Shown piece by piece: positions 1-64,000 of a stretch of 64,000 nt of DNA (within the stretch, counting starts at the first letter, position 1; each line of letters begins with the position of its first letter). The notes under the pieces were generated by a model. That model made no database searches. It was not told the DNA's origin and was given only the letters and a program-made list of their open reading frames with translations. The position numbers and the translations under genes are program-made. Origin of the DNA: Vicinamibacteria bacterium (GTDB taxonomy: Bacteria > Acidobacteriota > Vicinamibacteria > Marinacidobacterales > Marinacidobacteraceae); NCBI GenBank assembly GCA_964291235.2, contig OZ219815.1, positions 1,248,001 through 1,312,000 on the forward strand, read 5' to 3'.

Positions 1-646
1 CCTGGTGGGCGCCTGGCTCTTGCTGGTCGTGGTCCTGCCGGCGAGCGTGAACATCGCCGCGGGGCTGCTCCATCCGTTGCCGTCCCGGGTGGAGATGATC
101 ACCGCCCAGCGCGAGGCCTCGAACGAGGCCGTGAACCAGCGGAGCGAACTGCTGGCGCGCTATCTCGAGGATCACCCCGAGCTGGCCGGCGGGGTGGCGG
201 CGGACGAGGCGAATCGCGCCGCGTTGGCGTGGGCCGCGACCGATGCGGTGAATCGCCGGCTCGAAGAAGTGACCGGCGTGTACGACGAGCGCCTCGCCGC
301 CCAGCGGACCCTGGTGCGCCGCTACCGTTTCCTGTCCCCGGCGCTCCTGGCCCAGGAGGCGCTGCTGGATGCGGCCGGTACGGGAGACGCGCGCTTTGCG
401 CTCTTCCGGTCCCAGGTCCGTGAATTCGCGGACCACTGGCGGAGCTTCTTCGTCCCCGCCATCCTCGCTGGCGAACGGATGACGGCCGACGTCCTTCCCG
501 GGGTCCCGTCGTTCCGGTTCGTGGACGAGCGGGTCGACGATGTCACGGCCCGGGCGGCGGTTCCGCTCACCACGCTCGGGGCCCTTCTGGTCCTGGTCGG
601 CGCCGGCGCGGTCGGACGCCTGAGGAGAGTGACCGGCCCCGGTTAG
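1..646 (+). CDS. ABC transporter permease, DUF3526-like (5'-truncated by window edge)
   Basis: TM segment WLLLVVVLPA, long helical extracytoplasmic region, LSPALL..ALLDAAGTG motif, C-terminal TM helix. Confidence 0.7.
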   Translation, partial: LVGAWLLLVVVLPASVNIAAGLLHPLPSRVEMITAQREASNEAVNQRSELLARYLEDHPELAGGVAADEANRAALAWAATDAVNRRLEEVTGVYDERLAAQRTLVRRYRFLSPALLAQEALLDAAGTGDARFALFRSQVREFADHWRSFFVPAILAGERMTADVLPGVPSFRFVDERVDDVTARAAVPLTTLGALLVLVGAGAVGRLRRVTGPG

Positions 647-761
647 GAGGGGGGGTCGTCGCGCGACACCGGAGGTACCCTGAACAACTGTCCCCGGCTG
701 GCCTTCTGTCGGAAGCTGCTGGCCGGGTGACGCCGGCGCCGCCTCCTCCGCGCCTCCTCCC

Positions 762-1943
762 ATGACCTCGCCCCCCTACGACGCCATCGTCATCGGCGTC
801 GGGGGCATGGGCAGTGGGACCGTCTACCACCTCGCGAAGAGCGGTGCCCGGGTGGTCGGCCTCGAACGCTTCGACATCCCCCATACGTTCGGCTCGTCCC
901 ACGGGCTGACCCGCATCATCCGCCTCGCGTATTCCGAGGGCTCCCACTACGTCCCGCTGCTGCGGGAGGCCTATCGGCTCTGGCGCGAACTCGAGGACGC
1001 CTCCGGCGAGTCCATCCTCCGGGTGACCGGCGGCCTCGACATCGGGCCCCCCTCGGGGGGCATTGTCCAGGGTTCCCGGAAGTCCTGCGTCGAACACGGC
1101 CTGCCGTTCGAGGAACTCGACGCCGGGGAGGTGAACCGGCGGTTCCCCGGCTATCAGCTTCCTCCGGAGATGGACGCGATCCACCAGCCGGACGCGGGAT
1201 ACCTGCACAGCGAGACGGCGATTTCGGCCCACGTCGCGGCGGCGCGCGACCTCGGCGCCGAGATCGCCACCGGCGTCCGGGTGTTGGGATGGGAGAGGAC
1301 TCCGGCGGGGCTACGCGTCGAGACGGATGCCGGCCGCTACGAAGCGAGAAAGCTGGTAATCGCGGCCGGTTCGTGGGTCGGCGACCTGCTGCCGGACCTC
1401 GGGGCGAGGTGCCGGCCCGTCCGGCAGGTCATGCTGTGGACGGACCCGCTCGATCCACCGGTATTCGAGCCGGACCGGTTCCCGGTGTTCGTTCTGGAAT
1501 CCCCGATCGGCAACTTCTACGGTTTTCCCGACAACCGGGGCGAGGGATTCAAGATCGGCAAGTTCCACCACCTCCGGCAGGACGTTCCCGATCCGGACGC
1601 CATGGATCGGGAGTGCCACCCGGAGGACGAGGCCGTTGTGCGCGAGGGGATCGAGGCCTTTTGTCCCCGCGCAAACGGCCCCACCCGCCGGATGACGGCG
1701 TGCATGTTCACGAACAGCCCGGACGGGCACTTCATCCTCGACCGTCATCCGGACGATGAGGACGTCTTCGTCGCCGCCGGGTTCTCGGGCCACGGCTTCA
1801 AATTCTGCGGCGTGGTCGGCCGGATCATGGCGGACTGGTGTCTGGAACGGCCGCCGAGGTGGGACCTGAGCCCATTCGGACTCAAGCATCACCGTCCTCC
1901 CCGGGTCGCGCACGCCCCGCCCGGCAGCGAAGGAGCCGCGTAG
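762..1943 (+). CDS. solA: N-methyl-L-tryptophan oxidase / monomeric sarcosine oxidase family flavoprotein
   Basis: GVGGMG FAD motif, GSSHGLTRIIRLAY, CMFTNSPDGHFILD (covalent-FAD Cys), GFSGHGFKF. Confidence 0.85.
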   Translation: MTSPPYDAIVIGVGGMGSGTVYHLAKSGARVVGLERFDIPHTFGSSHGLTRIIRLAYSEGSHYVPLLREAYRLWRELEDASGESILRVTGGLDIGPPSGGIVQGSRKSCVEHGLPFEELDAGEVNRRFPGYQLPPEMDAIHQPDAGYLHSETAISAHVAAARDLGAEIATGVRVLGWERTPAGLRVETDAGRYEARKLVIAAGSWVGDLLPDLGARCRPVRQVMLWTDPLDPPVFEPDRFPVFVLESPIGNFYGFPDNRGEGFKIGKFHHLRQDVPDPDAMDRECHPEDEAVVREGIEAFCPRANGPTRRMTACMFTNSPDGHFILDRHPDDEDVFVAAGFSGHGFKFCGVVGRIMADWCLERPPRWDLSPFGLKHHRPPRVAHAPPGSEGAA

Positions 1944-2027
1944 AACGAAGGGTTTCGGCGGCTCGGGTTCCGGCGGGCCGGCCAGCTTTCCGTTTCGTCA
2001 TGCTGCGGGCTCGGTACCCTGCACCGG

Positions 2028-2948
2028 ATGAGGTTCCGAAGGCGCATCCGCTGGTCGGCGGCGTTCGGGCTTCTGCTCGTTCTCGGTGCGGCTCCTCCGC
2101 GGCAGCCATCCCCCTCCGCGATCACCGTCGCGACCTGGAACATCGCCTGGCTCGGCGACGGGGTTCGGGACGAGGTGCTGCGGGGCAATCAACGGGGTGG
2201 TCACTACCTCCGCCGGGAGGTCGATTTCGAGCGCCTCCGCGAGGTCGTGTCGAGGCTCGCGACTCTTGGCGTCGCGGCTGTCGGCCTGCAGGAGGTCGAA
2301 AACGCCGCTGCCGTCCGCCGGATCTTTCCGAAAGCGGAGTGGGACCTCTTCCTTTCCCGTCGCGACACCGATCCGGAATGGGCGCAGCGCACCGCCATCG
2401 TGGTGCGGCGCGCCGCGGGCTGGCGGGCCGAACACCACTCCGATGTCGTCGAATGGAATCCCCAGGGCCGCGACCGTCACGGAGTGGACGTGACCCTCAC
2501 GCGGGGAGAGGAGCGGGTGCGCGTCCTGACCCTTCATTTCCAGTCGGGTTGCCACGGGGATCCCCTGGACTCCGGAGAGCGGCCCTGCGGATTTCTGCGG
2601 ATGCAACTGGCGGTGCTCAAGGGCTGGCTCTTTGAGCGGCTGGGGGAGGGGACTCCCATCGTGGTGGCCGGCGATTGGAACCGGTTTCTTTCCCGTCCCG
2701 GCGACGAAGTGGCGAGGGCGCTGCCGGGGGATCCGGTCATCCTGCCGTCCGCGGGCAGTTCGCCGACCTGCTGGGGCGGCCACTTCGACCACTACGTGGA
2801 TCACGTGGTGGCGTTTGCTCCGCCAGGCTGGCAGGCGGTCTCCCGTGCCTTCGAAGAGGTGCGCTACCGGGCGCCGGATTCGCTTCGTGACCGGCTCTCC
2901 GACCACTGTCCGCTGGTCGCGACGCTGGCTTTCGAAGAGCGCCGGTAG
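2028..2948 (+). CDS. Exported endonuclease/exonuclease/phosphatase (EEP) family protein
   Basis: Signal-like N-terminus; ATWNIAWL, GLQEVE, VAGDWN, SDHCP motifs. Confidence 0.85.
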   Translation: MRFRRRIRWSAAFGLLLVLGAAPPRQPSPSAITVATWNIAWLGDGVRDEVLRGNQRGGHYLRREVDFERLREVVSRLATLGVAAVGLQEVENAAAVRRIFPKAEWDLFLSRRDTDPEWAQRTAIVVRRAAGWRAEHHSDVVEWNPQGRDRHGVDVTLTRGEERVRVLTLHFQSGCHGDPLDSGERPCGFLRMQLAVLKGWLFERLGEGTPIVVAGDWNRFLSRPGDEVARALPGDPVILPSAGSSPTCWGGHFDHYVDHVVAFAPPGWQAVSRAFEEVRYRAPDSLRDRLSDHCPLVATLAFEERR

Positions 2949-3065
2949 GCCCCTTCGGCAGAAAATGACGGACACTTAAGTTTCTGCTTGAAGTGCCGGC
3001 GACAGGCTGTCGTACACTGACCGTTTCTGTCTCCTCCGGCCCCTCCCTTCCGTCTCGAAGCCACC

Positions 3066-6000
3066 TTGGCGCCTGCTTGGCGCCTGCACTTTTGGGCGCC
3101 TGACGTCGCACCTGGCGAGTTGGCTGGATGGTTACGCCAGCGGGTAGGAGACCGGTGGCCGGCCCCGGGGTCGGCCGCCACCTTCGAGTCGGCATGGCCG
3201 GGAGGCGCCGGGCCCGGACTGACGCTCTCGCCGCTTGAGGCGGCGGCAACGCTCGCCGCGTGCGCTCCCCGCGATGGGGATCCGGACTTCCGGTCGGCCT
3301 CGCTCCGGTTCTGGTCGCTTGCCAACCGCTTTCTCCTGGGCCTTCTCTCGCGCGGCCGGTTCCGCCCGACGGTTCACCGGAACGGTGGTGACGGCGCCTC
3401 CCTGTGGCGTGCGGATCTCGGCTCGCAGCAACGGGAGCTCGACGCGCTTCGGCTCGCCGCTCCGGCGGCCGCGCTTGGGGGCCTTGACGCCGAGACGGCC
3501 ATCAGCGGCTATCTGGTGTCGCTTGGAGACAACGTCATTCGAGACGCGGGCCGGCGCCTCGGCTGGTCGCCGGGCGCGGTCGGGGCGCCGCGGGGCCGGC
3601 GCGAGGTTATCGAGCGGATCCTCGACGACCTCTTCGCGGGCGCTTCCGGCGGGCTCGACCGCGAAAGTACGGAATCCCTCGGGCAGGTGGACGGCGCTCT
3701 CGGCGGGGACGCGGCCGAGTCCGCCGCGGGCGCCGTCGGAAACGCCCGACTGGTCTTCTTGTTGGAGCCTCCCGCCGAGAATGCCCAGACCGAAGCGACC
3801 GCGACCGACCCCGACGAGCGCCGCTGGCGCATCCGCTTCCGCCTGTCGATGCTCGTGGTCTCCGGAGCTGCCGCCGCCGAAGCCAACGGTGCGGACGATC
3901 CGGCGGGCGCCGAGACAGCGCTCATGCCGCTGAGCGAGGTCTGGAGCGCGCGTGACGCGGCGGCAAATCTCAGGCGCTTCGGGATTGCCGATCCCGCGAT
4001 CCCCCTCCTTGAAAACCTGGGCCGGGCGGCCCGCGACTGTTCCCTCCTGGAGCGGGGCTTGGAGTGCAGCGCTCCCGAGGAGGTGTGGATTTCGGCGGCC
4101 GAGGCGTACGAGTTCCTTCATGAAGGTCAGGCGGCGCTCGCCCAGCAGGGGTTCGAAGTTCGCATTCCGCCCACGCTCGCCGGACGGCGCGGACGAAAGC
4201 CAACCCTCCGGCTCACCGTCCGCCCGCAGGCGGGCTCGCCGGGCCCCCTGCCGCGCACGGTCCGGTCGTCGGAACTTGCCGGGTCCCCTCCCGGCGGCGG
4301 GGTCGGCCTCGATGCCTTGGTCAACTACAGCTGGCAGGTCGCGATTGACGACCACGCCTGGACGCTCGACGAATTCCGGCGTTTGACCCGCGGCAAGCGC
4401 CGCCTGGTCCGGGCGAGCGATTCCTGGGTGGAGCTGGATCAGGATGCGGTCAATCGGCTCCTCACGGAAGCGGCGCGCCGGCGCGCGCACGCCGATCGGT
4501 CCCCGGTGTTGCGGGACGCGCTGCGGGAGCGCCTGCGGCTCGCTTCGACGGCGCCCGACCTCTTCGAGCCGGAGGAGACGGCGCCGGTGCTTTCCCAGAT
4601 CGAGGGAGAGTCCTGGATCGGATCCTTGTTCAGCGCACTCGAGGCGGCGGCCGAGGAACTGGGCCCGCTCGATCCGCCTTCCGGTCTCAGGACGGAACTC
4701 CGCCCCTATCAGCGGGTTGGGTATGGCTGGCTACGCCTGCTCGCGGAACACGGCCTTGGCGGTTGCCTCGCGGACGACATGGGACTCGGCAAGACCTGTC
4801 AGGCGCTCACTTTCCTGCTCGGAGAACAGGAAGCGGGCCGGCTGACCCGGCCGTGGCTCCTCGTCTGCCCCAACTCCATCGTCGCCAACTGGAGGAAGGA
4901 AGCGCAGCGTTTCGCGCCTTCGCTGCGCCTGCACGTGCGTCAGGGGGCGGGACGGTCGCGCGGAGCCGAGTTGCAGCGAGCTCTGGACGAGAGCGATCTC
5001 GTGGTGTGCTCCTTCGGGATTACCCACCGCGATTTCGATCAGCTACGGGAGGTGGAGTGGGGCGGCCTGATCGTGGATGAGGCCCAAAACCTCAAGAACC
5101 CGGGCGCCAAACAGACCCGGGCGGTGCGGCGGCTCGTGGCGCCGATCCGTTTCGCGCTGACGGGGACGCCACTCGAAAACCGCCTCACCGACCTGTGGTC
5201 CATCATGGAAATCCTGAACCCGGGTTTCCTCGGCCCGGAACGGACGTTCCGGCGAACGTTCACCGCCGCGGTCGAGGGAGCCCAGGATCCGGAAGCCACC
5301 GAGGAACTCCGCCGGCTCGTCCGCCCGTTCATCCTGCGCCGGCTGAAGACCGATCCCAAGGTCATTCGCGATTTGCCGGAGAAGCACCAGACCCGCGTCT
5401 ATTGCAACCTCACCCCGGAGCAGGCGTCGCTCTACCAGGCGGCTGTGGATCAGTGCCTCGAGCGGATCGAGCGCAATACCGGGTTCGCCCGGCGGGGCGA
5501 GATTCTCCGCACCCTCACGCGGCTCAAGCAGATCTGCAACCACCCGGAGAACTTCCTCGCCGCTGGCGGGTTGTTGGCTGGCCGTTCCGGAAAACTGACC
5601 CGGCTCGTCGAGATCCTCACCGAAGTCGTCCAGCAGGGGGAGCGGGCGCTGGTCTTCACCCAGTTCGCGGAGATGGCGAAGCTGCTTGCGCCCTATCTCT
5701 CAGAGGTATTGGACGCGGAGATTCCGGTGCTGCACGGGTCGGTGTCGCTCCGGGAGCGGGACGCCATCGTGACCCGTTTCCAGGAAGCGCAGGAACCGCC
5801 TCCGCTGCTCGTGGTGTCGCTCAAGACCGGCGGATACGGGCTGAATCTCACCCGGGCGAGCCACGTGGTGCACTACGACCGGTGGTGGAACCCCGCCGTC
5901 GAGAACCAGGCCACGGACCGGGCTTTCCGGATCGGCCAGAACAAACGGGTTCTGGTCCACAAATTCCTGTGCACCGGCACGCTCGAGGAACGCATCGCCG

Positions 6001-6128
6001 ATCTGCTTGAGCGGAAGTCCGCCTTGGCGGAATCGGTGATCGGGACGGGAGAGGGGTGGTTGACGTCGTTGACTTCCGAGGCGCTTCAGAACGTGTTGGT
6101 GCTTGCCCCGGAGGCGGTTGTCGAATGA
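3066..6128 (+). CDS. SNF2-family helicase/ATPase (YwqA-like)
   Basis: LADDMGLGKT (Walker A), VDEAQNLKN, LTGTPLENRL, LNLTRASHVVHYDRWWNPAVENQATDRAFRIGQ; TTG start uncertain. Confidence 0.92.
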   Translation: MAPAWRLHFWAPDVAPGELAGWLRQRVGDRWPAPGSAATFESAWPGGAGPGLTLSPLEAAATLAACAPRDGDPDFRSASLRFWSLANRFLLGLLSRGRFRPTVHRNGGDGASLWRADLGSQQRELDALRLAAPAAALGGLDAETAISGYLVSLGDNVIRDAGRRLGWSPGAVGAPRGRREVIERILDDLFAGASGGLDRESTESLGQVDGALGGDAAESAAGAVGNARLVFLLEPPAENAQTEATATDPDERRWRIRFRLSMLVVSGAAAAEANGADDPAGAETALMPLSEVWSARDAAANLRRFGIADPAIPLLENLGRAARDCSLLERGLECSAPEEVWISAAEAYEFLHEGQAALAQQGFEVRIPPTLAGRRGRKPTLRLTVRPQAGSPGPLPRTVRSSELAGSPPGGGVGLDALVNYSWQVAIDDHAWTLDEFRRLTRGKRRLVRASDSWVELDQDAVNRLLTEAARRRAHADRSPVLRDALRERLRLASTAPDLFEPEETAPVLSQIEGESWIGSLFSALEAAAEELGPLDPPSGLRTELRPYQRVGYGWLRLLAEHGLGGCLADDMGLGKTCQALTFLLGEQEAGRLTRPWLLVCPNSIVANWRKEAQRFAPSLRLHVRQGAGRSRGAELQRALDESDLVVCSFGITHRDFDQLREVEWGGLIVDEAQNLKNPGAKQTRAVRRLVAPIRFALTGTPLENRLTDLWSIMEILNPGFLGPERTFRRTFTAAVEGAQDPEATEELRRLVRPFILRRLKTDPKVIRDLPEKHQTRVYCNLTPEQASLYQAAVDQCLERIERNTGFARRGEILRTLTRLKQICNHPENFLAAGGLLAGRSGKLTRLVEILTEVVQQGERALVFTQFAEMAKLLAPYLSEVLDAEIPVLHGSVSLRERDAIVTRFQEAQEPPPLLVVSLKTGGYGLNLTRASHVVHYDRWWNPAVENQATDRAFRIGQNKRVLVHKFLCTGTLEERIADLLERKSALAESVIGTGEGWLTSLTSEALQNVLVLAPEAVVE

Positions 6129-6799
6129 GCGACGGACTGCCGTGGTGGGCGGCGGACTTTCTCAGGGCATCGCGCAACGGCGCCGAAGGCCGGCCCCGGG
6201 GGCGGGTGACGGTCGTTCCGGGCCAGGCGCGGGCGCTCGTGGAGGGGCGCGGATTCCGCCCGACCGCGGTCGCCCTGGAGACTCCCGTCCTGGACACGCG
6301 CAGATGGAGTGCGTTCTTCGAGGTGTTTGCCGGAGAAGCCCTCTTTCCGGCGGCTCTCCTCGCGGGCTATCTGCCGCGTTCGGCCAAATCGGTCCTCGCC
6401 CGGGCGGGGGTGCGCCTGGTGCCGTCGCCGAGCCGGCTCACGGTGGGCCCGCCCGGCTGTCCCCCCGAAACCGTCGCGCGGGCACTCCTCCTGATCGCTG
6501 AGCATTTCGCCGCCGATCCCTTTCGGCTGCTGTTGTTTCGGGGCGCCGACCGCCAGTCGGTGATCAGCGGAATCGCCCGGCGCTGGAAGGCGGGCGGAGC
6601 CGGCCGGCCGGCGATCCAGCTCGATGAGCTTCAGGCCATCCTCGACCAGGCGCCTGATTCCGGTGCGGATTCGCTGCTGCCCGTGGTCCAGCGGGCCGAG
6701 GCTTTCCGCGACGATCCGATCCTGCGCGGCAACCTCGCCCGCCTCTACACGAAGGTCTCGGAACGCGCCGCCGCCGTCTCTCCCCGTTCCCGGTCCTGA
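6125..6799 (+). CDS. SWIM-type partner of SNF2 helicase (YwqB-like), zinc finger degenerate
   Basis: ATGA overlap with the SNF2 stop; ALLAGYLP and AEHFAADPFRLLLFRG resemble the SWIM-partner family, but CxC...CxH is missing. Confidence 0.7.
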   Translation: MSDGLPWWAADFLRASRNGAEGRPRGRVTVVPGQARALVEGRGFRPTAVALETPVLDTRRWSAFFEVFAGEALFPAALLAGYLPRSAKSVLARAGVRLVPSPSRLTVGPPGCPPETVARALLLIAEHFAADPFRLLLFRGADRQSVISGIARRWKAGGAGRPAIQLDELQAILDQAPDSGADSLLPVVQRAEAFRDDPILRGNLARLYTKVSERAAAVSPRSRS

Positions 6800-6819
6800 C
6801 CGGGCCGGGAAGGGCTGTT

Positions 6820-7743
6820 TCAGCCCTCGTCCCACTCCCATCGTTCGGCCTCCCGGATCGTGTCGCGGCGCGCCAGGAAATAGGCCAGACCGAGGCAGAT
6901 TCCGAAGAAGAGTCCGATCGCGTGGGCCCGGTAGCTCACTTCCGGCCGGATGGATGTCGGAACGAGAACGACCAGGAAGAAACCGATGACCCGCACCAGC
7001 CGCTTCAGGACGGAGAGCCGGCGCTCGACCAGCACGTAGAGCGTGAGCCAGGCGCCGGCCAGCAGGTAGAGCATCCCGGAGGCGCCAACCACCCGGATAT
7101 TCGGGGGGTAGCCCTCGAGCGTCACCGCGAGCGCGACGGCGGAGAGCGGCACCGCACTCCACGGATAGAGGCTCGGCCCGAAGGCCCCGTACGAGAGGTA
7201 GATGAGCCAGGTCAGGAAGACGGCGTTCGAAAGGAGGTGGATTGGGTCGGCGTGGGCCGCGAGGGCGGTCACCAGCCGCCACGTCTCTCCGTCCCCGAAG
7301 ACCTTTTCGCCGCTCGCCGGAAGTACGGCCGCGAAACCGGGCGGCCCCCACCAGTAGAGCGCGCTGACGAGCACCAGCACCCCGAGAGTCCAGGCGACCG
7401 CGCGGGCGGCGTCCTTGCCGGGCTTTTTCGACAGGAGCGTCGAAACGACGTGAGGTTCGGAGAGGGAGTCGCCGGGCGGACCGCTCGCAACCCGGCCCCG
7501 AAACCCGGGGCCCGAGGGATAGCGCCCCGCGGGTTCCGGCCGCCCGACATCGGAACCCTCGGGCTGCGTGAACTCGTCGTGCTCCCAGAGATCCGGGCCG
7601 CCCGCCTCTTCGTCCGGCCCGGGCGGATCGTCGTCAGGCGGCGCGTCCGGATCGGGAACTTCGCGGAGTCGCTCTTCCCACTCGGAGCCGGAGGCCATCC
7701 CCGGGGGTGGCCACTTCGGTTTCCTGCGGCGCCAGAACGTCAC
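6820..7743 (-). CDS. Rhomboid family intramembrane serine protease with acidic/Pro-rich N-terminal extension
   Basis: WRLVTALAAH, HLLSNA, catalytic VGASG and AHAIG; start at GTG 7743 or ATG 7698. Confidence 0.85.
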   Translation of the reverse strand: MTFWRRRKPKWPPPGMASGSEWEERLREVPDPDAPPDDDPPGPDEEAGGPDLWEHDEFTQPEGSDVGRPEPAGRYPSGPGFRGRVASGPPGDSLSEPHVVSTLLSKKPGKDAARAVAWTLGVLVLVSALYWWGPPGFAAVLPASGEKVFGDGETWRLVTALAAHADPIHLLSNAVFLTWLIYLSYGAFGPSLYPWSAVPLSAVALAVTLEGYPPNIRVVGASGMLYLLAGAWLTLYVLVERRLSVLKRLVRVIGFFLVVLVPTSIRPEVSYRAHAIGLFFGICLGLAYFLARRDTIREAERWEWDEG

Positions 7744-7865
7744 GAGACAGTATTCTCCGCGCCCCGGCCGGCGGACTCGTCCCTGGGCTTTCGTTTTCGC
7801 ACGCGCCGCGGCCGTTTTTTTATCCCGTTTTCCTGTCCGGTCGCCGGATTCCGACTCGTATCGCC

Positions 7866-9080
7866 ATGCCAAAACGTATTGCCCTCGCCTATTCCGGCGG
7901 ACTCGACACCTCCTGCGCCATTCCCTGGCTGAAGCAGAACTACGACGCCGAAGTCCTCGCGGTCATCGCCGACGTGGGCCAGAACGAGGACCTCGAGGCG
8001 GCCTCGCAAAAGGCCATCGCGTCCGGAGCCTCCGCGGTCTTCGTCGAAGATCTCCGCGACGAGTTCGTCGGCAGCTACGTCTATCCGGCGGTGCGGGCCG
8101 GCGCGGTGTACGAGGGTCGCTATCTCCTCGGGACCTCGCTCGCGCGCCCGACGATCGCCAAGTACCAGGTCGAGGTCGCCCGGCGCGAAGGCGCGGACGC
8201 GGTCGCTCACGGCTGCACCGGCAAGGGGAATGACCAGGTCCGTTTCGAACTCGCCTTTCACGCCCTCGCTCCCGACCTCGAAGTCATCGCTCCCTGGCGC
8301 CTCTGGGACATCCGCTCGCGCGAGGACGCCCTCGACTACGCGGCCCTGCACGGGGTGCCGGTCGAACAAAAGACCGGCGATCTCTACAGCCGCGACCAGA
8401 ACCTCCTCCACCTGAGCCACGAGGGCGAGGATCTGGAGGATCCCTGGAACGCCCCTCCCGCCAGTCTCTACCGCATCACCCGGAATCCGGACCAGACGGA
8501 GCCGGCGCCGGAAACGGTGGATGTGGGTTTCGAAAGCGGTATCCCGGTCTCGGTGGACGGCGAGGGACTCGCCCCGGCCGCTCTGCTCACCCGGTTGAAC
8601 GAGGCGGGAGCCCGCCACGGCGTGGGCCGGGTGGACATCGTGGAGAACCGTCTCGTCGGCATGAAGTCCCGCGGGGTGTATGAGACGCCGGGGGGCACGA
8701 TCCTCCACGAAGCCAAGAACGCGCTCCAGAGCCTCACCCTGGACCGGGCGACCGACCACTTCGCGGCTTCGGTGGCGCTTCGCTACGCCGAGCTGGTGTA
8801 CGACGGCAAGTGGTTTTCCGCGCTTCGTGAAGCGCTGGACGCTTTCTTCGCCGAGGCGCACCGGAACACGACCGGGACGGTTCGGGTCCGTCTTCACCGG
8901 GGGGTCGCCCAGGCCGTCGGAAGGCAGAGCCCGAAGAGTCTCTACCGGGAAGACTTCGCCACCTTCGGCGCCGATGAGGTGTACCGGCAATCGGACGCCG
9001 AGGGCTTCATCCGCCTCTTCGGCCTGCCCGAGCGCATCCGGCGTCTTTCCGGCGTGGATTCGCCGGCCGAGGAGTCATGA
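7866..9080 (+). CDS. argG: Argininosuccinate synthase
   Basis: LAYSGGLDTS, HGCTGKGNDQVRFE, ENRLVGMKSRGVYETPG. Confidence 0.98.
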   Translation: MPKRIALAYSGGLDTSCAIPWLKQNYDAEVLAVIADVGQNEDLEAASQKAIASGASAVFVEDLRDEFVGSYVYPAVRAGAVYEGRYLLGTSLARPTIAKYQVEVARREGADAVAHGCTGKGNDQVRFELAFHALAPDLEVIAPWRLWDIRSREDALDYAALHGVPVEQKTGDLYSRDQNLLHLSHEGEDLEDPWNAPPASLYRITRNPDQTEPAPETVDVGFESGIPVSVDGEGLAPAALLTRLNEAGARHGVGRVDIVENRLVGMKSRGVYETPGGTILHEAKNALQSLTLDRATDHFAASVALRYAELVYDGKWFSALREALDAFFAEAHRNTTGTVRVRLHRGVAQAVGRQSPKSLYREDFATFGADEVYRQSDAEGFIRLFGLPERIRRLSGVDSPAEES

Positions 9081-10432
9081 AACTCTGGGGCGGGCGGTTC
9101 GCCGCGCCGCCCGCGGACGCCCTCGACCGCCTGGGGAAGTCCATCCACTTCGACCGGCGGCTGCACGCCGAGGAGATTCGCGTCAACCAGGCCTACGCCC
9201 GCGCGCTGGCGAATGCCGGGGTGCTGGATTCCGGGGAACTCCAACGGATGCTCGGCGGGCTCGACCGGGTCGCCGCGGCGCTCGCCGCCGATCCGCCGCC
9301 GCCCCTCGACGACGAGGACATCCACACCGCGGTGGAACGGATGCTCTTCGACGAGATCGGGGAGCTGGCCCGGAAGCTGCCGACCGGACGGAGTCGCAAC
9401 GATCTCTCCCAGACGGAGTTCCGCCTCTATCTCGCCGGGGCGGTCGGTTCGCTGACCCAGGCGCTCGACCGCCTCCGGCACGTCCTGCTCGCCCGGGCGG
9501 AAGAGTCCGCGGACACGCTGGTTCCGGGGTACACCCACCTCCAGCGGGCCCAGCCGGTGGTGTTCGGCCACCTCCTGCTCGCCCATTTCTGGGCGTTGAC
9601 ACGGGACCGCGAGCGTCTCGAAGCCGCCGCGAAGCGGGCCGCCGCCTCCCCGATGGGGGCGGGAGCGCTCGCCGGAAACCCCTACCCGGTGGACCGCCGG
9701 GCGATCGCCGACGAACTGGGGCTCCCCGAGGTCCTCGAGAACAGCGTGGACGCCGTGGGGGCCCGCGACTACGCGATGGAGTTCCTCGCCGCCGGCGCGA
9801 TCCTGGGAGTGCACCTGTCCCGGCTCGCCGAGGATCTCGTCCTCTGGTCCTCCGCCGAGTTCGGGTTCGTGCGGCTGGACGATGCCTGGTCCACCGGGTC
9901 GAGCCTCATGCCGCAAAAGCGGAATCCCGACGGGGGCGAACTGATCCGCGGGAAAGCCGGCCGCCTGATCGGCAACCTGGTCGCGCTGCTGACCGTGGGG
10001 AAGGGACTCGCGGTCGGCTACCAGCGGGATCTCCAGGAAGACAAGGAGCCGTGCTTCGACACCCTGGACACGCTGCGCCTCGCGCTTCCGGTCGCCGAGG
10101 GCACTGTCGCCACGATGCGGATTTCCGAGGAGCGGATGCGGGCCGCGCTCTCCTGGGATCTCCTCGCCACCGACCTCGCGGAATACCTGGTGGAGCGGGG
10201 CCTTCCCTTCCGCGACGCCCACCGGGTCTCCGGAGAGGTCTTCGCCCACTGCGAGCGGGAATCCGTCGCGCCGCCGGACCTCGATCTCGCCGTGCTGCGC
10301 AGCTTTTCGCCGGTCTTCGGCGACGATGTAAAAGAGGTCTGGGACTACCGCGCTTCGGTCAACCGCCGGAGCGTTCGCGGCGGCGCCGGAGACATCCGGA
10401 CGCAGCTGGAAGCGGCCAAAAAGACGCTATAG
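9077..10432 (+). CDS. argH: Argininosuccinate lyase
   Basis: KLWGGRF, TGRSRND, GYTHLQRAQP, STGSSLMPQKRNPD; ATGA overlap with argG. Confidence 0.98.
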   Translation: MKLWGGRFAAPPADALDRLGKSIHFDRRLHAEEIRVNQAYARALANAGVLDSGELQRMLGGLDRVAAALAADPPPPLDDEDIHTAVERMLFDEIGELARKLPTGRSRNDLSQTEFRLYLAGAVGSLTQALDRLRHVLLARAEESADTLVPGYTHLQRAQPVVFGHLLLAHFWALTRDRERLEAAAKRAAASPMGAGALAGNPYPVDRRAIADELGLPEVLENSVDAVGARDYAMEFLAAGAILGVHLSRLAEDLVLWSSAEFGFVRLDDAWSTGSSLMPQKRNPDGGELIRGKAGRLIGNLVALLTVGKGLAVGYQRDLQEDKEPCFDTLDTLRLALPVAEGTVATMRISEERMRAALSWDLLATDLAEYLVERGLPFRDAHRVSGEVFAHCERESVAPPDLDLAVLRSFSPVFGDDVKEVWDYRASVNRRSVRGGAGDIRTQLEAAKKTL

Positions 10433-10437
10433 GGGCC

Positions 10438-10455
10438 GGCGGCCTCCAGGCCGGC
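10438..10455 (+). repeat. REP-like palindromic unit
   Basis: ggcggcctccaggccggc, 17/18 match to the gccgRcctccaggYcggc unit at 28296, 51187 and 51939; immediately after the argH stop. Confidence 0.55.
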
Positions 10456-10521
10456 GCGGTGGCTGGGATGGAAATCATGCATTCGGCATGCACGAAATCC
10501 GCCTTGGCTTGAGACCGTTCG

Positions 10522-11820
10522 CTACCGCGCCCCGATCGCCCGGAGTCCTGCCTCGAACCGGCGGACGGCCGCTTCATTCCCGGCGAACCGCCGGAGCCCG
10601 CGCCGGAGCACCCGTTCCGCGTCCGCGCGGCTCCCTCCCTCCCGAAACACCCGGGCCAGCAGCAGGTGACGCTCGGGTGCCTCCGGGAACTCGACCAGGA
10701 AGCGCTGCGCGCCCCGCAGCGCGAGTCCGAAGTCCCCGTTCGCGAGCGCGTGCGTCACGAACGCCTCGACCGGGCGATGGGCCTCGGGATGCAGCTCGGC
10801 TTCGCTCAACAGCCGCCCCGACTCGTCCGCCACCGCTTTCCGGCGCTCGAACTCGGCGAACAGCGGGGCCGCCCCCTCGCCGTCGCCCCCCCGGGCGAGC
10901 AGTTGCGCGAGTCCGAACCGCGCCTCGTTGAGCGCCGGATCCTCGTCAAGGGCGCGCCGGAACGCCGCTGCCGCTTCGCGGGGTCGTTCCCCGGCCTGGT
11001 GTGCCTTGGCAAGCGCGAGCCACGCTTCGGCATTCGCGGGTGCCGCCGCCACCACGGCTTCGAGGATCGGAAGGGCTTCTTCCATCAGGCCGCGTTGCAC
11101 CAGGATCCGGGCCAGCCGGAAAGCGGCGGGTCCAGCGGGTTCGGTGCTGCCCGCGAGCTGCCGGAGAGGCTCGAGTGCCTCGCTGCCGCGGCCCACGCTG
11201 TCGAGGAGCTCGGCGTGGAGCAAAACGGCGGCGGGGGCGGCGGGGGCCACCCGCAGCAGCGCCTCTACGAGAGCAAACGCCTCGTCGGTTCGCCGCGCCC
11301 GGGCCAGGATAACGGCTCTCCCGTGGATCGCCGCCGAGTCTTCGGGGTGCCGTTCGAAACGCGCGAGCGCGAGTTCGTGCGAGTGCAGCTCGGCCAGCAG
11401 GCGCCCGGCCTCGATATCCGGGGACGGATCCTCGGGAGACCGCTCGCTTGCCGCCCGGTCGAAGGCCTCGAGCGCGTCGAGGGGCCGGAGACCCCGCCGC
11501 CGCAGCACCCCGGCGGCGAGCCACCCGTCCGGGCCGAGCTCGTCGGCCGCGGCTGCCAGGGCGTCCATGACCTCCGGGGTCGGCGCCGCCCCGCGCGCTA
11601 TTTCCCAGAGCAGTCGGCTCCCGTCGAACGAGTCCGGATCGGCCGCGAATTCCTGGACCAGGAGCGGAACGGCCAGCGCCGCCCGGCCTTCGGCCAACAG
11701 ACGCCGGCCCTCGGCCAGAAGTCGCCGCACCTCGGTGAGGGACTGCGCCGCCGCCGGCTCCGGACCCGGGACCGCTGCCGTGAGCAGAACGAGGACCAAC
11801 CCCAGGAAACTACGAGTCAT
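10522..11820 (-). CDS. Exported tetratricopeptide-repeat protein
   Basis: Signal peptide (..PAAAQ); TPR helices such as PANAEAWLALAKA and DPALNEARFGLAQ. Confidence 0.85.
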   Translation of the reverse strand: MTRSFLGLVLVLLTAAVPGPEPAAAQSLTEVRRLLAEGRRLLAEGRAALAVPLLVQEFAADPDSFDGSRLLWEIARGAAPTPEVMDALAAAADELGPDGWLAAGVLRRRGLRPLDALEAFDRAASERSPEDPSPDIEAGRLLAELHSHELALARFERHPEDSAAIHGRAVILARARRTDEAFALVEALLRVAPAAPAAVLLHAELLDSVGRGSEALEPLRQLAGSTEPAGPAAFRLARILVQRGLMEEALPILEAVVAAAPANAEAWLALAKAHQAGERPREAAAAFRRALDEDPALNEARFGLAQLLARGGDGEGAAPLFAEFERRKAVADESGRLLSEAELHPEAHRPVEAFVTHALANGDFGLALRGAQRFLVEFPEAPERHLLLARVFREGGSRADAERVLRRGLRRFAGNEAAVRRFEAGLRAIGAR

Positions 11821-12128
11821 TGGACTTCCCGTCCCAAAAAATCGGAATTCCGGACCGGCACGCCCTGGAGGTGCTGGCGGCTCTTGTCATAACTCGTTGA
11901 AATGATTTACCTTATCTCTCTTGCATTCCAGCCCTGAGGTGTGTACTAGGAGGGAATAGACCTTGCGTGATACCTTCCTTCGAATTGATCCCTTCTATTT
12001 TCCGGCCGAATGCGCGCTCAGGATCCGCCTCACGGGGCGGCGGCGTCCGACTACCGCGCATTCTCTCCGGTGCCGCCAATTGGCAGCCCGGCTCCGGATT
12101 TCCGATCCGCCTCGTGAGGAGGTTCTCC

Positions 12129-14987
12129 ATGCGTAAGACCGCAATTCTGGTCGCGCTCGCGCTTCTTGCGGTCGTCCCGGCGTTTGCTCAGCAGACCGGG
12201 ACGGTCACCGGGACCGCGGCCGATGAACAGGGGGCCGTGCTGCCCGGCGTGACCGTTACGGTCGACAGCGCCGCGCTGATCACGCCCCGCAGCACCACCA
12301 CGGGTGCCGGCGGCTCCTACAGCCATCCTGCGCTCCCGCCTGGCGACTACACCGTCACCTTCGCTCTTTCCGGCTTCCAGACCGTCGTCCAGGAAGGCGT
12401 CCGGGTCAGTGTGGCTCGCACCCTCGAGGTGAACGCCTCCATGGGAATTTCCGGGGTTGAAGAAACCGTGACGGTTACCGGCGATGCGCCGGTCGTCGAT
12501 GTCCGCAGCGCCACCGTGCAGACGAACATCGAGCGCGAACTGCTCGAAGCCGTCCCCACGGGACGGAACCCGTGGGTCATGGCCGGCATGGTGCCGGGCA
12601 TGGTGACGGGCCGGATGGATGTCGGCGGCAGCAACGGCATGCAGCAGTACAGCATGGAGATCTTCGGCTCCTCCGCGAGCATGCAGAGCTTCAATGTGGA
12701 TGGCCTCAAGGTGAACTGGCCCGGCGGCGACGGCGGCTGGACCATGCAGTACTACGGCTTTTCGATGTACGAGGAGTTCAACTTCCAGACCTCGACGCAC
12801 TCGGCGGAGTCGGACACCGGCGGTGTCATGATGAACATGGTCGTGAAGTCCGGCGGGAACGAGTTCTCCGGCGATGCGATCGCGCTCTACAACGCCACGA
12901 ACTTGCAGGGGGAGCCCGTGGAAACGGGAGCCAACCCGATCACCCGGGGCATCGACATCAACGGCACTCTCGGGGGTCCCATCGTGCGCGACAAGGCGTG
13001 GTTCTTCACCGCCTACCGGCACTGGATCCACGATCAGGAGGTCGCTACACCTGCCGACTACGTGGGCGCGCAGCCGATCGACGACAACCGGATCCGGAAC
13101 CTGAGCGGGAAGTTCACCTGGCAGGCCAGCGAAAACGACCGGATCGCCGTGACGCTCCAGCGCAACTGGAAGCAGCGCTTCCACCGCCGCGATGCACCCT
13201 ACCGGGCAGTCCCGGATCAATTGGCTCGTTTCCAGGACCAGTGGGCCGACAACTACATCGGTTCCTACAACCGGGTGATTGGCGACACTGCGCTTCTCGA
13301 CCTCCGTTTCGGCAAGATGACCGGCGTAACCCCGTACATCCTCTATTCGGAGTACTGCGGAACCCCGGTGGATGAGTATCCGGATGCCCGCCCCTGCACC
13401 GAAAACGACATCTCGGTCATCGACCCGGTCCGGCTCGAAATGTTCAACGCCGACCGGCGCGGCGAGTTCTGGGGTCCCAACCACCGGAATCAGTTCAACG
13501 GTTCACTGACCTACTACCTCGACACCGCGTCCGGGTCGCACAACTTCAAGGTCGGCGGGCAGGCGTCGCGCGAGTACGCCGAGTCACGTTCCTTCAAGAG
13601 TGGCGACGCTTACGGAGAACTGAGTGACGGCGTTCCGAGCCGGATCAACATCTCCCGGACTCCGCAAACGTCGCACACCCGGCTGAACACCTGGGCGTTC
13701 TACGCGCAGGATGCCTGGACCATTGGCGACCGGCTGACGCTGAACCTTGGCGTCCGCCTCGACGGGATCTACGGCTACGTCCCGGTGCAGAGCAGTCCGG
13801 CGGGAACCTGGACGGCGCTATCGGAACAGCTTGCCGGCGATGCCTTCTCGGTGACCTCGGAAATCGGCGGCCTTCCGGACTGGCCCATGAACATCGGACC
13901 GCGGCTGAGCTTCGCCTACGACCTCTTTGGCGACGGCCGCGCCGCCGTGAAGGGCGGCTGGGGCCGCTACTACACCCAGACGGGTAGCGCCCTTCCGGGC
14001 AGTGCGAACCCGAACGCCGGCGCCTCGGCCTGGGTCGGCTGGAACGATCTTGACGGCGACAAGCTGGTGGACCTCGGTCCCTCGGGCACCCTCGCGGACA
14101 GCCCCGAAATCGACCTCAGCAAGTTCGAGGGTTTCACCGGCGGCGCCAGCACGGTGTACGACAAGGATGCCAATCGGCCCTACAGCGATGACATTTCGCT
14201 CGGCGTCGATATGACCATCGGGACCGACGTCTCGTTCAGCGCCACCTACCACCGCCGCCATCACCGGGACTCGCTCGGCAGGCTGAACCAGGCGCGGCCG
14301 GCTTCGGCCTATACCCTGACCAGCTTCGAGTGCGCGACCTGTCCGCAGGCGAGCTACGAAGTGTACGAGTTGCAGGAGGCCTACCGGGGTCTTCAGGACA
14401 GCATCGTCACGAGCGTGCCCTTCCTGAAGAGCGACTACAACGGGGTCGCCTTCCAGCTCCAGAAGCGGCTCTCGAACAACTGGCAGATCCTCGGTGGCGC
14501 GACCTTCTCGAGCCACAAGGGAGTGGTCCACAGTCCGCCGCGGGACGGGACCGACTGGAACAACCCGAACCGTCTGATCAACCGTGAGAACGGTTCGGTG
14601 CTGACCGACCTCCCGTGGGTGGTGAACTTCGCCGGCAGCTATCACGCGCCCTGGGATGTCCAGCTCGGCTGGAACTACCGGGCGCGCGCGGGGAACCCGC
14701 TGGTCGCGACTGCGCGGGCCACCGGCCTCGTGCAGGGTTCGGAATCCATCTATGCGTATGAACGCGGTGAGGAGCGCACCGATTCGATCACCTCGCTGCT
14801 CGACTTCAACGTGCGCAAGATGGTGGATCTCGGCGATGCGCGCTTCGAGGTCGGCGTGGACGCTGGCAACATCTTCAACTCGCAGCCTGCAGAGTCGCTG
14901 AACACGACTTTCGGGTCGCGGTACCTGTCGCCGACACGCAGCCTCACGCCGCGGATCGTCCGCTTCACCGTGAAGCTGTTGTTCTGA
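12129..14987 (+). CDS. TonB-dependent receptor, Oar-like, with carboxypeptidase regulatory-like N-terminal domain
   Basis: RBS GAGGAGG; signal peptide AFA-Q; GTVTG..D..GAVLPGVTVTV, LPPGDYTVTF, QDAWTIGDRLTLNLGVR, C-terminal F. Confidence 0.92.
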   Translation: MRKTAILVALALLAVVPAFAQQTGTVTGTAADEQGAVLPGVTVTVDSAALITPRSTTTGAGGSYSHPALPPGDYTVTFALSGFQTVVQEGVRVSVARTLEVNASMGISGVEETVTVTGDAPVVDVRSATVQTNIERELLEAVPTGRNPWVMAGMVPGMVTGRMDVGGSNGMQQYSMEIFGSSASMQSFNVDGLKVNWPGGDGGWTMQYYGFSMYEEFNFQTSTHSAESDTGGVMMNMVVKSGGNEFSGDAIALYNATNLQGEPVETGANPITRGIDINGTLGGPIVRDKAWFFTAYRHWIHDQEVATPADYVGAQPIDDNRIRNLSGKFTWQASENDRIAVTLQRNWKQRFHRRDAPYRAVPDQLARFQDQWADNYIGSYNRVIGDTALLDLRFGKMTGVTPYILYSEYCGTPVDEYPDARPCTENDISVIDPVRLEMFNADRRGEFWGPNHRNQFNGSLTYYLDTASGSHNFKVGGQASREYAESRSFKSGDAYGELSDGVPSRINISRTPQTSHTRLNTWAFYAQDAWTIGDRLTLNLGVRLDGIYGYVPVQSSPAGTWTALSEQLAGDAFSVTSEIGGLPDWPMNIGPRLSFAYDLFGDGRAAVKGGWGRYYTQTGSALPGSANPNAGASAWVGWNDLDGDKLVDLGPSGTLADSPEIDLSKFEGFTGGASTVYDKDANRPYSDDISLGVDMTIGTDVSFSATYHRRHHRDSLGRLNQARPASAYTLTSFECATCPQASYEVYELQEAYRGLQDSIVTSVPFLKSDYNGVAFQLQKRLSNNWQILGGATFSSHKGVVHSPPRDGTDWNNPNRLINRENGSVLTDLPWVVNFAGSYHAPWDVQLGWNYRARAGNPLVATARATGLVQGSESIYAYERGEERTDSITSLLDFNVRKMVDLGDARFEVGVDAGNIFNSQPAESLNTTFGSRYLSPTRSLTPRIVRFTVKLLF

Positions 14988-15002
14988 TCTGACCCTTCCC
15001 AA

Positions 15003-15080
15003 CCGGCGGGCGCCTCGGCGTCCGCCGGACGGGATCTGCGGGCGGGGGAGCCTCTCCGGAGGCTCCCCCGTCTTGCGTTT
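15003..15080 (+). terminator. Tandem hairpins / intrinsic terminator after the TonB receptor
   Basis: Hairpin ccggcgggcgc..gcgtccgccgg, then 12-bp stem cgggggagcctc-tccg-gaggctcccccg followed by tcttgcgttt. Confidence 0.8.
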
Positions 15081-15152
15081 ATGGCCAGGGCGCATCCTTC
15101 AATAGACGGCGTGCCAGCGAGCTGTCACGGCCCTCACGCGTACCATGTATTG

Positions 15153-15593
15153 ATGAAGAGGATGAAGGCGTTCGCCACGGTCGTCGCGTTCGCGGTGTTC
15201 CTGTCCGTTCCGGCCCAGCTCGCAGCGCAGCAGACGAATCCGAACAACCGGAAGGAACTGGAGCGCATCGGCTTGGTCCTGACCGGCGCCGGGCTGGTGT
15301 TGATCGGCGCCGCGGCCCTGCGCGGTGACTGGGAAACGCGCCTCTGTCCCCAGGCAGGGCAGTCGTGGCAGGAAGTCACGTCCTACGACCGCGATCTCTG
15401 CGCCACGCTCCTGAACGAGCAACTGGAACACCTGAAGGCGAAACCTGATTGGACGCTGACCGCGATGGGCAGCGCCGCCGCCACGATCGGTCTCTTTACC
15501 TACTTCCTTGCCCGGCGCTATTCCAGGGCGCCGGACGTGTCGATCCGGGTGACGCCCACCGGAGCCATGATCACCCACACCATCTCGTTCTAG
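15153..15593 (+). CDS. Hypothetical exported/membrane protein
   Basis: Signal peptide, two hydrophobic segments, C-terminal beta-like end in F. Confidence 0.6.
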   Translation: MKRMKAFATVVAFAVFLSVPAQLAAQQTNPNNRKELERIGLVLTGAGLVLIGAAALRGDWETRLCPQAGQSWQEVTSYDRDLCATLLNEQLEHLKAKPDWTLTAMGSAAATIGLFTYFLARRYSRAPDVSIRVTPTGAMITHTISF

Positions 15594-15714
15594 TGGACCG
15601 TATCGGGAGCCGGCCGACCGGAACCGGCTGCGGTGCGTGATCGGCGAAGGTCCCGGCCTTCCCTGGCCGCGCTGACGAATCGGAGTGACATACTCGAATC
15701 GGGAGCGTGAGCCG

Positions 15715-16623
15715 ATGGTTTTGACGAAGCGTTTGCTTCTGGCTGGATACATCTCTCTGGTCGCGTCATTCGGGTGTGTCGGCGGCGAAGAACCCGAACG
15801 CTCCCCTGATGCGGCGATCCGGGCCGAGGTGGAGGCGATGGCCGACGACTTCGTGAACCTCCGGAGGCTCACCGGTTTCGTCCACGAGATGCCGCTCGCC
15901 GAGGCGTATCGCTGGCAGGACGAGCTGATCGAGATCCTGCCGATGGGAGAGGTCGTCGGTTACAAGACCGGCGGCCACGATCCCAATCCTCCCAACCCGA
16001 GTTTTCCGCCCGGCGGCATCCGCGCGCACCTCCTCTCCGGCATGTTCCGGGACGGCCCCTCGATCCGGGTGGATGAGACCGCTGCCGGGTTTCTGGAAGC
16101 CGATTTCGCTTTCCGGGTTGGCGACGCCTCCATCAACACCGCCGAAACCGATCTCGAGATCCTGGCCGGGCTGGATGCCGTGATCCCGTTTGCGGAGATT
16201 CCCGATCCCTACTACGACCCGGAAACGGCGACGGTGAACCGGATGGTCGTGTCCAACATGATCTCCCGGTGGGCGTTCGCCGGGGAACCGGTCCCGATCG
16301 AGGCGACCGAGGCGTGGCTCGCCCGCGTGCGTTCCTTTGATTTCGCGGTACTGGACGAAAACGACACGGTCATCCAGACGGGCTCCATGGCCGAGTGGTA
16401 CGACCCGATCGCCGCAGTGAGGTGGCTGCGCGACCAGCTCCGCGACTCGGGAAAGGAACTGGCGCCCGGCCATCTCCTCTCCCTCGGGAACGTCGGCATC
16501 ATGCGCCAGATCCACGAGGGCTCCCCCCGGGGTCCGGCCTACGCGAGTGACCAGTTCCGGCTGGAGTACTACGGGCTGAGCGAAGACGGACCGGCGACGG
16601 TCGCGATCAACATCGTCCGCTGA
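15715..16623 (+). CDS. 2-keto-4-pentenoate hydratase-like (FAH superfamily) predicted lipoprotein
   Basis: VVGYKTG, FLEADFAFRV, FAEIPD, LAPGHLLSLG; N-terminal LVASFG-C lipobox. Confidence 0.7.
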   Translation: MVLTKRLLLAGYISLVASFGCVGGEEPERSPDAAIRAEVEAMADDFVNLRRLTGFVHEMPLAEAYRWQDELIEILPMGEVVGYKTGGHDPNPPNPSFPPGGIRAHLLSGMFRDGPSIRVDETAAGFLEADFAFRVGDASINTAETDLEILAGLDAVIPFAEIPDPYYDPETATVNRMVVSNMISRWAFAGEPVPIEATEAWLARVRSFDFAVLDENDTVIQTGSMAEWYDPIAAVRWLRDQLRDSGKELAPGHLLSLGNVGIMRQIHEGSPRGPAYASDQFRLEYYGLSEDGPATVAINIVR

Positions 16624-17827
16624 CCGCCGGCTCCGCGGCGGCGCCGGCACGCGGGAGCAGCAGTACCGCGGCGAAGATGCCGCTCGCTGCGACCGCCATC
16701 ACGAGGAAGAGCGCGTCGAAGCCCCACCCCGCGTGGATTCCCGCGATGACCGGCAGGGTGGAAGCCATCACCGAAAAGGTCACCACGTAGCGAACGGCAT
16801 AGACGCGGCTCCGCCACTCGCTCGTCGTGATGCGGCTCACCAGAACGTCGTTGATCGGGATCTGCCCGAAGACGACGAACATGAAGGCGGCCGCCAAAAT
16901 CAGGGCGGCCGCGCCGGTGAGCTGGATCATGAGCGCGAAGAACACGGCCTGTAGTCCTGCTATGGACGCGAACACCAGGCGGAGCGAGTGTCGATCGACG
17001 AGATACCCGACCACGAGCTGAGCCAGCGCCCCAAACGCGAACACGAGGGCCGCATAGCTCCCGACCGCGGTGGCGGAGCCGGCGAGCTCGGTGAGGCGTT
17101 CGTCAAGGATCTTGGGCAGCGCGAACGTGGTGCTTTGGTAGATCAGGCCGCCGACACCAGTCGTGAAGATGATGACCGCCAGGACGCGTACGAACGTCGC
17201 GCGACCGATGGAGGACGCTCCGGCCGCGGTCCGCGGCGCGGTGCCGGCGCCATCCCGAAACGTGCTCCGAGCGCCACGCCCGGTCCACACGAAGGCCGCG
17301 TACGCGGCTCCGAGGCCGATGGAAAGGGCGCCGGGCAGGACGAACGCGTCGCGCCAGCCCCCGGTGTCGATGAGATGGCCCGTCAGCAACGCGGCGGCCG
17401 CCACCCCCAGGTTGCCGAACACGCCGTTGACCGCGAGCGCGACGCCGGTCCGCTCCCGTCCCTCGACCACCATCGCGAGTCCGACCGGGTGGTAGATCGC
17501 GGCGAACACGCCGATCGCGAGCAGTCCGAGTGCAATTTCGGCCGGCGAAGTCGCCAGCGCCGTCAGGATCGAGCTGGCGCCGATGCCGATGAAGAACAAG
17601 ACCAGCATCCCTTCCCGGCTCCACCGGTCCGCGATCCAGCCGGCCGGAATGGAACAGATCCCGAAGGCGACGAAACCCGGCATGGCGTAGGGGATGAGCG
17701 CGGCGTAGCTCATCCCCCATTCCTCGGTAAGCCGCAGGGCCGCCACCGTCGCAAAGATCAGCATGAAGAGGTGATCGAGGAAGTGCCCGACCCCCAGGAA
17801 CAGGAAGTTCAGGCGTTCCCGTGACAT
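16607..17827 (-). CDS. MFS transporter
   Basis: About 12 TM segments; GWIADRWSR and GYLVDRHS motif-A repeats. Confidence 0.92.
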   Translation of the reverse strand: MSRERLNFLFLGVGHFLDHLFMLIFATVAALRLTEEWGMSYAALIPYAMPGFVAFGICSIPAGWIADRWSREGMLVLFFIGIGASSILTALATSPAEIALGLLAIGVFAAIYHPVGLAMVVEGRERTGVALAVNGVFGNLGVAAAALLTGHLIDTGGWRDAFVLPGALSIGLGAAYAAFVWTGRGARSTFRDGAGTAPRTAAGASSIGRATFVRVLAVIIFTTGVGGLIYQSTTFALPKILDERLTELAGSATAVGSYAALVFAFGALAQLVVGYLVDRHSLRLVFASIAGLQAVFFALMIQLTGAAALILAAAFMFVVFGQIPINDVLVSRITTSEWRSRVYAVRYVVTFSVMASTLPVIAGIHAGWGFDALFLVMAVAASGIFAAVLLLPRAGAAAEPAVSGRC

Positions 17828-17890
17828 GTCACTCCTCGGTCGCGCGGCGGAGGCGGGAGGGGCCCGAAGGACGGGCCGGCCGCCCCTGGA

Positions 17891-19339
17891 TCAGCGTTGC
17901 GGCGCGGGCGGTGTGCCGGGATCGGGCGGGGTGTGTTGCAGCACGCCCTCCTCGCGCATGAACGCTTCGATCTCGTCCACCGTGCGGGGCATGAAGTCGG
18001 TGAAGTTCTCGACCCCGTTTTCGGTGATCGCGACGATGTCCTCCATCCGGACATAGAGCCGTTCGTCGTGGACCCACAACATGGGGTCCACCGAGAAGAC
18101 GAGGCCGCTTTCGAAGGGTCGGCCCCGGTAGCTCCCCACGTCGTGAACCGCCAGTCCGGTCGGGTGGGAGAGGTGGCCCCGGAAGGACAGTGCCTCGCGC
18201 GCGGCCTGCTCGTGCAGCGGGTTCGTGAACTCGAGTTCATCGATAACGGGCGCCATTTCCTCGGCGGCGGCGTCCATCACCTGGTCCGGGGTGACGCCGG
18301 GCTGGAGCCGCGAAAGCAGCGCTTCGTTGTACCGCACGATGAATGTATAGAGCTTCCGCTGTTCCTCGGTGAAGACGCCGTTGATGGGCCACATGCGGGC
18401 GATGTCACTGGTGTAGTAGCGGTAGTCGGGGGCGTGATCCATCAGGATCAGTTCCCCGTCCTTCAGTTCGGCGTCGTTACGGTAGTAGTGCCCGAAGTAG
18501 GCGTTCGTTCCGGTTGCGGTGATGGAACGGTAGCCCTCACCCTGGGCGCCGTTGATCCGGTAAACGTAGTACGCGGCGGCGTCGAGCTGGTACTCGTAGA
18601 GGCCCGGTTCCGTGGACCGCATCGCCTCCATGATCCCCATGCCGGCCAGTTCGCTTGCCCGGCGAACCAGCGCCATTTCCCGTGGTGACTTGTGGAGCCG
18701 CATGCTGTCCACGATGGGCGTCAGGTCCGCGATCGGGAACTGCGGGAATCGCTCGCGAAGCTTGCCGACGAAGGCGCCCTCCCGGGATGCGGGGCCGTCC
18801 CAGGGGTCGGACACGTGCTGGGCGTGGCCGATCAGGTTCTCGTCCCGGCTTTGCGCCCGCCCTTCGGCGGGGCTCAGGAAGGTGTAGAGAGTCGGGGAGG
18901 GAGGCCTCAGCGCGAAGCCGAAGAGCTGGCGGGCGAGCTGGTCGATTGCGAACACGTCGTCCGCTCCGGTTGCCTGCTTCACCTCCTCGACGTCTTCGGC
19001 GCCCAGCATCCGCCCCTCTCCGCGTTCCTTCCTCGGGTCCCGGCGGGGCAGGAACAGCAGCGACCGCCGCGCCCGCCCGTCAATGAGGAGATACGAGTGC
19101 GGAACTTCGATTCCGGTCAGGTAATAGAACTCGTTGCTCTGCCGGAACACGCGGAAGCCGGGGTCGGCCGGCGCGCCCTGGATGAGGGCGAATGCCGCTT
19201 CTCCCATCGCCTCCATCACCCGAGCCCGGCGTTCGATGAACTCCTCGGCGGGAAAGTCCTTCTGGATCTTGGCGTGGTCCTGGGCCCCGGCAGTGGTAGC
19301 GGCCAGCGTGATCAGGAACGAAAGAGACAGTGTGCGCAT
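17891..19339 (-). CDS. Exported Xaa-Pro aminopeptidase family (M24B) protein
   Basis: RBS GGAGG; signal peptide; FRQSNEFYYLTG, YTSDIAR, SHPTGLAVHDVG, VRMEDIV. Confidence 0.88.
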   Translation of the reverse strand: MRTLSLSFLITLAATTAGAQDHAKIQKDFPAEEFIERRARVMEAMGEAAFALIQGAPADPGFRVFRQSNEFYYLTGIEVPHSYLLIDGRARRSLLFLPRRDPRKERGEGRMLGAEDVEEVKQATGADDVFAIDQLARQLFGFALRPPSPTLYTFLSPAEGRAQSRDENLIGHAQHVSDPWDGPASREGAFVGKLRERFPQFPIADLTPIVDSMRLHKSPREMALVRRASELAGMGIMEAMRSTEPGLYEYQLDAAAYYVYRINGAQGEGYRSITATGTNAYFGHYYRNDAELKDGELILMDHAPDYRYYTSDIARMWPINGVFTEEQRKLYTFIVRYNEALLSRLQPGVTPDQVMDAAAEEMAPVIDELEFTNPLHEQAAREALSFRGHLSHPTGLAVHDVGSYRGRPFESGLVFSVDPMLWVHDERLYVRMEDIVAITENGVENFTDFMPRTVDEIEAFMREEGVLQHTPPDPGTPPAPQR

Positions 19340-19483
19340 GTTGAGCCTCCTGGAACGATGAATCCGCGGAGAGTATTCGCGAGGGCCGCGAGCGCGAATC
19401 GAGCGGGAGTTTTGACCCCGATTTGGCGACTTCGTGGCGTTGCTTGCCGCCGGGGCTCCAGCCGAAGCGATAATGCTCCCGCC

Positions 19484-20548
19484 GTGAGCGGAGATAACCC
19501 CGAACAGTCGGCCCCGGCCCTCGATTACCGCTCCGCTGGTGTGGACATCGACGAGGCCGATCGGGCTCTGGACCGCATTCGCCCGTTGGTGGCCAGCACG
19601 CGCCGGCCCGAGGTGCTCAGCGACGTCGGGAGCTTCGGGGGTCTCTTCCGGCTGGACACCGCGGGATACCGGAGCCCGGTGCTGGTGGCGTCCACCGACG
19701 GGGTGGGAACGAAGCTGCGCGTGGCCCGCGACGCCGGTCGCCACGAAGTCCCGGGGTATGACCTCGTCTCCCACTGCGTGAACGACATCCTGGTGCAGGG
19801 GGCCGAACCGCTGTTCTTCCTGGACTACCTGGCGATGGGAAAGCTGGACACGGCAGTGGCTGAAGGCGTCGTCCGGGGGATTGCGAGCGCCTGCCGCGAA
19901 TTCGGGGTCGCGCTGCTCGGCGGAGAGACCGCGGAGATGCCCGGGTTCTACCCGGACGGTGACTACGACGTCGCGGGCACGATCGTCGGCGTCGTGGACG
20001 AGGAACACATCGTGGACGGCAGCCGGGTGGAGGCGGGAGATGTCCTGATCGGTTTCCCGTCCACCGGGTTGCACACGAACGGGTATTCCCTCGCGCGGGT
20101 GATCCTCTTCGATCGATTGGGCCTTCGCCTGGAGGACGGTCTGCCCGGCCAGGACGTTTCGGTTGCCGACGCGCTCCTTGCCACGCACCGCTGTTACCTG
20201 CCGGTGGTCCGTCCCGTCCTCCGCAGCCCGAGCCTGCGCGCGCTCGCCCACATCACGGGCGGCGGCATCAGCGACAATCTGCCTCGGGTTCTCCCGGCGG
20301 GCACCACCGCCGAGGTGGACCTTGATTCGTTCCGGCTTCCTCCACTCTTCCGGCTGCTGGCCGATGCCGGCCGGATCGCCGAGAATGAGATGCTCCGAAC
20401 ATTCAACTGCGGTGTGGGTCTCATCGCAGTGGTGTCGGCTCGTGACGAGCGAACCATTCTCGAAACCCTTTCCGGCGCCTTTCGCCTCGGCGAAGTGACC
20501 GCTGCCGCCGACCCGCCCCGCGTACGGTACCGGGGCCGCCTCCAATGA
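19484..20548 (+). CDS. purM: Phosphoribosylformylglycinamidine cyclo-ligase
   Basis: DYRSAGVDI, STDGVGTK, GGETAEMP, GLHTNGYSLAR, HITGGG, RTFNCG. Confidence 0.97.
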   Translation: MSGDNPEQSAPALDYRSAGVDIDEADRALDRIRPLVASTRRPEVLSDVGSFGGLFRLDTAGYRSPVLVASTDGVGTKLRVARDAGRHEVPGYDLVSHCVNDILVQGAEPLFFLDYLAMGKLDTAVAEGVVRGIASACREFGVALLGGETAEMPGFYPDGDYDVAGTIVGVVDEEHIVDGSRVEAGDVLIGFPSTGLHTNGYSLARVILFDRLGLRLEDGLPGQDVSVADALLATHRCYLPVVRPVLRSPSLRALAHITGGGISDNLPRVLPAGTTAEVDLDSFRLPPLFRLLADAGRIAENEMLRTFNCGVGLIAVVSARDERTILETLSGAFRLGEVTAAADPPRVRYRGRLQ

Positions 20549-34952: not shown

Positions 34953-37808
34953 ATGATGCATCGTTTCCGCTTTTCGCAGCCGGCAGGCCTGACGCTCGGG
35001 ATCCTGATCCTGGGGCTCGCGCTTCCGGCCGTTTCCTTTGCCCAGGACAGCGGCCTGATTCGGGGCACGGTTACCGACGACAGCGGCGCCGTGATCCCTG
35101 GCGCAACGGTCACCCTCCTGAGTGAGGCCATCATCGGCGGCACGCGTTCGGGGGTCTCCAACGAGTCGGGCGTTTTCCGCTTTCCGGCACTGCCCTCCGG
35201 CGAGTACAGCGTGGAGGTTTCGCTCAGCGGTTTCGACACGGTGCGCTTCGAGGGCGTGCGGGTCGGCCAGAACACCACGGCGACGCTTGACGCGACGATG
35301 AACCTCTCCGGTGTCCAGGAGGTGGTCCAGGTCGTCGCGGAGGCCCCGCTCCTCGATGTCAGTTCGAACGCCTCGATCACCACCTTCAACGCCGAGTTGG
35401 TGGAAGAACTGCCCACCGAGCGGAACTTCTACGACTACATCCACATCTCCCCGGGAATCAGCCAGATGAACAGCGGCGGCGGCGGCGATCGCGCCATCGC
35501 TTTCGGCTCCAACCAGCAGTCGAATTCCTGGAACATCGACGGGGTCGAGACGAGCGCCCCGGAAACCGGATCCTCGTGGGGAGACCCGAACGTGGACATG
35601 ATCGAGGAAGTCGAGATCATCGGGATCGGCGCCCCGGCCGAGTTCGGAAATGCCACCGGCGGCACTTTCAACATCGTCACCAAGAAGGGCGGCGACACGT
35701 TCAGCGGCAGCGGCAACTACTTCTACCAGAGCGACGGCCTCACCTTCCCCGAGATCTACGCCGATGCCGATACCGGCATCCCGGCCTCAGCGGGAGCCGC
35801 CAACGCGTTCGCGTTCGAGCGCGACAACTTCGCCGACGCGACCTTGACCCTCGGTGGTCCGGTGATTCGGGAACGAATGTGGTTCATGGTGGGTGGGCAG
35901 TACTCCCGCGACAGCTCCTGGGAGGCCGGCAACGACCCGGCAGCGGCCACCGCCGACAACAGTGAGAACGACAAGCTCACCGTGAAGCTCACCACGAAGC
36001 TCACGGATCGCCATGAGATCTTCATAAACAGTCACTTCGAGGATTGGGCCTTCATCGGCGGGAGTTCGCCAAACGTGACTGCCTCCGCGGCCTTCGTCGA
36101 GCGGGGCGCGACGGTCACGTTCGCGGGAGGCCTGACGAGCACGCTTTCCGACACGACGATCTTTGAAGCGCGCTACTCGCAGTGGACGGCCAGCGACATC
36201 CACGATTCCCCGACGGGCAGTTTCGACATGCCCTTCCTCAACTTTGACGCGGAGCCGACCACCACCTTCGAGGGCGGGACTGTCTATCCGTGGGACTACC
36301 GGACCTGGAGCAACCAGTTCAACGCCAAGATCACCCACTACGCGGACGACTTCCTCGGCGCGCAGCACGAGTTCCGCTTCGGAGTTCAGATCGCCCGAGG
36401 GGTCGCCGAGACCGCGGTCGCGGCCGGCCCCAACAGCGCCTACCAGTACCAGTCGGGCGGCTACCTGTACCAGGTCATACAGGAGCCCTACCGCTACGGC
36501 GGCATCTCGAACGACCGGGGCTTCTTCATCGACGACACCGTCACGATCAGCGACCGGCTGACGCTGAACCTCGGTCTGCGCCTCGACCTGAATCGGGGGG
36601 ACATTCCCGAGTACGAACTCCTCGGAGTGCCCGATTCCGGCCAGGAAACCGAGTTCACGGCGATCAACGCGGTGTCCGTCTCAGGGAACGCCCCGGGGAC
36701 TCCGGGAATCGTGAAGTGGAACCTCCTCAGCCCCCGGATCGGCTTCACCTTCCGTCCGGACGAGGAGGGACGCTCCGCCATCAAGGGTTTCTTCGGCATC
36801 CACTACGACCAGAACGTGATCGGCAACTGGGACGCCCCCGCCCCCGGAGTCACCCCGTGGCAGCTCTACGCGCTGAACGACGACGGTAGCCTGGGTGATC
36901 TTCTGTTCTCGACGACGGTGGACGACCTGGATCAACCGGACAACCTGCTGGCGCCCCGTTCCTACCACTACACCGCGGCCTACGAGCGCGAGATCGGCAA
37001 CAACATGTCGGTAGGCGTGCAGTACGTGCATAAGTACACCGAGCGGATGGTGGGCTGGTCCATCCTGGGAGGGCAGTACGAGACCGTCGAATGGGCGGAT
37101 CCGTACACCGGCGCCCCGATGAGCCTCTTGAGCCAGACGGTGCAGCCGACCTTGGTGAAGGGGAATTCTCCCGGGGACTTCCCCGGCGCTCCCGAAAAGT
37201 ACGAGCAGACCTATGACGGCGTCCTCTTCACCTTCGCCATGCGCGACGCGGGTCTTTGGAACATCCAGGGTTCCTACACGTACTCGAAGTCGACCGGGCT
37301 GATCCCGCGGCCGTGGTCCCAAGCGCAGAACAACCCGTTCTATGGCAGCACCACCGGACAGGATCCGAACGCCTACCTGAACCTGAACGACGGGCAGCGG
37401 CTTCAGGGCGACCGGCCGCACATGTTCCGGCTGCAGGGCGTCTTGTTCCTTCCCTGGGATTTCCTGCTCGCGGCGAACGTGAACGTCGAGAGCGGGAAGC
37501 CGTTCTCCCGCCAGGTGCGAGCCTCGGGAGTCACCGAGCAGCCGGCGAACAACATCATCGTCGAGCTGGCCGGCTCCCGGCCGGGTCTGACGCAGCCGCA
37601 GTTGAACAGCGTTGACCTTCGTCTCGGGAGACGTCTTGAACTCGGAGATGTCACCCTGAAACTGGACGCCTATCTCTACAACGCGCTGAACAGCACCGCC
37701 AGCATCTGGATGCAGGATCTGCGTATCGAGGATCCGGGTGAGGACTTCATCCCGTCAAGCTGGATCGAACCACGCCGGCTCATGCTGCTCGCCGGATTCG
37801 TGTTCTAG
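34953..37808 (+). CDS. TonB-dependent receptor, Oar-like
   Basis: Signal peptide; GLIRGTVTDDSGAVIPGATVT, NIVTKKGG, DRLTLNLGLR, C-terminal F. Confidence 0.92.
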   Translation: MMHRFRFSQPAGLTLGILILGLALPAVSFAQDSGLIRGTVTDDSGAVIPGATVTLLSEAIIGGTRSGVSNESGVFRFPALPSGEYSVEVSLSGFDTVRFEGVRVGQNTTATLDATMNLSGVQEVVQVVAEAPLLDVSSNASITTFNAELVEELPTERNFYDYIHISPGISQMNSGGGGDRAIAFGSNQQSNSWNIDGVETSAPETGSSWGDPNVDMIEEVEIIGIGAPAEFGNATGGTFNIVTKKGGDTFSGSGNYFYQSDGLTFPEIYADADTGIPASAGAANAFAFERDNFADATLTLGGPVIRERMWFMVGGQYSRDSSWEAGNDPAAATADNSENDKLTVKLTTKLTDRHEIFINSHFEDWAFIGGSSPNVTASAAFVERGATVTFAGGLTSTLSDTTIFEARYSQWTASDIHDSPTGSFDMPFLNFDAEPTTTFEGGTVYPWDYRTWSNQFNAKITHYADDFLGAQHEFRFGVQIARGVAETAVAAGPNSAYQYQSGGYLYQVIQEPYRYGGISNDRGFFIDDTVTISDRLTLNLGLRLDLNRGDIPEYELLGVPDSGQETEFTAINAVSVSGNAPGTPGIVKWNLLSPRIGFTFRPDEEGRSAIKGFFGIHYDQNVIGNWDAPAPGVTPWQLYALNDDGSLGDLLFSTTVDDLDQPDNLLAPRSYHYTAAYEREIGNNMSVGVQYVHKYTERMVGWSILGGQYETVEWADPYTGAPMSLLSQTVQPTLVKGNSPGDFPGAPEKYEQTYDGVLFTFAMRDAGLWNIQGSYTYSKSTGLIPRPWSQAQNNPFYGSTTGQDPNAYLNLNDGQRLQGDRPHMFRLQGVLFLPWDFLLAANVNVESGKPFSRQVRASGVTEQPANNIIVELAGSRPGLTQPQLNSVDLRLGRRLELGDVTLKLDAYLYNALNSTASIWMQDLRIEDPGEDFIPSSWIEPRRLMLLAGFVF

Positions 37809-37828
37809 AGTTCCGATCCCTTCTCATG

Positions 37829-37860
37829 GGGGAACCGCCCTCACCGGGCGGTTCCCCTTT
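37829..37860 (+). terminator. Intrinsic terminator
   Basis: ggggaaccgccc-tcacc-gggcggttcccc-ttt. Confidence 0.85.
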
Positions 37861-37935
37861 CCTGTATCCGGCCGGCGCCGGGCGATCCCGTATGCTCGCC
37901 TGCTCGACCAACCCCACCCTCGGAGGTTTCCGGAA

Positions 37936-39444
37936 ATGCTCAAGAAGCTCCTTGTCCTGACCACTCTGCTGCTCGTCACCGCAGGTGCCGGTGCGCAGGA
38001 AAACGGCGCCGAGACCACGGAGAAATCCCGCTGGGAGAGCAGCCATTCCATCGTGATGGACGGCGAGACCGTCGAGTACGACGCGGTGGTCGCCAGCACC
38101 ACGCTGACGAATGGCGAGGGCGAGGACGCGGCGAAACTCTTCTACACCGCCTACTTCCGCACGAATGGCGCTCCGTCGCGCGAACGGCCCGTGATCTTCG
38201 CCTACAACGGCGGACCGGGGTCGGCTTCCTTCTGGCTGCATATGGGCATCATGGGACCGCGCCGGGTGGTGACCCCCGAGGTCGGCCCCCAGGGCGCGCC
38301 TCCGTACCCGCTCGAGGACAACGCCTACACGCTCCTCGACATGGCCGACATCGTGATGGTGGATCCCATCGGCACCGGGTTCAGCCACCCCCTCGAGGGC
38401 CACGACGGGTCGGAGTACTGGGGGATCGACGAGGATGCCCGTTCCCTCGCCCAGTTCGTCCGCCGCTTCCTGAGCGAGTACGACCGTTGGAACTCGCCCC
38501 GCTACCTGCTCGGGGAGAGTTACGGCACCACCCGTTCCGCGGTGCTGGCCAGCCACCTCCAGCGGGCCAACATCGACCTGAACGGCATCGTGCTGGTCTC
38601 GGTGGTGCTCCAGTTCAACACTATCCAGTTCGCACCGGGCGACGACATCCCCTACATCGTCAACCTTCCGTCCTACGCGATCACCGCGCGCTATCTGGAC
38701 CGGCTCCCCGGCGGTTCGCCCGAGAATCTGGAGGCGTTCATGGCCGAGGTGGAGGCCTGGTCGCTGAACGAATACGCCACCGCCCTCCTCGCGGGCGGCA
38801 CCCTCGACGCGGACAAACGCGCCCGGGTGATCGACCAGATGCACCGCTACACCGGCCTCAGCAAGGATTTCATCGACAAGTCCGACCTCCGGGTGACCGC
38901 ACCCGCCTTTGAGGCCGAGCTGCTACGCGATGAGGGTCGCATCGTGGGGCGTCTCGATGCGCGCTTCACGGGTCCCGCCGGGAACGTTCTGGGAGCCAGG
39001 CCTTCGCACGATCCCCAGTCCACCGCGATCAGTTCCGCCTACACCTCGGCGTTCAACAGCTACCTGCGCGGTGAGCTCGCCTACGACGGCGACCGCGAGT
39101 ACGTGCCGAGCGGCGCCACCCGGAATTGGAACTGGGGCCGGCTCGGTGGCGGGGGCTTCTTCGTTCGCGGCGGCGGCACGCCCAACGTGACGCCCGACCT
39201 CGCCCGCGCCATGAAGCGCAACCCGGACCTCAAGGTCCTCCTCGTCAACGGGATCTACGACCTGGCCACGCCGTATTTCGCCGCCGTCTGGTCGGTGGAC
39301 CACATGGGGCTCCCGCCGGAACTCCGCGCCAACATCGAGCGTGCGGACTTCGCCGCCGGTCACATGATGTACGTCGAGGAGTCGCTCCTGCCGCAGTGGC
39401 GGGAGGACGTCGGCGGGTTCATCGCAAGGACTTCGGGGCAGTAG
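37936..39444 (+). CDS. Exported serine carboxypeptidase, family S10
   Basis: NGGPGSAS, DPIGTGFS, catalytic GESYG, DLATP, AGHMMY; RBS GGAGG. Confidence 0.93.
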   Translation: MLKKLLVLTTLLLVTAGAGAQENGAETTEKSRWESSHSIVMDGETVEYDAVVASTTLTNGEGEDAAKLFYTAYFRTNGAPSRERPVIFAYNGGPGSASFWLHMGIMGPRRVVTPEVGPQGAPPYPLEDNAYTLLDMADIVMVDPIGTGFSHPLEGHDGSEYWGIDEDARSLAQFVRRFLSEYDRWNSPRYLLGESYGTTRSAVLASHLQRANIDLNGIVLVSVVLQFNTIQFAPGDDIPYIVNLPSYAITARYLDRLPGGSPENLEAFMAEVEAWSLNEYATALLAGGTLDADKRARVIDQMHRYTGLSKDFIDKSDLRVTAPAFEAELLRDEGRIVGRLDARFTGPAGNVLGARPSHDPQSTAISSAYTSAFNSYLRGELAYDGDREYVPSGATRNWNWGRLGGGGFFVRGGGTPNVTPDLARAMKRNPDLKVLLVNGIYDLATPYFAAVWSVDHMGLPPELRANIERADFAAGHMMYVEESLLPQWREDVGGFIARTSGQ

Positions 39445-39465
39445 ACGCCCGGGCCTCCGGCCCGC

Positions 39466-40665
39466 TCAGGCGAAAAGCGCCTTCACCCGTTCCGCGACCA
39501 GCGCGTCCTGCCCGGGCCGGAGCATCCACGTGGAGATGCGCAGTTGTCCCTCTCCCGTCCGGGAGACCGCTACCGGAGGATCTCCGTCGAGCAGCCTGGC
39601 GACCGCGGCTTCCGATGTCAGGTTCAGGTCTCCCTCGTTCCAGTTCACGACGACGTGGGGGACATGGTTGGCGATTTCCGGAACGTGGATCTCGCAGGAG
39701 AGGCCAGGAACGCCGCCAAAGACTCCCAGCAGCAGCTCGGCGCGAGCGTCGAGTTCACTACGTTCCGCTGCGTGATCGAGGGACAGGTAGCGCTCCACCG
39801 CCGCGACCAGGCCGACGATTTCTTCCTTGCCGACCTTCATCCCCCGGCCGATGCCGCCGAAGGGACTGATCGCCTTGCGGGCCGCCTGGATCAGGTCGGG
39901 GCGCCCGAGCAGGAGTCCCGTGGCCTGCGGGCCCATGAGCCCCTTGCCGCCCGAAAACGCCACCATGTCGAAGCCCTCTTCGACGTAGGTGTGCAGCCGC
40001 TCGGGCGGGGGGACGTCCGCGGCGGCGTCGTTCATCGTCGGCACGCCGTACGCGCTTGCGACCTCGATCCATTCGGCGCGGCCGATCTGCCCCCGCGGCT
40101 CGGCAAAGTTCAGGAAGAACATCATGGCCGTCCGCTCGTTGATCGCCGCCTCGAGTTCCTCCCGGGTGTCCACCCAGACGATCTTCGCCCCCACCAGCTC
40201 CATTTGGGCCTGGTACCCGGTGCGATGGGCGCGTTGCTGGATCACCTCGTGCTTCATCCCCCAGGTGTCGGGGAGCATCCGCAGTTTCTCGTCGTCGTCG
40301 CCGGCGATCGCCGCCGCGGTCCCGCAGGTCATGGCGGAGGCGGCCCCGGCCGAGATCATGGCCGCGGGCACGCCGATCAGCTGTGCGATGTGTTCACCGG
40401 CCCGCTCCTGGAGTTCGGGTAGGGGCACGAAATTGCGTGAAGCCGCCACCATGGCGTCGGTGACTTCGGGCGGCATGAGGGAGCCGCCCAGCACCGTCAC
40501 GGTGCCGATGCCGTTGATCACGGGCTGAACGCCCAGTCGGAGGTACACCTCCTCCGGGTCCGGAGCCGGACTCGGTGCGGGTGCGGACTCGCAGCCCGCG
40601 GCTCCGAGTGCGGCGGCGGAGGCGCCGCCTTGCAGCACGCGCCGCCGGGTCATCTTCAGTGGCAT
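39466..40665 (-). CDS. SelA-like PLP-dependent enzyme (DgaE-like lyase family) with Tat-lipoprotein signal
   Basis: VINGIGT.TVLGGS, DAAAD, FSGGKGLMGPQ (PLP Lys), IGRGMKVGKEE; TRRRVL...LGAAG-C. Confidence 0.85.
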   Translation of the reverse strand: MPLKMTRRRVLQGGASAAALGAAGCESAPAPSPAPDPEEVYLRLGVQPVINGIGTVTVLGGSLMPPEVTDAMVAASRNFVPLPELQERAGEHIAQLIGVPAAMISAGAASAMTCGTAAAIAGDDDEKLRMLPDTWGMKHEVIQQRAHRTGYQAQMELVGAKIVWVDTREELEAAINERTAMMFFLNFAEPRGQIGRAEWIEVASAYGVPTMNDAAADVPPPERLHTYVEEGFDMVAFSGGKGLMGPQATGLLLGRPDLIQAARKAISPFGGIGRGMKVGKEEIVGLVAAVERYLSLDHAAERSELDARAELLLGVFGGVPGLSCEIHVPEIANHVPHVVVNWNEGDLNLTSEAAVARLLDGDPPVAVSRTGEGQLRISTWMLRPGQDALVAERVKALFA

Positions 40666-40680
40666 GGTTGGTCCTCCCGC

Positions 40681-42006
40681 TTACGAGCGCTGCCGGTGCA
40701 GGATGCCGTCCCAGCGCGGCTCGCCCTGGGCCCTGTAGTCGAGCGGGAGTTCGCGCCAGTCCTGGCGGGTCCGACCGTTCAGGTCCCAAGCGAGCCGGCC
40801 GTCCTTGAACGTCATCTCGCACACGAGTCGTTCGGTCCCGTCCTGACGCGCGCCGAAGCTGTCCACGAAACCGAACGTGCCGGATTCCTTCCCGAGGACC
40901 GCGATGTCGGCGACCGCACCGACGGAAAGGTGGCCCAGTTCCTCGCGGTCGATCTGGCGGGCGGGGTTCCAGGTGGACTGCCGAATCACGTCGTCCAGCG
41001 ATTCCCCGAGCGCCAGGAACTTGCTCATCGTGGTGACCTGGTCCTGCATCCCGGCATTCATCGATCCGATGTGCAGGTCAGTCGAGATCGAATCCGGTGG
41101 GAAGCCGGCCTCGAGACACCGCGAAGCCACGCTCCACTTGAAGCTGCCCCCGCCGTGGCCGACATCGAAGACGACGCCCCGCCCGCGGCCGGCGAAGAGG
41201 CCGGGATTGGGCGTCCCGTCCTCCAGCAGTTCGCGGCGGTTGCCCGAAAAGCAGTGGGTGTAGATGTCTCCGGGGCGCAGCTTTTCGCCGAGCAGCGTCT
41301 CGAGCGGCCGCTCTGGGTGATCGGCGCCGAAATCCACCATCACCGGAATCCCGACCGCGTCGCCGGCGCGAACCGCCTCCTCCACGGGATACCAGTCGGG
41401 CGCCGCGTAGTGGGCGGTCTTCACACCGACGATGATGTCGGAGTGCTCCCGGGCGAGGGCCGCGGTCGGGTCGGCCTTCATGTCTTCGAGGTCCTGTTCG
41501 ATGTCTCCGCCCCGCATCCCGTGGCCGACGATGTTCGCCAGCGCCAGCACGCGGGTCCGGCTGCGGCTGATGACCGTTTCCCGGAAGGTCTCGAAGTTCC
41601 GCCAGCCCGCGCATCCGGCATCGAGAACCGTCGTCACCCCGGAGCGAAATGTGTGACCGTCCGGGTAGAGGCTGTTGTCCCCGGCATACGACCCCCGCTC
41701 GTTCGTGCCCGCGAAGACGTGGACGTGCAGGTCGATCAACCCCGGCGTGACGTAAAGGCCGTGGCATTCCACGACCTTGAAGGCCCGTCCCGGATCGATG
41801 GCCTCCCCGACTGCCGCCACCCTGCCGCCGTGCACCGCGATGTCGCGGACCCCGCTCAGCCCGTTCCGGGGATCGATCAGATGCCCGCCCTGGAGGAGCA
41901 GGTCGTACTCGGGTTCGCTGGCCGATCGGGCGGAGCAGGCCAGCGTGAACGCGGCTGCGCCGGCCAAGAAATCGCGCCGCGAGAGCCCGTCCTTCCCTCG
42001 GGTCAT
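40681..42006 (-). CDS. Amidohydrolase/deacetylase (dihydroorotase-like, EF_0837-type) with Tat-lipoprotein signal
   Basis: PGLIDLHVH, GVTTVLDAG, THCF, DVGHGGGSF, ISTDLH; SRRDFL...FTLA-C. Confidence 0.88.
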   Translation of the reverse strand: MTRGKDGLSRRDFLAGAAAFTLACSARSASEPEYDLLLQGGHLIDPRNGLSGVRDIAVHGGRVAAVGEAIDPGRAFKVVECHGLYVTPGLIDLHVHVFAGTNERGSYAGDNSLYPDGHTFRSGVTTVLDAGCAGWRNFETFRETVISRSRTRVLALANIVGHGMRGGDIEQDLEDMKADPTAALAREHSDIIVGVKTAHYAAPDWYPVEEAVRAGDAVGIPVMVDFGADHPERPLETLLGEKLRPGDIYTHCFSGNRRELLEDGTPNPGLFAGRGRGVVFDVGHGGGSFKWSVASRCLEAGFPPDSISTDLHIGSMNAGMQDQVTTMSKFLALGESLDDVIRQSTWNPARQIDREELGHLSVGAVADIAVLGKESGTFGFVDSFGARQDGTERLVCEMTFKDGRLAWDLNGRTRQDWRELPLDYRAQGEPRWDGILHRQRS

Positions 42007-42010
42007 CCGG

Positions 42011-43504
42011 CTACTCCCTCCAGGGATAGGTCGGGCGCCGCCGGTGCCAGTCCGTTTCCCGCTGGAACGCCATCCCGAAGTCCAGCGCCGCCTGGTCGTC
42101 CATCGGCGAGCCCACGATCTGGAGCGACAGCGGCAGTCCGTCTTCGTCAAAACCGCAGGGAACGGCGAGGCCGGGGTGGCCAACCAGGTTGGCGATGTAG
42201 TTGAGCCGGGGCGTTCGCCCGCTCACCTCGTCCGGTGGTTCCCACTCGTTGCGCGCCGGGATCGGCCAGCCGTCCCGGACCACCCGGAGCGCCGCTCCGT
42301 TCGGCCAGGTCGGGGCGATCACCGCGTCGTAGCGGGAGACGATCTCGTCGGCCTCCCGCACGAGTTGGTTGCGGATCCGCTGGGCGGTCAGGTAGTCGGC
42401 GGCGGGCAGCATCCGGCCGGCCATCCAGCCGGCGCGCCGGTCCTCGTTGAACGAGAACATCTGCGCGGCCCGCCCGTCATCGAAGAGCGACTTGAAGTTC
42501 GTACCGCTCTCCACGGTCACGATGGTGGTGAAGAGAGCGCCGGTGGGAAAGCGCGGCAGTTCGATGTCTTCGATCTCCACTCCCATGGCGGCGAACACGT
42601 CGAGGGCTTCCTGGAACACCCGCCGGGTGGTCTCCGACTGGGAGAGCAGGAACTCGGCGCGGTGTACCCCGAGCCGCCGTCCCCGCATCGCGCCCGGATC
42701 GGCGCGAAAGACGAAGGGACGGTCCGCTGTCGAGGTGTCCCGCGGGTCCCGGCCGGCGATCACCTGGAGGATGTGCCCGCAGTCCTCCGCGGACCGGCCC
42801 ACGGGACCGATCTTGTCGAGGCTCCAGGAAAGCGCCATGCAACCGAACCGGCTCACCCGCCCGAACGTGGGGCGGAGCCCCGAGGCCCCGACCGCGGACG
42901 CGGGGAAGACGATGGAACCCCCGGTCTCGGTGCCGATCCCGAACCCGATGAGTCCGGCGACCGCTGCCGAAACCGTCCCGCTGGACGAACCGAAACTGGT
43001 GCGGTCGAGTTTCCAGGGGTTGAGTGCCGAGCTGGTGTTGCCGCCGGCGAATTCCCCGAGCGAGTTCTTGGCCATCAGCACCGCGCCGGCTTCCTCGAGC
43101 CGGTCGACGACTGCCGCGTTCCCATCCGGCACGCGGTCCCGGAAGATGCCCGAACCCCAGGTGGTGCGGATGCCCCGCGAATCGAGGAGATCTTTCACCC
43201 CGTAGGGAATGCCGTGGAGGATGCTGCGCGGGGTTCCTTCGGTCAGCTCCCGGTCGGCCTGCTGGGCCGCTTCGAGGGCGTGGTCGCGCGCGATGGTGAC
43301 CATGGTGGCCAGCTTGCCCTGGTGGTCCTCGCGCGGCTCGCTCGGGAGCTCAAAGGGGGGAACGTCCAATTCCTCCGCGCGCTCGAGGTACGCCTCGGTC
43401 AGTTCGACGGAGGTGAAGGAACCGTCCCGGAGGCCGGCTGCCAGTTCGGAAACCGTTTGGAAGAAGGTCGATTCGTCGACTGCCATCGCGAAACGGACGG
43501 TCAA
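42011..43504 (-). CDS. Amidase-signature family enzyme (GatA-like), no signal peptide
   Basis: GIPYGVKDL (Lys), FGSSSG, GTETGGSI (nucleophilic Ser); start GTG 43504 or ATG 43486. Confidence 0.9.
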   Translation of the reverse strand: MTVRFAMAVDESTFFQTVSELAAGLRDGSFTSVELTEAYLERAEELDVPPFELPSEPREDHQGKLATMVTIARDHALEAAQQADRELTEGTPRSILHGIPYGVKDLLDSRGIRTTWGSGIFRDRVPDGNAAVVDRLEEAGAVLMAKNSLGEFAGGNTSSALNPWKLDRTSFGSSSGTVSAAVAGLIGFGIGTETGGSIVFPASAVGASGLRPTFGRVSRFGCMALSWSLDKIGPVGRSAEDCGHILQVIAGRDPRDTSTADRPFVFRADPGAMRGRRLGVHRAEFLLSQSETTRRVFQEALDVFAAMGVEIEDIELPRFPTGALFTTIVTVESGTNFKSLFDDGRAAQMFSFNEDRRAGWMAGRMLPAADYLTAQRIRNQLVREADEIVSRYDAVIAPTWPNGAALRVVRDGWPIPARNEWEPPDEVSGRTPRLNYIANLVGHPGLAVPCGFDEDGLPLSLQIVGSPMDDQAALDFGMAFQRETDWHRRRPTYPWRE

Positions 43505-43779
43505 CCCCGGCGGAAGACCGTAAGCGGCGGTTCGTCGGGATCGAGGGGGAATTCCCGAAGGGTCCCCTGCACCCGGATCATGTTCTGGACGGCCCGGCGG
43601 AGCCGCTCGAGTTCGGCGGGGTCGTCGTAGATCCCGCGGGGCCCCTGGTGATCGAGCAGGGTTCCCACTGTCTCGGCGGAAACCTCACCGTTGTCCTCTA
43701 CCTCGGCGCACGCCTGCTGCCAGAGCCCGGCGGCCGCGCTTCCGGCGGCGAGAGCGGTGAACTCCCGGCGGCGCATCAT
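43501..43779 (-). CDS. Small Tat-signal protein, GatC/AtzG-like amidase partner
   Basis: MMRRREFTALAAG...QQA-C; C-terminal LREFPLDPDEPPLTVF; overlaps the amidase start. Confidence 0.65.
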   Translation of the reverse strand: MMRRREFTALAAGSAAAGLWQQACAEVEDNGEVSAETVGTLLDHQGPRGIYDDPAELERLRRAVQNMIRVQGTLREFPLDPDEPPLTVFRRG

Positions 43780-43793
43780 GGCTACCCCGATTG

Positions 43794-45161
43794 CTACAGG
43801 CTGTTCATCGCCTCCGCGATGTTGTCGAGCGCCAGCTTGATCAACTGCCGGGACGTTCCGAGGTTCATGCGAACCCAACCCTCGCCGCCCGGACCGTAGT
43901 TCGACCCCGGGTTCGTGTACACGCCGGCGTTTTCGACCAGCCAGCGGACGACGATGTCTTCTGCCGTCACCGGCTCCTCCTCGGTTTCGCTGGCCGCCGC
44001 GGCTTTTTCCGCCGCGCCGATCTGCTCGGCGATCTGCGACACATCCAGCCAGGCGAGGTAGGTGCCCTGCGCCTTGGAGTACTTGATCTGCGAGACGTTG
44101 TCGCGGAGATACTGCTCAACGTAGTCGTGATTGCCGTCGAGGTAGGCAAGCAACTGGTCCAGCCAGTCCGCGCCGCCCCGGAGCGCGGCATGGTGCGCCA
44201 CCACGCCCAGCGTGTTGGTCTGCGCCATGTGCTGATCCTGGACCTTCTGGAAGTACTCCGGATTGGGGGAGTGGAACCAGGCAACCTTCATCGCCGCCAG
44301 GCTGAACGTCTTGCTCCCCGATTGGAAGGTGACGCTGTTGTTGACGACGTCCTTGTCGGGGAGGCTGGCGAACGCGGTGTATTTCTGCCCCTTGGTAACG
44401 AAGTCGCAGTGGATCTCGTCCGCCAGCACGACCACGCGGCGCTCGAGACACAGTTGGCCGAGCCGCATGAGGTCTTCCGGCGACCAGCAGTTCCCGGTCG
44501 GGTTCTGCGGGTTGCAGAGGATCAGGGCGTCGGTGTCCTGGGAGATCCGGGACTCGAGGTCATCGAAGTCCAACCGGTGGACCCCGTTATCGATGATGAG
44601 CGGGCTCTCTTCGGCCAGCGTGTGGGATTCCCGCAGATCGGTGTAGAAGCCGCTATACGTGGACGTTGTCAGCAGTACCTTGCTGCCCGGTCTCGCGAAC
44701 GCCTTGAGCGCCGCGATCAGTGCCGGATGGACTCCGTCTGAAAGCGCCATCAGGTCGGGATTGATCTCCAGTCCGTGGCGGTTCTTGTTCCAGTCCACGA
44801 TCGCCGGGAAGAAGTCCTCCGGCATCTTGAGGTAACCCCAGTTCTCGTGCCGGACGCGCTCTGCCAGAGCTTCGGTAATGACGGGCGCGCACTTGAAGTC
44901 CATGTCGGCGACGCCCATCGCCACCTGGATGTTCTCCGCGCCGTGCCGTTCCATGATGGAGTCCCACTTGGCGCAATCGGTTCCGACCCGATCGTACGGC
45001 GTGTCGAAATCGAATCCACCGGACCCGTCCTGCAGCGGTGAAGCCGCCGCCGCCGCCACCGGGTTCAAGAGCGACGTGCCCGAAGTCGCCGCGCCGGCGA
45101 GCGCCGCCGTGCCGGCGCTCTTCAGAAACGTCCTGCGGTTCAACCAAAATCCTTCCGACAT
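43794..45161 (-). CDS. PLP-dependent C-S lyase, MalY/PatB family, with Tat signal
   Basis: MGVADMDF, LCNPQNPTG, ADEIHCD, SGSKTF, GTYLAWLD, VRMNLG; NRRTFLK Tat motif. Confidence 0.9.
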   Translation of the reverse strand: MSEGFWLNRRTFLKSAGTAALAGAATSGTSLLNPVAAAAASPLQDGSGGFDFDTPYDRVGTDCAKWDSIMERHGAENIQVAMGVADMDFKCAPVITEALAERVRHENWGYLKMPEDFFPAIVDWNKNRHGLEINPDLMALSDGVHPALIAALKAFARPGSKVLLTTSTYSGFYTDLRESHTLAEESPLIIDNGVHRLDFDDLESRISQDTDALILCNPQNPTGNCWSPEDLMRLGQLCLERRVVVLADEIHCDFVTKGQKYTAFASLPDKDVVNNSVTFQSGSKTFSLAAMKVAWFHSPNPEYFQKVQDQHMAQTNTLGVVAHHAALRGGADWLDQLLAYLDGNHDYVEQYLRDNVSQIKYSKAQGTYLAWLDVSQIAEQIGAAEKAAAASETEEEPVTAEDIVVRWLVENAGVYTNPGSNYGPGGEGWVRMNLGTSRQLIKLALDNIAEAMNSL

Positions 45162-45307
45162 GCATCCACTCCTGGTGAGTCGCTGCGCCCCCATAACCGA
45201 GCGCAGTACGAACGGGCGACTATATGCGGTTTCCCGACCGGCTCCGAGTACGGACCCCTGCGGTGCGTCCGGCGGATCGCCTGCCGACCCGTAGACTTGG
45301 ACCTCAG

Positions 45308-47992
45308 GTGCGCGTTCGTCTCCCCTTCTTCCTCTCGGGCCTGGTGGGGCTGCTGGCCACCGCCTCGTCCTTCGCCCAGCCACCCTCGCCGGAGGACGTT
45401 CTCGGTTACCCGATGGGTGGTTCCCTTACCGACTACGGGGGGTTGTACCGGTACCTCGACGCCATTGAGGAATCCCCGCGACTCCGCGTCGCGGCTTTCG
45501 GCGAGACCTTCGAACATCGCGAACTGATCCTCTTGACCATCAGTGCGCCAGGAAATCTCGCCCGGCTGGAGGAGATCCAGCGCGACACGCGGCGCCTCGC
45601 CGATCCGCGCGGGCTGACCGACGAAGAAGCCGAAGCGATGATTGCGAGTACCCCCGCCGGGGTCTTCCTCAACTACGGAAACGACGGCAACGAGTCCGCT
45701 GCCTTCGAGGCGGCGCTGTGGATGGCGTGGGAATTGCTGTCCGGCCGTCACGACGAGCTCCTCGAGGACCTCGTCGTGTACATCGTCCCCGCCTCGAACC
45801 CCGACAGCCATGAACGCTTCGCGGCGTGGTTCAAGACTACGCACCGGTGGCCGGATGGCGATCCCGACCCGAACGCCGTCGAACACCGTGCGCCCTGGGG
45901 CCTATCGACGAACAACAACCACTACCAGATCAACCTGAACCGGGATTCCGTCTGGAGCACCCAGCCCGAGAACCGAGCGCTCGTCCGGCTCTACCTCGAT
46001 ACCCGGCCGATGGTCTTCGTGGACCACCACGGCGAGACCGACTCGTTTATCGGCCCTTGGATGGCCGAGCCGCTCCACACCGTGCTCACCGAGAACCAGC
46101 GCGACTGGCTCGTGGAATACGGCCGGGCGATGGCGAGCGACTTCGCGGAGGAGGGATTCCCCTACTCGCCATGGGAATTCGGCCAGTTCGATCCGGGCTA
46201 CTGGGACACTCTGCCCAATTTCACCGGTTCCATCGGCTTCACCCTCGAGACCACCGGGGGCGGCTGGCGCGGGCTCCGTCTGGCCCGGGCCGGCGGGGGC
46301 GAATACACCCTCCGGGACGGAATCGAGCAGCACCTCATCGCCGACCGCAGCCTGCTCGCGCTCACCGCCGAGAACCGGGAACGGCGGCTCCGCGACTACC
46401 TGGCCTACCGGCGCGAGGCGCTGGACTTCGACGTCCGTCCCGGTGGTTGGTTACTGTCGGGTGCGTCCGACCCCGCGCGTCTCGATGCGGTGCGCGGCGT
46501 GCTTCTCCGGGGCGGCATTGAGGTATGGCGGACTGCGTCCGAGGTCACCGTGGGCGGCGCCCATCCCATGTTCCCCGGCACGGGTCCGACGTCGGACGTC
46601 ACGTTGCCGGCGGGCAGCCTGTTGGTCCCCTGGGCCCAGCCCGAAAGCCGACTGCTTCAGGTGCTCCTGGAGCAGGCTGCCCGGTTCAGTGAGGAGTTTC
46701 TCGACTACGTGGACGAGCACCGCGAACGTCGCGGCGATCCCTCGTTCGGGCACGCGGACATCTGGACGAGCGCCGACGCGTTCTACGACATAACCGCCTG
46801 GTCGGCGCCGCTGACCTACCGGGTGGCGGCGTGGACGGTCGATTCGGGGGACCTGCCGTCTCTCGGTGGTGCCGAGGCGATGTCCCTCGAAGATGCGCTG
46901 GCCGATCCGTCCCCCACGGCGGGCGAGTTTCGAAATCCCGGTGCCGGCTACGCCTTCGTCGTTGCCGGGGACTCCGATCATGCGGTCCGCGCCGGGACGT
47001 GGCTACGGGAAGCCGGGGTCCCGTTCCGGGTGGCGACCGCCGACTTCGAGGTCGCGGGAGAGAGTTTCGGCCGCGGCGCCCTGCTCGTTTTCGCCGCGGA
47101 AGCACCCGACCAGCCGGCGCTCCGCACCGCCCTCCTGGACCTGGCGGAAACCGGCGCCCGGATCCTCGGGGTCAGCGGCCCGTTGACGACCTCGGGCCCC
47201 CACCTGGGATCGGACCAGTTCGTGCCGGTGGTTCCGGGTCGCGTCGCCATGGTGATGGGTGGTCCGGTGCGGCCGTCCGCCTACGGCAGCCCGTGGTATC
47301 TCTTCGAGCGCCGCTTCGGACTCGAGTTCACCGCGCTGTCCTGGGATCGGCTCGCCGCCACCGATCTCCGCGGCTATCGGGTTCTGATCCTCGCGGATGG
47401 CAACTATCCGGATCCGGGAAGGGATCCCCGGGCCAGGCAGGTGCTCGACCACCTGGAGGAGTGGACATCTCGGGGTGGCGTCGTCATTGCCATGCGCGGC
47501 GCCTCGGCTTGGCTGGCGGGGGAGGAGGTTTCCTGGGTCCGGACCCGGCTGAAGCCAGGCTTCGCCTCGAAATCCGCGTTCATGACCGACGGCGGGCGCC
47601 CTGACGACCCCGAACCGGACGCGCTGGATGTCGCACAACCCGCCGAGGTCGTCCCCGGGGCGATCCTCCGCGCCCTCCCCAACCCGGAGAATTTCCTCAG
47701 CTTCGGTTACGAGGAGCCGTTCCCGGTGATGGTCTGGTCGAGCCTCGCGTTCGAGCCGGACCCGGCGGTCGCGGTGGCCGCCCGGTTCCCCGACGATCCG
47801 GACGAACTCCTCGGCAGCGGTTTCGCCTTCCCCGATTCCCTCGCCCGCCTCGCCGGAACGCCCTACCTGGTCACCGAGCGCGTCGGCTCCGGCCGCGTCG
47901 TGCTTTTCCTCGACGATCCCAACTTCCGGCTCTTCTGGGACGGCCTCACCCGGCTCTTCATGAACGCCGTCCTCTTCGGCCCGAGCTTCTGA
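45308..47992 (+). CDS. Exported M14-family zinc carboxypeptidase-like protein with C-terminal GATase-like domain
   Basis: FGETFEHREL, NPDSHERF, NLNRD, FVDHHGE, FYDITAWS, GRVVLFLDDPNFR; start uncertain. Confidence 0.85.
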   Translation: MRVRLPFFLSGLVGLLATASSFAQPPSPEDVLGYPMGGSLTDYGGLYRYLDAIEESPRLRVAAFGETFEHRELILLTISAPGNLARLEEIQRDTRRLADPRGLTDEEAEAMIASTPAGVFLNYGNDGNESAAFEAALWMAWELLSGRHDELLEDLVVYIVPASNPDSHERFAAWFKTTHRWPDGDPDPNAVEHRAPWGLSTNNNHYQINLNRDSVWSTQPENRALVRLYLDTRPMVFVDHHGETDSFIGPWMAEPLHTVLTENQRDWLVEYGRAMASDFAEEGFPYSPWEFGQFDPGYWDTLPNFTGSIGFTLETTGGGWRGLRLARAGGGEYTLRDGIEQHLIADRSLLALTAENRERRLRDYLAYRREALDFDVRPGGWLLSGASDPARLDAVRGVLLRGGIEVWRTASEVTVGGAHPMFPGTGPTSDVTLPAGSLLVPWAQPESRLLQVLLEQAARFSEEFLDYVDEHRERRGDPSFGHADIWTSADAFYDITAWSAPLTYRVAAWTVDSGDLPSLGGAEAMSLEDALADPSPTAGEFRNPGAGYAFVVAGDSDHAVRAGTWLREAGVPFRVATADFEVAGESFGRGALLVFAAEAPDQPALRTALLDLAETGARILGVSGPLTTSGPHLGSDQFVPVVPGRVAMVMGGPVRPSAYGSPWYLFERRFGLEFTALSWDRLAATDLRGYRVLILADGNYPDPGRDPRARQVLDHLEEWTSRGGVVIAMRGASAWLAGEEVSWVRTRLKPGFASKSAFMTDGGRPDDPEPDALDVAQPAEVVPGAILRALPNPENFLSFGYEEPFPVMVWSSLAFEPDPAVAVAARFPDDPDELLGSGFAFPDSLARLAGTPYLVTERVGSGRVVLFLDDPNFRLFWDGLTRLFMNAVLFGPSF

Positions 47993-48136
47993 TCAGATCC
48001 CCTCGACCGGAATCGTGATTCCGGGGGCGGCGGCCAGCCGCCGGGCGGGCATGGAGATCCCCTCCATGGCGGTGCGCGCCCTGAGGCGTCGCTTCATGGA
48101 CTCCGGGAGGTTCCGAACCGGGATCGTGGCGACCAT
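47993..48136 (-). pseudogene. Degenerate FitA/Arc-like ribbon-helix-helix antitoxin fragment (47 aa)
   Basis: MVATIPVRNLPESMKRRLRARTAMEGISM resembles the FitA-type pattern ATITIRNLxxxxKxxLRxRAAxxGxSM, then diverges; no adjacent toxin gene. Confidence 0.55.
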
Positions 48137-48270
48137 GAACGCAGAACGATCTCGTCCACTTGGCTTGTTGAGTGACGTGCAAATGCATGTGAGGCTCCGG
48201 CTCCAGGGATGACAAGAAATGGCGTGCCCCGCGCTTAGCGTTCCCGCCTCGAACAAGGAGAAGAGAGAGA

Positions 48271-51129
48271 TTGAAGAAGTACGACCGTTTCCTGACACGC
48301 GACTACCTGATGGCCGCGCTCCACCGCGCCCTCCGGGACAAGAAGCTCGGATCGAAGCTCCTGAGCTGGATCGGGTCGAGCGACGACGAACTCGAGACGA
48401 TGGATGCCGGATTCCTGACGGTGAAATTCCGGGAGTTGGGTCTCGACGACGGAGATGAAGGCGAACCCGGCTTCGGCTTCGGAGGCCGCCGGAGGCGCCC
48501 CGGTCGCCGGCGCCGAACCGGCGACAGCCCGGCGCCTGCGAGCGCACGGGCAAAGGAGTTCCTGGCCTGGGCGGTCGACGCCGTTGAGCAGTCCGTTGCC
48601 GAGCCGCCTGCCGAAGGGGCCGAGGCGCGCGCAACGGCGCTGGCGGTGCGCCGCTTCCAGCTCGACGGAGCGTGCGGTCGGCTGTTGGAACTCGCGCGCC
48701 TCTACGACGACCGCAAATCGCCCGCGGAGGAGCTCTGGGACACCGTGAAGGACGCCCTCGGCGATCCTCTGGAGGCGAGCGCGGTGCTGCTCGGCACTGC
48801 GCGATCACGCGTCGAACGATCGTTGCGCAAACTGACCGAAGTCGGGATCGCCGATGCGGACAACTGGAGCAGGAACGGAGCCGAACCCGCCAGCTACGTG
48901 GAGGGCTGGTTCGATTGCGTCTATCGCCCTCCGGTCGCCGACGAAGGGGAACTCCGCGAGCGCCTGGTCCCCCTGGCCCCGGAGCCGCTCCTGGAGATTG
49001 AAGCCTTCGATCACCTCGACGCCCGGGAGGACGCGATTCGCCTGCTCGCGGCCGCGACCCGGTCGGGAGAGAGCGTCCGCCTGCTCTTCTATGGCAGGGC
49101 CGGAACGGGCAAGACCGAAGCTGCGAAGACGCTTGTCCGCGCTGCTGGGGGCCGCCTCTACGACCTTTGCGAACCCGAATCCGGCGGTATCTGGGGGGAG
49201 GAGCGCACGGACCGCCGGATGGACCGCTCGGCGGACAAGCGGAACCGCCTGCGGATGGCGTTGGCGCTGCTCAGGAGCGAGCCCGGGGCGGCCGTCCTCT
49301 GTGACGAGGTGGAAGACGTGTTGTCGTCCAGCGACGGCAGCCGTCGGGAAAACCACAGTCTTCTGGAGGGTGCCGCGGTTCCCATCGTGTTTACCGGCAA
49401 CGATCTCTCCCGGTTCGACGAGGCGGTGCTGCGGCGTTTCGACTTGGCCATTCACTTCAAGGCCCACAGCCCGACCCGCCGCCGCTCGGTGGTGCGCCGG
49501 ATGCTGGACAATTCGGGCCTCGAGACCGTCGAGGCGGAAGCGGTGGAATCTCTTGCGATGCGGCTTGCCGACGAACTGGAGTGTCCTCCGGGGATCATCG
49601 AACGAGCGATCCGCTCGGCCCGTCTGATTCAGGGCTCTCCGGACGACGTCTTCCGGTTCGCCGAGCGTCACGAGCGAACCATCTCGACGCACATTCCGCG
49701 CCCACGCCTCGGGGCGCCGGTAACGGCGGAACTGCCTTGGGAAGCGTTCGGTCACCTCGACGAGCGCGCCGAGGACTTCCGGCAGTTCTTCAGGGCGGCG
49801 CTGTGCGCACGCCGGGACGGACGCGCCGAAAGCAGGGGCATTACGTTCCTGGCCTACGGCCCCCCCGGCTGCGGCAAGACGGAGTTCTGCCGGACGGCGG
49901 CCGCCGAAGCCGGGGCAACCCTCTATTCCGTGGGAAATCAGGAACTCGGGCCCGAGTCGCGCCGCCCGGTGTCCCGCCGTACGAGTCTGGAGTACGCGAT
50001 CGAAGCACTCACGGACGAACCAAACGCGGTGATCCTCTTCGACGAGTTGGAGGACTTCGTCTTCTCCAGCGACAGCCCGCCCAAACACTGGATGAACAAC
50101 CTGGCGGAGGAGTCGCCGGTGCCCATCCTGTTCACGGCCAACTCGATCCGGGCTTTGCGCGAGCATCTGCCGTACCTTCTGGACCGGATGACGTACTCGC
50201 TGGAGTTCCGCGATCTTCCACGGGGCAATCGAGCCGCTATTTTCCGTACTCTGCTGCGCGCGAACGAGTCAGCCGACATGGCGTCTCTGGCCGAGGAGCT
50301 GGCGGCTGACCCCCGCGTCACTCCGCGCCAGGTCCGGGACGCCGGTCTGGTGGCCGTTTTGTCGGGGAGAGGCCCCGACGCTGCCAGGCGAGCCCAGCGG
50401 GAGAAGGCTCAGCTTCTCCGGGGAAAGGGCATGGCCGAAGCGAAGGCGGCGGAGAAGTACGACTTCTCTCTGGTCCACGCCGACCCGGATCTCGCCGCGT
50501 TGACAGACCGGATCGTGAGGATCGGTCGCCGCCGGATGGGGATCCTTCTCGACGGCCCGTCCGGGAGCGGGAAATCCGAGTACGCGAAGCAACTCGCGAA
50601 GCGGATGGACCTCGATCTCCTGACGAAGCGCGCGTCGGACTTGATGAGCAAGTGGGTCGGGGAGACCGAGCAGCAGATCGCCGGCGCCTTCGCCGAGGCC
50701 CGAGCGACGGACAGCTTCCTGATCATCGACGAGGCGGACTCGTTCCTCACCGACCGCCGTGACGCGCAGCGGAGTTGGGAGACCTCCATGGTGAACGAGA
50801 TGCTGAGCCACCTCGAAAACCACGACCTTCCCTACGCCTTCTCAACCAATTTCGCGGACCGGTTGGACCCGGCGGTCGCCCGGCGTTTCCTCTTCCGGGC
50901 GACCTTCAAGTTCCTGGACGAGCCTCGCGTTGTCCGCGCCTGGGAGTTCTTCTTCGGGGGTGAATGTCCGGAGCAAGTGCGAAACCTCACTCGTCTCGTG
51001 CCCGCGGACTTCGCCCTCGTTTGTGAGCGCGCCGAGAAGCTCGGCTTCCTCAACAATCCCGATCAGATCGCCTCGGAACTTGTCTCCCAGTCCCGCGACC
51101 AGAACCGCACCCGTGCGGTCGGCTTCTGA
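48271..51129 (+). CDS. AAA+ ATPase with three tandem AAA modules
   Basis: RBS AAGGAG; Walker A GRAGTGKT, GPPGCGKT, GPSGSGKS; Walker B LCDEVE, LFDELE, IIDEAD; pore loop SKWVGETE; C-terminal AVGF. Confidence 0.92.
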   Translation: MKKYDRFLTRDYLMAALHRALRDKKLGSKLLSWIGSSDDELETMDAGFLTVKFRELGLDDGDEGEPGFGFGGRRRRPGRRRRTGDSPAPASARAKEFLAWAVDAVEQSVAEPPAEGAEARATALAVRRFQLDGACGRLLELARLYDDRKSPAEELWDTVKDALGDPLEASAVLLGTARSRVERSLRKLTEVGIADADNWSRNGAEPASYVEGWFDCVYRPPVADEGELRERLVPLAPEPLLEIEAFDHLDAREDAIRLLAAATRSGESVRLLFYGRAGTGKTEAAKTLVRAAGGRLYDLCEPESGGIWGEERTDRRMDRSADKRNRLRMALALLRSEPGAAVLCDEVEDVLSSSDGSRRENHSLLEGAAVPIVFTGNDLSRFDEAVLRRFDLAIHFKAHSPTRRRSVVRRMLDNSGLETVEAEAVESLAMRLADELECPPGIIERAIRSARLIQGSPDDVFRFAERHERTISTHIPRPRLGAPVTAELPWEAFGHLDERAEDFRQFFRAALCARRDGRAESRGITFLAYGPPGCGKTEFCRTAAAEAGATLYSVGNQELGPESRRPVSRRTSLEYAIEALTDEPNAVILFDELEDFVFSSDSPPKHWMNNLAEESPVPILFTANSIRALREHLPYLLDRMTYSLEFRDLPRGNRAAIFRTLLRANESADMASLAEELAADPRVTPRQVRDAGLVAVLSGRGPDAARRAQREKAQLLRGKGMAEAKAAEKYDFSLVHADPDLAALTDRIVRIGRRRMGILLDGPSGSGKSEYAKQLAKRMDLDLLTKRASDLMSKWVGETEQQIAGAFAEARATDSFLIIDEADSFLTDRRDAQRSWETSMVNEMLSHLENHDLPYAFSTNFADRLDPAVARRFLFRATFKFLDEPRVVRAWEFFFGGECPEQVRNLTRLVPADFALVCERAEKLGFLNNPDQIASELVSQSRDQNRTRAVGF

Positions 51130-51169
51130 CGGAGAGAAGGACGCCGGCCGGCGCACAGGCCCGGGAGCC

Positions 51170-51205
51170 CCCACCGGGAGAACCGGGCCGGCCTCCAGGC
51201 CGGCG
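51170..51205 (+). repeat. Left 36-bp imperfect direct repeat containing a REP-like hairpin
   Basis: cccaccgggagaaccgggccggcctccaggccggcg, 30/36 identical to 51922-51957. Confidence 0.65.
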
Positions 51206-51257
51206 CAGCCCCGCAAAGCGCGGCGAACCCACGCCCTCAGCCAGAACTTGGTCTAAC

Positions 51258-51329
51258 TTGACCATGGCTCTCGGTGTTTGACCGCGGCTCGCGGGTTTGA
51301 CCATGGCTCCCAGGCTTTGACCATGGCTC
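51258..51329 (+). repeat. Direct-repeat array A (4 units, iteron-like)
   Basis: TTGACC(AT/GC)GGCTC units at 51258, 51278, 51297, 51317 (spacing 20, 19, 20). Confidence 0.9.
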
Positions 51330-51549
51330 GCGGGCGCCTCCCGGGTCTGGGACCGCGGTCTCTCCGAATTGCCGATCTTCCAATCGAAATCCGGAAGAAG
51401 ACCGCCGGAATGGCCGAATCCATGCCGCAAGAGGCCGGTTTTGGGCCGGAAACAACCGATCCCGCCGAGAAACCCGCGAAATCCCGATTTCGGGGTGGAA
51501 ACGCCCAAATGCGGCAATTGACCACGCCTTCACGGTCCATATCGACGAA

Positions 51550-51621
51550 ATGACCATGGTTCTCGACGTTTGACCATGGTTCTCGATGTTTGACCATGGC
51601 TCTCCTGTTTGACCATGGCTC
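51550..51621 (+). repeat. Direct-repeat array B (4 units, iteron-like)
   Basis: (A/T)TGACCATGGYTC units at 51550, 51570, 51590, 51609 (spacing 20, 20, 19). Confidence 0.9.
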
Positions 51622-51921
51622 AGGAAGAGGCGGTCTTGAAGAGCCAGGGAACGTCGGTCTTGATTGAGACCGGTGCTGCAAATCGCTGCCGCGGCAAAAG
51701 CGCGGGTACGGCTTGGAGCGCTGTCGAGAAACGGATCACCGATCTCATCACAACCTTGGACTCCGCTTAGGTCTTGGCTGGCGGCGGCGTGTGCCGGCAA
51801 GGACCGCAGCACATCGGAGGTTTATGTTCCGGTACCCCCTTTGTGGGCCACTGGTCGTGAAGGTGATCGAGCAGGCGTACTGTCCGGGGGATTGGGTACA
51901 CGGTTCCGCGTGTTGTGGCCT

Positions 51922-51957
51922 CCCACCGGGAGGACGGGGCCGACCTGGAGGTCGGCG
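51922..51957 (+). repeat. Right 36-bp imperfect direct repeat containing a REP-like hairpin
   Basis: cccaccgggaggacggggccgacctggaggtcggcg. Confidence 0.65.
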
Positions 51958-51977
51958 GTCCCTTCCCTGACGAGCTT

Positions 51978-52466
51978 CTAGGGTTCGTCGAGTTCTGCCG
52001 CCGCGAGGCCGACCTGGACGATCCGCCGCTGATCCACCCCGGCGACGCCGACGTACTTGAAGACGGCGCCATCGAGCACGCGAGGTGCGGCGGCTTGCAC
52101 CACGACGGCCTGTTCGCCGGTCAGCAACGCCGCGAACGGGGCCGCCCGCGAATCCGCAGCGGGATCGGTAGGGAACGCGAAATCCACGCCATCCACGTTC
52201 GTGAACGCGATCTCGCCGTTCTCGTCGCTTACCCAGAACTCCGAGACGATGGTTTCATCCGCGACGCGCTTCAGGACGGCGTTGATCGCTTCCCGGTCCA
52301 TCCCGGCCTTGAGCGCGGCGTCCACGAAGTGGGCAGTGAGCGTCGCCTCAGCCACCATGTGTTTCGAGACGGCGTCATGCGCCGCCGGCTGCTGCGTTCC
52401 CATCGCTACACCTCCCAAGAGAGCAAGGGCCGCCACCGAGGCGGTCGTCCATCGCAACGTTCTCAT
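51978..52466 (-). CDS. Exported stand-alone Cache/PDC-like domain protein
   Basis: Signal peptide; EFWVSDENGEI..TN and FKYVGVAG...IVQVG typical of Cache-like sensor domains. Confidence 0.6.
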   Translation of the reverse strand: MRTLRWTTASVAALALLGGVAMGTQQPAAHDAVSKHMVAEATLTAHFVDAALKAGMDREAINAVLKRVADETIVSEFWVSDENGEIAFTNVDGVDFAFPTDPAADSRAAPFAALLTGEQAVVVQAAAPRVLDGAVFKYVGVAGVDQRRIVQVGLAAAELDEP

Positions 52467-52524
52467 ATTCGGTCCTCCGAGGCTCCACGAAAGTCGCTTG
52501 GCGAGCGAACCCCGGCGCGGAGGA

Positions 52525-53094
52525 TCAGGGATGGAGTTGGCGTCCGGTGATCCCGAGCTCCTCGGCGTGCGGCCGGAGCGCGTCCACGATGAAATCGATG
52601 TGCTCGCCGAGGTCCACACCGAGCAATTCGGCGCCGAAGCGGCACTCGTGGCGTTCCACCTTCGCCGCGAACCGCTTGTCCTTCAGTTTCTTCTTGACGC
52701 TCCTGGCGCCCAGCGTCGAGATCCCTTCGGGCCGCACCAGAGCGCAGGCGACGATGAACCCGGTGAGTTCGTCGCAGGCGAGGAGCGCCTTGTCCATCGC
52801 TGACTTCCACTCGACGCCCCATTTCGTGTAGTGGCCGGAGATCGCGTAGGCGAGTTCCTCCTCGCCGCGCTCGCGCAACCAGCCGACGATCCGGTTCGGA
52901 TGGTCCTCGGGCCACTTTTCGTAGTCGGCGTCGTGGAGCATGCCCGCGATACCCCACACGTCGGGGTCTGCATCCGGCTCGCCGTAGCGGCCGGCGGCCG
53001 CCCGCATGACGACCTCAACCGCGCGGGCGTGCTTCTGGAGCGAATCGGTCTCGCACCAGGTGGTGAGGTGCGCCCAGGCTTCGTCGCGGGTCAT
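52525..53094 (-). CDS. HD-domain metal-dependent phosphohydrolase
   Basis: KHARAVE, GMLHDADYE, ACDELTGFI, KDKRFAAKV. Confidence 0.9.
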   Translation of the reverse strand: MTRDEAWAHLTTWCETDSLQKHARAVEVVMRAAAGRYGEPDADPDVWGIAGMLHDADYEKWPEDHPNRIVGWLRERGEEELAYAISGHYTKWGVEWKSAMDKALLACDELTGFIVACALVRPEGISTLGARSVKKKLKDKRFAAKVERHECRFGAELLGVDLGEHIDFIVDALRPHAEELGITGRQLHP

Positions 53095-53495
53095 TCCGGG
53101 TTCTTTCCTCCCGGAGGACAACAGGACTCGATGCTCCACTTGCCGGAACCGGTGGTGGCGATGAAGAGGAACGCGAAGGCGAAGAGCGTCGCCAGTTCGC
53201 CGTCGTTCTGAATGGGCAGCAGCCCGTCCGGCTGGTGGCGGTAGAAGTAGGCGACTGCCATCTGTCCCGACGCGAGGAACGCCGCGATCCGGGTGCGGTA
53301 ACCGACGAGGACCAGCGCACCCGTGACGAACTCGACGACCCCGGCGGTGTTGTAGAGCCACGCCGGGGAGTACGGGGTTCCCTCGCCGAGCAGGAAGAAG
53401 ATCGCCACCACTCCGTGGCAGAAGAAGAGGAAACCGACCATGATGCGCAGCAGCGCGTAGGCCGTTTCCCGGTGCGGCGCCAGCACGGTCTTCAT
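53091..53495 (-). CDS. DoxX family membrane protein
   Basis: LLRIMVGFLFFCHG, AGVVEF..G..TRIAAF, GSGKWSI. Confidence 0.9.
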   Translation of the reverse strand: MKTVLAPHRETAYALLRIMVGFLFFCHGVVAIFFLLGEGTPYSPAWLYNTAGVVEFVTGALVLVGYRTRIAAFLASGQMAVAYFYRHQPDGLLPIQNDGELATLFAFAFLFIATTGSGKWSIESCCPPGGKNPE

Positions 53496-53508
53496 TCGAA
53501 CCCCTCCT

Positions 53509-55464
53509 TCACTCGGACTCCGGGAGCGCCAGCGCCACGAACTCGCCCGGATGGTCCGGGGCGCCGACCGCGACCACGATGAACTGCCGGCCGTCCGCCA
53601 GGTAGCTCATCGGCGTGCCGGACTGGTTCGCCGGCAGCTCGAACTCCCAGAGGATCTCTCCCGTCGCCTTGTCGTGGGCTCGGAACATGGGCCCGCCACT
53701 GCCGTACGCGGCGAACATCCCCGAGCCTTCGCCGGCGAAGAGGAGGGTCTTGGTGACCAGCAGGCCGCCCCGGTCGGTTTGCCCGGTCCGGCCCAGCTCG
53801 ACGCCGGCGAGCGCCGGGTGCTCGCGGACCCACTGGGGCGTATCGCTGTTTGGGATCTGCCAGAGGATTTCGCCGCGGTTGAGATCGAGCGCGGTGATGA
53901 GTCCCCAGGGTGGCTTCAGCAGCGGCAGGCCCTGCGGGCCGCCACCTTCGGGGAGCCGGATTTCGCGGCGCTGGCCCTGCACGAAGTCCATGGTGGAGCG
54001 CTCCGGATCGTGCTCGAGCCCGAGGATGTTGATGTCGAGACCCGACGACACGTACACGACTCCGGTCTCCGGGTCGGCGGCCACGCTCGGCCAGTTCGCG
54101 CCGCCGAGCGCGCCCGGAACGGTCAGCGTTCCCCGGTTTCCCCGCGGTTCCATGACCGTGGGCGGAGTGAACAGCGGACCGAGCGTGTAGAACCTCGCGA
54201 TCCGAAGGGCTTCTTCCTTCAGTTCCGGGGTGAGGTCGAGCAGGTCGTCCTCACTCACGCCCTGCCGCTGGAAGGGAGGGGGCTTCGTGGGGAACGGCTG
54301 TGTCGGAGCCGTGCGCTCGCCCGGCACGTTCGACTCCGGCATGGGGCGCTCCTCGATCGGCCACACCGGTTCGCCGGTGCGGCGGTCGAGAACGAAGGTG
54401 AACGCCTGCTTGGTGACTTGGGCGAGGGCGGGGATTTCCCGCCCGTCCACGGTCAAATCGAGGAGCACCGGCGCCGTCGGGAGGTCGTAGTCCCAGATCC
54501 CGTGGTGGACCGTCTGGTAGTGCCAGCGGCGTTCCCCGGTGGCCACGTCGAGGGCGACCACGCTCTGGGTAAAGAGGTTGTCACCGGGACGGTGTCCGCC
54601 GTAGTAGTCCCCGGTGCCGGCCTCGGTGGGCAGATAGACCAGTCCCAGTTCCGGGTCGGCGCTCATCCAGGACCAGACGCCCCCGTTGCCGGTGAACCGC
54701 CAACTGTCGTCCTCCCAGGTGTCGTTTCCGAACTCGCCCTCGCGCGGAATCGTGTGAAAAGTCCACAGCAGCTCTCCTGAGTGGACGTCGTAGCCGCGCA
54801 CCGGCGAAGGCGAGTTCTCCGGCGATGGCGGCGCGCCGCCGCTCACCAGCGCCGCCCCTACCACGACCACGTCGCCAACCACCGTCGGCGGCGATCCGGA
54901 GCCGATGGCCGCGGTCTCGACGTCCACCTCCCTGCCGAGATCGCGGCGCAGGTCCACCATCCCGTCCAGGCCGAAACCGGGGATCAGTCTCCCGGTCTCC
55001 GCCTCGAGCGCCACCAGCCGATAGGCCGGGGTGACCAGGAACACGCGCGCGGTCTCGCCGTCGCTCCAGAACGCCACGCCCCGTCCGGACGTCTGGCGGG
55101 GTGCCGACTCCCCGCGCGTGCCCTCGTCGAAACGGAAGGTCCAGAGCGTCTCCCCGGTGGCGGCATCGATCGCTACCGCCGCCCGTCGGGCGCCCGCAGT
55201 GACGTAGACCACCCCGTCGAGCATCAGCGGGGTGGCCCGCAGGTTCAGGTCGGGACGCGGCCCGAAGTTCCGCGAAGTCCAGCGCCAGGCAATTTCCAGT
55301 TGGTCCACGTTACCGGCGTGGATCTGATCCAGCGGGGAATAGCGGGTCGAAGACAGGTCCGCGGCGTAATGCGGCCATTCCCCGGGCTCCCGCTCTTGCG
55401 CGAGTGCCGGGGTGGCGACGACCCCAAGCGCCGCCGCGAGCCCGATCAGTCCCCGGAGTACCAA
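53509..55464 (-). CDS. PQQ-dependent glucose/quinate-type dehydrogenase, exported
   Basis: RYSPLDQI, ATPL, WHYQTVHHGIWDYD, GGANW, TPMSY. Confidence 0.9.
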   Translation of the reverse strand: MVLRGLIGLAAALGVVATPALAQEREPGEWPHYAADLSSTRYSPLDQIHAGNVDQLEIAWRWTSRNFGPRPDLNLRATPLMLDGVVYVTAGARRAAVAIDAATGETLWTFRFDEGTRGESAPRQTSGRGVAFWSDGETARVFLVTPAYRLVALEAETGRLIPGFGLDGMVDLRRDLGREVDVETAAIGSGSPPTVVGDVVVVGAALVSGGAPPSPENSPSPVRGYDVHSGELLWTFHTIPREGEFGNDTWEDDSWRFTGNGGVWSWMSADPELGLVYLPTEAGTGDYYGGHRPGDNLFTQSVVALDVATGERRWHYQTVHHGIWDYDLPTAPVLLDLTVDGREIPALAQVTKQAFTFVLDRRTGEPVWPIEERPMPESNVPGERTAPTQPFPTKPPPFQRQGVSEDDLLDLTPELKEEALRIARFYTLGPLFTPPTVMEPRGNRGTLTVPGALGGANWPSVAADPETGVVYVSSGLDINILGLEHDPERSTMDFVQGQRREIRLPEGGGPQGLPLLKPPWGLITALDLNRGEILWQIPNSDTPQWVREHPALAGVELGRTGQTDRGGLLVTKTLLFAGEGSGMFAAYGSGGPMFRAHDKATGEILWEFELPANQSGTPMSYLADGRQFIVVAVGAPDHPGEFVALALPESE

Positions 55465-56621
55465 ATCCGGTAGATCGCTCCCGCGCGGTCGTCGGAGACG
55501 AGGATGTCGCCGCCGGGAAGTTCAAGAATGTCCACCGGACGACCCCAGGGACGCTCGTCCGGCTCGCCGATCCAGCCGGTTACGAAGTCCTCGTATCCGG
55601 TTGCCGCGCCTTGCTCATTCCGCACCAGGGTCAACCGGTACCCGATGCGCTCGCTCCGGTTCCAGGAGCCGTGCTCGGCGACGAGCGCCTGGCCGCGGTA
55701 CTCCTCGGGGAACTGGTCGCCCCGGTAGAAGGTCATCCCGATCGCCGCCACGTGCGGGCCGAGCTTCTGGGTGGGAGGCTCGAACTCGTCGCAGGAGCGG
55801 TCGCGCCCGTACCAGGGATCGCTTACATCTCCGGCGTGGCAGTAGGGATAGCCGAAGTGCTGCCCGGCTTCCGTGAGGATGTTCATCTCCCCGGGCGGGT
55901 TGTCATCCCCGAGCCAGTCCGGATTGTTGTCGGTGAACCACATCTGGCCGGTCGCGGGGTGCCAGTCGAAACCGACGGACATCCGGACGCCGCGCGCGGC
56001 GACTTCGAGTCCCGTTCCGTCGGGCTGCATCCGGGCGATGGAGGCGAAGATGGGGTTCTCCGATGCGCAGCGGTTGCAGGGCGCCCCCACCGGGACATAG
56101 AGCATTCCGTCGGGCCCGAAGTCGATGAACTTCCAGCCGTGGTGGCGCATGTTGGGCAGGTCGTCGGTGACCACCACGGGCTCGCCCGGTTCCTCCAGCC
56201 GCGATTCGATGTCGTCGAACCGGAGGATCCGGTTGACCTCGGCCACGAAAAGGTCGCCGTCCCGCATCGCTACCCCGTTGGGCATGAACAGGTTCTCGGC
56301 CAGGGTGTGGAGTTCGTCCGCCACCCCGTCGCCGTCTTTGTCACGGAGCGCGAACACCCCGCCGGAAGCCTCGCGGGTCCCGACGAAGATCGTCCCGTTC
56401 TCACCCCGCGCCAGCGACCTGGCTCCGGGAACGCGTCCCCAGACGCCGATCTCGAACCCCGGCGGGAGCGATAGGCGTTCGAGCGGCAGCGCCGGCGGTC
56501 CGTCCTGGGCCTCGGCGACCTGGTCGGCAGGGGCGCCGGTGCCGGCTCCCGTGCAGCCAAGGCCGGCGAGTGCGATCAGACAGAGGCTTGCCGCAGCCAG
56601 CCGGGCGGGGTGCGTGCGCAT
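55446..56621 (-). CDS. PQQ-dependent sugar/sorbosone dehydrogenase family lipoprotein
   Basis: LAGLG-C lipobox, LPPGFEI, HHGWKFIDFGPDG, HFGYPYCH, HGSWNR, GRPVD. Confidence 0.9.
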   Translation of the reverse strand: MRTHPARLAAASLCLIALAGLGCTGAGTGAPADQVAEAQDGPPALPLERLSLPPGFEIGVWGRVPGARSLARGENGTIFVGTREASGGVFALRDKDGDGVADELHTLAENLFMPNGVAMRDGDLFVAEVNRILRFDDIESRLEEPGEPVVVTDDLPNMRHHGWKFIDFGPDGMLYVPVGAPCNRCASENPIFASIARMQPDGTGLEVAARGVRMSVGFDWHPATGQMWFTDNNPDWLGDDNPPGEMNILTEAGQHFGYPYCHAGDVSDPWYGRDRSCDEFEPPTQKLGPHVAAIGMTFYRGDQFPEEYRGQALVAEHGSWNRSERIGYRLTLVRNEQGAATGYEDFVTGWIGEPDERPWGRPVDILELPGGDILVSDDRAGAIYRIWYSGD

Positions 56622-56626
56622 CGGGG

Positions 56627-58231
56627 TCAGTTGGCGGCGTCGGCCCTGGGAATCGCTTCGACCAGCAGCGCCAGCGCACTCTGGAGCGCCCGGTTGGCGC
56701 TGCCGTCGAGCGAACCCTCGTAAAGCCCGAGCCGCGCGATCACCATGTCGTGTTCGGGAACGATGATCGTGCTCTGGCCGCCGGCGCCGGCGAAGCTGTA
56801 GCTGCTGTTGGGAAGCGCGGGGAAACGCTTCTCGCCGCCCTTCGGCGGGTTGTTGATCCAGATGAGCCCGCCGTAGATGGGCCGTCCGTCGGCCTCCCAG
56901 GAGGGTGCCACCGAGGTCGCGAACTCGACGAATTCCTCCGACAGCACCCGCTCTCCGTTCGGGGCCATGCCGCCGTCCAGATAAAGCTGCCCGAGCCGGG
57001 CCCAGGCCCGCCCGCTTCCGAAGCCGTAGCCGTTCAGCAGGAAGTTGCCGTGGGGATCGCCTTCCGCGACGAACCGGTTGGCGCCGATCTTGTCGAAGAG
57101 GTGCTTCTGGGGGAACTGGTGATAGTTCTCGTCGCGCCCCTCGACTCCGAGCCGGACGATGTGGTTCGTGAGCACCGGGTCGCAGTTGCGGTACCGCCCG
57201 ACCGTGTTGGGCGCCCACTGCGGCGCGCGCTGGGTGGCCCAGATGTGGGAGTCCACGGTGCTGGTGTAGAGGTAGAGGTGATCCGGATAGCCCATCGTCG
57301 CTTCGTCCCACTCCGGATCGCCGGCGTTGAGGCAACGGAGTCCGCTGGACATCTGCAGGATGTCCTGGATGCGGATCGTGCCGCGCACGTCGTTCGGGTC
57401 CTCGTGCCAGGCGTCGATCGGAGCGAGCTGGTCGAGCGTGTAGACCCCCTGAGTGATCAACAATCCCATCAGGGTCGCGGAGAGGCTCTTGTTCATGGAC
57501 CAGCTCTCGAGCGGGGTGTCCTTGGTGATCCCGTCTTCTTCGCGATACCGCTCGGCAACCAGCCGGCCCCGGTGGAGGACCACGAAGGCGAGCGTCATCG
57601 CGCCATCCTCGAACGCCGCGTCCACCGCCGCCTCGAGCTGCTCCGCGTCCACGTCCTCGGGAAGCGGCTCATCCGGGAGCACGTCCCCCATGGGCCACGG
57701 GTCTTCCTGGTTCACCGTGGAGGTGACGGGGACGGTCTCGTAGAACGGGGCTTCCTCCCCAATCGGGAGCGTGACGCAGCCCTGGTCGCCGTGGAGCACC
57801 GCCGTCCGCGTGACGCCGGTATCGGTGGTGATGTGGACCTTCTGATTGTCCATGTCGATCTCGCGCCCCGGGAGCCGGTCGCGATACCGATAGCGGGAGG
57901 TGAAGCCTCCGATCTGGTGCTGGGCCGCCTCGAAATCGAGCCCGGTCAGGAAGACCGCCGAGCAGAGCACCTTGGCGAAGCCCGACGCCTCGTGCTCGAT
58001 GAACACGGCCGGATCCAGGAACCCGCGCGGCGGGTGCTCGCGCTCGGTGTCGAGTTCGTACTGAGCCGAACGGAAGACGAGACATTCGTTCAGGCTCATG
58101 TCGTCCGTGCAGGGCTGCTCCATGAACGGTTCCTCGCCCCCTCCTGCGCAACCGACGGCGAACGCCAACAGAAGTGCGGCGATGATCGGGAGCGCTGGAC
58201 GCGCTCGAAGATTCGTTGGCGGGTAACTCAT
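56627..58231 (-). CDS. Serine hydrolase (beta-lactamase class C-like) lipoprotein
   Basis: FAVG-C lipobox, SWSMNK (SxxK), YRN, GAGGQ. Confidence 0.88.
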   Translation of the reverse strand: MSYPPTNLRARPALPIIAALLLAFAVGCAGGGEEPFMEQPCTDDMSLNECLVFRSAQYELDTEREHPPRGFLDPAVFIEHEASGFAKVLCSAVFLTGLDFEAAQHQIGGFTSRYRYRDRLPGREIDMDNQKVHITTDTGVTRTAVLHGDQGCVTLPIGEEAPFYETVPVTSTVNQEDPWPMGDVLPDEPLPEDVDAEQLEAAVDAAFEDGAMTLAFVVLHRGRLVAERYREEDGITKDTPLESWSMNKSLSATLMGLLITQGVYTLDQLAPIDAWHEDPNDVRGTIRIQDILQMSSGLRCLNAGDPEWDEATMGYPDHLYLYTSTVDSHIWATQRAPQWAPNTVGRYRNCDPVLTNHIVRLGVEGRDENYHQFPQKHLFDKIGANRFVAEGDPHGNFLLNGYGFGSGRAWARLGQLYLDGGMAPNGERVLSEEFVEFATSVAPSWEADGRPIYGGLIWINNPPKGGEKRFPALPNSSYSFAGAGGQSTIIVPEHDMVIARLGLYEGSLDGSANRALQSALALLVEAIPRADAAN

Positions 58232-58317
58232 GATCGTCTCCTCCCGGCTGCGGGACAGGGATCGGGGCGTTCGTTCCGCGGAACGCCGGACCCCCGATTG
58301 TATGGCCGACTGCGGTC

Positions 58318-58499
58318 AACAGCCTGTGGATGGAGTGCCGTGAGCACCGAGAACGGCGAGGCGCCTGGCTGACAAGGCGCGTGAGGGAGGAATACCTGGT
58401 GTATTCCGACCGAAACGCAACGATGAGGGCCGCATGGCGGCCCGTTCAGACGGGATGCATCGCCGTTCGAATGCCGCGTGACTTCATTCACAGGCTGTT
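58318..58499. mobile_element. MITE-like 182-bp inverted-repeat element
   Basis: TIRs aacagcctgtggatggagt / acttcattcacaggctgtt (17/19), several internal hairpins, no credible ORF. Confidence 0.65.
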
Positions 58500-58540
58500 C
58501 CAGCCCCCGTGCGGATACTCTGCCTGCCGCTGCTCCACTC

Positions 58541-60814
58541 ATGATCCGCGAAAGCACGGCCCCTCGCCCTCACATCGTTTTGGTGGGTGGGGGCCATTCC
58601 CACGTCCAAGTGCTCCGCCGGATGATGATGCGCCCCTGGCCCGAGGCGAGGGTGACCGTCGTGCTCGACACGCCGGTCGCGGTCTACTCGGGCATGGTTC
58701 CCGGCTTTGTGGCCGGTCAGTACCGGGCTTCCGAACTCGAGATCGACGTGGTCCCGCTCGCCCGGCTCGCGGGAGCGGAGGTCATCCTCACTCCCGCGAC
58801 CGGAGTGGACCCGGCTTCCCGCCGGGTCCGGCTCGATGGGCGGCCCCCACTCGCCTACGACTACGTTTCTTTCGACATCGGAAGCACCGTGGCGGGACTC
58901 GACCTTCCCGGTGTCCGGGAGCGGGCCCGCGCCACCCGTCCCATATCGCGCCTGGTGCGGGAGATCGGAACGCTCACGGAGTCGTTCCTCGCGCACGCCG
59001 CGGAGCGCCCATTCGAGGTGGTGGTCGCGGGCGGAGGCGCCGGAGGGATCGAGCTGGCCTTCACGGTCCGGGAGAGGCTGCTGTCCGCGGCCGGCCGGGC
59101 CGGCGTCGAACGGTCACTCCGGGTCACCCTGCTGCAGGCGCTCCCCGAGATTCTCCCCGGTTTCCCGCCTTCCCTCGCCGGGCGGGCGCGCCGGAATGCC
59201 GCGGCGCGGGGTATTTCGATCGTCACTGACCGGATGGTCGCTGAGGTGGAAGACGGCCGGGTCCGGCTCGAAGGCGGTGAAACCGTTTCGGTGGATTCCC
59301 TGATCTGGGCGGTGGGAGCCGGAAGCCTGGAGCTTTTTCGCGATTCCGGGTTGCCTCTCGACGAGCGGGGATTCGTGCTCACCCGTTCGACGCTCCAGAC
59401 CCTGGGCGACGATCGGATCTTCGCGGTGGGGGACTGTGCGACCCTCGAGGACTGGCCGGCGACCCCGAAGGCCGGGGTGTACGCCGTCAGGCAGGGGCCG
59501 TTCATTGCCGACAACCTGCGCCGGGTGGTGGCCGGGCGCCCTCTTCGGCGTTACCGGCCGCAGTCCGATTTCCTCACCCTCCTGAACCTCGGGGACGGCA
59601 AGGCGCTCGGGGCGAAGTGGGGAACGTCCTTCGAGGGCCGCTGGGTGATGACCCTGAAGGACCGGATCGACCGGAAGTTCATGCAGAAGTTCCAGGTCCT
59701 GGATGACGGCGGGGCGACCACCGACGAGTTTTCCCGCATGGACCGCACCGCCATGGAGGCGATGTTGTGCGGCGGCTGCGCGGCGAAGGCCGGCCAGACG
59801 ACGCTCGACCGGGCGCTCGGCCGCCTGCGCGACGAGTTCGGCTCCGGGCCGGCCGGGCAGTCGGAAGGGGTCCGCCTGGGGCTTGATCAGTCGGACGACG
59901 CGGCCGCCTTCGCCACGCCGCGCGGCGATGTGGTCGTGTCCAGCGTGGATTGGTTCAAGGCGTTCAGCGGGGACCATTGGCTGAACGGGAAGGTCGCGGC
60001 GGCGAACGCCCTGTCGGATCTCTTTGCGACCGGTGCGGCGCCCCGCTACGCGATGGCGCTCGTCAACCTTCCCGAGGAAGAGGATCCCGAGGAGCGAGCG
60101 GAAACGCTGTATCAGTTGCTTGCCGGCGCTCGCTCGCTTCTTGACGCGCGCGGCGTGTCGCTGCTCGGCGGTCATACGACCGTGGGGCCGGAGCTGACCG
60201 TCGGCTTCTCGGTGGAGGGGCACCCTATCGGTGAGCACCTGCTGACCCTCGACCGCCTGGCGGTCGGGGACGGCCTCTACCTGACCAAGAGGCTTGGTAG
60301 CGGCGTGGTCCTTCGCGGGGTCGCCCTGGGACAGGGCCGGGGAGAGTGGCTGCAGGAGGCGACGGCCCAAATGGTGCGCCCCAACGAAACGGCCGCCCGG
60401 GCCGCGGTCGCGGCGGGACTGCGGGCCGCCACCGACGTGACCGGGTTCGGCCTCATGAACCACCTTGCCGAGATGCTGCGGGCGAGTGGGCTGTCGGCCG
60501 AGCTCGATGTCTCCGCCCTGCCGGCGCTGCCCGGCGCGGAGGAACTGCTGGGCTCGGGTCTTCGGAGTACCGCCCACGAACAGAACCGGAACATCGTGAA
60601 GGCGGTCCGGGTCGAGGGCATGGCTTCGCGCCATCCCGGCTTTGAGTTGCTATTCGATCCCCAGACCGCGGGAGGCTTTCTCGCTGGCGTTCCTGAGGCG
60701 CGAGCTGGAGACTTTTGCGCGCGGCTGCGCGAAGCAGACGTCGGGGCGGTTCGCATCGGGACCGTGATCGCGCGCCCGGACGACGGAGCCGTCGCTACGA
60801 TTCGGGAAGCGTGA
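58541..60814 (+). CDS. selD: Selenide,water dikinase fused to an N-terminal FAD-dependent pyridine-nucleotide oxidoreductase
   Basis: VGGGHSH, YSGMVPG, GGGAGG, FAVGDC, PKAGVYAVRQG; then CGGCAAK, DDAAA, GGHT, TDVTGFGL, DPQTAGG. Confidence 0.9.
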   Translation: MIRESTAPRPHIVLVGGGHSHVQVLRRMMMRPWPEARVTVVLDTPVAVYSGMVPGFVAGQYRASELEIDVVPLARLAGAEVILTPATGVDPASRRVRLDGRPPLAYDYVSFDIGSTVAGLDLPGVRERARATRPISRLVREIGTLTESFLAHAAERPFEVVVAGGGAGGIELAFTVRERLLSAAGRAGVERSLRVTLLQALPEILPGFPPSLAGRARRNAAARGISIVTDRMVAEVEDGRVRLEGGETVSVDSLIWAVGAGSLELFRDSGLPLDERGFVLTRSTLQTLGDDRIFAVGDCATLEDWPATPKAGVYAVRQGPFIADNLRRVVAGRPLRRYRPQSDFLTLLNLGDGKALGAKWGTSFEGRWVMTLKDRIDRKFMQKFQVLDDGGATTDEFSRMDRTAMEAMLCGGCAAKAGQTTLDRALGRLRDEFGSGPAGQSEGVRLGLDQSDDAAAFATPRGDVVVSSVDWFKAFSGDHWLNGKVAAANALSDLFATGAAPRYAMALVNLPEEEDPEERAETLYQLLAGARSLLDARGVSLLGGHTTVGPELTVGFSVEGHPIGEHLLTLDRLAVGDGLYLTKRLGSGVVLRGVALGQGRGEWLQEATAQMVRPNETAARAAVAAGLRAATDVTGFGLMNHLAEMLRASGLSAELDVSALPALPGAEELLGSGLRSTAHEQNRNIVKAVRVEGMASRHPGFELLFDPQTAGGFLAGVPEARAGDFCARLREADVGAVRIGTVIARPDDGAVATIREA

Positions 60815-61659
60815 TCGCGCCAAATCCGGCCCGCAACCTTCCCTTCGTGAAGATGTCGGGAGCCGGCAACGACTTCGTGGTTGTGGACAACCGGGACGGC
60901 GCCATTGCCGAGCCCGACAAGGCTCGGCTCGCCCGGCGAGCGTGCCGCCGAAAGGTCGGGATCGGGGCTGACGGCCTGATCCTGATCGAGGGCAGCGGGA
61001 CGCGGCCAGATGCCGACTATGTGATGCGGTATTTCAACGCCGACGGCAGTGAGGGCGAGCTCTGCGGCAACGGAACGCGCTGTGCGGCGCTCTTCGCCCG
61101 AGACATCGGCGCCGGGGGCCTTTCGCAACGCATCGCAACCCCGGCGGGAGTGCTCAGCGCCCGGATCCTCGCGACGGATGCGACCGGACTCGCAACGGTG
61201 CGGGTGGCGATGGCGAAGCCCACCGCCATCCGCCGGCTTCGCTTGCCGGATCTCCCCGGCGGGGACGCGGAACTCTTCGCGTTGGACGTCGGCGTCCCGC
61301 ATGCCATCGAAGTGGTTCCGGACGTCGGCGCCGTGGATGTGGAGCGGCGCGGCAATGCGATTCGCCGCCATCCCGCCTTCCCGGCGGGAGCGAACGCCAA
61401 CTTCATTGCCCTGGACGAAGTCGCCGGTGAGATTCATCTCCGCACCTTCGAGCGCGGCGTGGAGGCCGAGTGCCTCGCGTGCGGCACCGGGGCGACCGCC
61501 GCGGTCACGGTGGCCCATCGCTTTCTCGACTGGTCTCCGGCGGCGCCGGTACGGGTGGCGAGCGGCGAACTCCTCCAGATCGACGTGACGGGCGAGACAC
61601 CGCTGATGACGGGTCCGGCGACTCGAGTCTTCGAAGGCGTCGTTGCGGCGCTCGGGTGA
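60811..61659 (+). CDS. dapF: Diaminopimelate epimerase
   Basis: FVKMSGAGNDF, GIGADG, FNADGS..LCGNG, GVPH, RTFERGV..LACGTG. Confidence 0.95.
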   Translation: MIAPNPARNLPFVKMSGAGNDFVVVDNRDGAIAEPDKARLARRACRRKVGIGADGLILIEGSGTRPDADYVMRYFNADGSEGELCGNGTRCAALFARDIGAGGLSQRIATPAGVLSARILATDATGLATVRVAMAKPTAIRRLRLPDLPGGDAELFALDVGVPHAIEVVPDVGAVDVERRGNAIRRHPAFPAGANANFIALDEVAGEIHLRTFERGVEAECLACGTGATAAVTVAHRFLDWSPAAPVRVASGELLQIDVTGETPLMTGPATRVFEGVVAALG

Positions 61660-62780
61660 CCTTCGGGGCCGTGACGCGAGGTCGCCCGCCGTCTGCGCTC
61701 CGGCGCCGGCTGCTCGCCGCGGGGGTCGCGGGCGCCTGCGCCTTCGCGGTTGCCGGATGCGAGGGCGATTCCGGCTCGCAGTCGCCGACCGCACCGGCTC
61801 CGAGTCCGACTCCATCCGCTCCCGTGGAGCCGCCGGTCCCCACCCGCTGCGCGGAAGAAGGCCGCGTTCTGGAGTTTGGTTTCTACGCGCTCTACGAGCC
61901 GATCAGCTACGGCGCCAGCGGCGATCCCGAAGCGGCCGGATTCAACGAACACCGCGGCTACGAAGCCGACCTCCTCACGGCCCTCGAAGCCATGGAGGGC
62001 ACCGGTCTCGCCTTCAACCGGCGCGGAATCGACACCTGGCCCGGGATGTGGTTGCTTCCGGCTACTTCGGAATTGGACCTGGTGGGAGGCGGCATCAAGA
62101 TTCTGGAGGAGCGCACGCGGGACGCCGCCGGGACGCCCGCGGTGGCGTTCACGTCGGGACACATCGGGTTCCGGCTCGCGCTCCTGGTGCGCGCCCTCGA
62201 CGCCGCCGGCCCCTTCGAATACAGCGATCTGACGAAGGACGTCGCGGTGGGCGTATCCGCGGAAACGACCGCAGAGTCCCGCCTTCTCCGGATCGTCGGA
62301 CTCACTGATGAGAACGGTGTGCTGCTCGCGGGGACCAGCGTGACCACTCCCACCGGGGCCGTGGTCGCGGACGGCAGCGATGCCTACCGCATAGCGGCGA
62401 CCGAGGCGTCCGAAAACCTCTCCGGACGCGAACATCTGGATCCGCCTTCCACCGGCTTTCCCCAGGTCGTGTTCTTCGACTCCGAGTCGGTCCGGTCCGA
62501 GCGCCTGCTGGCCCTCGTCAGCGGGCGGGTGGACGCGCTGGCGGGCGACGAAATCGGACATCGCGCCGTGGAACAGGCTGCTGGCGGCCACTTCGCGGTG
62601 ACCGCCCTCGACGCGCACGTCGAACTCGGCGGTTTCGCCCTCGCCGAGGGCGATCCGGCTCTGCTCGCCTGTCTCGACGACAAGCTGAACTACCTCACCG
62701 ACGATCGGAACATCGGTTACTCAGAGTGGCTGGCCAATCCCGCGGTGTTCCTGGAGCGGGCCGAAGCCTGGACTCCGTAG
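61656..62780 (+). CDS. Substrate-binding protein (family 3) lipoprotein
   Basis: FAVAG-C lipobox, Pro-rich linker, YEPISY, GYEADLL, ILEER, VSGRVDA; start 61656 or 61671. Confidence 0.75.
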   Translation: MTFGAVTRGRPPSALRRRLLAAGVAGACAFAVAGCEGDSGSQSPTAPAPSPTPSAPVEPPVPTRCAEEGRVLEFGFYALYEPISYGASGDPEAAGFNEHRGYEADLLTALEAMEGTGLAFNRRGIDTWPGMWLLPATSELDLVGGGIKILEERTRDAAGTPAVAFTSGHIGFRLALLVRALDAAGPFEYSDLTKDVAVGVSAETTAESRLLRIVGLTDENGVLLAGTSVTTPTGAVVADGSDAYRIAATEASENLSGREHLDPPSTGFPQVVFFDSESVRSERLLALVSGRVDALAGDEIGHRAVEQAAGGHFAVTALDAHVELGGFALAEGDPALLACLDDKLNYLTDDRNIGYSEWLANPAVFLERAEAWTP

Positions 62781-62783
62781 GTG

Positions 62784-63380
62784 CTATCCGCGCCGCGTTC
62801 CGATCCAGCGCCGGACGGAAGACCGGTATTCCCGGTATTCCGCGCCGTGCTTTGACAGCAGGTACTCCTCCTCCAGCCGAACCTGGACCGGAATCGCGAT
62901 CCAGGCGGCGGCTGTCGCGCCGAAGCTGAGCGCGTTCGGCGCCATCAGGAAGAACCCGCAGACCGCCGCCAGGATGCCGAGATAGATCGGGTTTCTCGAC
63001 CGCGAGAAGAGCCCGTGGCGGATCAGGGTGGTCTTCTCCGCCGCATCAATCCCCATTCGGAACGAAGCGGACATCTGGACCTGGGCGATGCCGATCCAGA
63101 GAATTGCTGCGGCGACCAGCCCGGCGCCGGCGGTGTGAGCGGCTCCGGTCTCCAGGTAGGCGATGGGCACGAACCACGGCTTCAGGGCTGGCGCAAACGA
63201 GTACGCCAGGCTGATGAACAGCCAACCGGCCACCGACATCTTCAGGATTCGGTCCAGGACGCCGCCGATGGAATCGTCGGCTCTCAGCTTCACGGGGTTG
63301 ATCCCCGTTCTCCGGTAAACGAGCACCGCCCGCATCACGGTGAGCCCGCAGAAGGCCGCGAACAGGGTGAGAAGAACCAT
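62784..63380 (-). CDS. Isoprenylcysteine carboxylmethyltransferase family protein
   Basis: LIRHGLFSRSRNPIYLG, EEEYL...G.EY.EY...VRRW. Confidence 0.9.
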   Translation of the reverse strand: MVLLTLFAAFCGLTVMRAVLVYRRTGINPVKLRADDSIGGVLDRILKMSVAGWLFISLAYSFAPALKPWFVPIAYLETGAAHTAGAGLVAAAILWIGIAQVQMSASFRMGIDAAEKTTLIRHGLFSRSRNPIYLGILAAVCGFFLMAPNALSFGATAAAWIAIPVQVRLEEEYLLSKHGAEYREYRSSVRRWIGTRRG

Positions 63381-63395
63381 GCCGTCTATTTTCCC

Positions 63396-64000
63396 TCAGG
63401 AACAGGCCCGCCGCAGCACCTCCAGGCCGCCGGTGGCGGGTTGGCCTTCCTCGTCCACCGGGGGCGAAACGATCAGCGTCGTGACGCCTGCTTCCCGGTA
63501 GGCGGCGATCCGGTCGGCGATCCGGGCCTCCGGCCCGACAAGGCATATCTCGTCCACGAGTCCGTCGGGAACGGCTGCCGCCGCCTCCTCCTTCCGGCCG
63601 TCCAGGTAGAGATCCTGGATCACTCCCGCTTCGTCTTCATATCCGTACCGCCGGGCGAGTTCGTTGTAAAAGTTGCGACGGCGAGCGCCCATGCCGCCCA
63701 CGTAGAGAGCGATCCCGGGCCGCAGCTGATCGCGGAGACGGGGAAGATCGTCTCCGAGGGCACAGTCGACCATCGGGGCGACTTCCAGCGGAGCCGGGTG
63801 GGTGCGCTTTTGGGCGCCGGCGGCGAGCGCGGGACCCCACACTTTGGCCGACTGGTCCGGCGAGTAGAGGAAGGGCAGCCAGCCATCCGCGATTTCCGCG
63901 GTGAGCGTCGTATTTTGCGGGCCGATCGAGGCCACGTAGATCGGGATCGCCGGACGCCGCGGGTGCAGCATGAGCTTGAGCGGCTTCCCGAGGCCGGTGC
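63396..64000 (-). CDS. LLM-class (probably F420-dependent) oxidoreductase, 5'-truncated by window edge
   Basis: IPIYVASIGP, AEIADGW, LYVGGMGA..NFY, AAAAVPD. Confidence 0.88.
   Translation of the reverse strand, partial: TGLGKPLKLMLHPRRPAIPIYVASIGPQNTTLTAEIADGWLPFLYSPDQSAKVWGPALAAGAQKRTHPAPLEVAPMVDCALGDDLPRLRDQLRPGIALYVGGMGARRRNFYNELARRYGYEDEAGVIQDLYLDGRKEEAAAAVPDGLVDEICLVGPEARIADRIAAYREAGVTTLIVSPPVDEEGQPATGGLEVLRRACS

What the first reader, a model, noticed from the sequence alone, without database searches (positions are those of the whole stretch)
47993..51977. Candidate undescribed module: RHH remnant + triple-AAA ATPase + repeat/bent-DNA site
Seen: between two ordinary metabolic genes lies a ~4-kb block with a divergent FitA-like RHH ORF, the three-module AAA+ gene, and directly downstream a bounded non-coding element with phased repeat arrays. 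Established: ATPase + RHH adaptor + iterated site is the layout of partition systems, and AAA+ ATPases also occur in defence and toxin-antitoxin modules. Inference: this could be a new nucleoprotein remodelling, segregation or defence system, or the eroded remnant of an integrated element. The RHH ORF looks decayed, so functional linkage of the three parts is unproven.
Basis: inference. Interest (0 to 1): 0.8.

Follow-up and report, generated by a model that had tools for sequence, protein, structure and literature searches.

The report
Three unrelated neighbours, not one module
The suspected new system is three unrelated things lying side by side in a variable gene islet: a broken toxin-antitoxin gene, a lone three-engine AAA+ ATPase, and an orphan array of protein-binding repeats whose likely binding protein is encoded elsewhere in the genome.

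Summary
All three features are real and lie at the stated coordinates, but they do not form a module.

1. **RHH ORF (47993-48136, minus strand).** It is a deletion relic of a vapBC/fitAB toxin-antitoxin pair. The antitoxin's N-terminus is fused to the last ~14 codons of the PIN toxin. The pair looks intact in three sister genomes.
2. **952-aa gene (48271-51129).** It encodes a three-module classical AAA+ ATPase like Cdc48, with an N-terminal helical bundle and a winged-helix-like domain. In other phyla its relatives sit beside a WYL regulator gene (44 of 74 loci). Here it has no such neighbour.
3. **Repeat arrays (51258-51621).** They are one of four copies in this genome of a two-part iteron element. 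The ATPase gene occurs once. The other copies lie among unrelated genes. One copy abuts a 295-aa protein with a C-terminal winged-helix domain. That protein family always sits beside tandem arrays, each with its own repeat sequence.

The whole ~4-kb block is missing in at least three genomes of the same genus, where the two flanking genes are 202-282 bp apart. Each of its parts varies independently.

The by-products are moderately interesting: an AAA-WYL gene pair, and a family of winged-helix proteins each with private repeat arrays.

The parts
47993..48136 (-). Relic of a vapBC/fitAB toxin-antitoxin pair. The RHH antitoxin N-terminus (residues 1-~31) is fused in frame to the last ~14 codons of the PIN toxin. 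About 460 bp have been deleted.
   Evidence: tblastn: residues 1-34 match the antitoxin N-terminus and residues 32-45 match the toxin C-terminus RRLAAAPGITIPVE. The two matches lie 458 nt apart in G001/G013. Intact ORFs are L046:11136-11375 (FitA-like_RHH, 2.5e-11) and L046:11365-11751 (PIN, 2.7e-13).
48271..51129 (+). Triple AAA+ ATPase, 952 aa, TTG start 9 nt after AAGGAG. Residues 1-114 form a helical bundle and ~115-230 a winged-helix-like domain. AAA-1 spans ~250-480, AAA-2 ~500-720 and AAA-3 ~735-952. The KWVGE pore loop is in module 3. The C-terminal GF is invariant.
   Evidence: Pfam; alignments A1 and A3; AlphaFold2 model with pLDDT 80.3 and pTM 0.68; Foldseek top hits are Cdc48/p97/Rix7/NVL; N-terminal model and VIA-align give Z 6-7.2 to winged-helix domains; module comparisons.
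51143..51227 (.). Copy of a REP-like twin-hairpin dispersed repeat just after the ATPase stop codon. It probably acts as a terminator or insulator hairpin (inference).
   Evidence: Positions 14-98 of the 848-bp query match 80+ places in the genome. The unit sequence was read.
51258..51329 (+). Left iteron array: 4 copies of TTGACCATGGYTC with 19-20 bp spacing.
51330..51517 (.). Spacer of the bipartite element, 188 bp, GC 0.62 against 0.67 for the window. It is rich in CCGGAA/GAATTCG-like words. No DnaA box with up to 1 mismatch, and no significant RNA fold.
51518..51621 (+). Right iteron array: one degenerate copy, a 32-bp step, then 4 copies with 19-20 bp spacing.
   Evidence: The same 1+3-4 layout is seen in most of the 24 copies aligned.
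51922..51957 (.). Second partial REP-like repeat, 83% identical to 51170-51205, just after the stop codon of the convergent 213-aa gene.

Best explanation
The ~4-kb block is a small, variable accessory islet between a conserved M14 peptidase gene and a conserved 213-aa gene. The organism is a marine Vicinamibacteria (Acidobacteriota) bacterium of the 'Ca. Marinacidobacterium' type. The islet's three noticed features are independent.

**(a) The RHH ORF is dead.** It is what remains of a vapBC (FitA-like RHH antitoxin plus PIN toxin) pair after a ~460-bp internal deletion. The deletion joined antitoxin codon ~31 to the toxin's last ~14 codons. The junction lies at a shared Arg-Arg-Leu stretch; the role of that stretch in the deletion is inferred.

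**(b) The ATPase works alone here.** It is a classical-clade AAA+ protein with three apparently active modules. Modules 1 and 2 are a duplication. Only module 3 has the aromatic pore loop. It therefore most likely acts as a ring-forming, ATP-driven protein unfoldase or remodeller. The N-terminal helical bundle plus winged-helix-like domain would select the target or tether the ring to nucleic acid. It descends from a widespread two-AAA family that is normally paired with an HTH-WYL-WCX regulator. That pairing suggests a stress-, DNA-damage- or phage-induced role. All of this function is inferred, not shown.

**(c) The arrays are an orphan copy of a bipartite iteron element.** Each array holds 3-5 sites spaced two helical turns apart, and the two arrays are separated by ~160-250 bp. 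The most likely binder is the 295-aa protein with a C-terminal winged-helix domain encoded at G000:C2:1702406-1703290, next to another copy. It would act in trans and coat each array cooperatively on one face of the DNA. What the resulting complex does is not known. Candidate roles are a site-specific anchor, a silencing or insulating complex, or a selfish protein-plus-array element that spreads and leaves orphan arrays.
For: **Independence of the three parts**
- The ATPase gene occurs once in the genome.
- The iteron element occurs at 4 loci with 8, 11, 9 and 8 sites. Elsewhere in 3.45 Mb only 3 single sites have 1 mismatch or fewer.
- The other three copies are flanked by unrelated genes: BNR/sortilin, LD-carboxypeptidase, a PQQ-like propeller and a methyltransferase.

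**Status of the islet across the genus**
- Eight genus loci were examined (G000, G001, G004, G005, G006, G008, G009, G013). M14 followed by the ATPase is conserved in all 8.
- The iteron element is present in 3 of them: G000, G001 and G013, at 72-74% identity.
- vapBC looks intact in 3. In G008 it is interrupted by an IS1634 transposase. In G000 it is a relic. It is not found in G005, G006 or G009.
- The slot after the ATPase holds different cargo elsewhere. G005 and G006 have a 614-621-aa RNase H-like protein, frameshifted in G008. G009 has a methylase-Mrr fusion. G004 has a DUF1028 protein.
- An empty site exists. G014, G007 and G010 have the two flanking genes 202-282 bp apart.

**ATPase**
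- Three Walker A and three Walker B motifs are invariant in 58 sequences.
- The top PDB matches by sequence and by fold are VAT, Cdc48, p97, Rix7 and NVL.
- Modules 1 and 2 are 32% identical (E 4e-19). Each is 24-28% identical to module 3.
- A WYL-like ORF lies beside the homologue at 44 of 74 loci. Of these, 32 are directly downstream on the same strand and 4 directly upstream. Pfam confirmed WYL or WCX domains in 8.
- A RefSeq-annotated example lies on a Leisingera plasmid.

**Array-binding protein**
- Six full-length orthologues of the 295-aa protein end 6-44 bp from the right-hand array.
- The G009 orthologue, 60% identical, sits beside TTGACCATTG arrays. A 39%-identical paralogue sits beside GAGCTGGGGTGATAA arrays with the same two-part layout.
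- Ten of 12 family loci in five sister genomes have an adjacent array.
- In this genome 3 of 3 family genes have an array within ~120 bp. The background is 39 such arrays in 3.45 Mb.
- Eight of 13 members hit the Fic-like_C winged-helix family at E 0.008 or better.
- The element at locus C is a clean presence/absence difference: ~440 bp in G000 against 35-73 bp in G005 and G004.
Against: - The iteron element lies directly after the ATPase in three species of the genus. Some local link is therefore not excluded. They may simply share one ancestral insertion, since G001 and G013 are nearly identical there.
- No experiment or binding prediction links the 295-aa protein to the iterons. The case rests on adjacency and on repeat sequences that change with the protein.
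- No remnant of that gene is detectable in the window.
- The winged-helix assignment of the ATPase N-terminus rests on Z 6-7.2. The tool's own note says this can reflect a common helical arrangement.
- The WYL link comes from relatives that are 33-50% identical. It is absent in this lineage: 0 of 15 family loci, apart from one second copy in G017 with a WYL ORF 3.5 kb away.
- The ATPase sits at the same locus in two other genera (G025, G020). It may therefore be an old resident gene lost in some genomes rather than mobile cargo.
Confidence: 0.8

Rival explanations
1. One functional module, as first proposed. The RHH protein is an adaptor, the AAA+ ATPase is the motor, and the arrays are its DNA site. 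Together they would form a partition-like, remodelling or defence system.
For: The three parts are physically adjacent in G000. The ATPase and the arrays are also adjacent, in the same orientation, in G001 and G013. The ATPase N-terminus may contain a winged-helix domain.
Against: There are 4 array loci against 1 ATPase gene. The arrays are absent at 5 of 8 genus loci and at 6 of 6 loci in other genera. The RHH ORF is a truncated antitoxin fused to a toxin tail, on the opposite strand. G014 has family proteins with arrays but no ATPase. The ATPase is not of the ParA, ParM or TubZ type.
Confidence: 0.03
2. The iteron element is the vestige of an iteron-type plasmid or satellite replication origin (Rep protein plus iterons plus an easily melted spacer). 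It would have integrated and then decayed.
For: The repeats have ~20-21 bp phasing and form two arrays around a spacer of slightly lower GC (mean 0.62 in 24 copies against 0.68 for the genome). A ~300-aa protein with a C-terminal winged helix is encoded next to the array. This layout recalls Rep-iteron origins (from established knowledge, recalled).
Against: No DnaA box with 1 mismatch or fewer was found. There was no match in 72,556 plasmids, 50,697 phages or the viral contigs. No Rep, Par, relaxase or integrase gene lies beside any of the four own copies or the two paralogue loci. The N-terminal part of the protein is low-complexity and not Rep-like. There are four or more copies per chromosome, lying between ordinary genes.
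Confidence: 0.08
3. The ATPase remodels or strips the nucleoprotein complexes formed on the arrays by the 295-aa protein. Adjacency in three genomes would then reflect a functional but loose partnership.
For: AAA+ unfoldases do disassemble DNA-bound complexes (established knowledge, recalled). There is adjacency in 3 genomes. A 52%-identical paralogue of the gene flanking iteron copy D occupies the post-ATPase slot in G005 and G006.
Against: Phyletic patterns disagree. G005, G006 and G009 have the ATPase but no exact TTGACCATGG iteron pairs. G014 has family proteins and arrays but no ATPase. Relatives of the ATPase in other phyla pair with WYL genes, not with arrays.
Confidence: 0.05
4. The arrays are cis-regulatory or insulating sites for the neighbouring genes. 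For example they could block read-through between convergent genes, rather than being an element in their own right.
For: At least 2 of the 4 own copies (A and C) lie exactly between convergent genes. REP-like hairpins flank copy A.
Against: The element has the same two-part architecture whatever the neighbouring gene orientation, in 24 copies. Sister genomes manage with 35-73 bp at the same site. The promoter scan found 0 sites.
Confidence: 0.06

Closest known systems
VapBC / FitAB type II toxin-antitoxin pairs (RHH antitoxin plus PIN toxin)
   Same: Sister genomes carry a 79-aa FitA-like RHH protein overlapping a 128-aa PIN protein at this exact spot. The window ORF keeps the antitoxin's N-terminal strand-helix and the toxin's last residues.
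   Different: In the window the pair is destroyed. There is no PIN domain and no antitoxin C-terminus. The 47-aa product hits no family model.
Type II classical AAA+ unfoldases (archaeal VAT, Cdc48/p97, Rix7/NVL, AFG2)
   Same: These are the best sequence and fold matches (VAT E 1e-23; Foldseek E ~1e-13). Shared features are Walker A/B motifs, a second region of homology with arginines, and a KWVGE pore loop in the last module.
   Different: It has three AAA modules in one chain instead of two. Only the last module has an aromatic pore loop. The N-terminal domain is different (helical bundle plus winged-helix-like). There is an invariant C-terminal Gly-Phe. The oligomeric state is unknown.
IetA/IteA anti-phage ATPase (IetAS system)
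   Same: It is the best defence-library match to module 3 (PADLOC IetA 7.4e-29; NCBIfam IteA 97 bits).
   Different: The score is far below the family cut-off (97 against 510 bits). Only one module is covered. No IetS-type protease gene lies nearby.
Defence or stress operons controlled by WYL regulators (BrxR-BREX, CapW-CBASS, PafBC; names recalled, papers seen only as a search listing)
   Same: Relatives of the ATPase sit next to an HTH-WYL-WCX gene at 44 of 74 loci. One plasmid example continues with ADP-ribosylglycohydrolase and PD-(D/E)XK nuclease genes.
   Different: No WYL gene lies within 8 kb in this lineage. The genome's single WYL gene is 466 kb away. A pair of multi-AAA and WYL genes matches no PADLOC system beyond the partial IetA hit.
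Iteron or centromere arrays with their binding proteins (plasmid Rep-iterons, ParR-parC of plasmid R1; recalled)
   Same: Direct repeats are phased about two helical turns apart, in two blocks around a central region. A small DNA-binding protein is encoded next to one copy. The repeat sequence changes together with the protein.
   Different: The setting is chromosomal, with 4 or more copies per genome, most of them orphan. No Rep, ParA or ParM partner was found. The protein has a Fic-like_C winged helix and a low-complexity N-terminal half. More distant family members use 32-33-bp units in arrays of up to ~35 copies.

Membership tests
VapBC/FitAB type II toxin-antitoxin | RHH (FitA-like) antitoxin domain | tested here: inconclusive
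   The window ORF has no Pfam, NCBIfam or PADLOC hit. Its residues 1-34 are 58-67% identical to sister antitoxins, one of which hits PF22513 at 2.5e-11.
VapBC/FitAB type II toxin-antitoxin | Adjacent PIN-domain toxin gene | tested here: not met
   Only the last ~14 codons survive, fused to the antitoxin. The intact 128-aa PIN gene is present in G001 and G013.
Plasmid-type partition system (ParA/ParM/TubZ plus adaptor plus centromere) | Partition NTPase of the ParA, actin-like or tubulin-like type | tested here: not met
   The ATPase is a classical AAA (PF00004, three stretches). Its nearest solved relatives are VAT and Cdc48.
Plasmid-type partition system (ParA/ParM/TubZ plus adaptor plus centromere) | Adaptor gene in the same operon and a centromere inherited together with it | tested here: not met
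   The RHH ORF is on the opposite strand and is a toxin-antitoxin relic. The arrays follow the ATPase at 3 of 14 orthologous loci.
Classical-clade AAA+ ATPase | Walker A and Walker B motifs in each module | tested here: met
   The motifs are GRAGTGKT/CDE, GPPGCGKT/FDE and GPSGSGKS/IDEAD. The key residues are invariant in 58 sequences.
Classical-clade AAA+ ATPase | Aromatic pore loop 1 (K-aromatic-V-G-E) | tested here: met
   KWVGE is present in module 3 only. Modules 1 and 2 lack it.
Classical-clade AAA+ ATPase | Ring (hexamer) assembly and ATP-driven substrate threading | not testable with these tools
   Only a monomer model was made.
IetA/IteA anti-phage ATPase | Score above the curated family cut-off, and an IetS protease partner | tested here: not met
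   NCBIfam NF042959 scores 97.4 bits against a cut-off of 510. No protease partner is among the neighbours.
WYL-linked multi-AAA gene pair (not a described family; defined here) | HTH-WYL-WCX gene directly beside the ATPase gene | tested here: not met
   None is found in the window or at 15 family loci. The only WYL gene of the genome lies at C1:831977-832171. The feature is met at 44 of 74 homologue loci.
Iteron-type replication origin | Iterons plus an adjacent initiator gene, DnaA boxes and an AT-rich unwinding region | tested here: not met
   Iterons are present. No adjacent gene or gene remnant was found. No DnaA box with 1 mismatch or fewer was found, and spacer GC is 0.62, only slightly below the 0.67 of the window.
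Structured non-coding RNA (Rfam) | Match to a curated model or a significant fold | tested here: not met
   The only match is sR53 at 21.7 bits against a gathering score of 49, and it lies inside the ATPase gene. Spacer fold z-scores are -0.36 and -1.47.

The most novel reading that the evidence does not exclude
The arrays reveal an undescribed kind of chromosomal protein-plus-satellite system in marine or sponge-associated Vicinamibacteria.

- **The proteins.** A lineage-restricted family of ~300-400-aa proteins shares a conserved N-terminal PPGLDAIRRFF..W-rich motif, a low-complexity linker and a C-terminal winged helix.
- **The arrays.** Each protein is encoded beside its own private tandem array. 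Some arrays are 20-21-bp bipartite iterons. Others are 32-33-bp units in up to ~35 copies. Further orphan arrays of the same repeat are scattered around the chromosome.
- **The behaviour.** The units come and go between convergent genes. They could act as sequence-specific chromosome anchors or compaction sites, or as a new type of selfish DNA.

Separately, the multi-AAA plus WYL gene pair may be an uncharacterised stress or anti-phage system.
Probability: 0.35. Interest if true: 0.7.

Novelty: new variant of a known kind. Interest (0 to 1): 0.45.

Why it matters
This case shows how adjacency in a single genome can suggest a system that comparison with a dozen relatives dissolves. The real content matters in three ways.

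**1. A small, well-bounded variable islet in an uncultured marine Acidobacteriota lineage.** It records toxin-antitoxin decay, insertion-sequence (IS) insertion and cargo swapping.

**2. A three-module AAA+ protein.** Its relatives form a conserved pair with WYL regulators across Proteobacteria, Latescibacterota, Gemmatimonadota and others. If that pair is a defence or damage-response system, it has cultured, tractable hosts such as Paracoccus, Gemmobacter, Xanthobacter and Leisingera. It would also add a Cdc48-like unfoldase to that repertoire.

**3. A family of winged-helix proteins with private repeat arrays.** No Pfam, NCBIfam or PHROGs model names the full-length protein. If binding is confirmed, the family gives a natural set of orthogonal protein-DNA array pairs. 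It also poses an open question about their role in chromosome biology.

Tried and rejected
- **Rfam on 47800-52200.** The only match was sR53, below threshold and inside the ATPase gene.
- **RNA folding of the spacer, both strands.** Not better than shuffled sequence.
- **Promoter and terminator scan.** 0 promoter-like sites. The 2 terminator-like sites lie inside the ATPase gene, fewer than in shuffles.
- **Iteron pattern in viral contigs.** 0 matches.
- **The 401-bp element against plasmids and phages.** No match.
- **Iteron pattern in metagenome contigs.** Only 12 stretches matched.
- **DnaA boxes.** None with 1 mismatch or fewer.
- **Remnant of the 295-aa gene in the window or in G013's copy.** None. 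One hit, to P0148, lies over the iterons themselves and is an artefact.
- **Family and structure searches for the 295-aa and 561-aa proteins.**
  - PHROGs and NCBIfam: no family for either protein.
  - PDB sequence search: nothing for the 561-aa protein, and only two chance-level hits (E 0.28) for the 295-aa protein.
  - Protein atlas for the 295-aa protein: only a 0.83 lead to Fic-like_C.
- **A conserved partner gene beside the two own-genome paralogues of the 295-aa protein.** None. The neighbours are peptidases, a PIN protein and a DUF4143 ATPase.
- **Sequencing runs.** No RNA holder was listed, so no reads were laid.
- **Papers.**
  - 'Marinacidobacterium' gave 0 papers.
  - 'three AAA+ domains' plus 'bacterial' gave 0.
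  - 'WYL domain' plus 'AAA+ ATPase' plus 'defense' gave 27 papers. Only the listing was seen, plus passages of PMC4012209. Those passages mention NtrC-like AAA+ fusions but no classical multi-AAA/WYL pair.
  - 'IetA' plus 'IetS' gave 7 papers, seen as a listing only.
- **CRISPR reading of the 39-nt repeat arrays.** Rejected. The 87-bp and 121-bp units repeat whole, with no unique spacers.
- **Two ORFs (L165, L170) in alignment A6.** They were in the wrong frame and were dropped before alignment A7.

Full report
**Setting.** The window is G000:C1:1248001-1312000 of a 3.45-Mb, 68% GC genome in two contigs. Sister genomes carrying the same locus are titled 'Vicinamibacteria bacterium' and 'Candidatus Marinacidobacterium sp.'. 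The organism is therefore an uncultured marine member of the Acidobacteriota. The finding spans three things:
- the space between an M14 carboxypeptidase-like gene (45224-47992, plus strand; PF00246 at 1.7e-14) and the ATPase;
- the ATPase gene itself;
- an 848-bp non-coding stretch up to a convergent 213-aa gene (51978-52619, minus strand).

**Observation.** All three features exist.
- *RHH ORF.* On the minus strand, 47993-48136 reads MVATIPVRNLPESMKRRLRARTAMEGISMPARRLAAAPGITIPVEGI.
- *ATPase gene.* The 952-aa ORF (TTG start 9 nt after AAGGAG) has three PF00004 stretches.
- *Repeats.* Nine copies of TTGACCATGGYTC stand in two blocks, at 51258-51329 and 51518-51621, spaced 19-20 bp apart. Five copies are exact. 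Tandem Repeats Finder scores them 101 and 108. The rest of the window has no site with fewer than 2 mismatches.
- *Bounding repeats.* The 36-nt direct repeats that 'bound' the element are copies of a REP-like twin hairpin found about 88 times in the genome. They are not ends of the element.

**The RHH ORF is a toxin-antitoxin relic.**
- By tblastn, residues 1-34 match the start of a 79-aa ORF in G001, G013, G004 and G008 (58-67% identity). Residues 32-45 match, at 93-100% identity, a site 458 nt further on in G001, G013 and G004.
- In G001 these two sites belong to overlapping ORFs. L046:11136-11375 hits FitA-like_RHH (PF22513, 2.5e-11). L046:11365-11751 hits PIN (PF01850, 2.7e-13) and ends ...DRRLAAAPGITIPVEVP.
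- The window ORF is therefore vapB codons 1-~31 joined to the last ~14 codons of vapC. The join lies at a shared Arg-Arg-Leu stretch, with ~460 bp lost.
- In G008 the same pair is split by a 577-aa IS1634-family transposase (NF033559, 1e-98).
- G005, G006 and G009 give no match better than E 0.1.
- The RHH thus has its own history and a known partner that is not the ATPase.

**The ATPase: architecture.**
- Homologues of full length number about 90 in the word-indexed search, at 40-99% identity.
- Among 61 related genomes, 19 have a match at E 1e-30. All 19 are in the same bacterial family (18 of 27, against 0 of 33 outside it). Nine of 15 genomes of the genus have a full-length orthologue.
- In 58 aligned sequences the three Walker A lysines and three Walker B acidic pairs are invariant. 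So is a C-terminal Gly-Phe.
- The best solved relatives by sequence are VAT, NVL, AFG2, Rix7 and Cdc48/p97.
- An AlphaFold2 model (pLDDT 80.3, pTM 0.68) finds the same set by Foldseek.
- Only module 3 has the K-W-V-G-E pore loop.
- Modules 1 and 2 are 32% identical (E 4e-19). Each is 24-28% identical to module 3.
- The N-terminal 250 residues, modelled alone (pLDDT 85.1), form a helical bundle (1-114) and a domain (115-230) whose best matches are winged-helix DNA-binding domains. Those matches have Z 6-7.2, a level the tool warns can be a common arrangement.
- Defence libraries give only a partial IetA/IteA match to module 3 (97 bits against a cut-off of 510).

**The ATPase: conserved neighbour in other lineages.**
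- The scan of named genomes returned 74 loci. Most encode a 670-770-aa, two-AAA relative.
- A profile built from eight WYL proteins found a WYL-like ORF at 44 of the 74 loci:
  - 32 directly downstream on the same strand;
  - 4 directly upstream on the same strand, including the full triple-AAA genes of a Latescibacterota and a Gemmatimonadota genome;
  - 2 divergent;
  - 6 elsewhere in the locus;
  - 30 with none, some of them cut by contig ends.
- Pfam confirmed WYL or WCX domains in the 8 seeds.
- On Leisingera plasmid pBMJM1_5, RefSeq annotates, in order, an AAA family ATPase, a WYL domain protein, an ADP-ribosylglycohydrolase and a PD-(D/E)XK nuclease. Insertion sequence (IS) elements lie upstream.
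- In the window's own family no WYL ORF lies within 8 kb (0 of 15 loci). The exception is a second copy in G017 with a WYL ORF 3.5 kb away. The genome's single WYL gene is 466 kb away.
- I infer that the triple form arose by duplication of the first module of a WYL-linked two-AAA protein, and that in this lineage it works without that regulator.
- Its mechanism is inferred from family features, not shown. I take it to be a ring unfoldase or remodeller with an N-terminal targeting domain.

**The islet.**
- In eight genus loci the order M14 then ATPase is conserved. Everything around it varies:
  - vapBC, as described above;
  - a 614-621-aa RNase H-like protein after the ATPase in G005 and G006, frameshifted in G008;
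  - a DNA methylase-Mrr fusion and a further PIN pair in G009;
  - a DUF1028 protein in G004;
  - the iteron element in G000, G001 and G013.
In G014, G007 and G010 the M14 gene and the 213-aa gene are 282, 202 and 212 bp apart. In G011 they are 116 bp apart, with the M14 3' end missing. The G014 spacer consists of REP-like hairpins.
- The ATPase sits at the same place in G025 and near it in G020, which belong to other genera. Loss in some genomes is therefore at least as likely as gain.

**The arrays belong to something else.**
- *Copies in this genome.* The genome has four clusters of the iteron, with 8, 11, 9 and 8 sites at 2 mismatches or fewer:
  - C1:1299258-1299621 (the window copy);
  - C2:700990-701401;
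  - C2:1293119-1293514;
  - C2:1702003-1702368.
- *Background.* Outside these clusters only 3 single sites have 1 mismatch or fewer in 3.45 Mb. The pattern read backwards gives 0 matches.
- *Shared architecture.* All four copies have 2-6 sites, a gap of 217-233 bp, then 1 site and 3-5 more.
- *Neighbours of the other three copies.* They are unrelated: BNR/sortilin, LD-carboxypeptidase, PQQ-like propellers, a methyltransferase and two proteins without a family.
- *Range.* Exact iteron pairs occur in 7 of 61 related genomes, all in the same family, and in only 12 metagenome contig stretches. None was found in viral contigs, plasmids or phages.
- *Conservation of layout.* Twenty-four copies from six genomes of the family (G000, G001, G002, G004, G008, G013 and G020 were sampled) and from metagenomes keep the layout. 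The gap between the two arrays is 158-252 bp, and spacer GC averages 0.62.
- *Presence/absence.* At locus C the element is a clean difference between convergent genes: ~440 bp in G000 against 35 bp in G005 and 73 bp in G004.

**A candidate binding protein.**
- Copy D is flanked on one side by a 295-aa ORF (C2:1702406-1703290, minus strand) that ends 35 bp from the right-hand array.
- Full-length orthologues end 6-44 bp from the same array in G013, G020, G008, G009 and one metagenome contig. Short C-terminal remnants lie beside six further copies.
- The repeat changes with the protein. The G009 orthologue (60% identity) sits beside TTGACCATTG and TTGACCAGAG arrays. A 39%-identical paralogue sits beside two blocks of GAGCTGGGGTGATAA, spaced 20-21 bp within each block and ~250 bp apart. 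More distant paralogues sit beside 32-33-bp arrays of 3-15 units. In all, 10 of 12 loci in five sister genomes have an adjacent array.
- In G000 all 3 family genes have an array within ~120 bp. The background is 39 comparable arrays genome-wide. Orphan arrays of the same 32-bp repeats reach 22-35 units.
- The family shares an N-terminal PPGLDAIRRFF..W motif, a low-complexity linker and a C-terminal domain. That domain hits Fic-like_C (PF21247) in 8 of 13 members (E 6e-7 to 8e-3; three reach the 27-bit cut-off) and HTH_20 in four.
- A profile search of 1.84 billion representatives finds 53 proteins at E 1e-30, 576 at 1e-10 and 2147 at 1e-3. The weaker matches cover mostly the C-terminal domain.
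- No partner gene is conserved beside the paralogues.
- That this protein binds the window's arrays in trans is an inference from adjacency and covariation. No remnant of its gene is present in the window.

**What the arrays do is open.** Phasing at two helical turns, or three for the 32-bp units, would put bound proteins on one face of the DNA and favour cooperative coating (inference).
- *Replication origin:* weak. There are no DnaA boxes, no Rep-like protein and no plasmid or phage relatives.
- *Structured RNA:* unsupported.
- *Insulator between convergent genes:* fits two copies, but sister genomes do without it.

**One coincidence remains unexplained.** The other flank of copy D is a 561-aa RNase H-like protein from a large family (811 hits). 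A 52%-identical paralogue of it fills the post-ATPase slot in G005 and G006.

**Verdict.**
- The islet is a variable patch holding a dead toxin-antitoxin pair, a stand-alone triple-AAA ATPase of a WYL-linked family, and an orphan iteron element.
- The ATPase is a new architectural variant of a known kind. The array-plus-winged-helix family may be a new kind of system, but that rests on inference.
- I could not test expression, because no RNA run was listed. No paper on this lineage or on such a triple-AAA protein turned up in the two searches made.

Noticed in passing
window 51143-51227 and 51922-51957; G000:C1:44741-45610; G000:C1:17042-17620: A REP-like twin-hairpin repeat (CCGGCCTCCAGGCCGG...GCCCCGCGAAGCGGGGC) has about 88 matches in the genome. 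It occurs singly after gene ends and also as tandem arrays of whole 87-bp and 121-bp units (10 and 5 units at the places named). The arrays are not CRISPR, because the units repeat whole with no unique spacers.
   Followed up: partly
G000:C1:438271-440071, C2:423503-424220, C1:851011-851777, C2:1475385-1476151, C2:223782-224152: Long tandem arrays of 32-33-bp units, with 11 to 35 copies. Two of them lie directly upstream of paralogues of the 295-aa winged-helix protein (C1:437061-438155 and C2:224217-225220). The others are orphan copies of the same or related repeats.
   Followed up: partly
L049:5987-7852 (G005), L048:5398-7242 (G006), L045:11392-13253 (G008, frameshifted); G000:C2:1700238-1701923: A 561-621-aa RNase H-like protein belongs to a large, widespread, unnamed family (811 hits). 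It lies directly after the ATPase in three sister genomes. A 52%-identical paralogue flanks iteron copy D in this genome. The double association with the iteron slot is unexplained.
   Followed up: partly
L186:4128-4411 (G014); also G007, G010, G011: This is the empty site of the islet. The M14 gene and the 213-aa gene are convergent and 116-282 bp apart. The spacer consists of REP-like hairpins.
   Followed up: yes
L043:6393-7814 (G009): A DNA methylase (N6_N4_Mtase) is fused to an Mrr-type restriction endonuclease domain. It sits in the variable slot after the ATPase, next to a further PIN toxin pair (L043:4714-5402).
   Followed up: no
L176 region, G009:C1:909790-917263: The intergenic slot that holds iteron copy B in G000 is 7.4 kb long in G009. 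There it contains a paralogue of the 295-aa protein with a 32-bp array (L170). The same slots are thus reused by different members of the array family.
   Followed up: partly
window 53509-55464 (-): A 651-aa PQQ-dependent alcohol/glucose dehydrogenase gene (PF01011, 6e-190) lies just beyond the finding. It is 91-94% identical across the genus and is followed by a DoxX-family gene (53091-53495).
   Followed up: no
L173 (Leisingera thetidis plasmid pBMJM1_5, 83554-90868): An annotated run of genes reads: hypothetical protein, AAA family ATPase, WYL domain protein, ADP-ribosylglycohydrolase, PD-(D/E)XK nuclease. IS66 and IS3 transposase genes lie upstream. This is a tractable example of the AAA-WYL pair.
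   Followed up: no

Follow-up and report, generated by a model that had tools for sequence, protein, structure and literature searches.

Eight co-oriented units flank a spacer downstream of a triple-AAA ATPase gene

The window analysed here is a 64-kb stretch (G000:C1:1248001-1312000) of the 3.45-Mb genome G000, which is held in two contigs. Just past a triple-AAA ATPase gene it carries an intergenic element, locus A, in which eight (T)TTGACCATGGYTC units lie on the same strand in two blocks of four around a spacer (Table 1). A scan of the window with TTGACCATGGYTC (≤ 2 mismatches, both strands) gave 12 matches, eight of them being the locus A units on the + strand; shuffled windows gave 1.68 ± 1.32 matches with a maximum of 5, and 12 or more were reached in 0 of 100 shuffles. 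The eight unit starts that had been read from the letters alone are thus borne out far above the shuffled level, as are the distance of 59 bp from first to last start in each block and the single substitution of CCGCGG for CCATGG, in the unit at 51278. The original prediction had also listed outlier sites at 51351 and 51518; both are present and belong to the design of the element as degenerate inner units. GACCGCGGTC begins at 51351, inside the degenerate unit 51349-51361; an equivalent, TGACCGGAG-like block occurs in the other copies of the genus, and an invariant GA is kept within it in 12/12 aligned genus copies. The inner-right unit is the canonical TTGACCATGGCTT in the genome's own copies B, C and D. 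The unit at 51550, the first of the right array, begins ATG.

Table 1. Features of locus A (positions in the window) and the copies of the element in genome G000 with adjoining genes (positions in contigs C1 and C2)
Feature	Position	Strand	Details
Triple-AAA ATPase gene	48271-51129	+	adjoins locus A
Left array	51258..51329	+	4 units, starts 51258/51278/51297/51317; CCGCGG replaces CCATGG in second unit
Inner-left degenerate unit	51349..51361	+	GGGACCGCGGTCT; 32 bp past last left unit
Spacer core	51362..51517	.	non-coding; 82% conserved relative to G001 orthologue; 10.0-bp period
Inner-right unit	51518..51530	+	TTGACCACGCCTT; 3 mismatches; 32 bp ahead of right array
Right array	51550..51621	+	4 units, starts 51550/51570/51590/51609
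Copy A (window element)	C1:1299258-1299621	+	neighbours: triple-AAA ATPase and weak DSBA-like gene
Copy B	C2:700990-701401	-	neighbours: BNR/sortilin protein and LD-carboxypeptidase
Copy C	C2:1293119-1293514	-	neighbours: PQQ_2 proteins
Copy D	C2:1702025-1702368	+	neighbour: gene X directly upstream
Gene X	C2:1702403-1703290		295 aa
561-aa gene	C2:1700238-1701923	-	downstream of copy D

A check for assembly artefact had been proposed along with the prediction. Four public runs, made on three samples of one study, yielded contigs covering 30/30 bins of 51130-51980. In each run one contig spans the whole left array with 0 differences, and the right array is tiled by overlapping contigs, no single one of which bridges it; the presence of orthologous copies in independently assembled MAGs is a further argument against an artefact. 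Three linked single-base variants in the spacer (window 51474, 51502 and 51532) recur in the contigs of every run at roughly one third of the depth, which suggests a co-existing strain allele. The intergenic region is itself flanked on both sides, at window 51170-51205 and 51922-51957, by a REP-like hairpin element (CCCACCGGGAG... with a GC-rich stem) whose 11-mer is found at 130 places in the genome; over 51159-51216 the summed contig depth was 10-100x that of the flanks in each of the four runs. Elsewhere, a complete rRNA operon (window 22879-28275; 16S, tRNA-Ile, tRNA-Ala, 23S and 5S) forms the low-GC stretch of the window.

The element is one of four dispersed copies with a stereotyped design

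Across genome G000 there were 37 motif matches (≤ 1 mismatch) compared with 2 for a reversed control, and these clustered at four loci (Table 1). All units of a copy are co-oriented; the left array holds 2-6 units and the right array 4-6, separated by a gap of ~190-220 bp, and the flanks are unrelated between copies. The predicted chromosomal intergenic site is therefore not unique, being one of four dispersed copies.

The proposed search of related genomes for clusters of the motif located the element in six related Vicinamibacteria MAGs. The paired-unit pattern was found in 7/41 relatives, with G000 counted: in 6/24 other genomes of the taxonomic family and in 0/16 from the two remaining families of the order. 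In a set of 185,579 species genomes it picked out 28 stretches; 25 come from six MAG records with Vicinamibacteria, Candidatus Marinacidobacterium or Acidobacteria as title, and three are single matches in unrelated MAGs. Viral contigs did not contain the pattern, and a comparison of the element with 72,556 plasmids gave no match.

The loci fetched from relatives (23) and the genome's own copies made up a set of 28 elements. The whole element is ~400 bp long, its left and right arrays being separated by a spacer of ~190-220 bp. In the 176 units of the set, information is confined to 13-14 positions, (T)TTGACCATGGCTC, with ≤ 0.3 bit outside them, so that each core is sharp-edged and the linkers are variable. 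Steps within arrays are 18-22 bp in 82/91 cases and all units are co-oriented; a longer step of 31-32 bp after the inner-right unit was recorded in 10/23 elements. With 13-bp cores and 5-9-bp linkers the element is not a CRISPR array, which needs 23-50-bp repeats with unique spacers of similar length as well as a match to a repeat model. The sole Rfam match, to CRISPR-DR9 at 13.9 bits (gathering score 45), falls on the flanking hairpin at 51188-51203 and was judged to be chance. In an alignment of the four G000 copies we found no terminal inverted repeats, hairpin modules, conserved ends or target-site duplications, only direct arrays whose outer units abut unrelated sequence. What the element does share with mobile repeats is its multi-copy nature and insertion polymorphism, with four loci in its own genome and variable occupancy of loci A and B.

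Cores and spacer are conserved between species and linkers drift

Locus A is orthologous in G000, G001 and G013, in each case downstream of the triple-AAA ATPase gene. Between G000 and G001 the ATPase has 76% protein identity, and 0.50 identity at 417 four-fold sites. Over the same pair, the unit cores of locus A are identical at 104/117 positions (0.89) and the spacer at 154/188 (0.82), whereas the linkers reach only 25/59 (0.42), the 5' flank 0.49 and the 3' flanks 0.42 and 0.40. Locus D, compared with G008 and G013, gave the same ranking (cores 0.76-0.90, spacer 0.70, linkers 0.51-0.56, flanks 0.16-0.40), and units have been both gained and lost there between species. To judge from these alignments, cores and spacer are under purifying selection and the linkers are unconstrained. 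This combination is unlike a minisatellite born by slippage or the decaying relic of a mobile element; a genome-wide minisatellite of variable spacing had been named by the original prediction as its counter-reading.

The spacer is non-coding and has a 10.0-bp period

That the region might encode a conserved repetitive protein had likewise been considered. Mismatches between the G000 spacer and its orthologue are spread evenly over the three codon phases (12/10/10), several spacer copies have stops in most frames, and a 53-aa ORF past the right array is not kept in G001; protein coding was rejected on these grounds. A conserved RNA family or structure was rejected as well: an Rfam search of the element gave no family up to E 10 besides the 13.9-bit chance match, and RNAalifold on 12 copies (238 columns) gave -6.9 and -12.0 kcal/mol with positive, i.e. 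penalising, covariation terms on both strands. Adjacent units spell TTGACC-N17-GACCAT, a weak sigma-70-like pattern; a consensus scan of 51000-52100 returned 0 promoters and 0 terminators, and both were dropped as candidates.

In the spacer, CCGG-type words (CCGGAA) alternate with A/T-rich words (GAATTCG) at a best period of 10.0 bp. The periodicity score was 0.272 for 24 spacers and 0.252 for the 12 that are non-orthologous, compared with 0.010 ± 0.011 and a maximum of 0.044 in random genome windows (300 sets). An A/T alternation of about 10 bp is a signature of intrinsically curved or wrappable duplex DNA, and the periodicity therefore suggests that the spacer is curved or bendable.

Neighbouring genes and occupancy

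Pfam scans of the neighbours of the four own loci found no Rep, Par (ParA/ParM/ParB) or integrase families, in agreement with the prediction that no recognisable Rep, ParB or integrase lies nearby, and no transposase or integrase was found at any own locus. A common neighbour gene was sought among the 28 elements and rejected, as they show synteny only, with no shared family except X at D-type loci. By crude ORF calls, the element lies past a gene 3' end, its units reading GARCCATGGTCAA in the direction of the gene, in 11/14 locus groups; the same crude calls place about half of the sites between convergent genes, which is weak evidence. Occupancy is patchy: locus A is filled in 3/10 genomes with the ATPase orthologue and locus B in 2/16 genomes with the carboxypeptidase orthologue, being empty even in the motif-bearing G013, G008, G004 and G001.

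Features of a replication origin were also looked for. No DnaA box (TTATCCACA-like, ≤ 1 mismatch) was found in 4/4 own copies, and the lowest GC in any of their 40-bp windows is 0.42-0.47, which speaks for the absence of an AT-rich unwinding region. The dnaA gene is at C1:940920 and coincides with the GC-skew minimum. Orientation relative to the fork is alike in 6/8 copies of G020; own copy A differs.

Two observations concern the genes beside locus A and copy D. In G002, G005, G006 and G008, the ATPase gene is followed directly by a paralogue (54-64%) of the 561-aa gene, and in G000 the ATPase gene and the 561-aa gene each adjoin an element (Table 1); the two are a possible gene pair. The last AAA domain of the ATPase shows a likeness to the IetA/IteA anti-phage ATPase that stays far short of the cut-off (97 versus 510 bits).

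A winged-helix gene, X, adjoins copy D, and its relatives adjoin arrays of their own

Copy D begins about 40-80 bp past the stop codon of gene X, which lies immediately upstream; own copies A, B and C lack a neighbouring X gene. An X orthologue followed by an element of the same design was found in G008, in G013, in G020 (another genus) and in one metagenome contig. Three further genomes combine an X orthologue and the bipartite design with changed cores: G009 with CAATGG/CTCTGG forms, G016 (a third genus) with AGCTGGGGRAAYA, and G041 with another form in 2-3 units. In G016 the AGCTGGGGRAAYA motif stands at five bipartite loci, one home and four orphan, and the orphan copies of G009 likewise carry the home motif variants.

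The X family is present in 20/28 genomes of the taxonomic family, with 1-11 matching stretches each, not all of them full-length; G000 has three copies. A first set comprised 16 X-family loci: 13 were next to a clear array, 1 to a weak one, 1 lay at a contig end and 1 had none; in a second set of 18, 16 had an adjacent array, each with its own motif, the exceptions being a contig-end locus and a C-terminal-only match, and both counts overstate independence because the genomes are kin. Among control loci, arrays were seen at 4/30 (138 kb), two of which are this element at locus A and the other two a small 4-copy repeat, which leaves 2/28 when the two known copies of the element are not counted. 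The X-family arrays are of two kinds, either 31-33-bp repeats upstream of the gene in up to 62 units or 20-22-bp repeats of bipartite form. No ParA, ParM or ParB families were found beside the X paralogues, and a metagenome scan for further X loci yielded only four.

Some genomes keep elements although their D-type X looks damaged or missing. The gene is split across two frames in G013; in G001 it is interrupted by ~2.2 kb and carries a TGA; and in G004 it was not found with this query, the best match there (44%, confined to the C-terminal domain) being to a different paralogue. A duplicated copy of the element in G002 bears a 35-residue remnant of the end of the X gene, which suggests how orphan copies arise.

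An AF2 model of X has long helices at residues 39-107 and 111-155, a disordered stretch at 153-208 and a confident C-terminal winged helix (pLDDT 89-97). A set of 5.8 billion proteins held 35 homologues, all unnamed, and 43 cluster representatives came up in a profile search at E ≤ 1e-30; there was no match to X in 72,556 plasmids or 50,697 phage records. Foldseek likened the winged helix weakly to ArsR/MarR-type DNA-binding domains (best E 0.04, none ≤ 0.001), the best match of the sequence to PDB chains was at E 0.054, and the D-locus X reached no Pfam family at threshold (best HTH_5, E 0.045). For the Pfam family Fic-like_C (PF21247, cut-off 27 bits), an own X paralogue scored 35.8 bits, the G009 orthologue 20.3 bits, below the cut-off, and the D-locus X gave no match; the atlas neighbours of X are Fic-like_C clusters, at 0.82-0.83. 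A complex prediction for two N-terminal parts (residues 25-155) gave no support for their association and carries no weight either way.

A second repeat family, with 32-bp units containing AGCTCCGGTCGATA, forms arrays of 6-35 units at C1:438273-438440, C1:438968-440090 and C2:423216-424213, with further repeats near C1:1062295-1062615 (-) and C2:1475400-1476100 (-); steps of 21 and 32 bp alternate at the start of the C2 array. The C1 arrays are found ~150 bp upstream of one X paralogue of G000 and flank a small cassette, one ORF of which is a HicA toxin (Pfam, 38.1 bits). At the D-type loci of G008 and G020 (L042 and L028) X is preceded by a 939-957-aa ORF, by eye a putative MmeI-like type IIL restriction-modification N-terminus, which is fragmented in G013 and absent at the G000 D locus. 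An ORF between the G008 arrays was read by eye as ParD-like; this was dropped for want of Pfam confirmation in the two ORFs tested.

Locus A as a putative docking platform for X

We propose, at a rough probability of 55%, that locus A would be a docking platform of arrayed sites for X, a lineage-specific candidate binder. The C-terminal winged helix of X would read one unit, and adjacent protomers would be linked through its N-terminal helical hairpin; a curved spacer would, we propose, allow the two X-coated arrays to double back onto one another in the manner of iteron handcuffing or ParR-parC. The outcome would be a compact looped complex at four chromosomal sites. As to its role, our guess is that it structures or anchors the chromosome, or forms a barrier at gene ends; we think replication or partition less likely. 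X as the binder, the looping and any cellular role are our inferences, and the link to X comes from adjacency and co-variation among relatives that are not independent. More doubtful is the wider possibility that the Vicinamibacteria of this family carry undescribed, orthogonal X-array pairs, in which each full-length X (helical hairpin, disordered linker and winged helix) would have a satellite-like array of its own beside it and some would have orphan arrays as well; together the pairs may constitute a chromatin-, anchor- or centromere-like layer with locus A as one trans-acting site.

The protein-assembly site put forward in the original prediction is thus retained as the best-supported reading, given the site-like cores, the selection on cores and spacer, the 10-bp periodicity of the spacer and a candidate winged-helix protein; its plasmid parallels hold for form only. 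It is unlikely that the arrays bind a different protein of the host (a transcription factor or nucleoid-associated protein, say), with the adjacency of X reflecting shared history. Selection and site-like units do not name the binder, and the persistence of elements in G001, G013 and G004 despite a D-type X that is broken or was not found would suit another protein; such a binder would, however, leave unexplained why X paralogues have their own, differing adjacent motifs (13/16 and 16/18 loci) and why home and orphan motifs have changed jointly in G016 and G009.

We also regard it as unlikely that the element is a selfish, non-autonomous dispersed repeat of MITE, REP or BOX type that does nothing for the cell. 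The existence of several copies whose flanks are unrelated, a patchy distribution (7/41 relatives including G000), loci A and B that are filled in only part of the genomes, the duplicated G002 copy with its 35-residue X-end remnant and a position mostly at gene 3' ends (11/14 locus groups, by crude ORF calls) are all as expected of such a repeat, and a mobile or decaying element would show patchy occupancy and varying unit number likewise. It would nevertheless have to lack terminal inverted repeats, conserved ends and target duplications, and to have kept cores (0.89) and spacer (0.82), though not linkers or flanks, at near-saturated neutral divergence. Gene conversion would homogenise linkers and spacers too, yet between copies these differ; and there is no transposase or integrase at the own loci, nor any copy in the viral contigs or plasmids searched.

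An iteron-type replication origin or the partition centromere of an integrated plasmid-like element is improbable. The likeness to plasmid iterons and R1 parC that the prediction had drawn holds for form, with two blocks of direct repeats about two helical turns apart and the gene of a specific winged-helix protein adjoining one copy. It does not extend further: no Rep, ParA, ParM or ParB is found among the neighbours, the four copies sit between housekeeping genes with no DnaA box in any of the four and no AT-rich unwinding region, and neither element nor X matched 72,556 plasmids, nor X 50,697 phage records. The model of X, moreover, predicts one winged helix and a helical hairpin rather than a two-winged-helix Rep fold. 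Together these absences argue for an iteron-like form that is not a plasmid origin or centromere. It is highly improbable that the element acts as RNA (a structured small RNA, 3'-UTR or protein-sponge RNA), for although it is mostly found past a gene, in a single orientation, and its minus strand folds better than shuffles (z = -4.08), such a fold score is expected because the cores are palindromic, no Rfam family or favourable RNAalifold covariation term was found on either strand, and the 10.0-bp periodicity is a property of duplex DNA.

The docking platform compared with known systems

Plasmid iterons are bound by Rep initiators such as F RepE, P1 RepA and pPS10 RepA. Like the units described here, they are co-oriented direct repeats of ~13-22 bp with a spacing of roughly two helical turns, frequently grouped in two clusters, and their motif is particular to a single winged-helix protein encoded next to them (here, candidate X). 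Their clusters can pair by handcuffing; pairing in the present element is our proposal. Plasmid iteron systems have been reviewed (PMC4980987). The present element differs in having four chromosomal copies between housekeeping genes, in a binder that is predicted not to have the Rep fold, and in being without a DnaA box, an AT-rich region or a plasmid match. At R1 parC, which is bound by ParR, and at type Ib/II centromeres, repeat blocks are coated cooperatively by a small protein to give a bent or ring-like complex. R1 parC likewise has two blocks of phased direct repeats, but in our case there is no ParM/ParA motor gene, the copies are dispersed, the candidate binder is a winged helix and not a ribbon-helix-helix protein, and the gap is ~200 bp of putatively curved DNA and not a short promoter gap.

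Streptomyces BldC is reported to bind direct repeats head-to-tail, in numbers that vary, at many sites on the chromosome (PMC5859096). An asymmetric X would similarly multimerise head-to-tail on co-oriented repeats, the number of which varies by chromosomal site. BldC is a 68-residue MerR-like protein acting at promoters, and X is of another family; the sites described here are also bipartite, with a periodic spacer, and about half of them lie between convergent genes.

Site-plus-tether systems (RacA-ram, Noc-NBS and ParB-parS) form a further group. They too have few chromosomal sites and a DNA-binding domain joined by a flexible linker to a long helical or oligomerising part; their sites, however, are single palindromes rather than bipartite arrays. 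By analogy, the head-to-tail multimerisation of BldC and the tethers RacA-ram or Noc-NBS may be the nearest functional parallels to the docking platform. The REP/BIME, BOX and MITE repeats are comparably modular, multi-copy and intergenic, and vary between relatives in module number and presence, but the present element has no inverted termini or hairpin modules, and its 13-bp cores are under selection while its linkers drift. In literature searches the core motif matched primers only and nothing appeared under the genus name; searches on iteron-like chromosomal direct repeats with a winged helix returned known plasmid, RctB, BldC and RdfS work only.

Were X to bind the arrays, it would represent a new sequence-specific winged-helix family with many naturally orthogonal array partners in one genome, and so raw material for chromosome-locus tagging tools. 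It would also give a view of chromosome organisation or insulation in an uncultured, abundant marine acidobacterial lineage, and iteron-like architecture would not be diagnostic of plasmid origins or centromeres.

Other repeats and palindromes

Further repeats were noted in the genomes compared. In G009:C1:679704-692001, canonical TTGACCATGGCT sites recur every 300 bp (681760, 682060, 682360), and this stretch may be a 300-bp tandem repeat; the bipartite elements of G009, unlike these sites, use variant cores. In G000, five copies of a ~22-bp tandem unit containing CGTGACCGGAGTACACGTCCAG lie at C2:1337068-1337175, and four copies of a 13-bp tandem unit containing CAGATCAGCCCAA lie just past a gene end at C2:63800-63870. 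Restriction-site avoidance was considered for the palindrome CCATGG and rejected, with 976 occurrences observed in the genome versus 1180 expected. CCTAGG is strongly avoided (43 observed versus ~1180 expected from base composition), which may point to a restriction system, and GGATCC is over-represented (2424).
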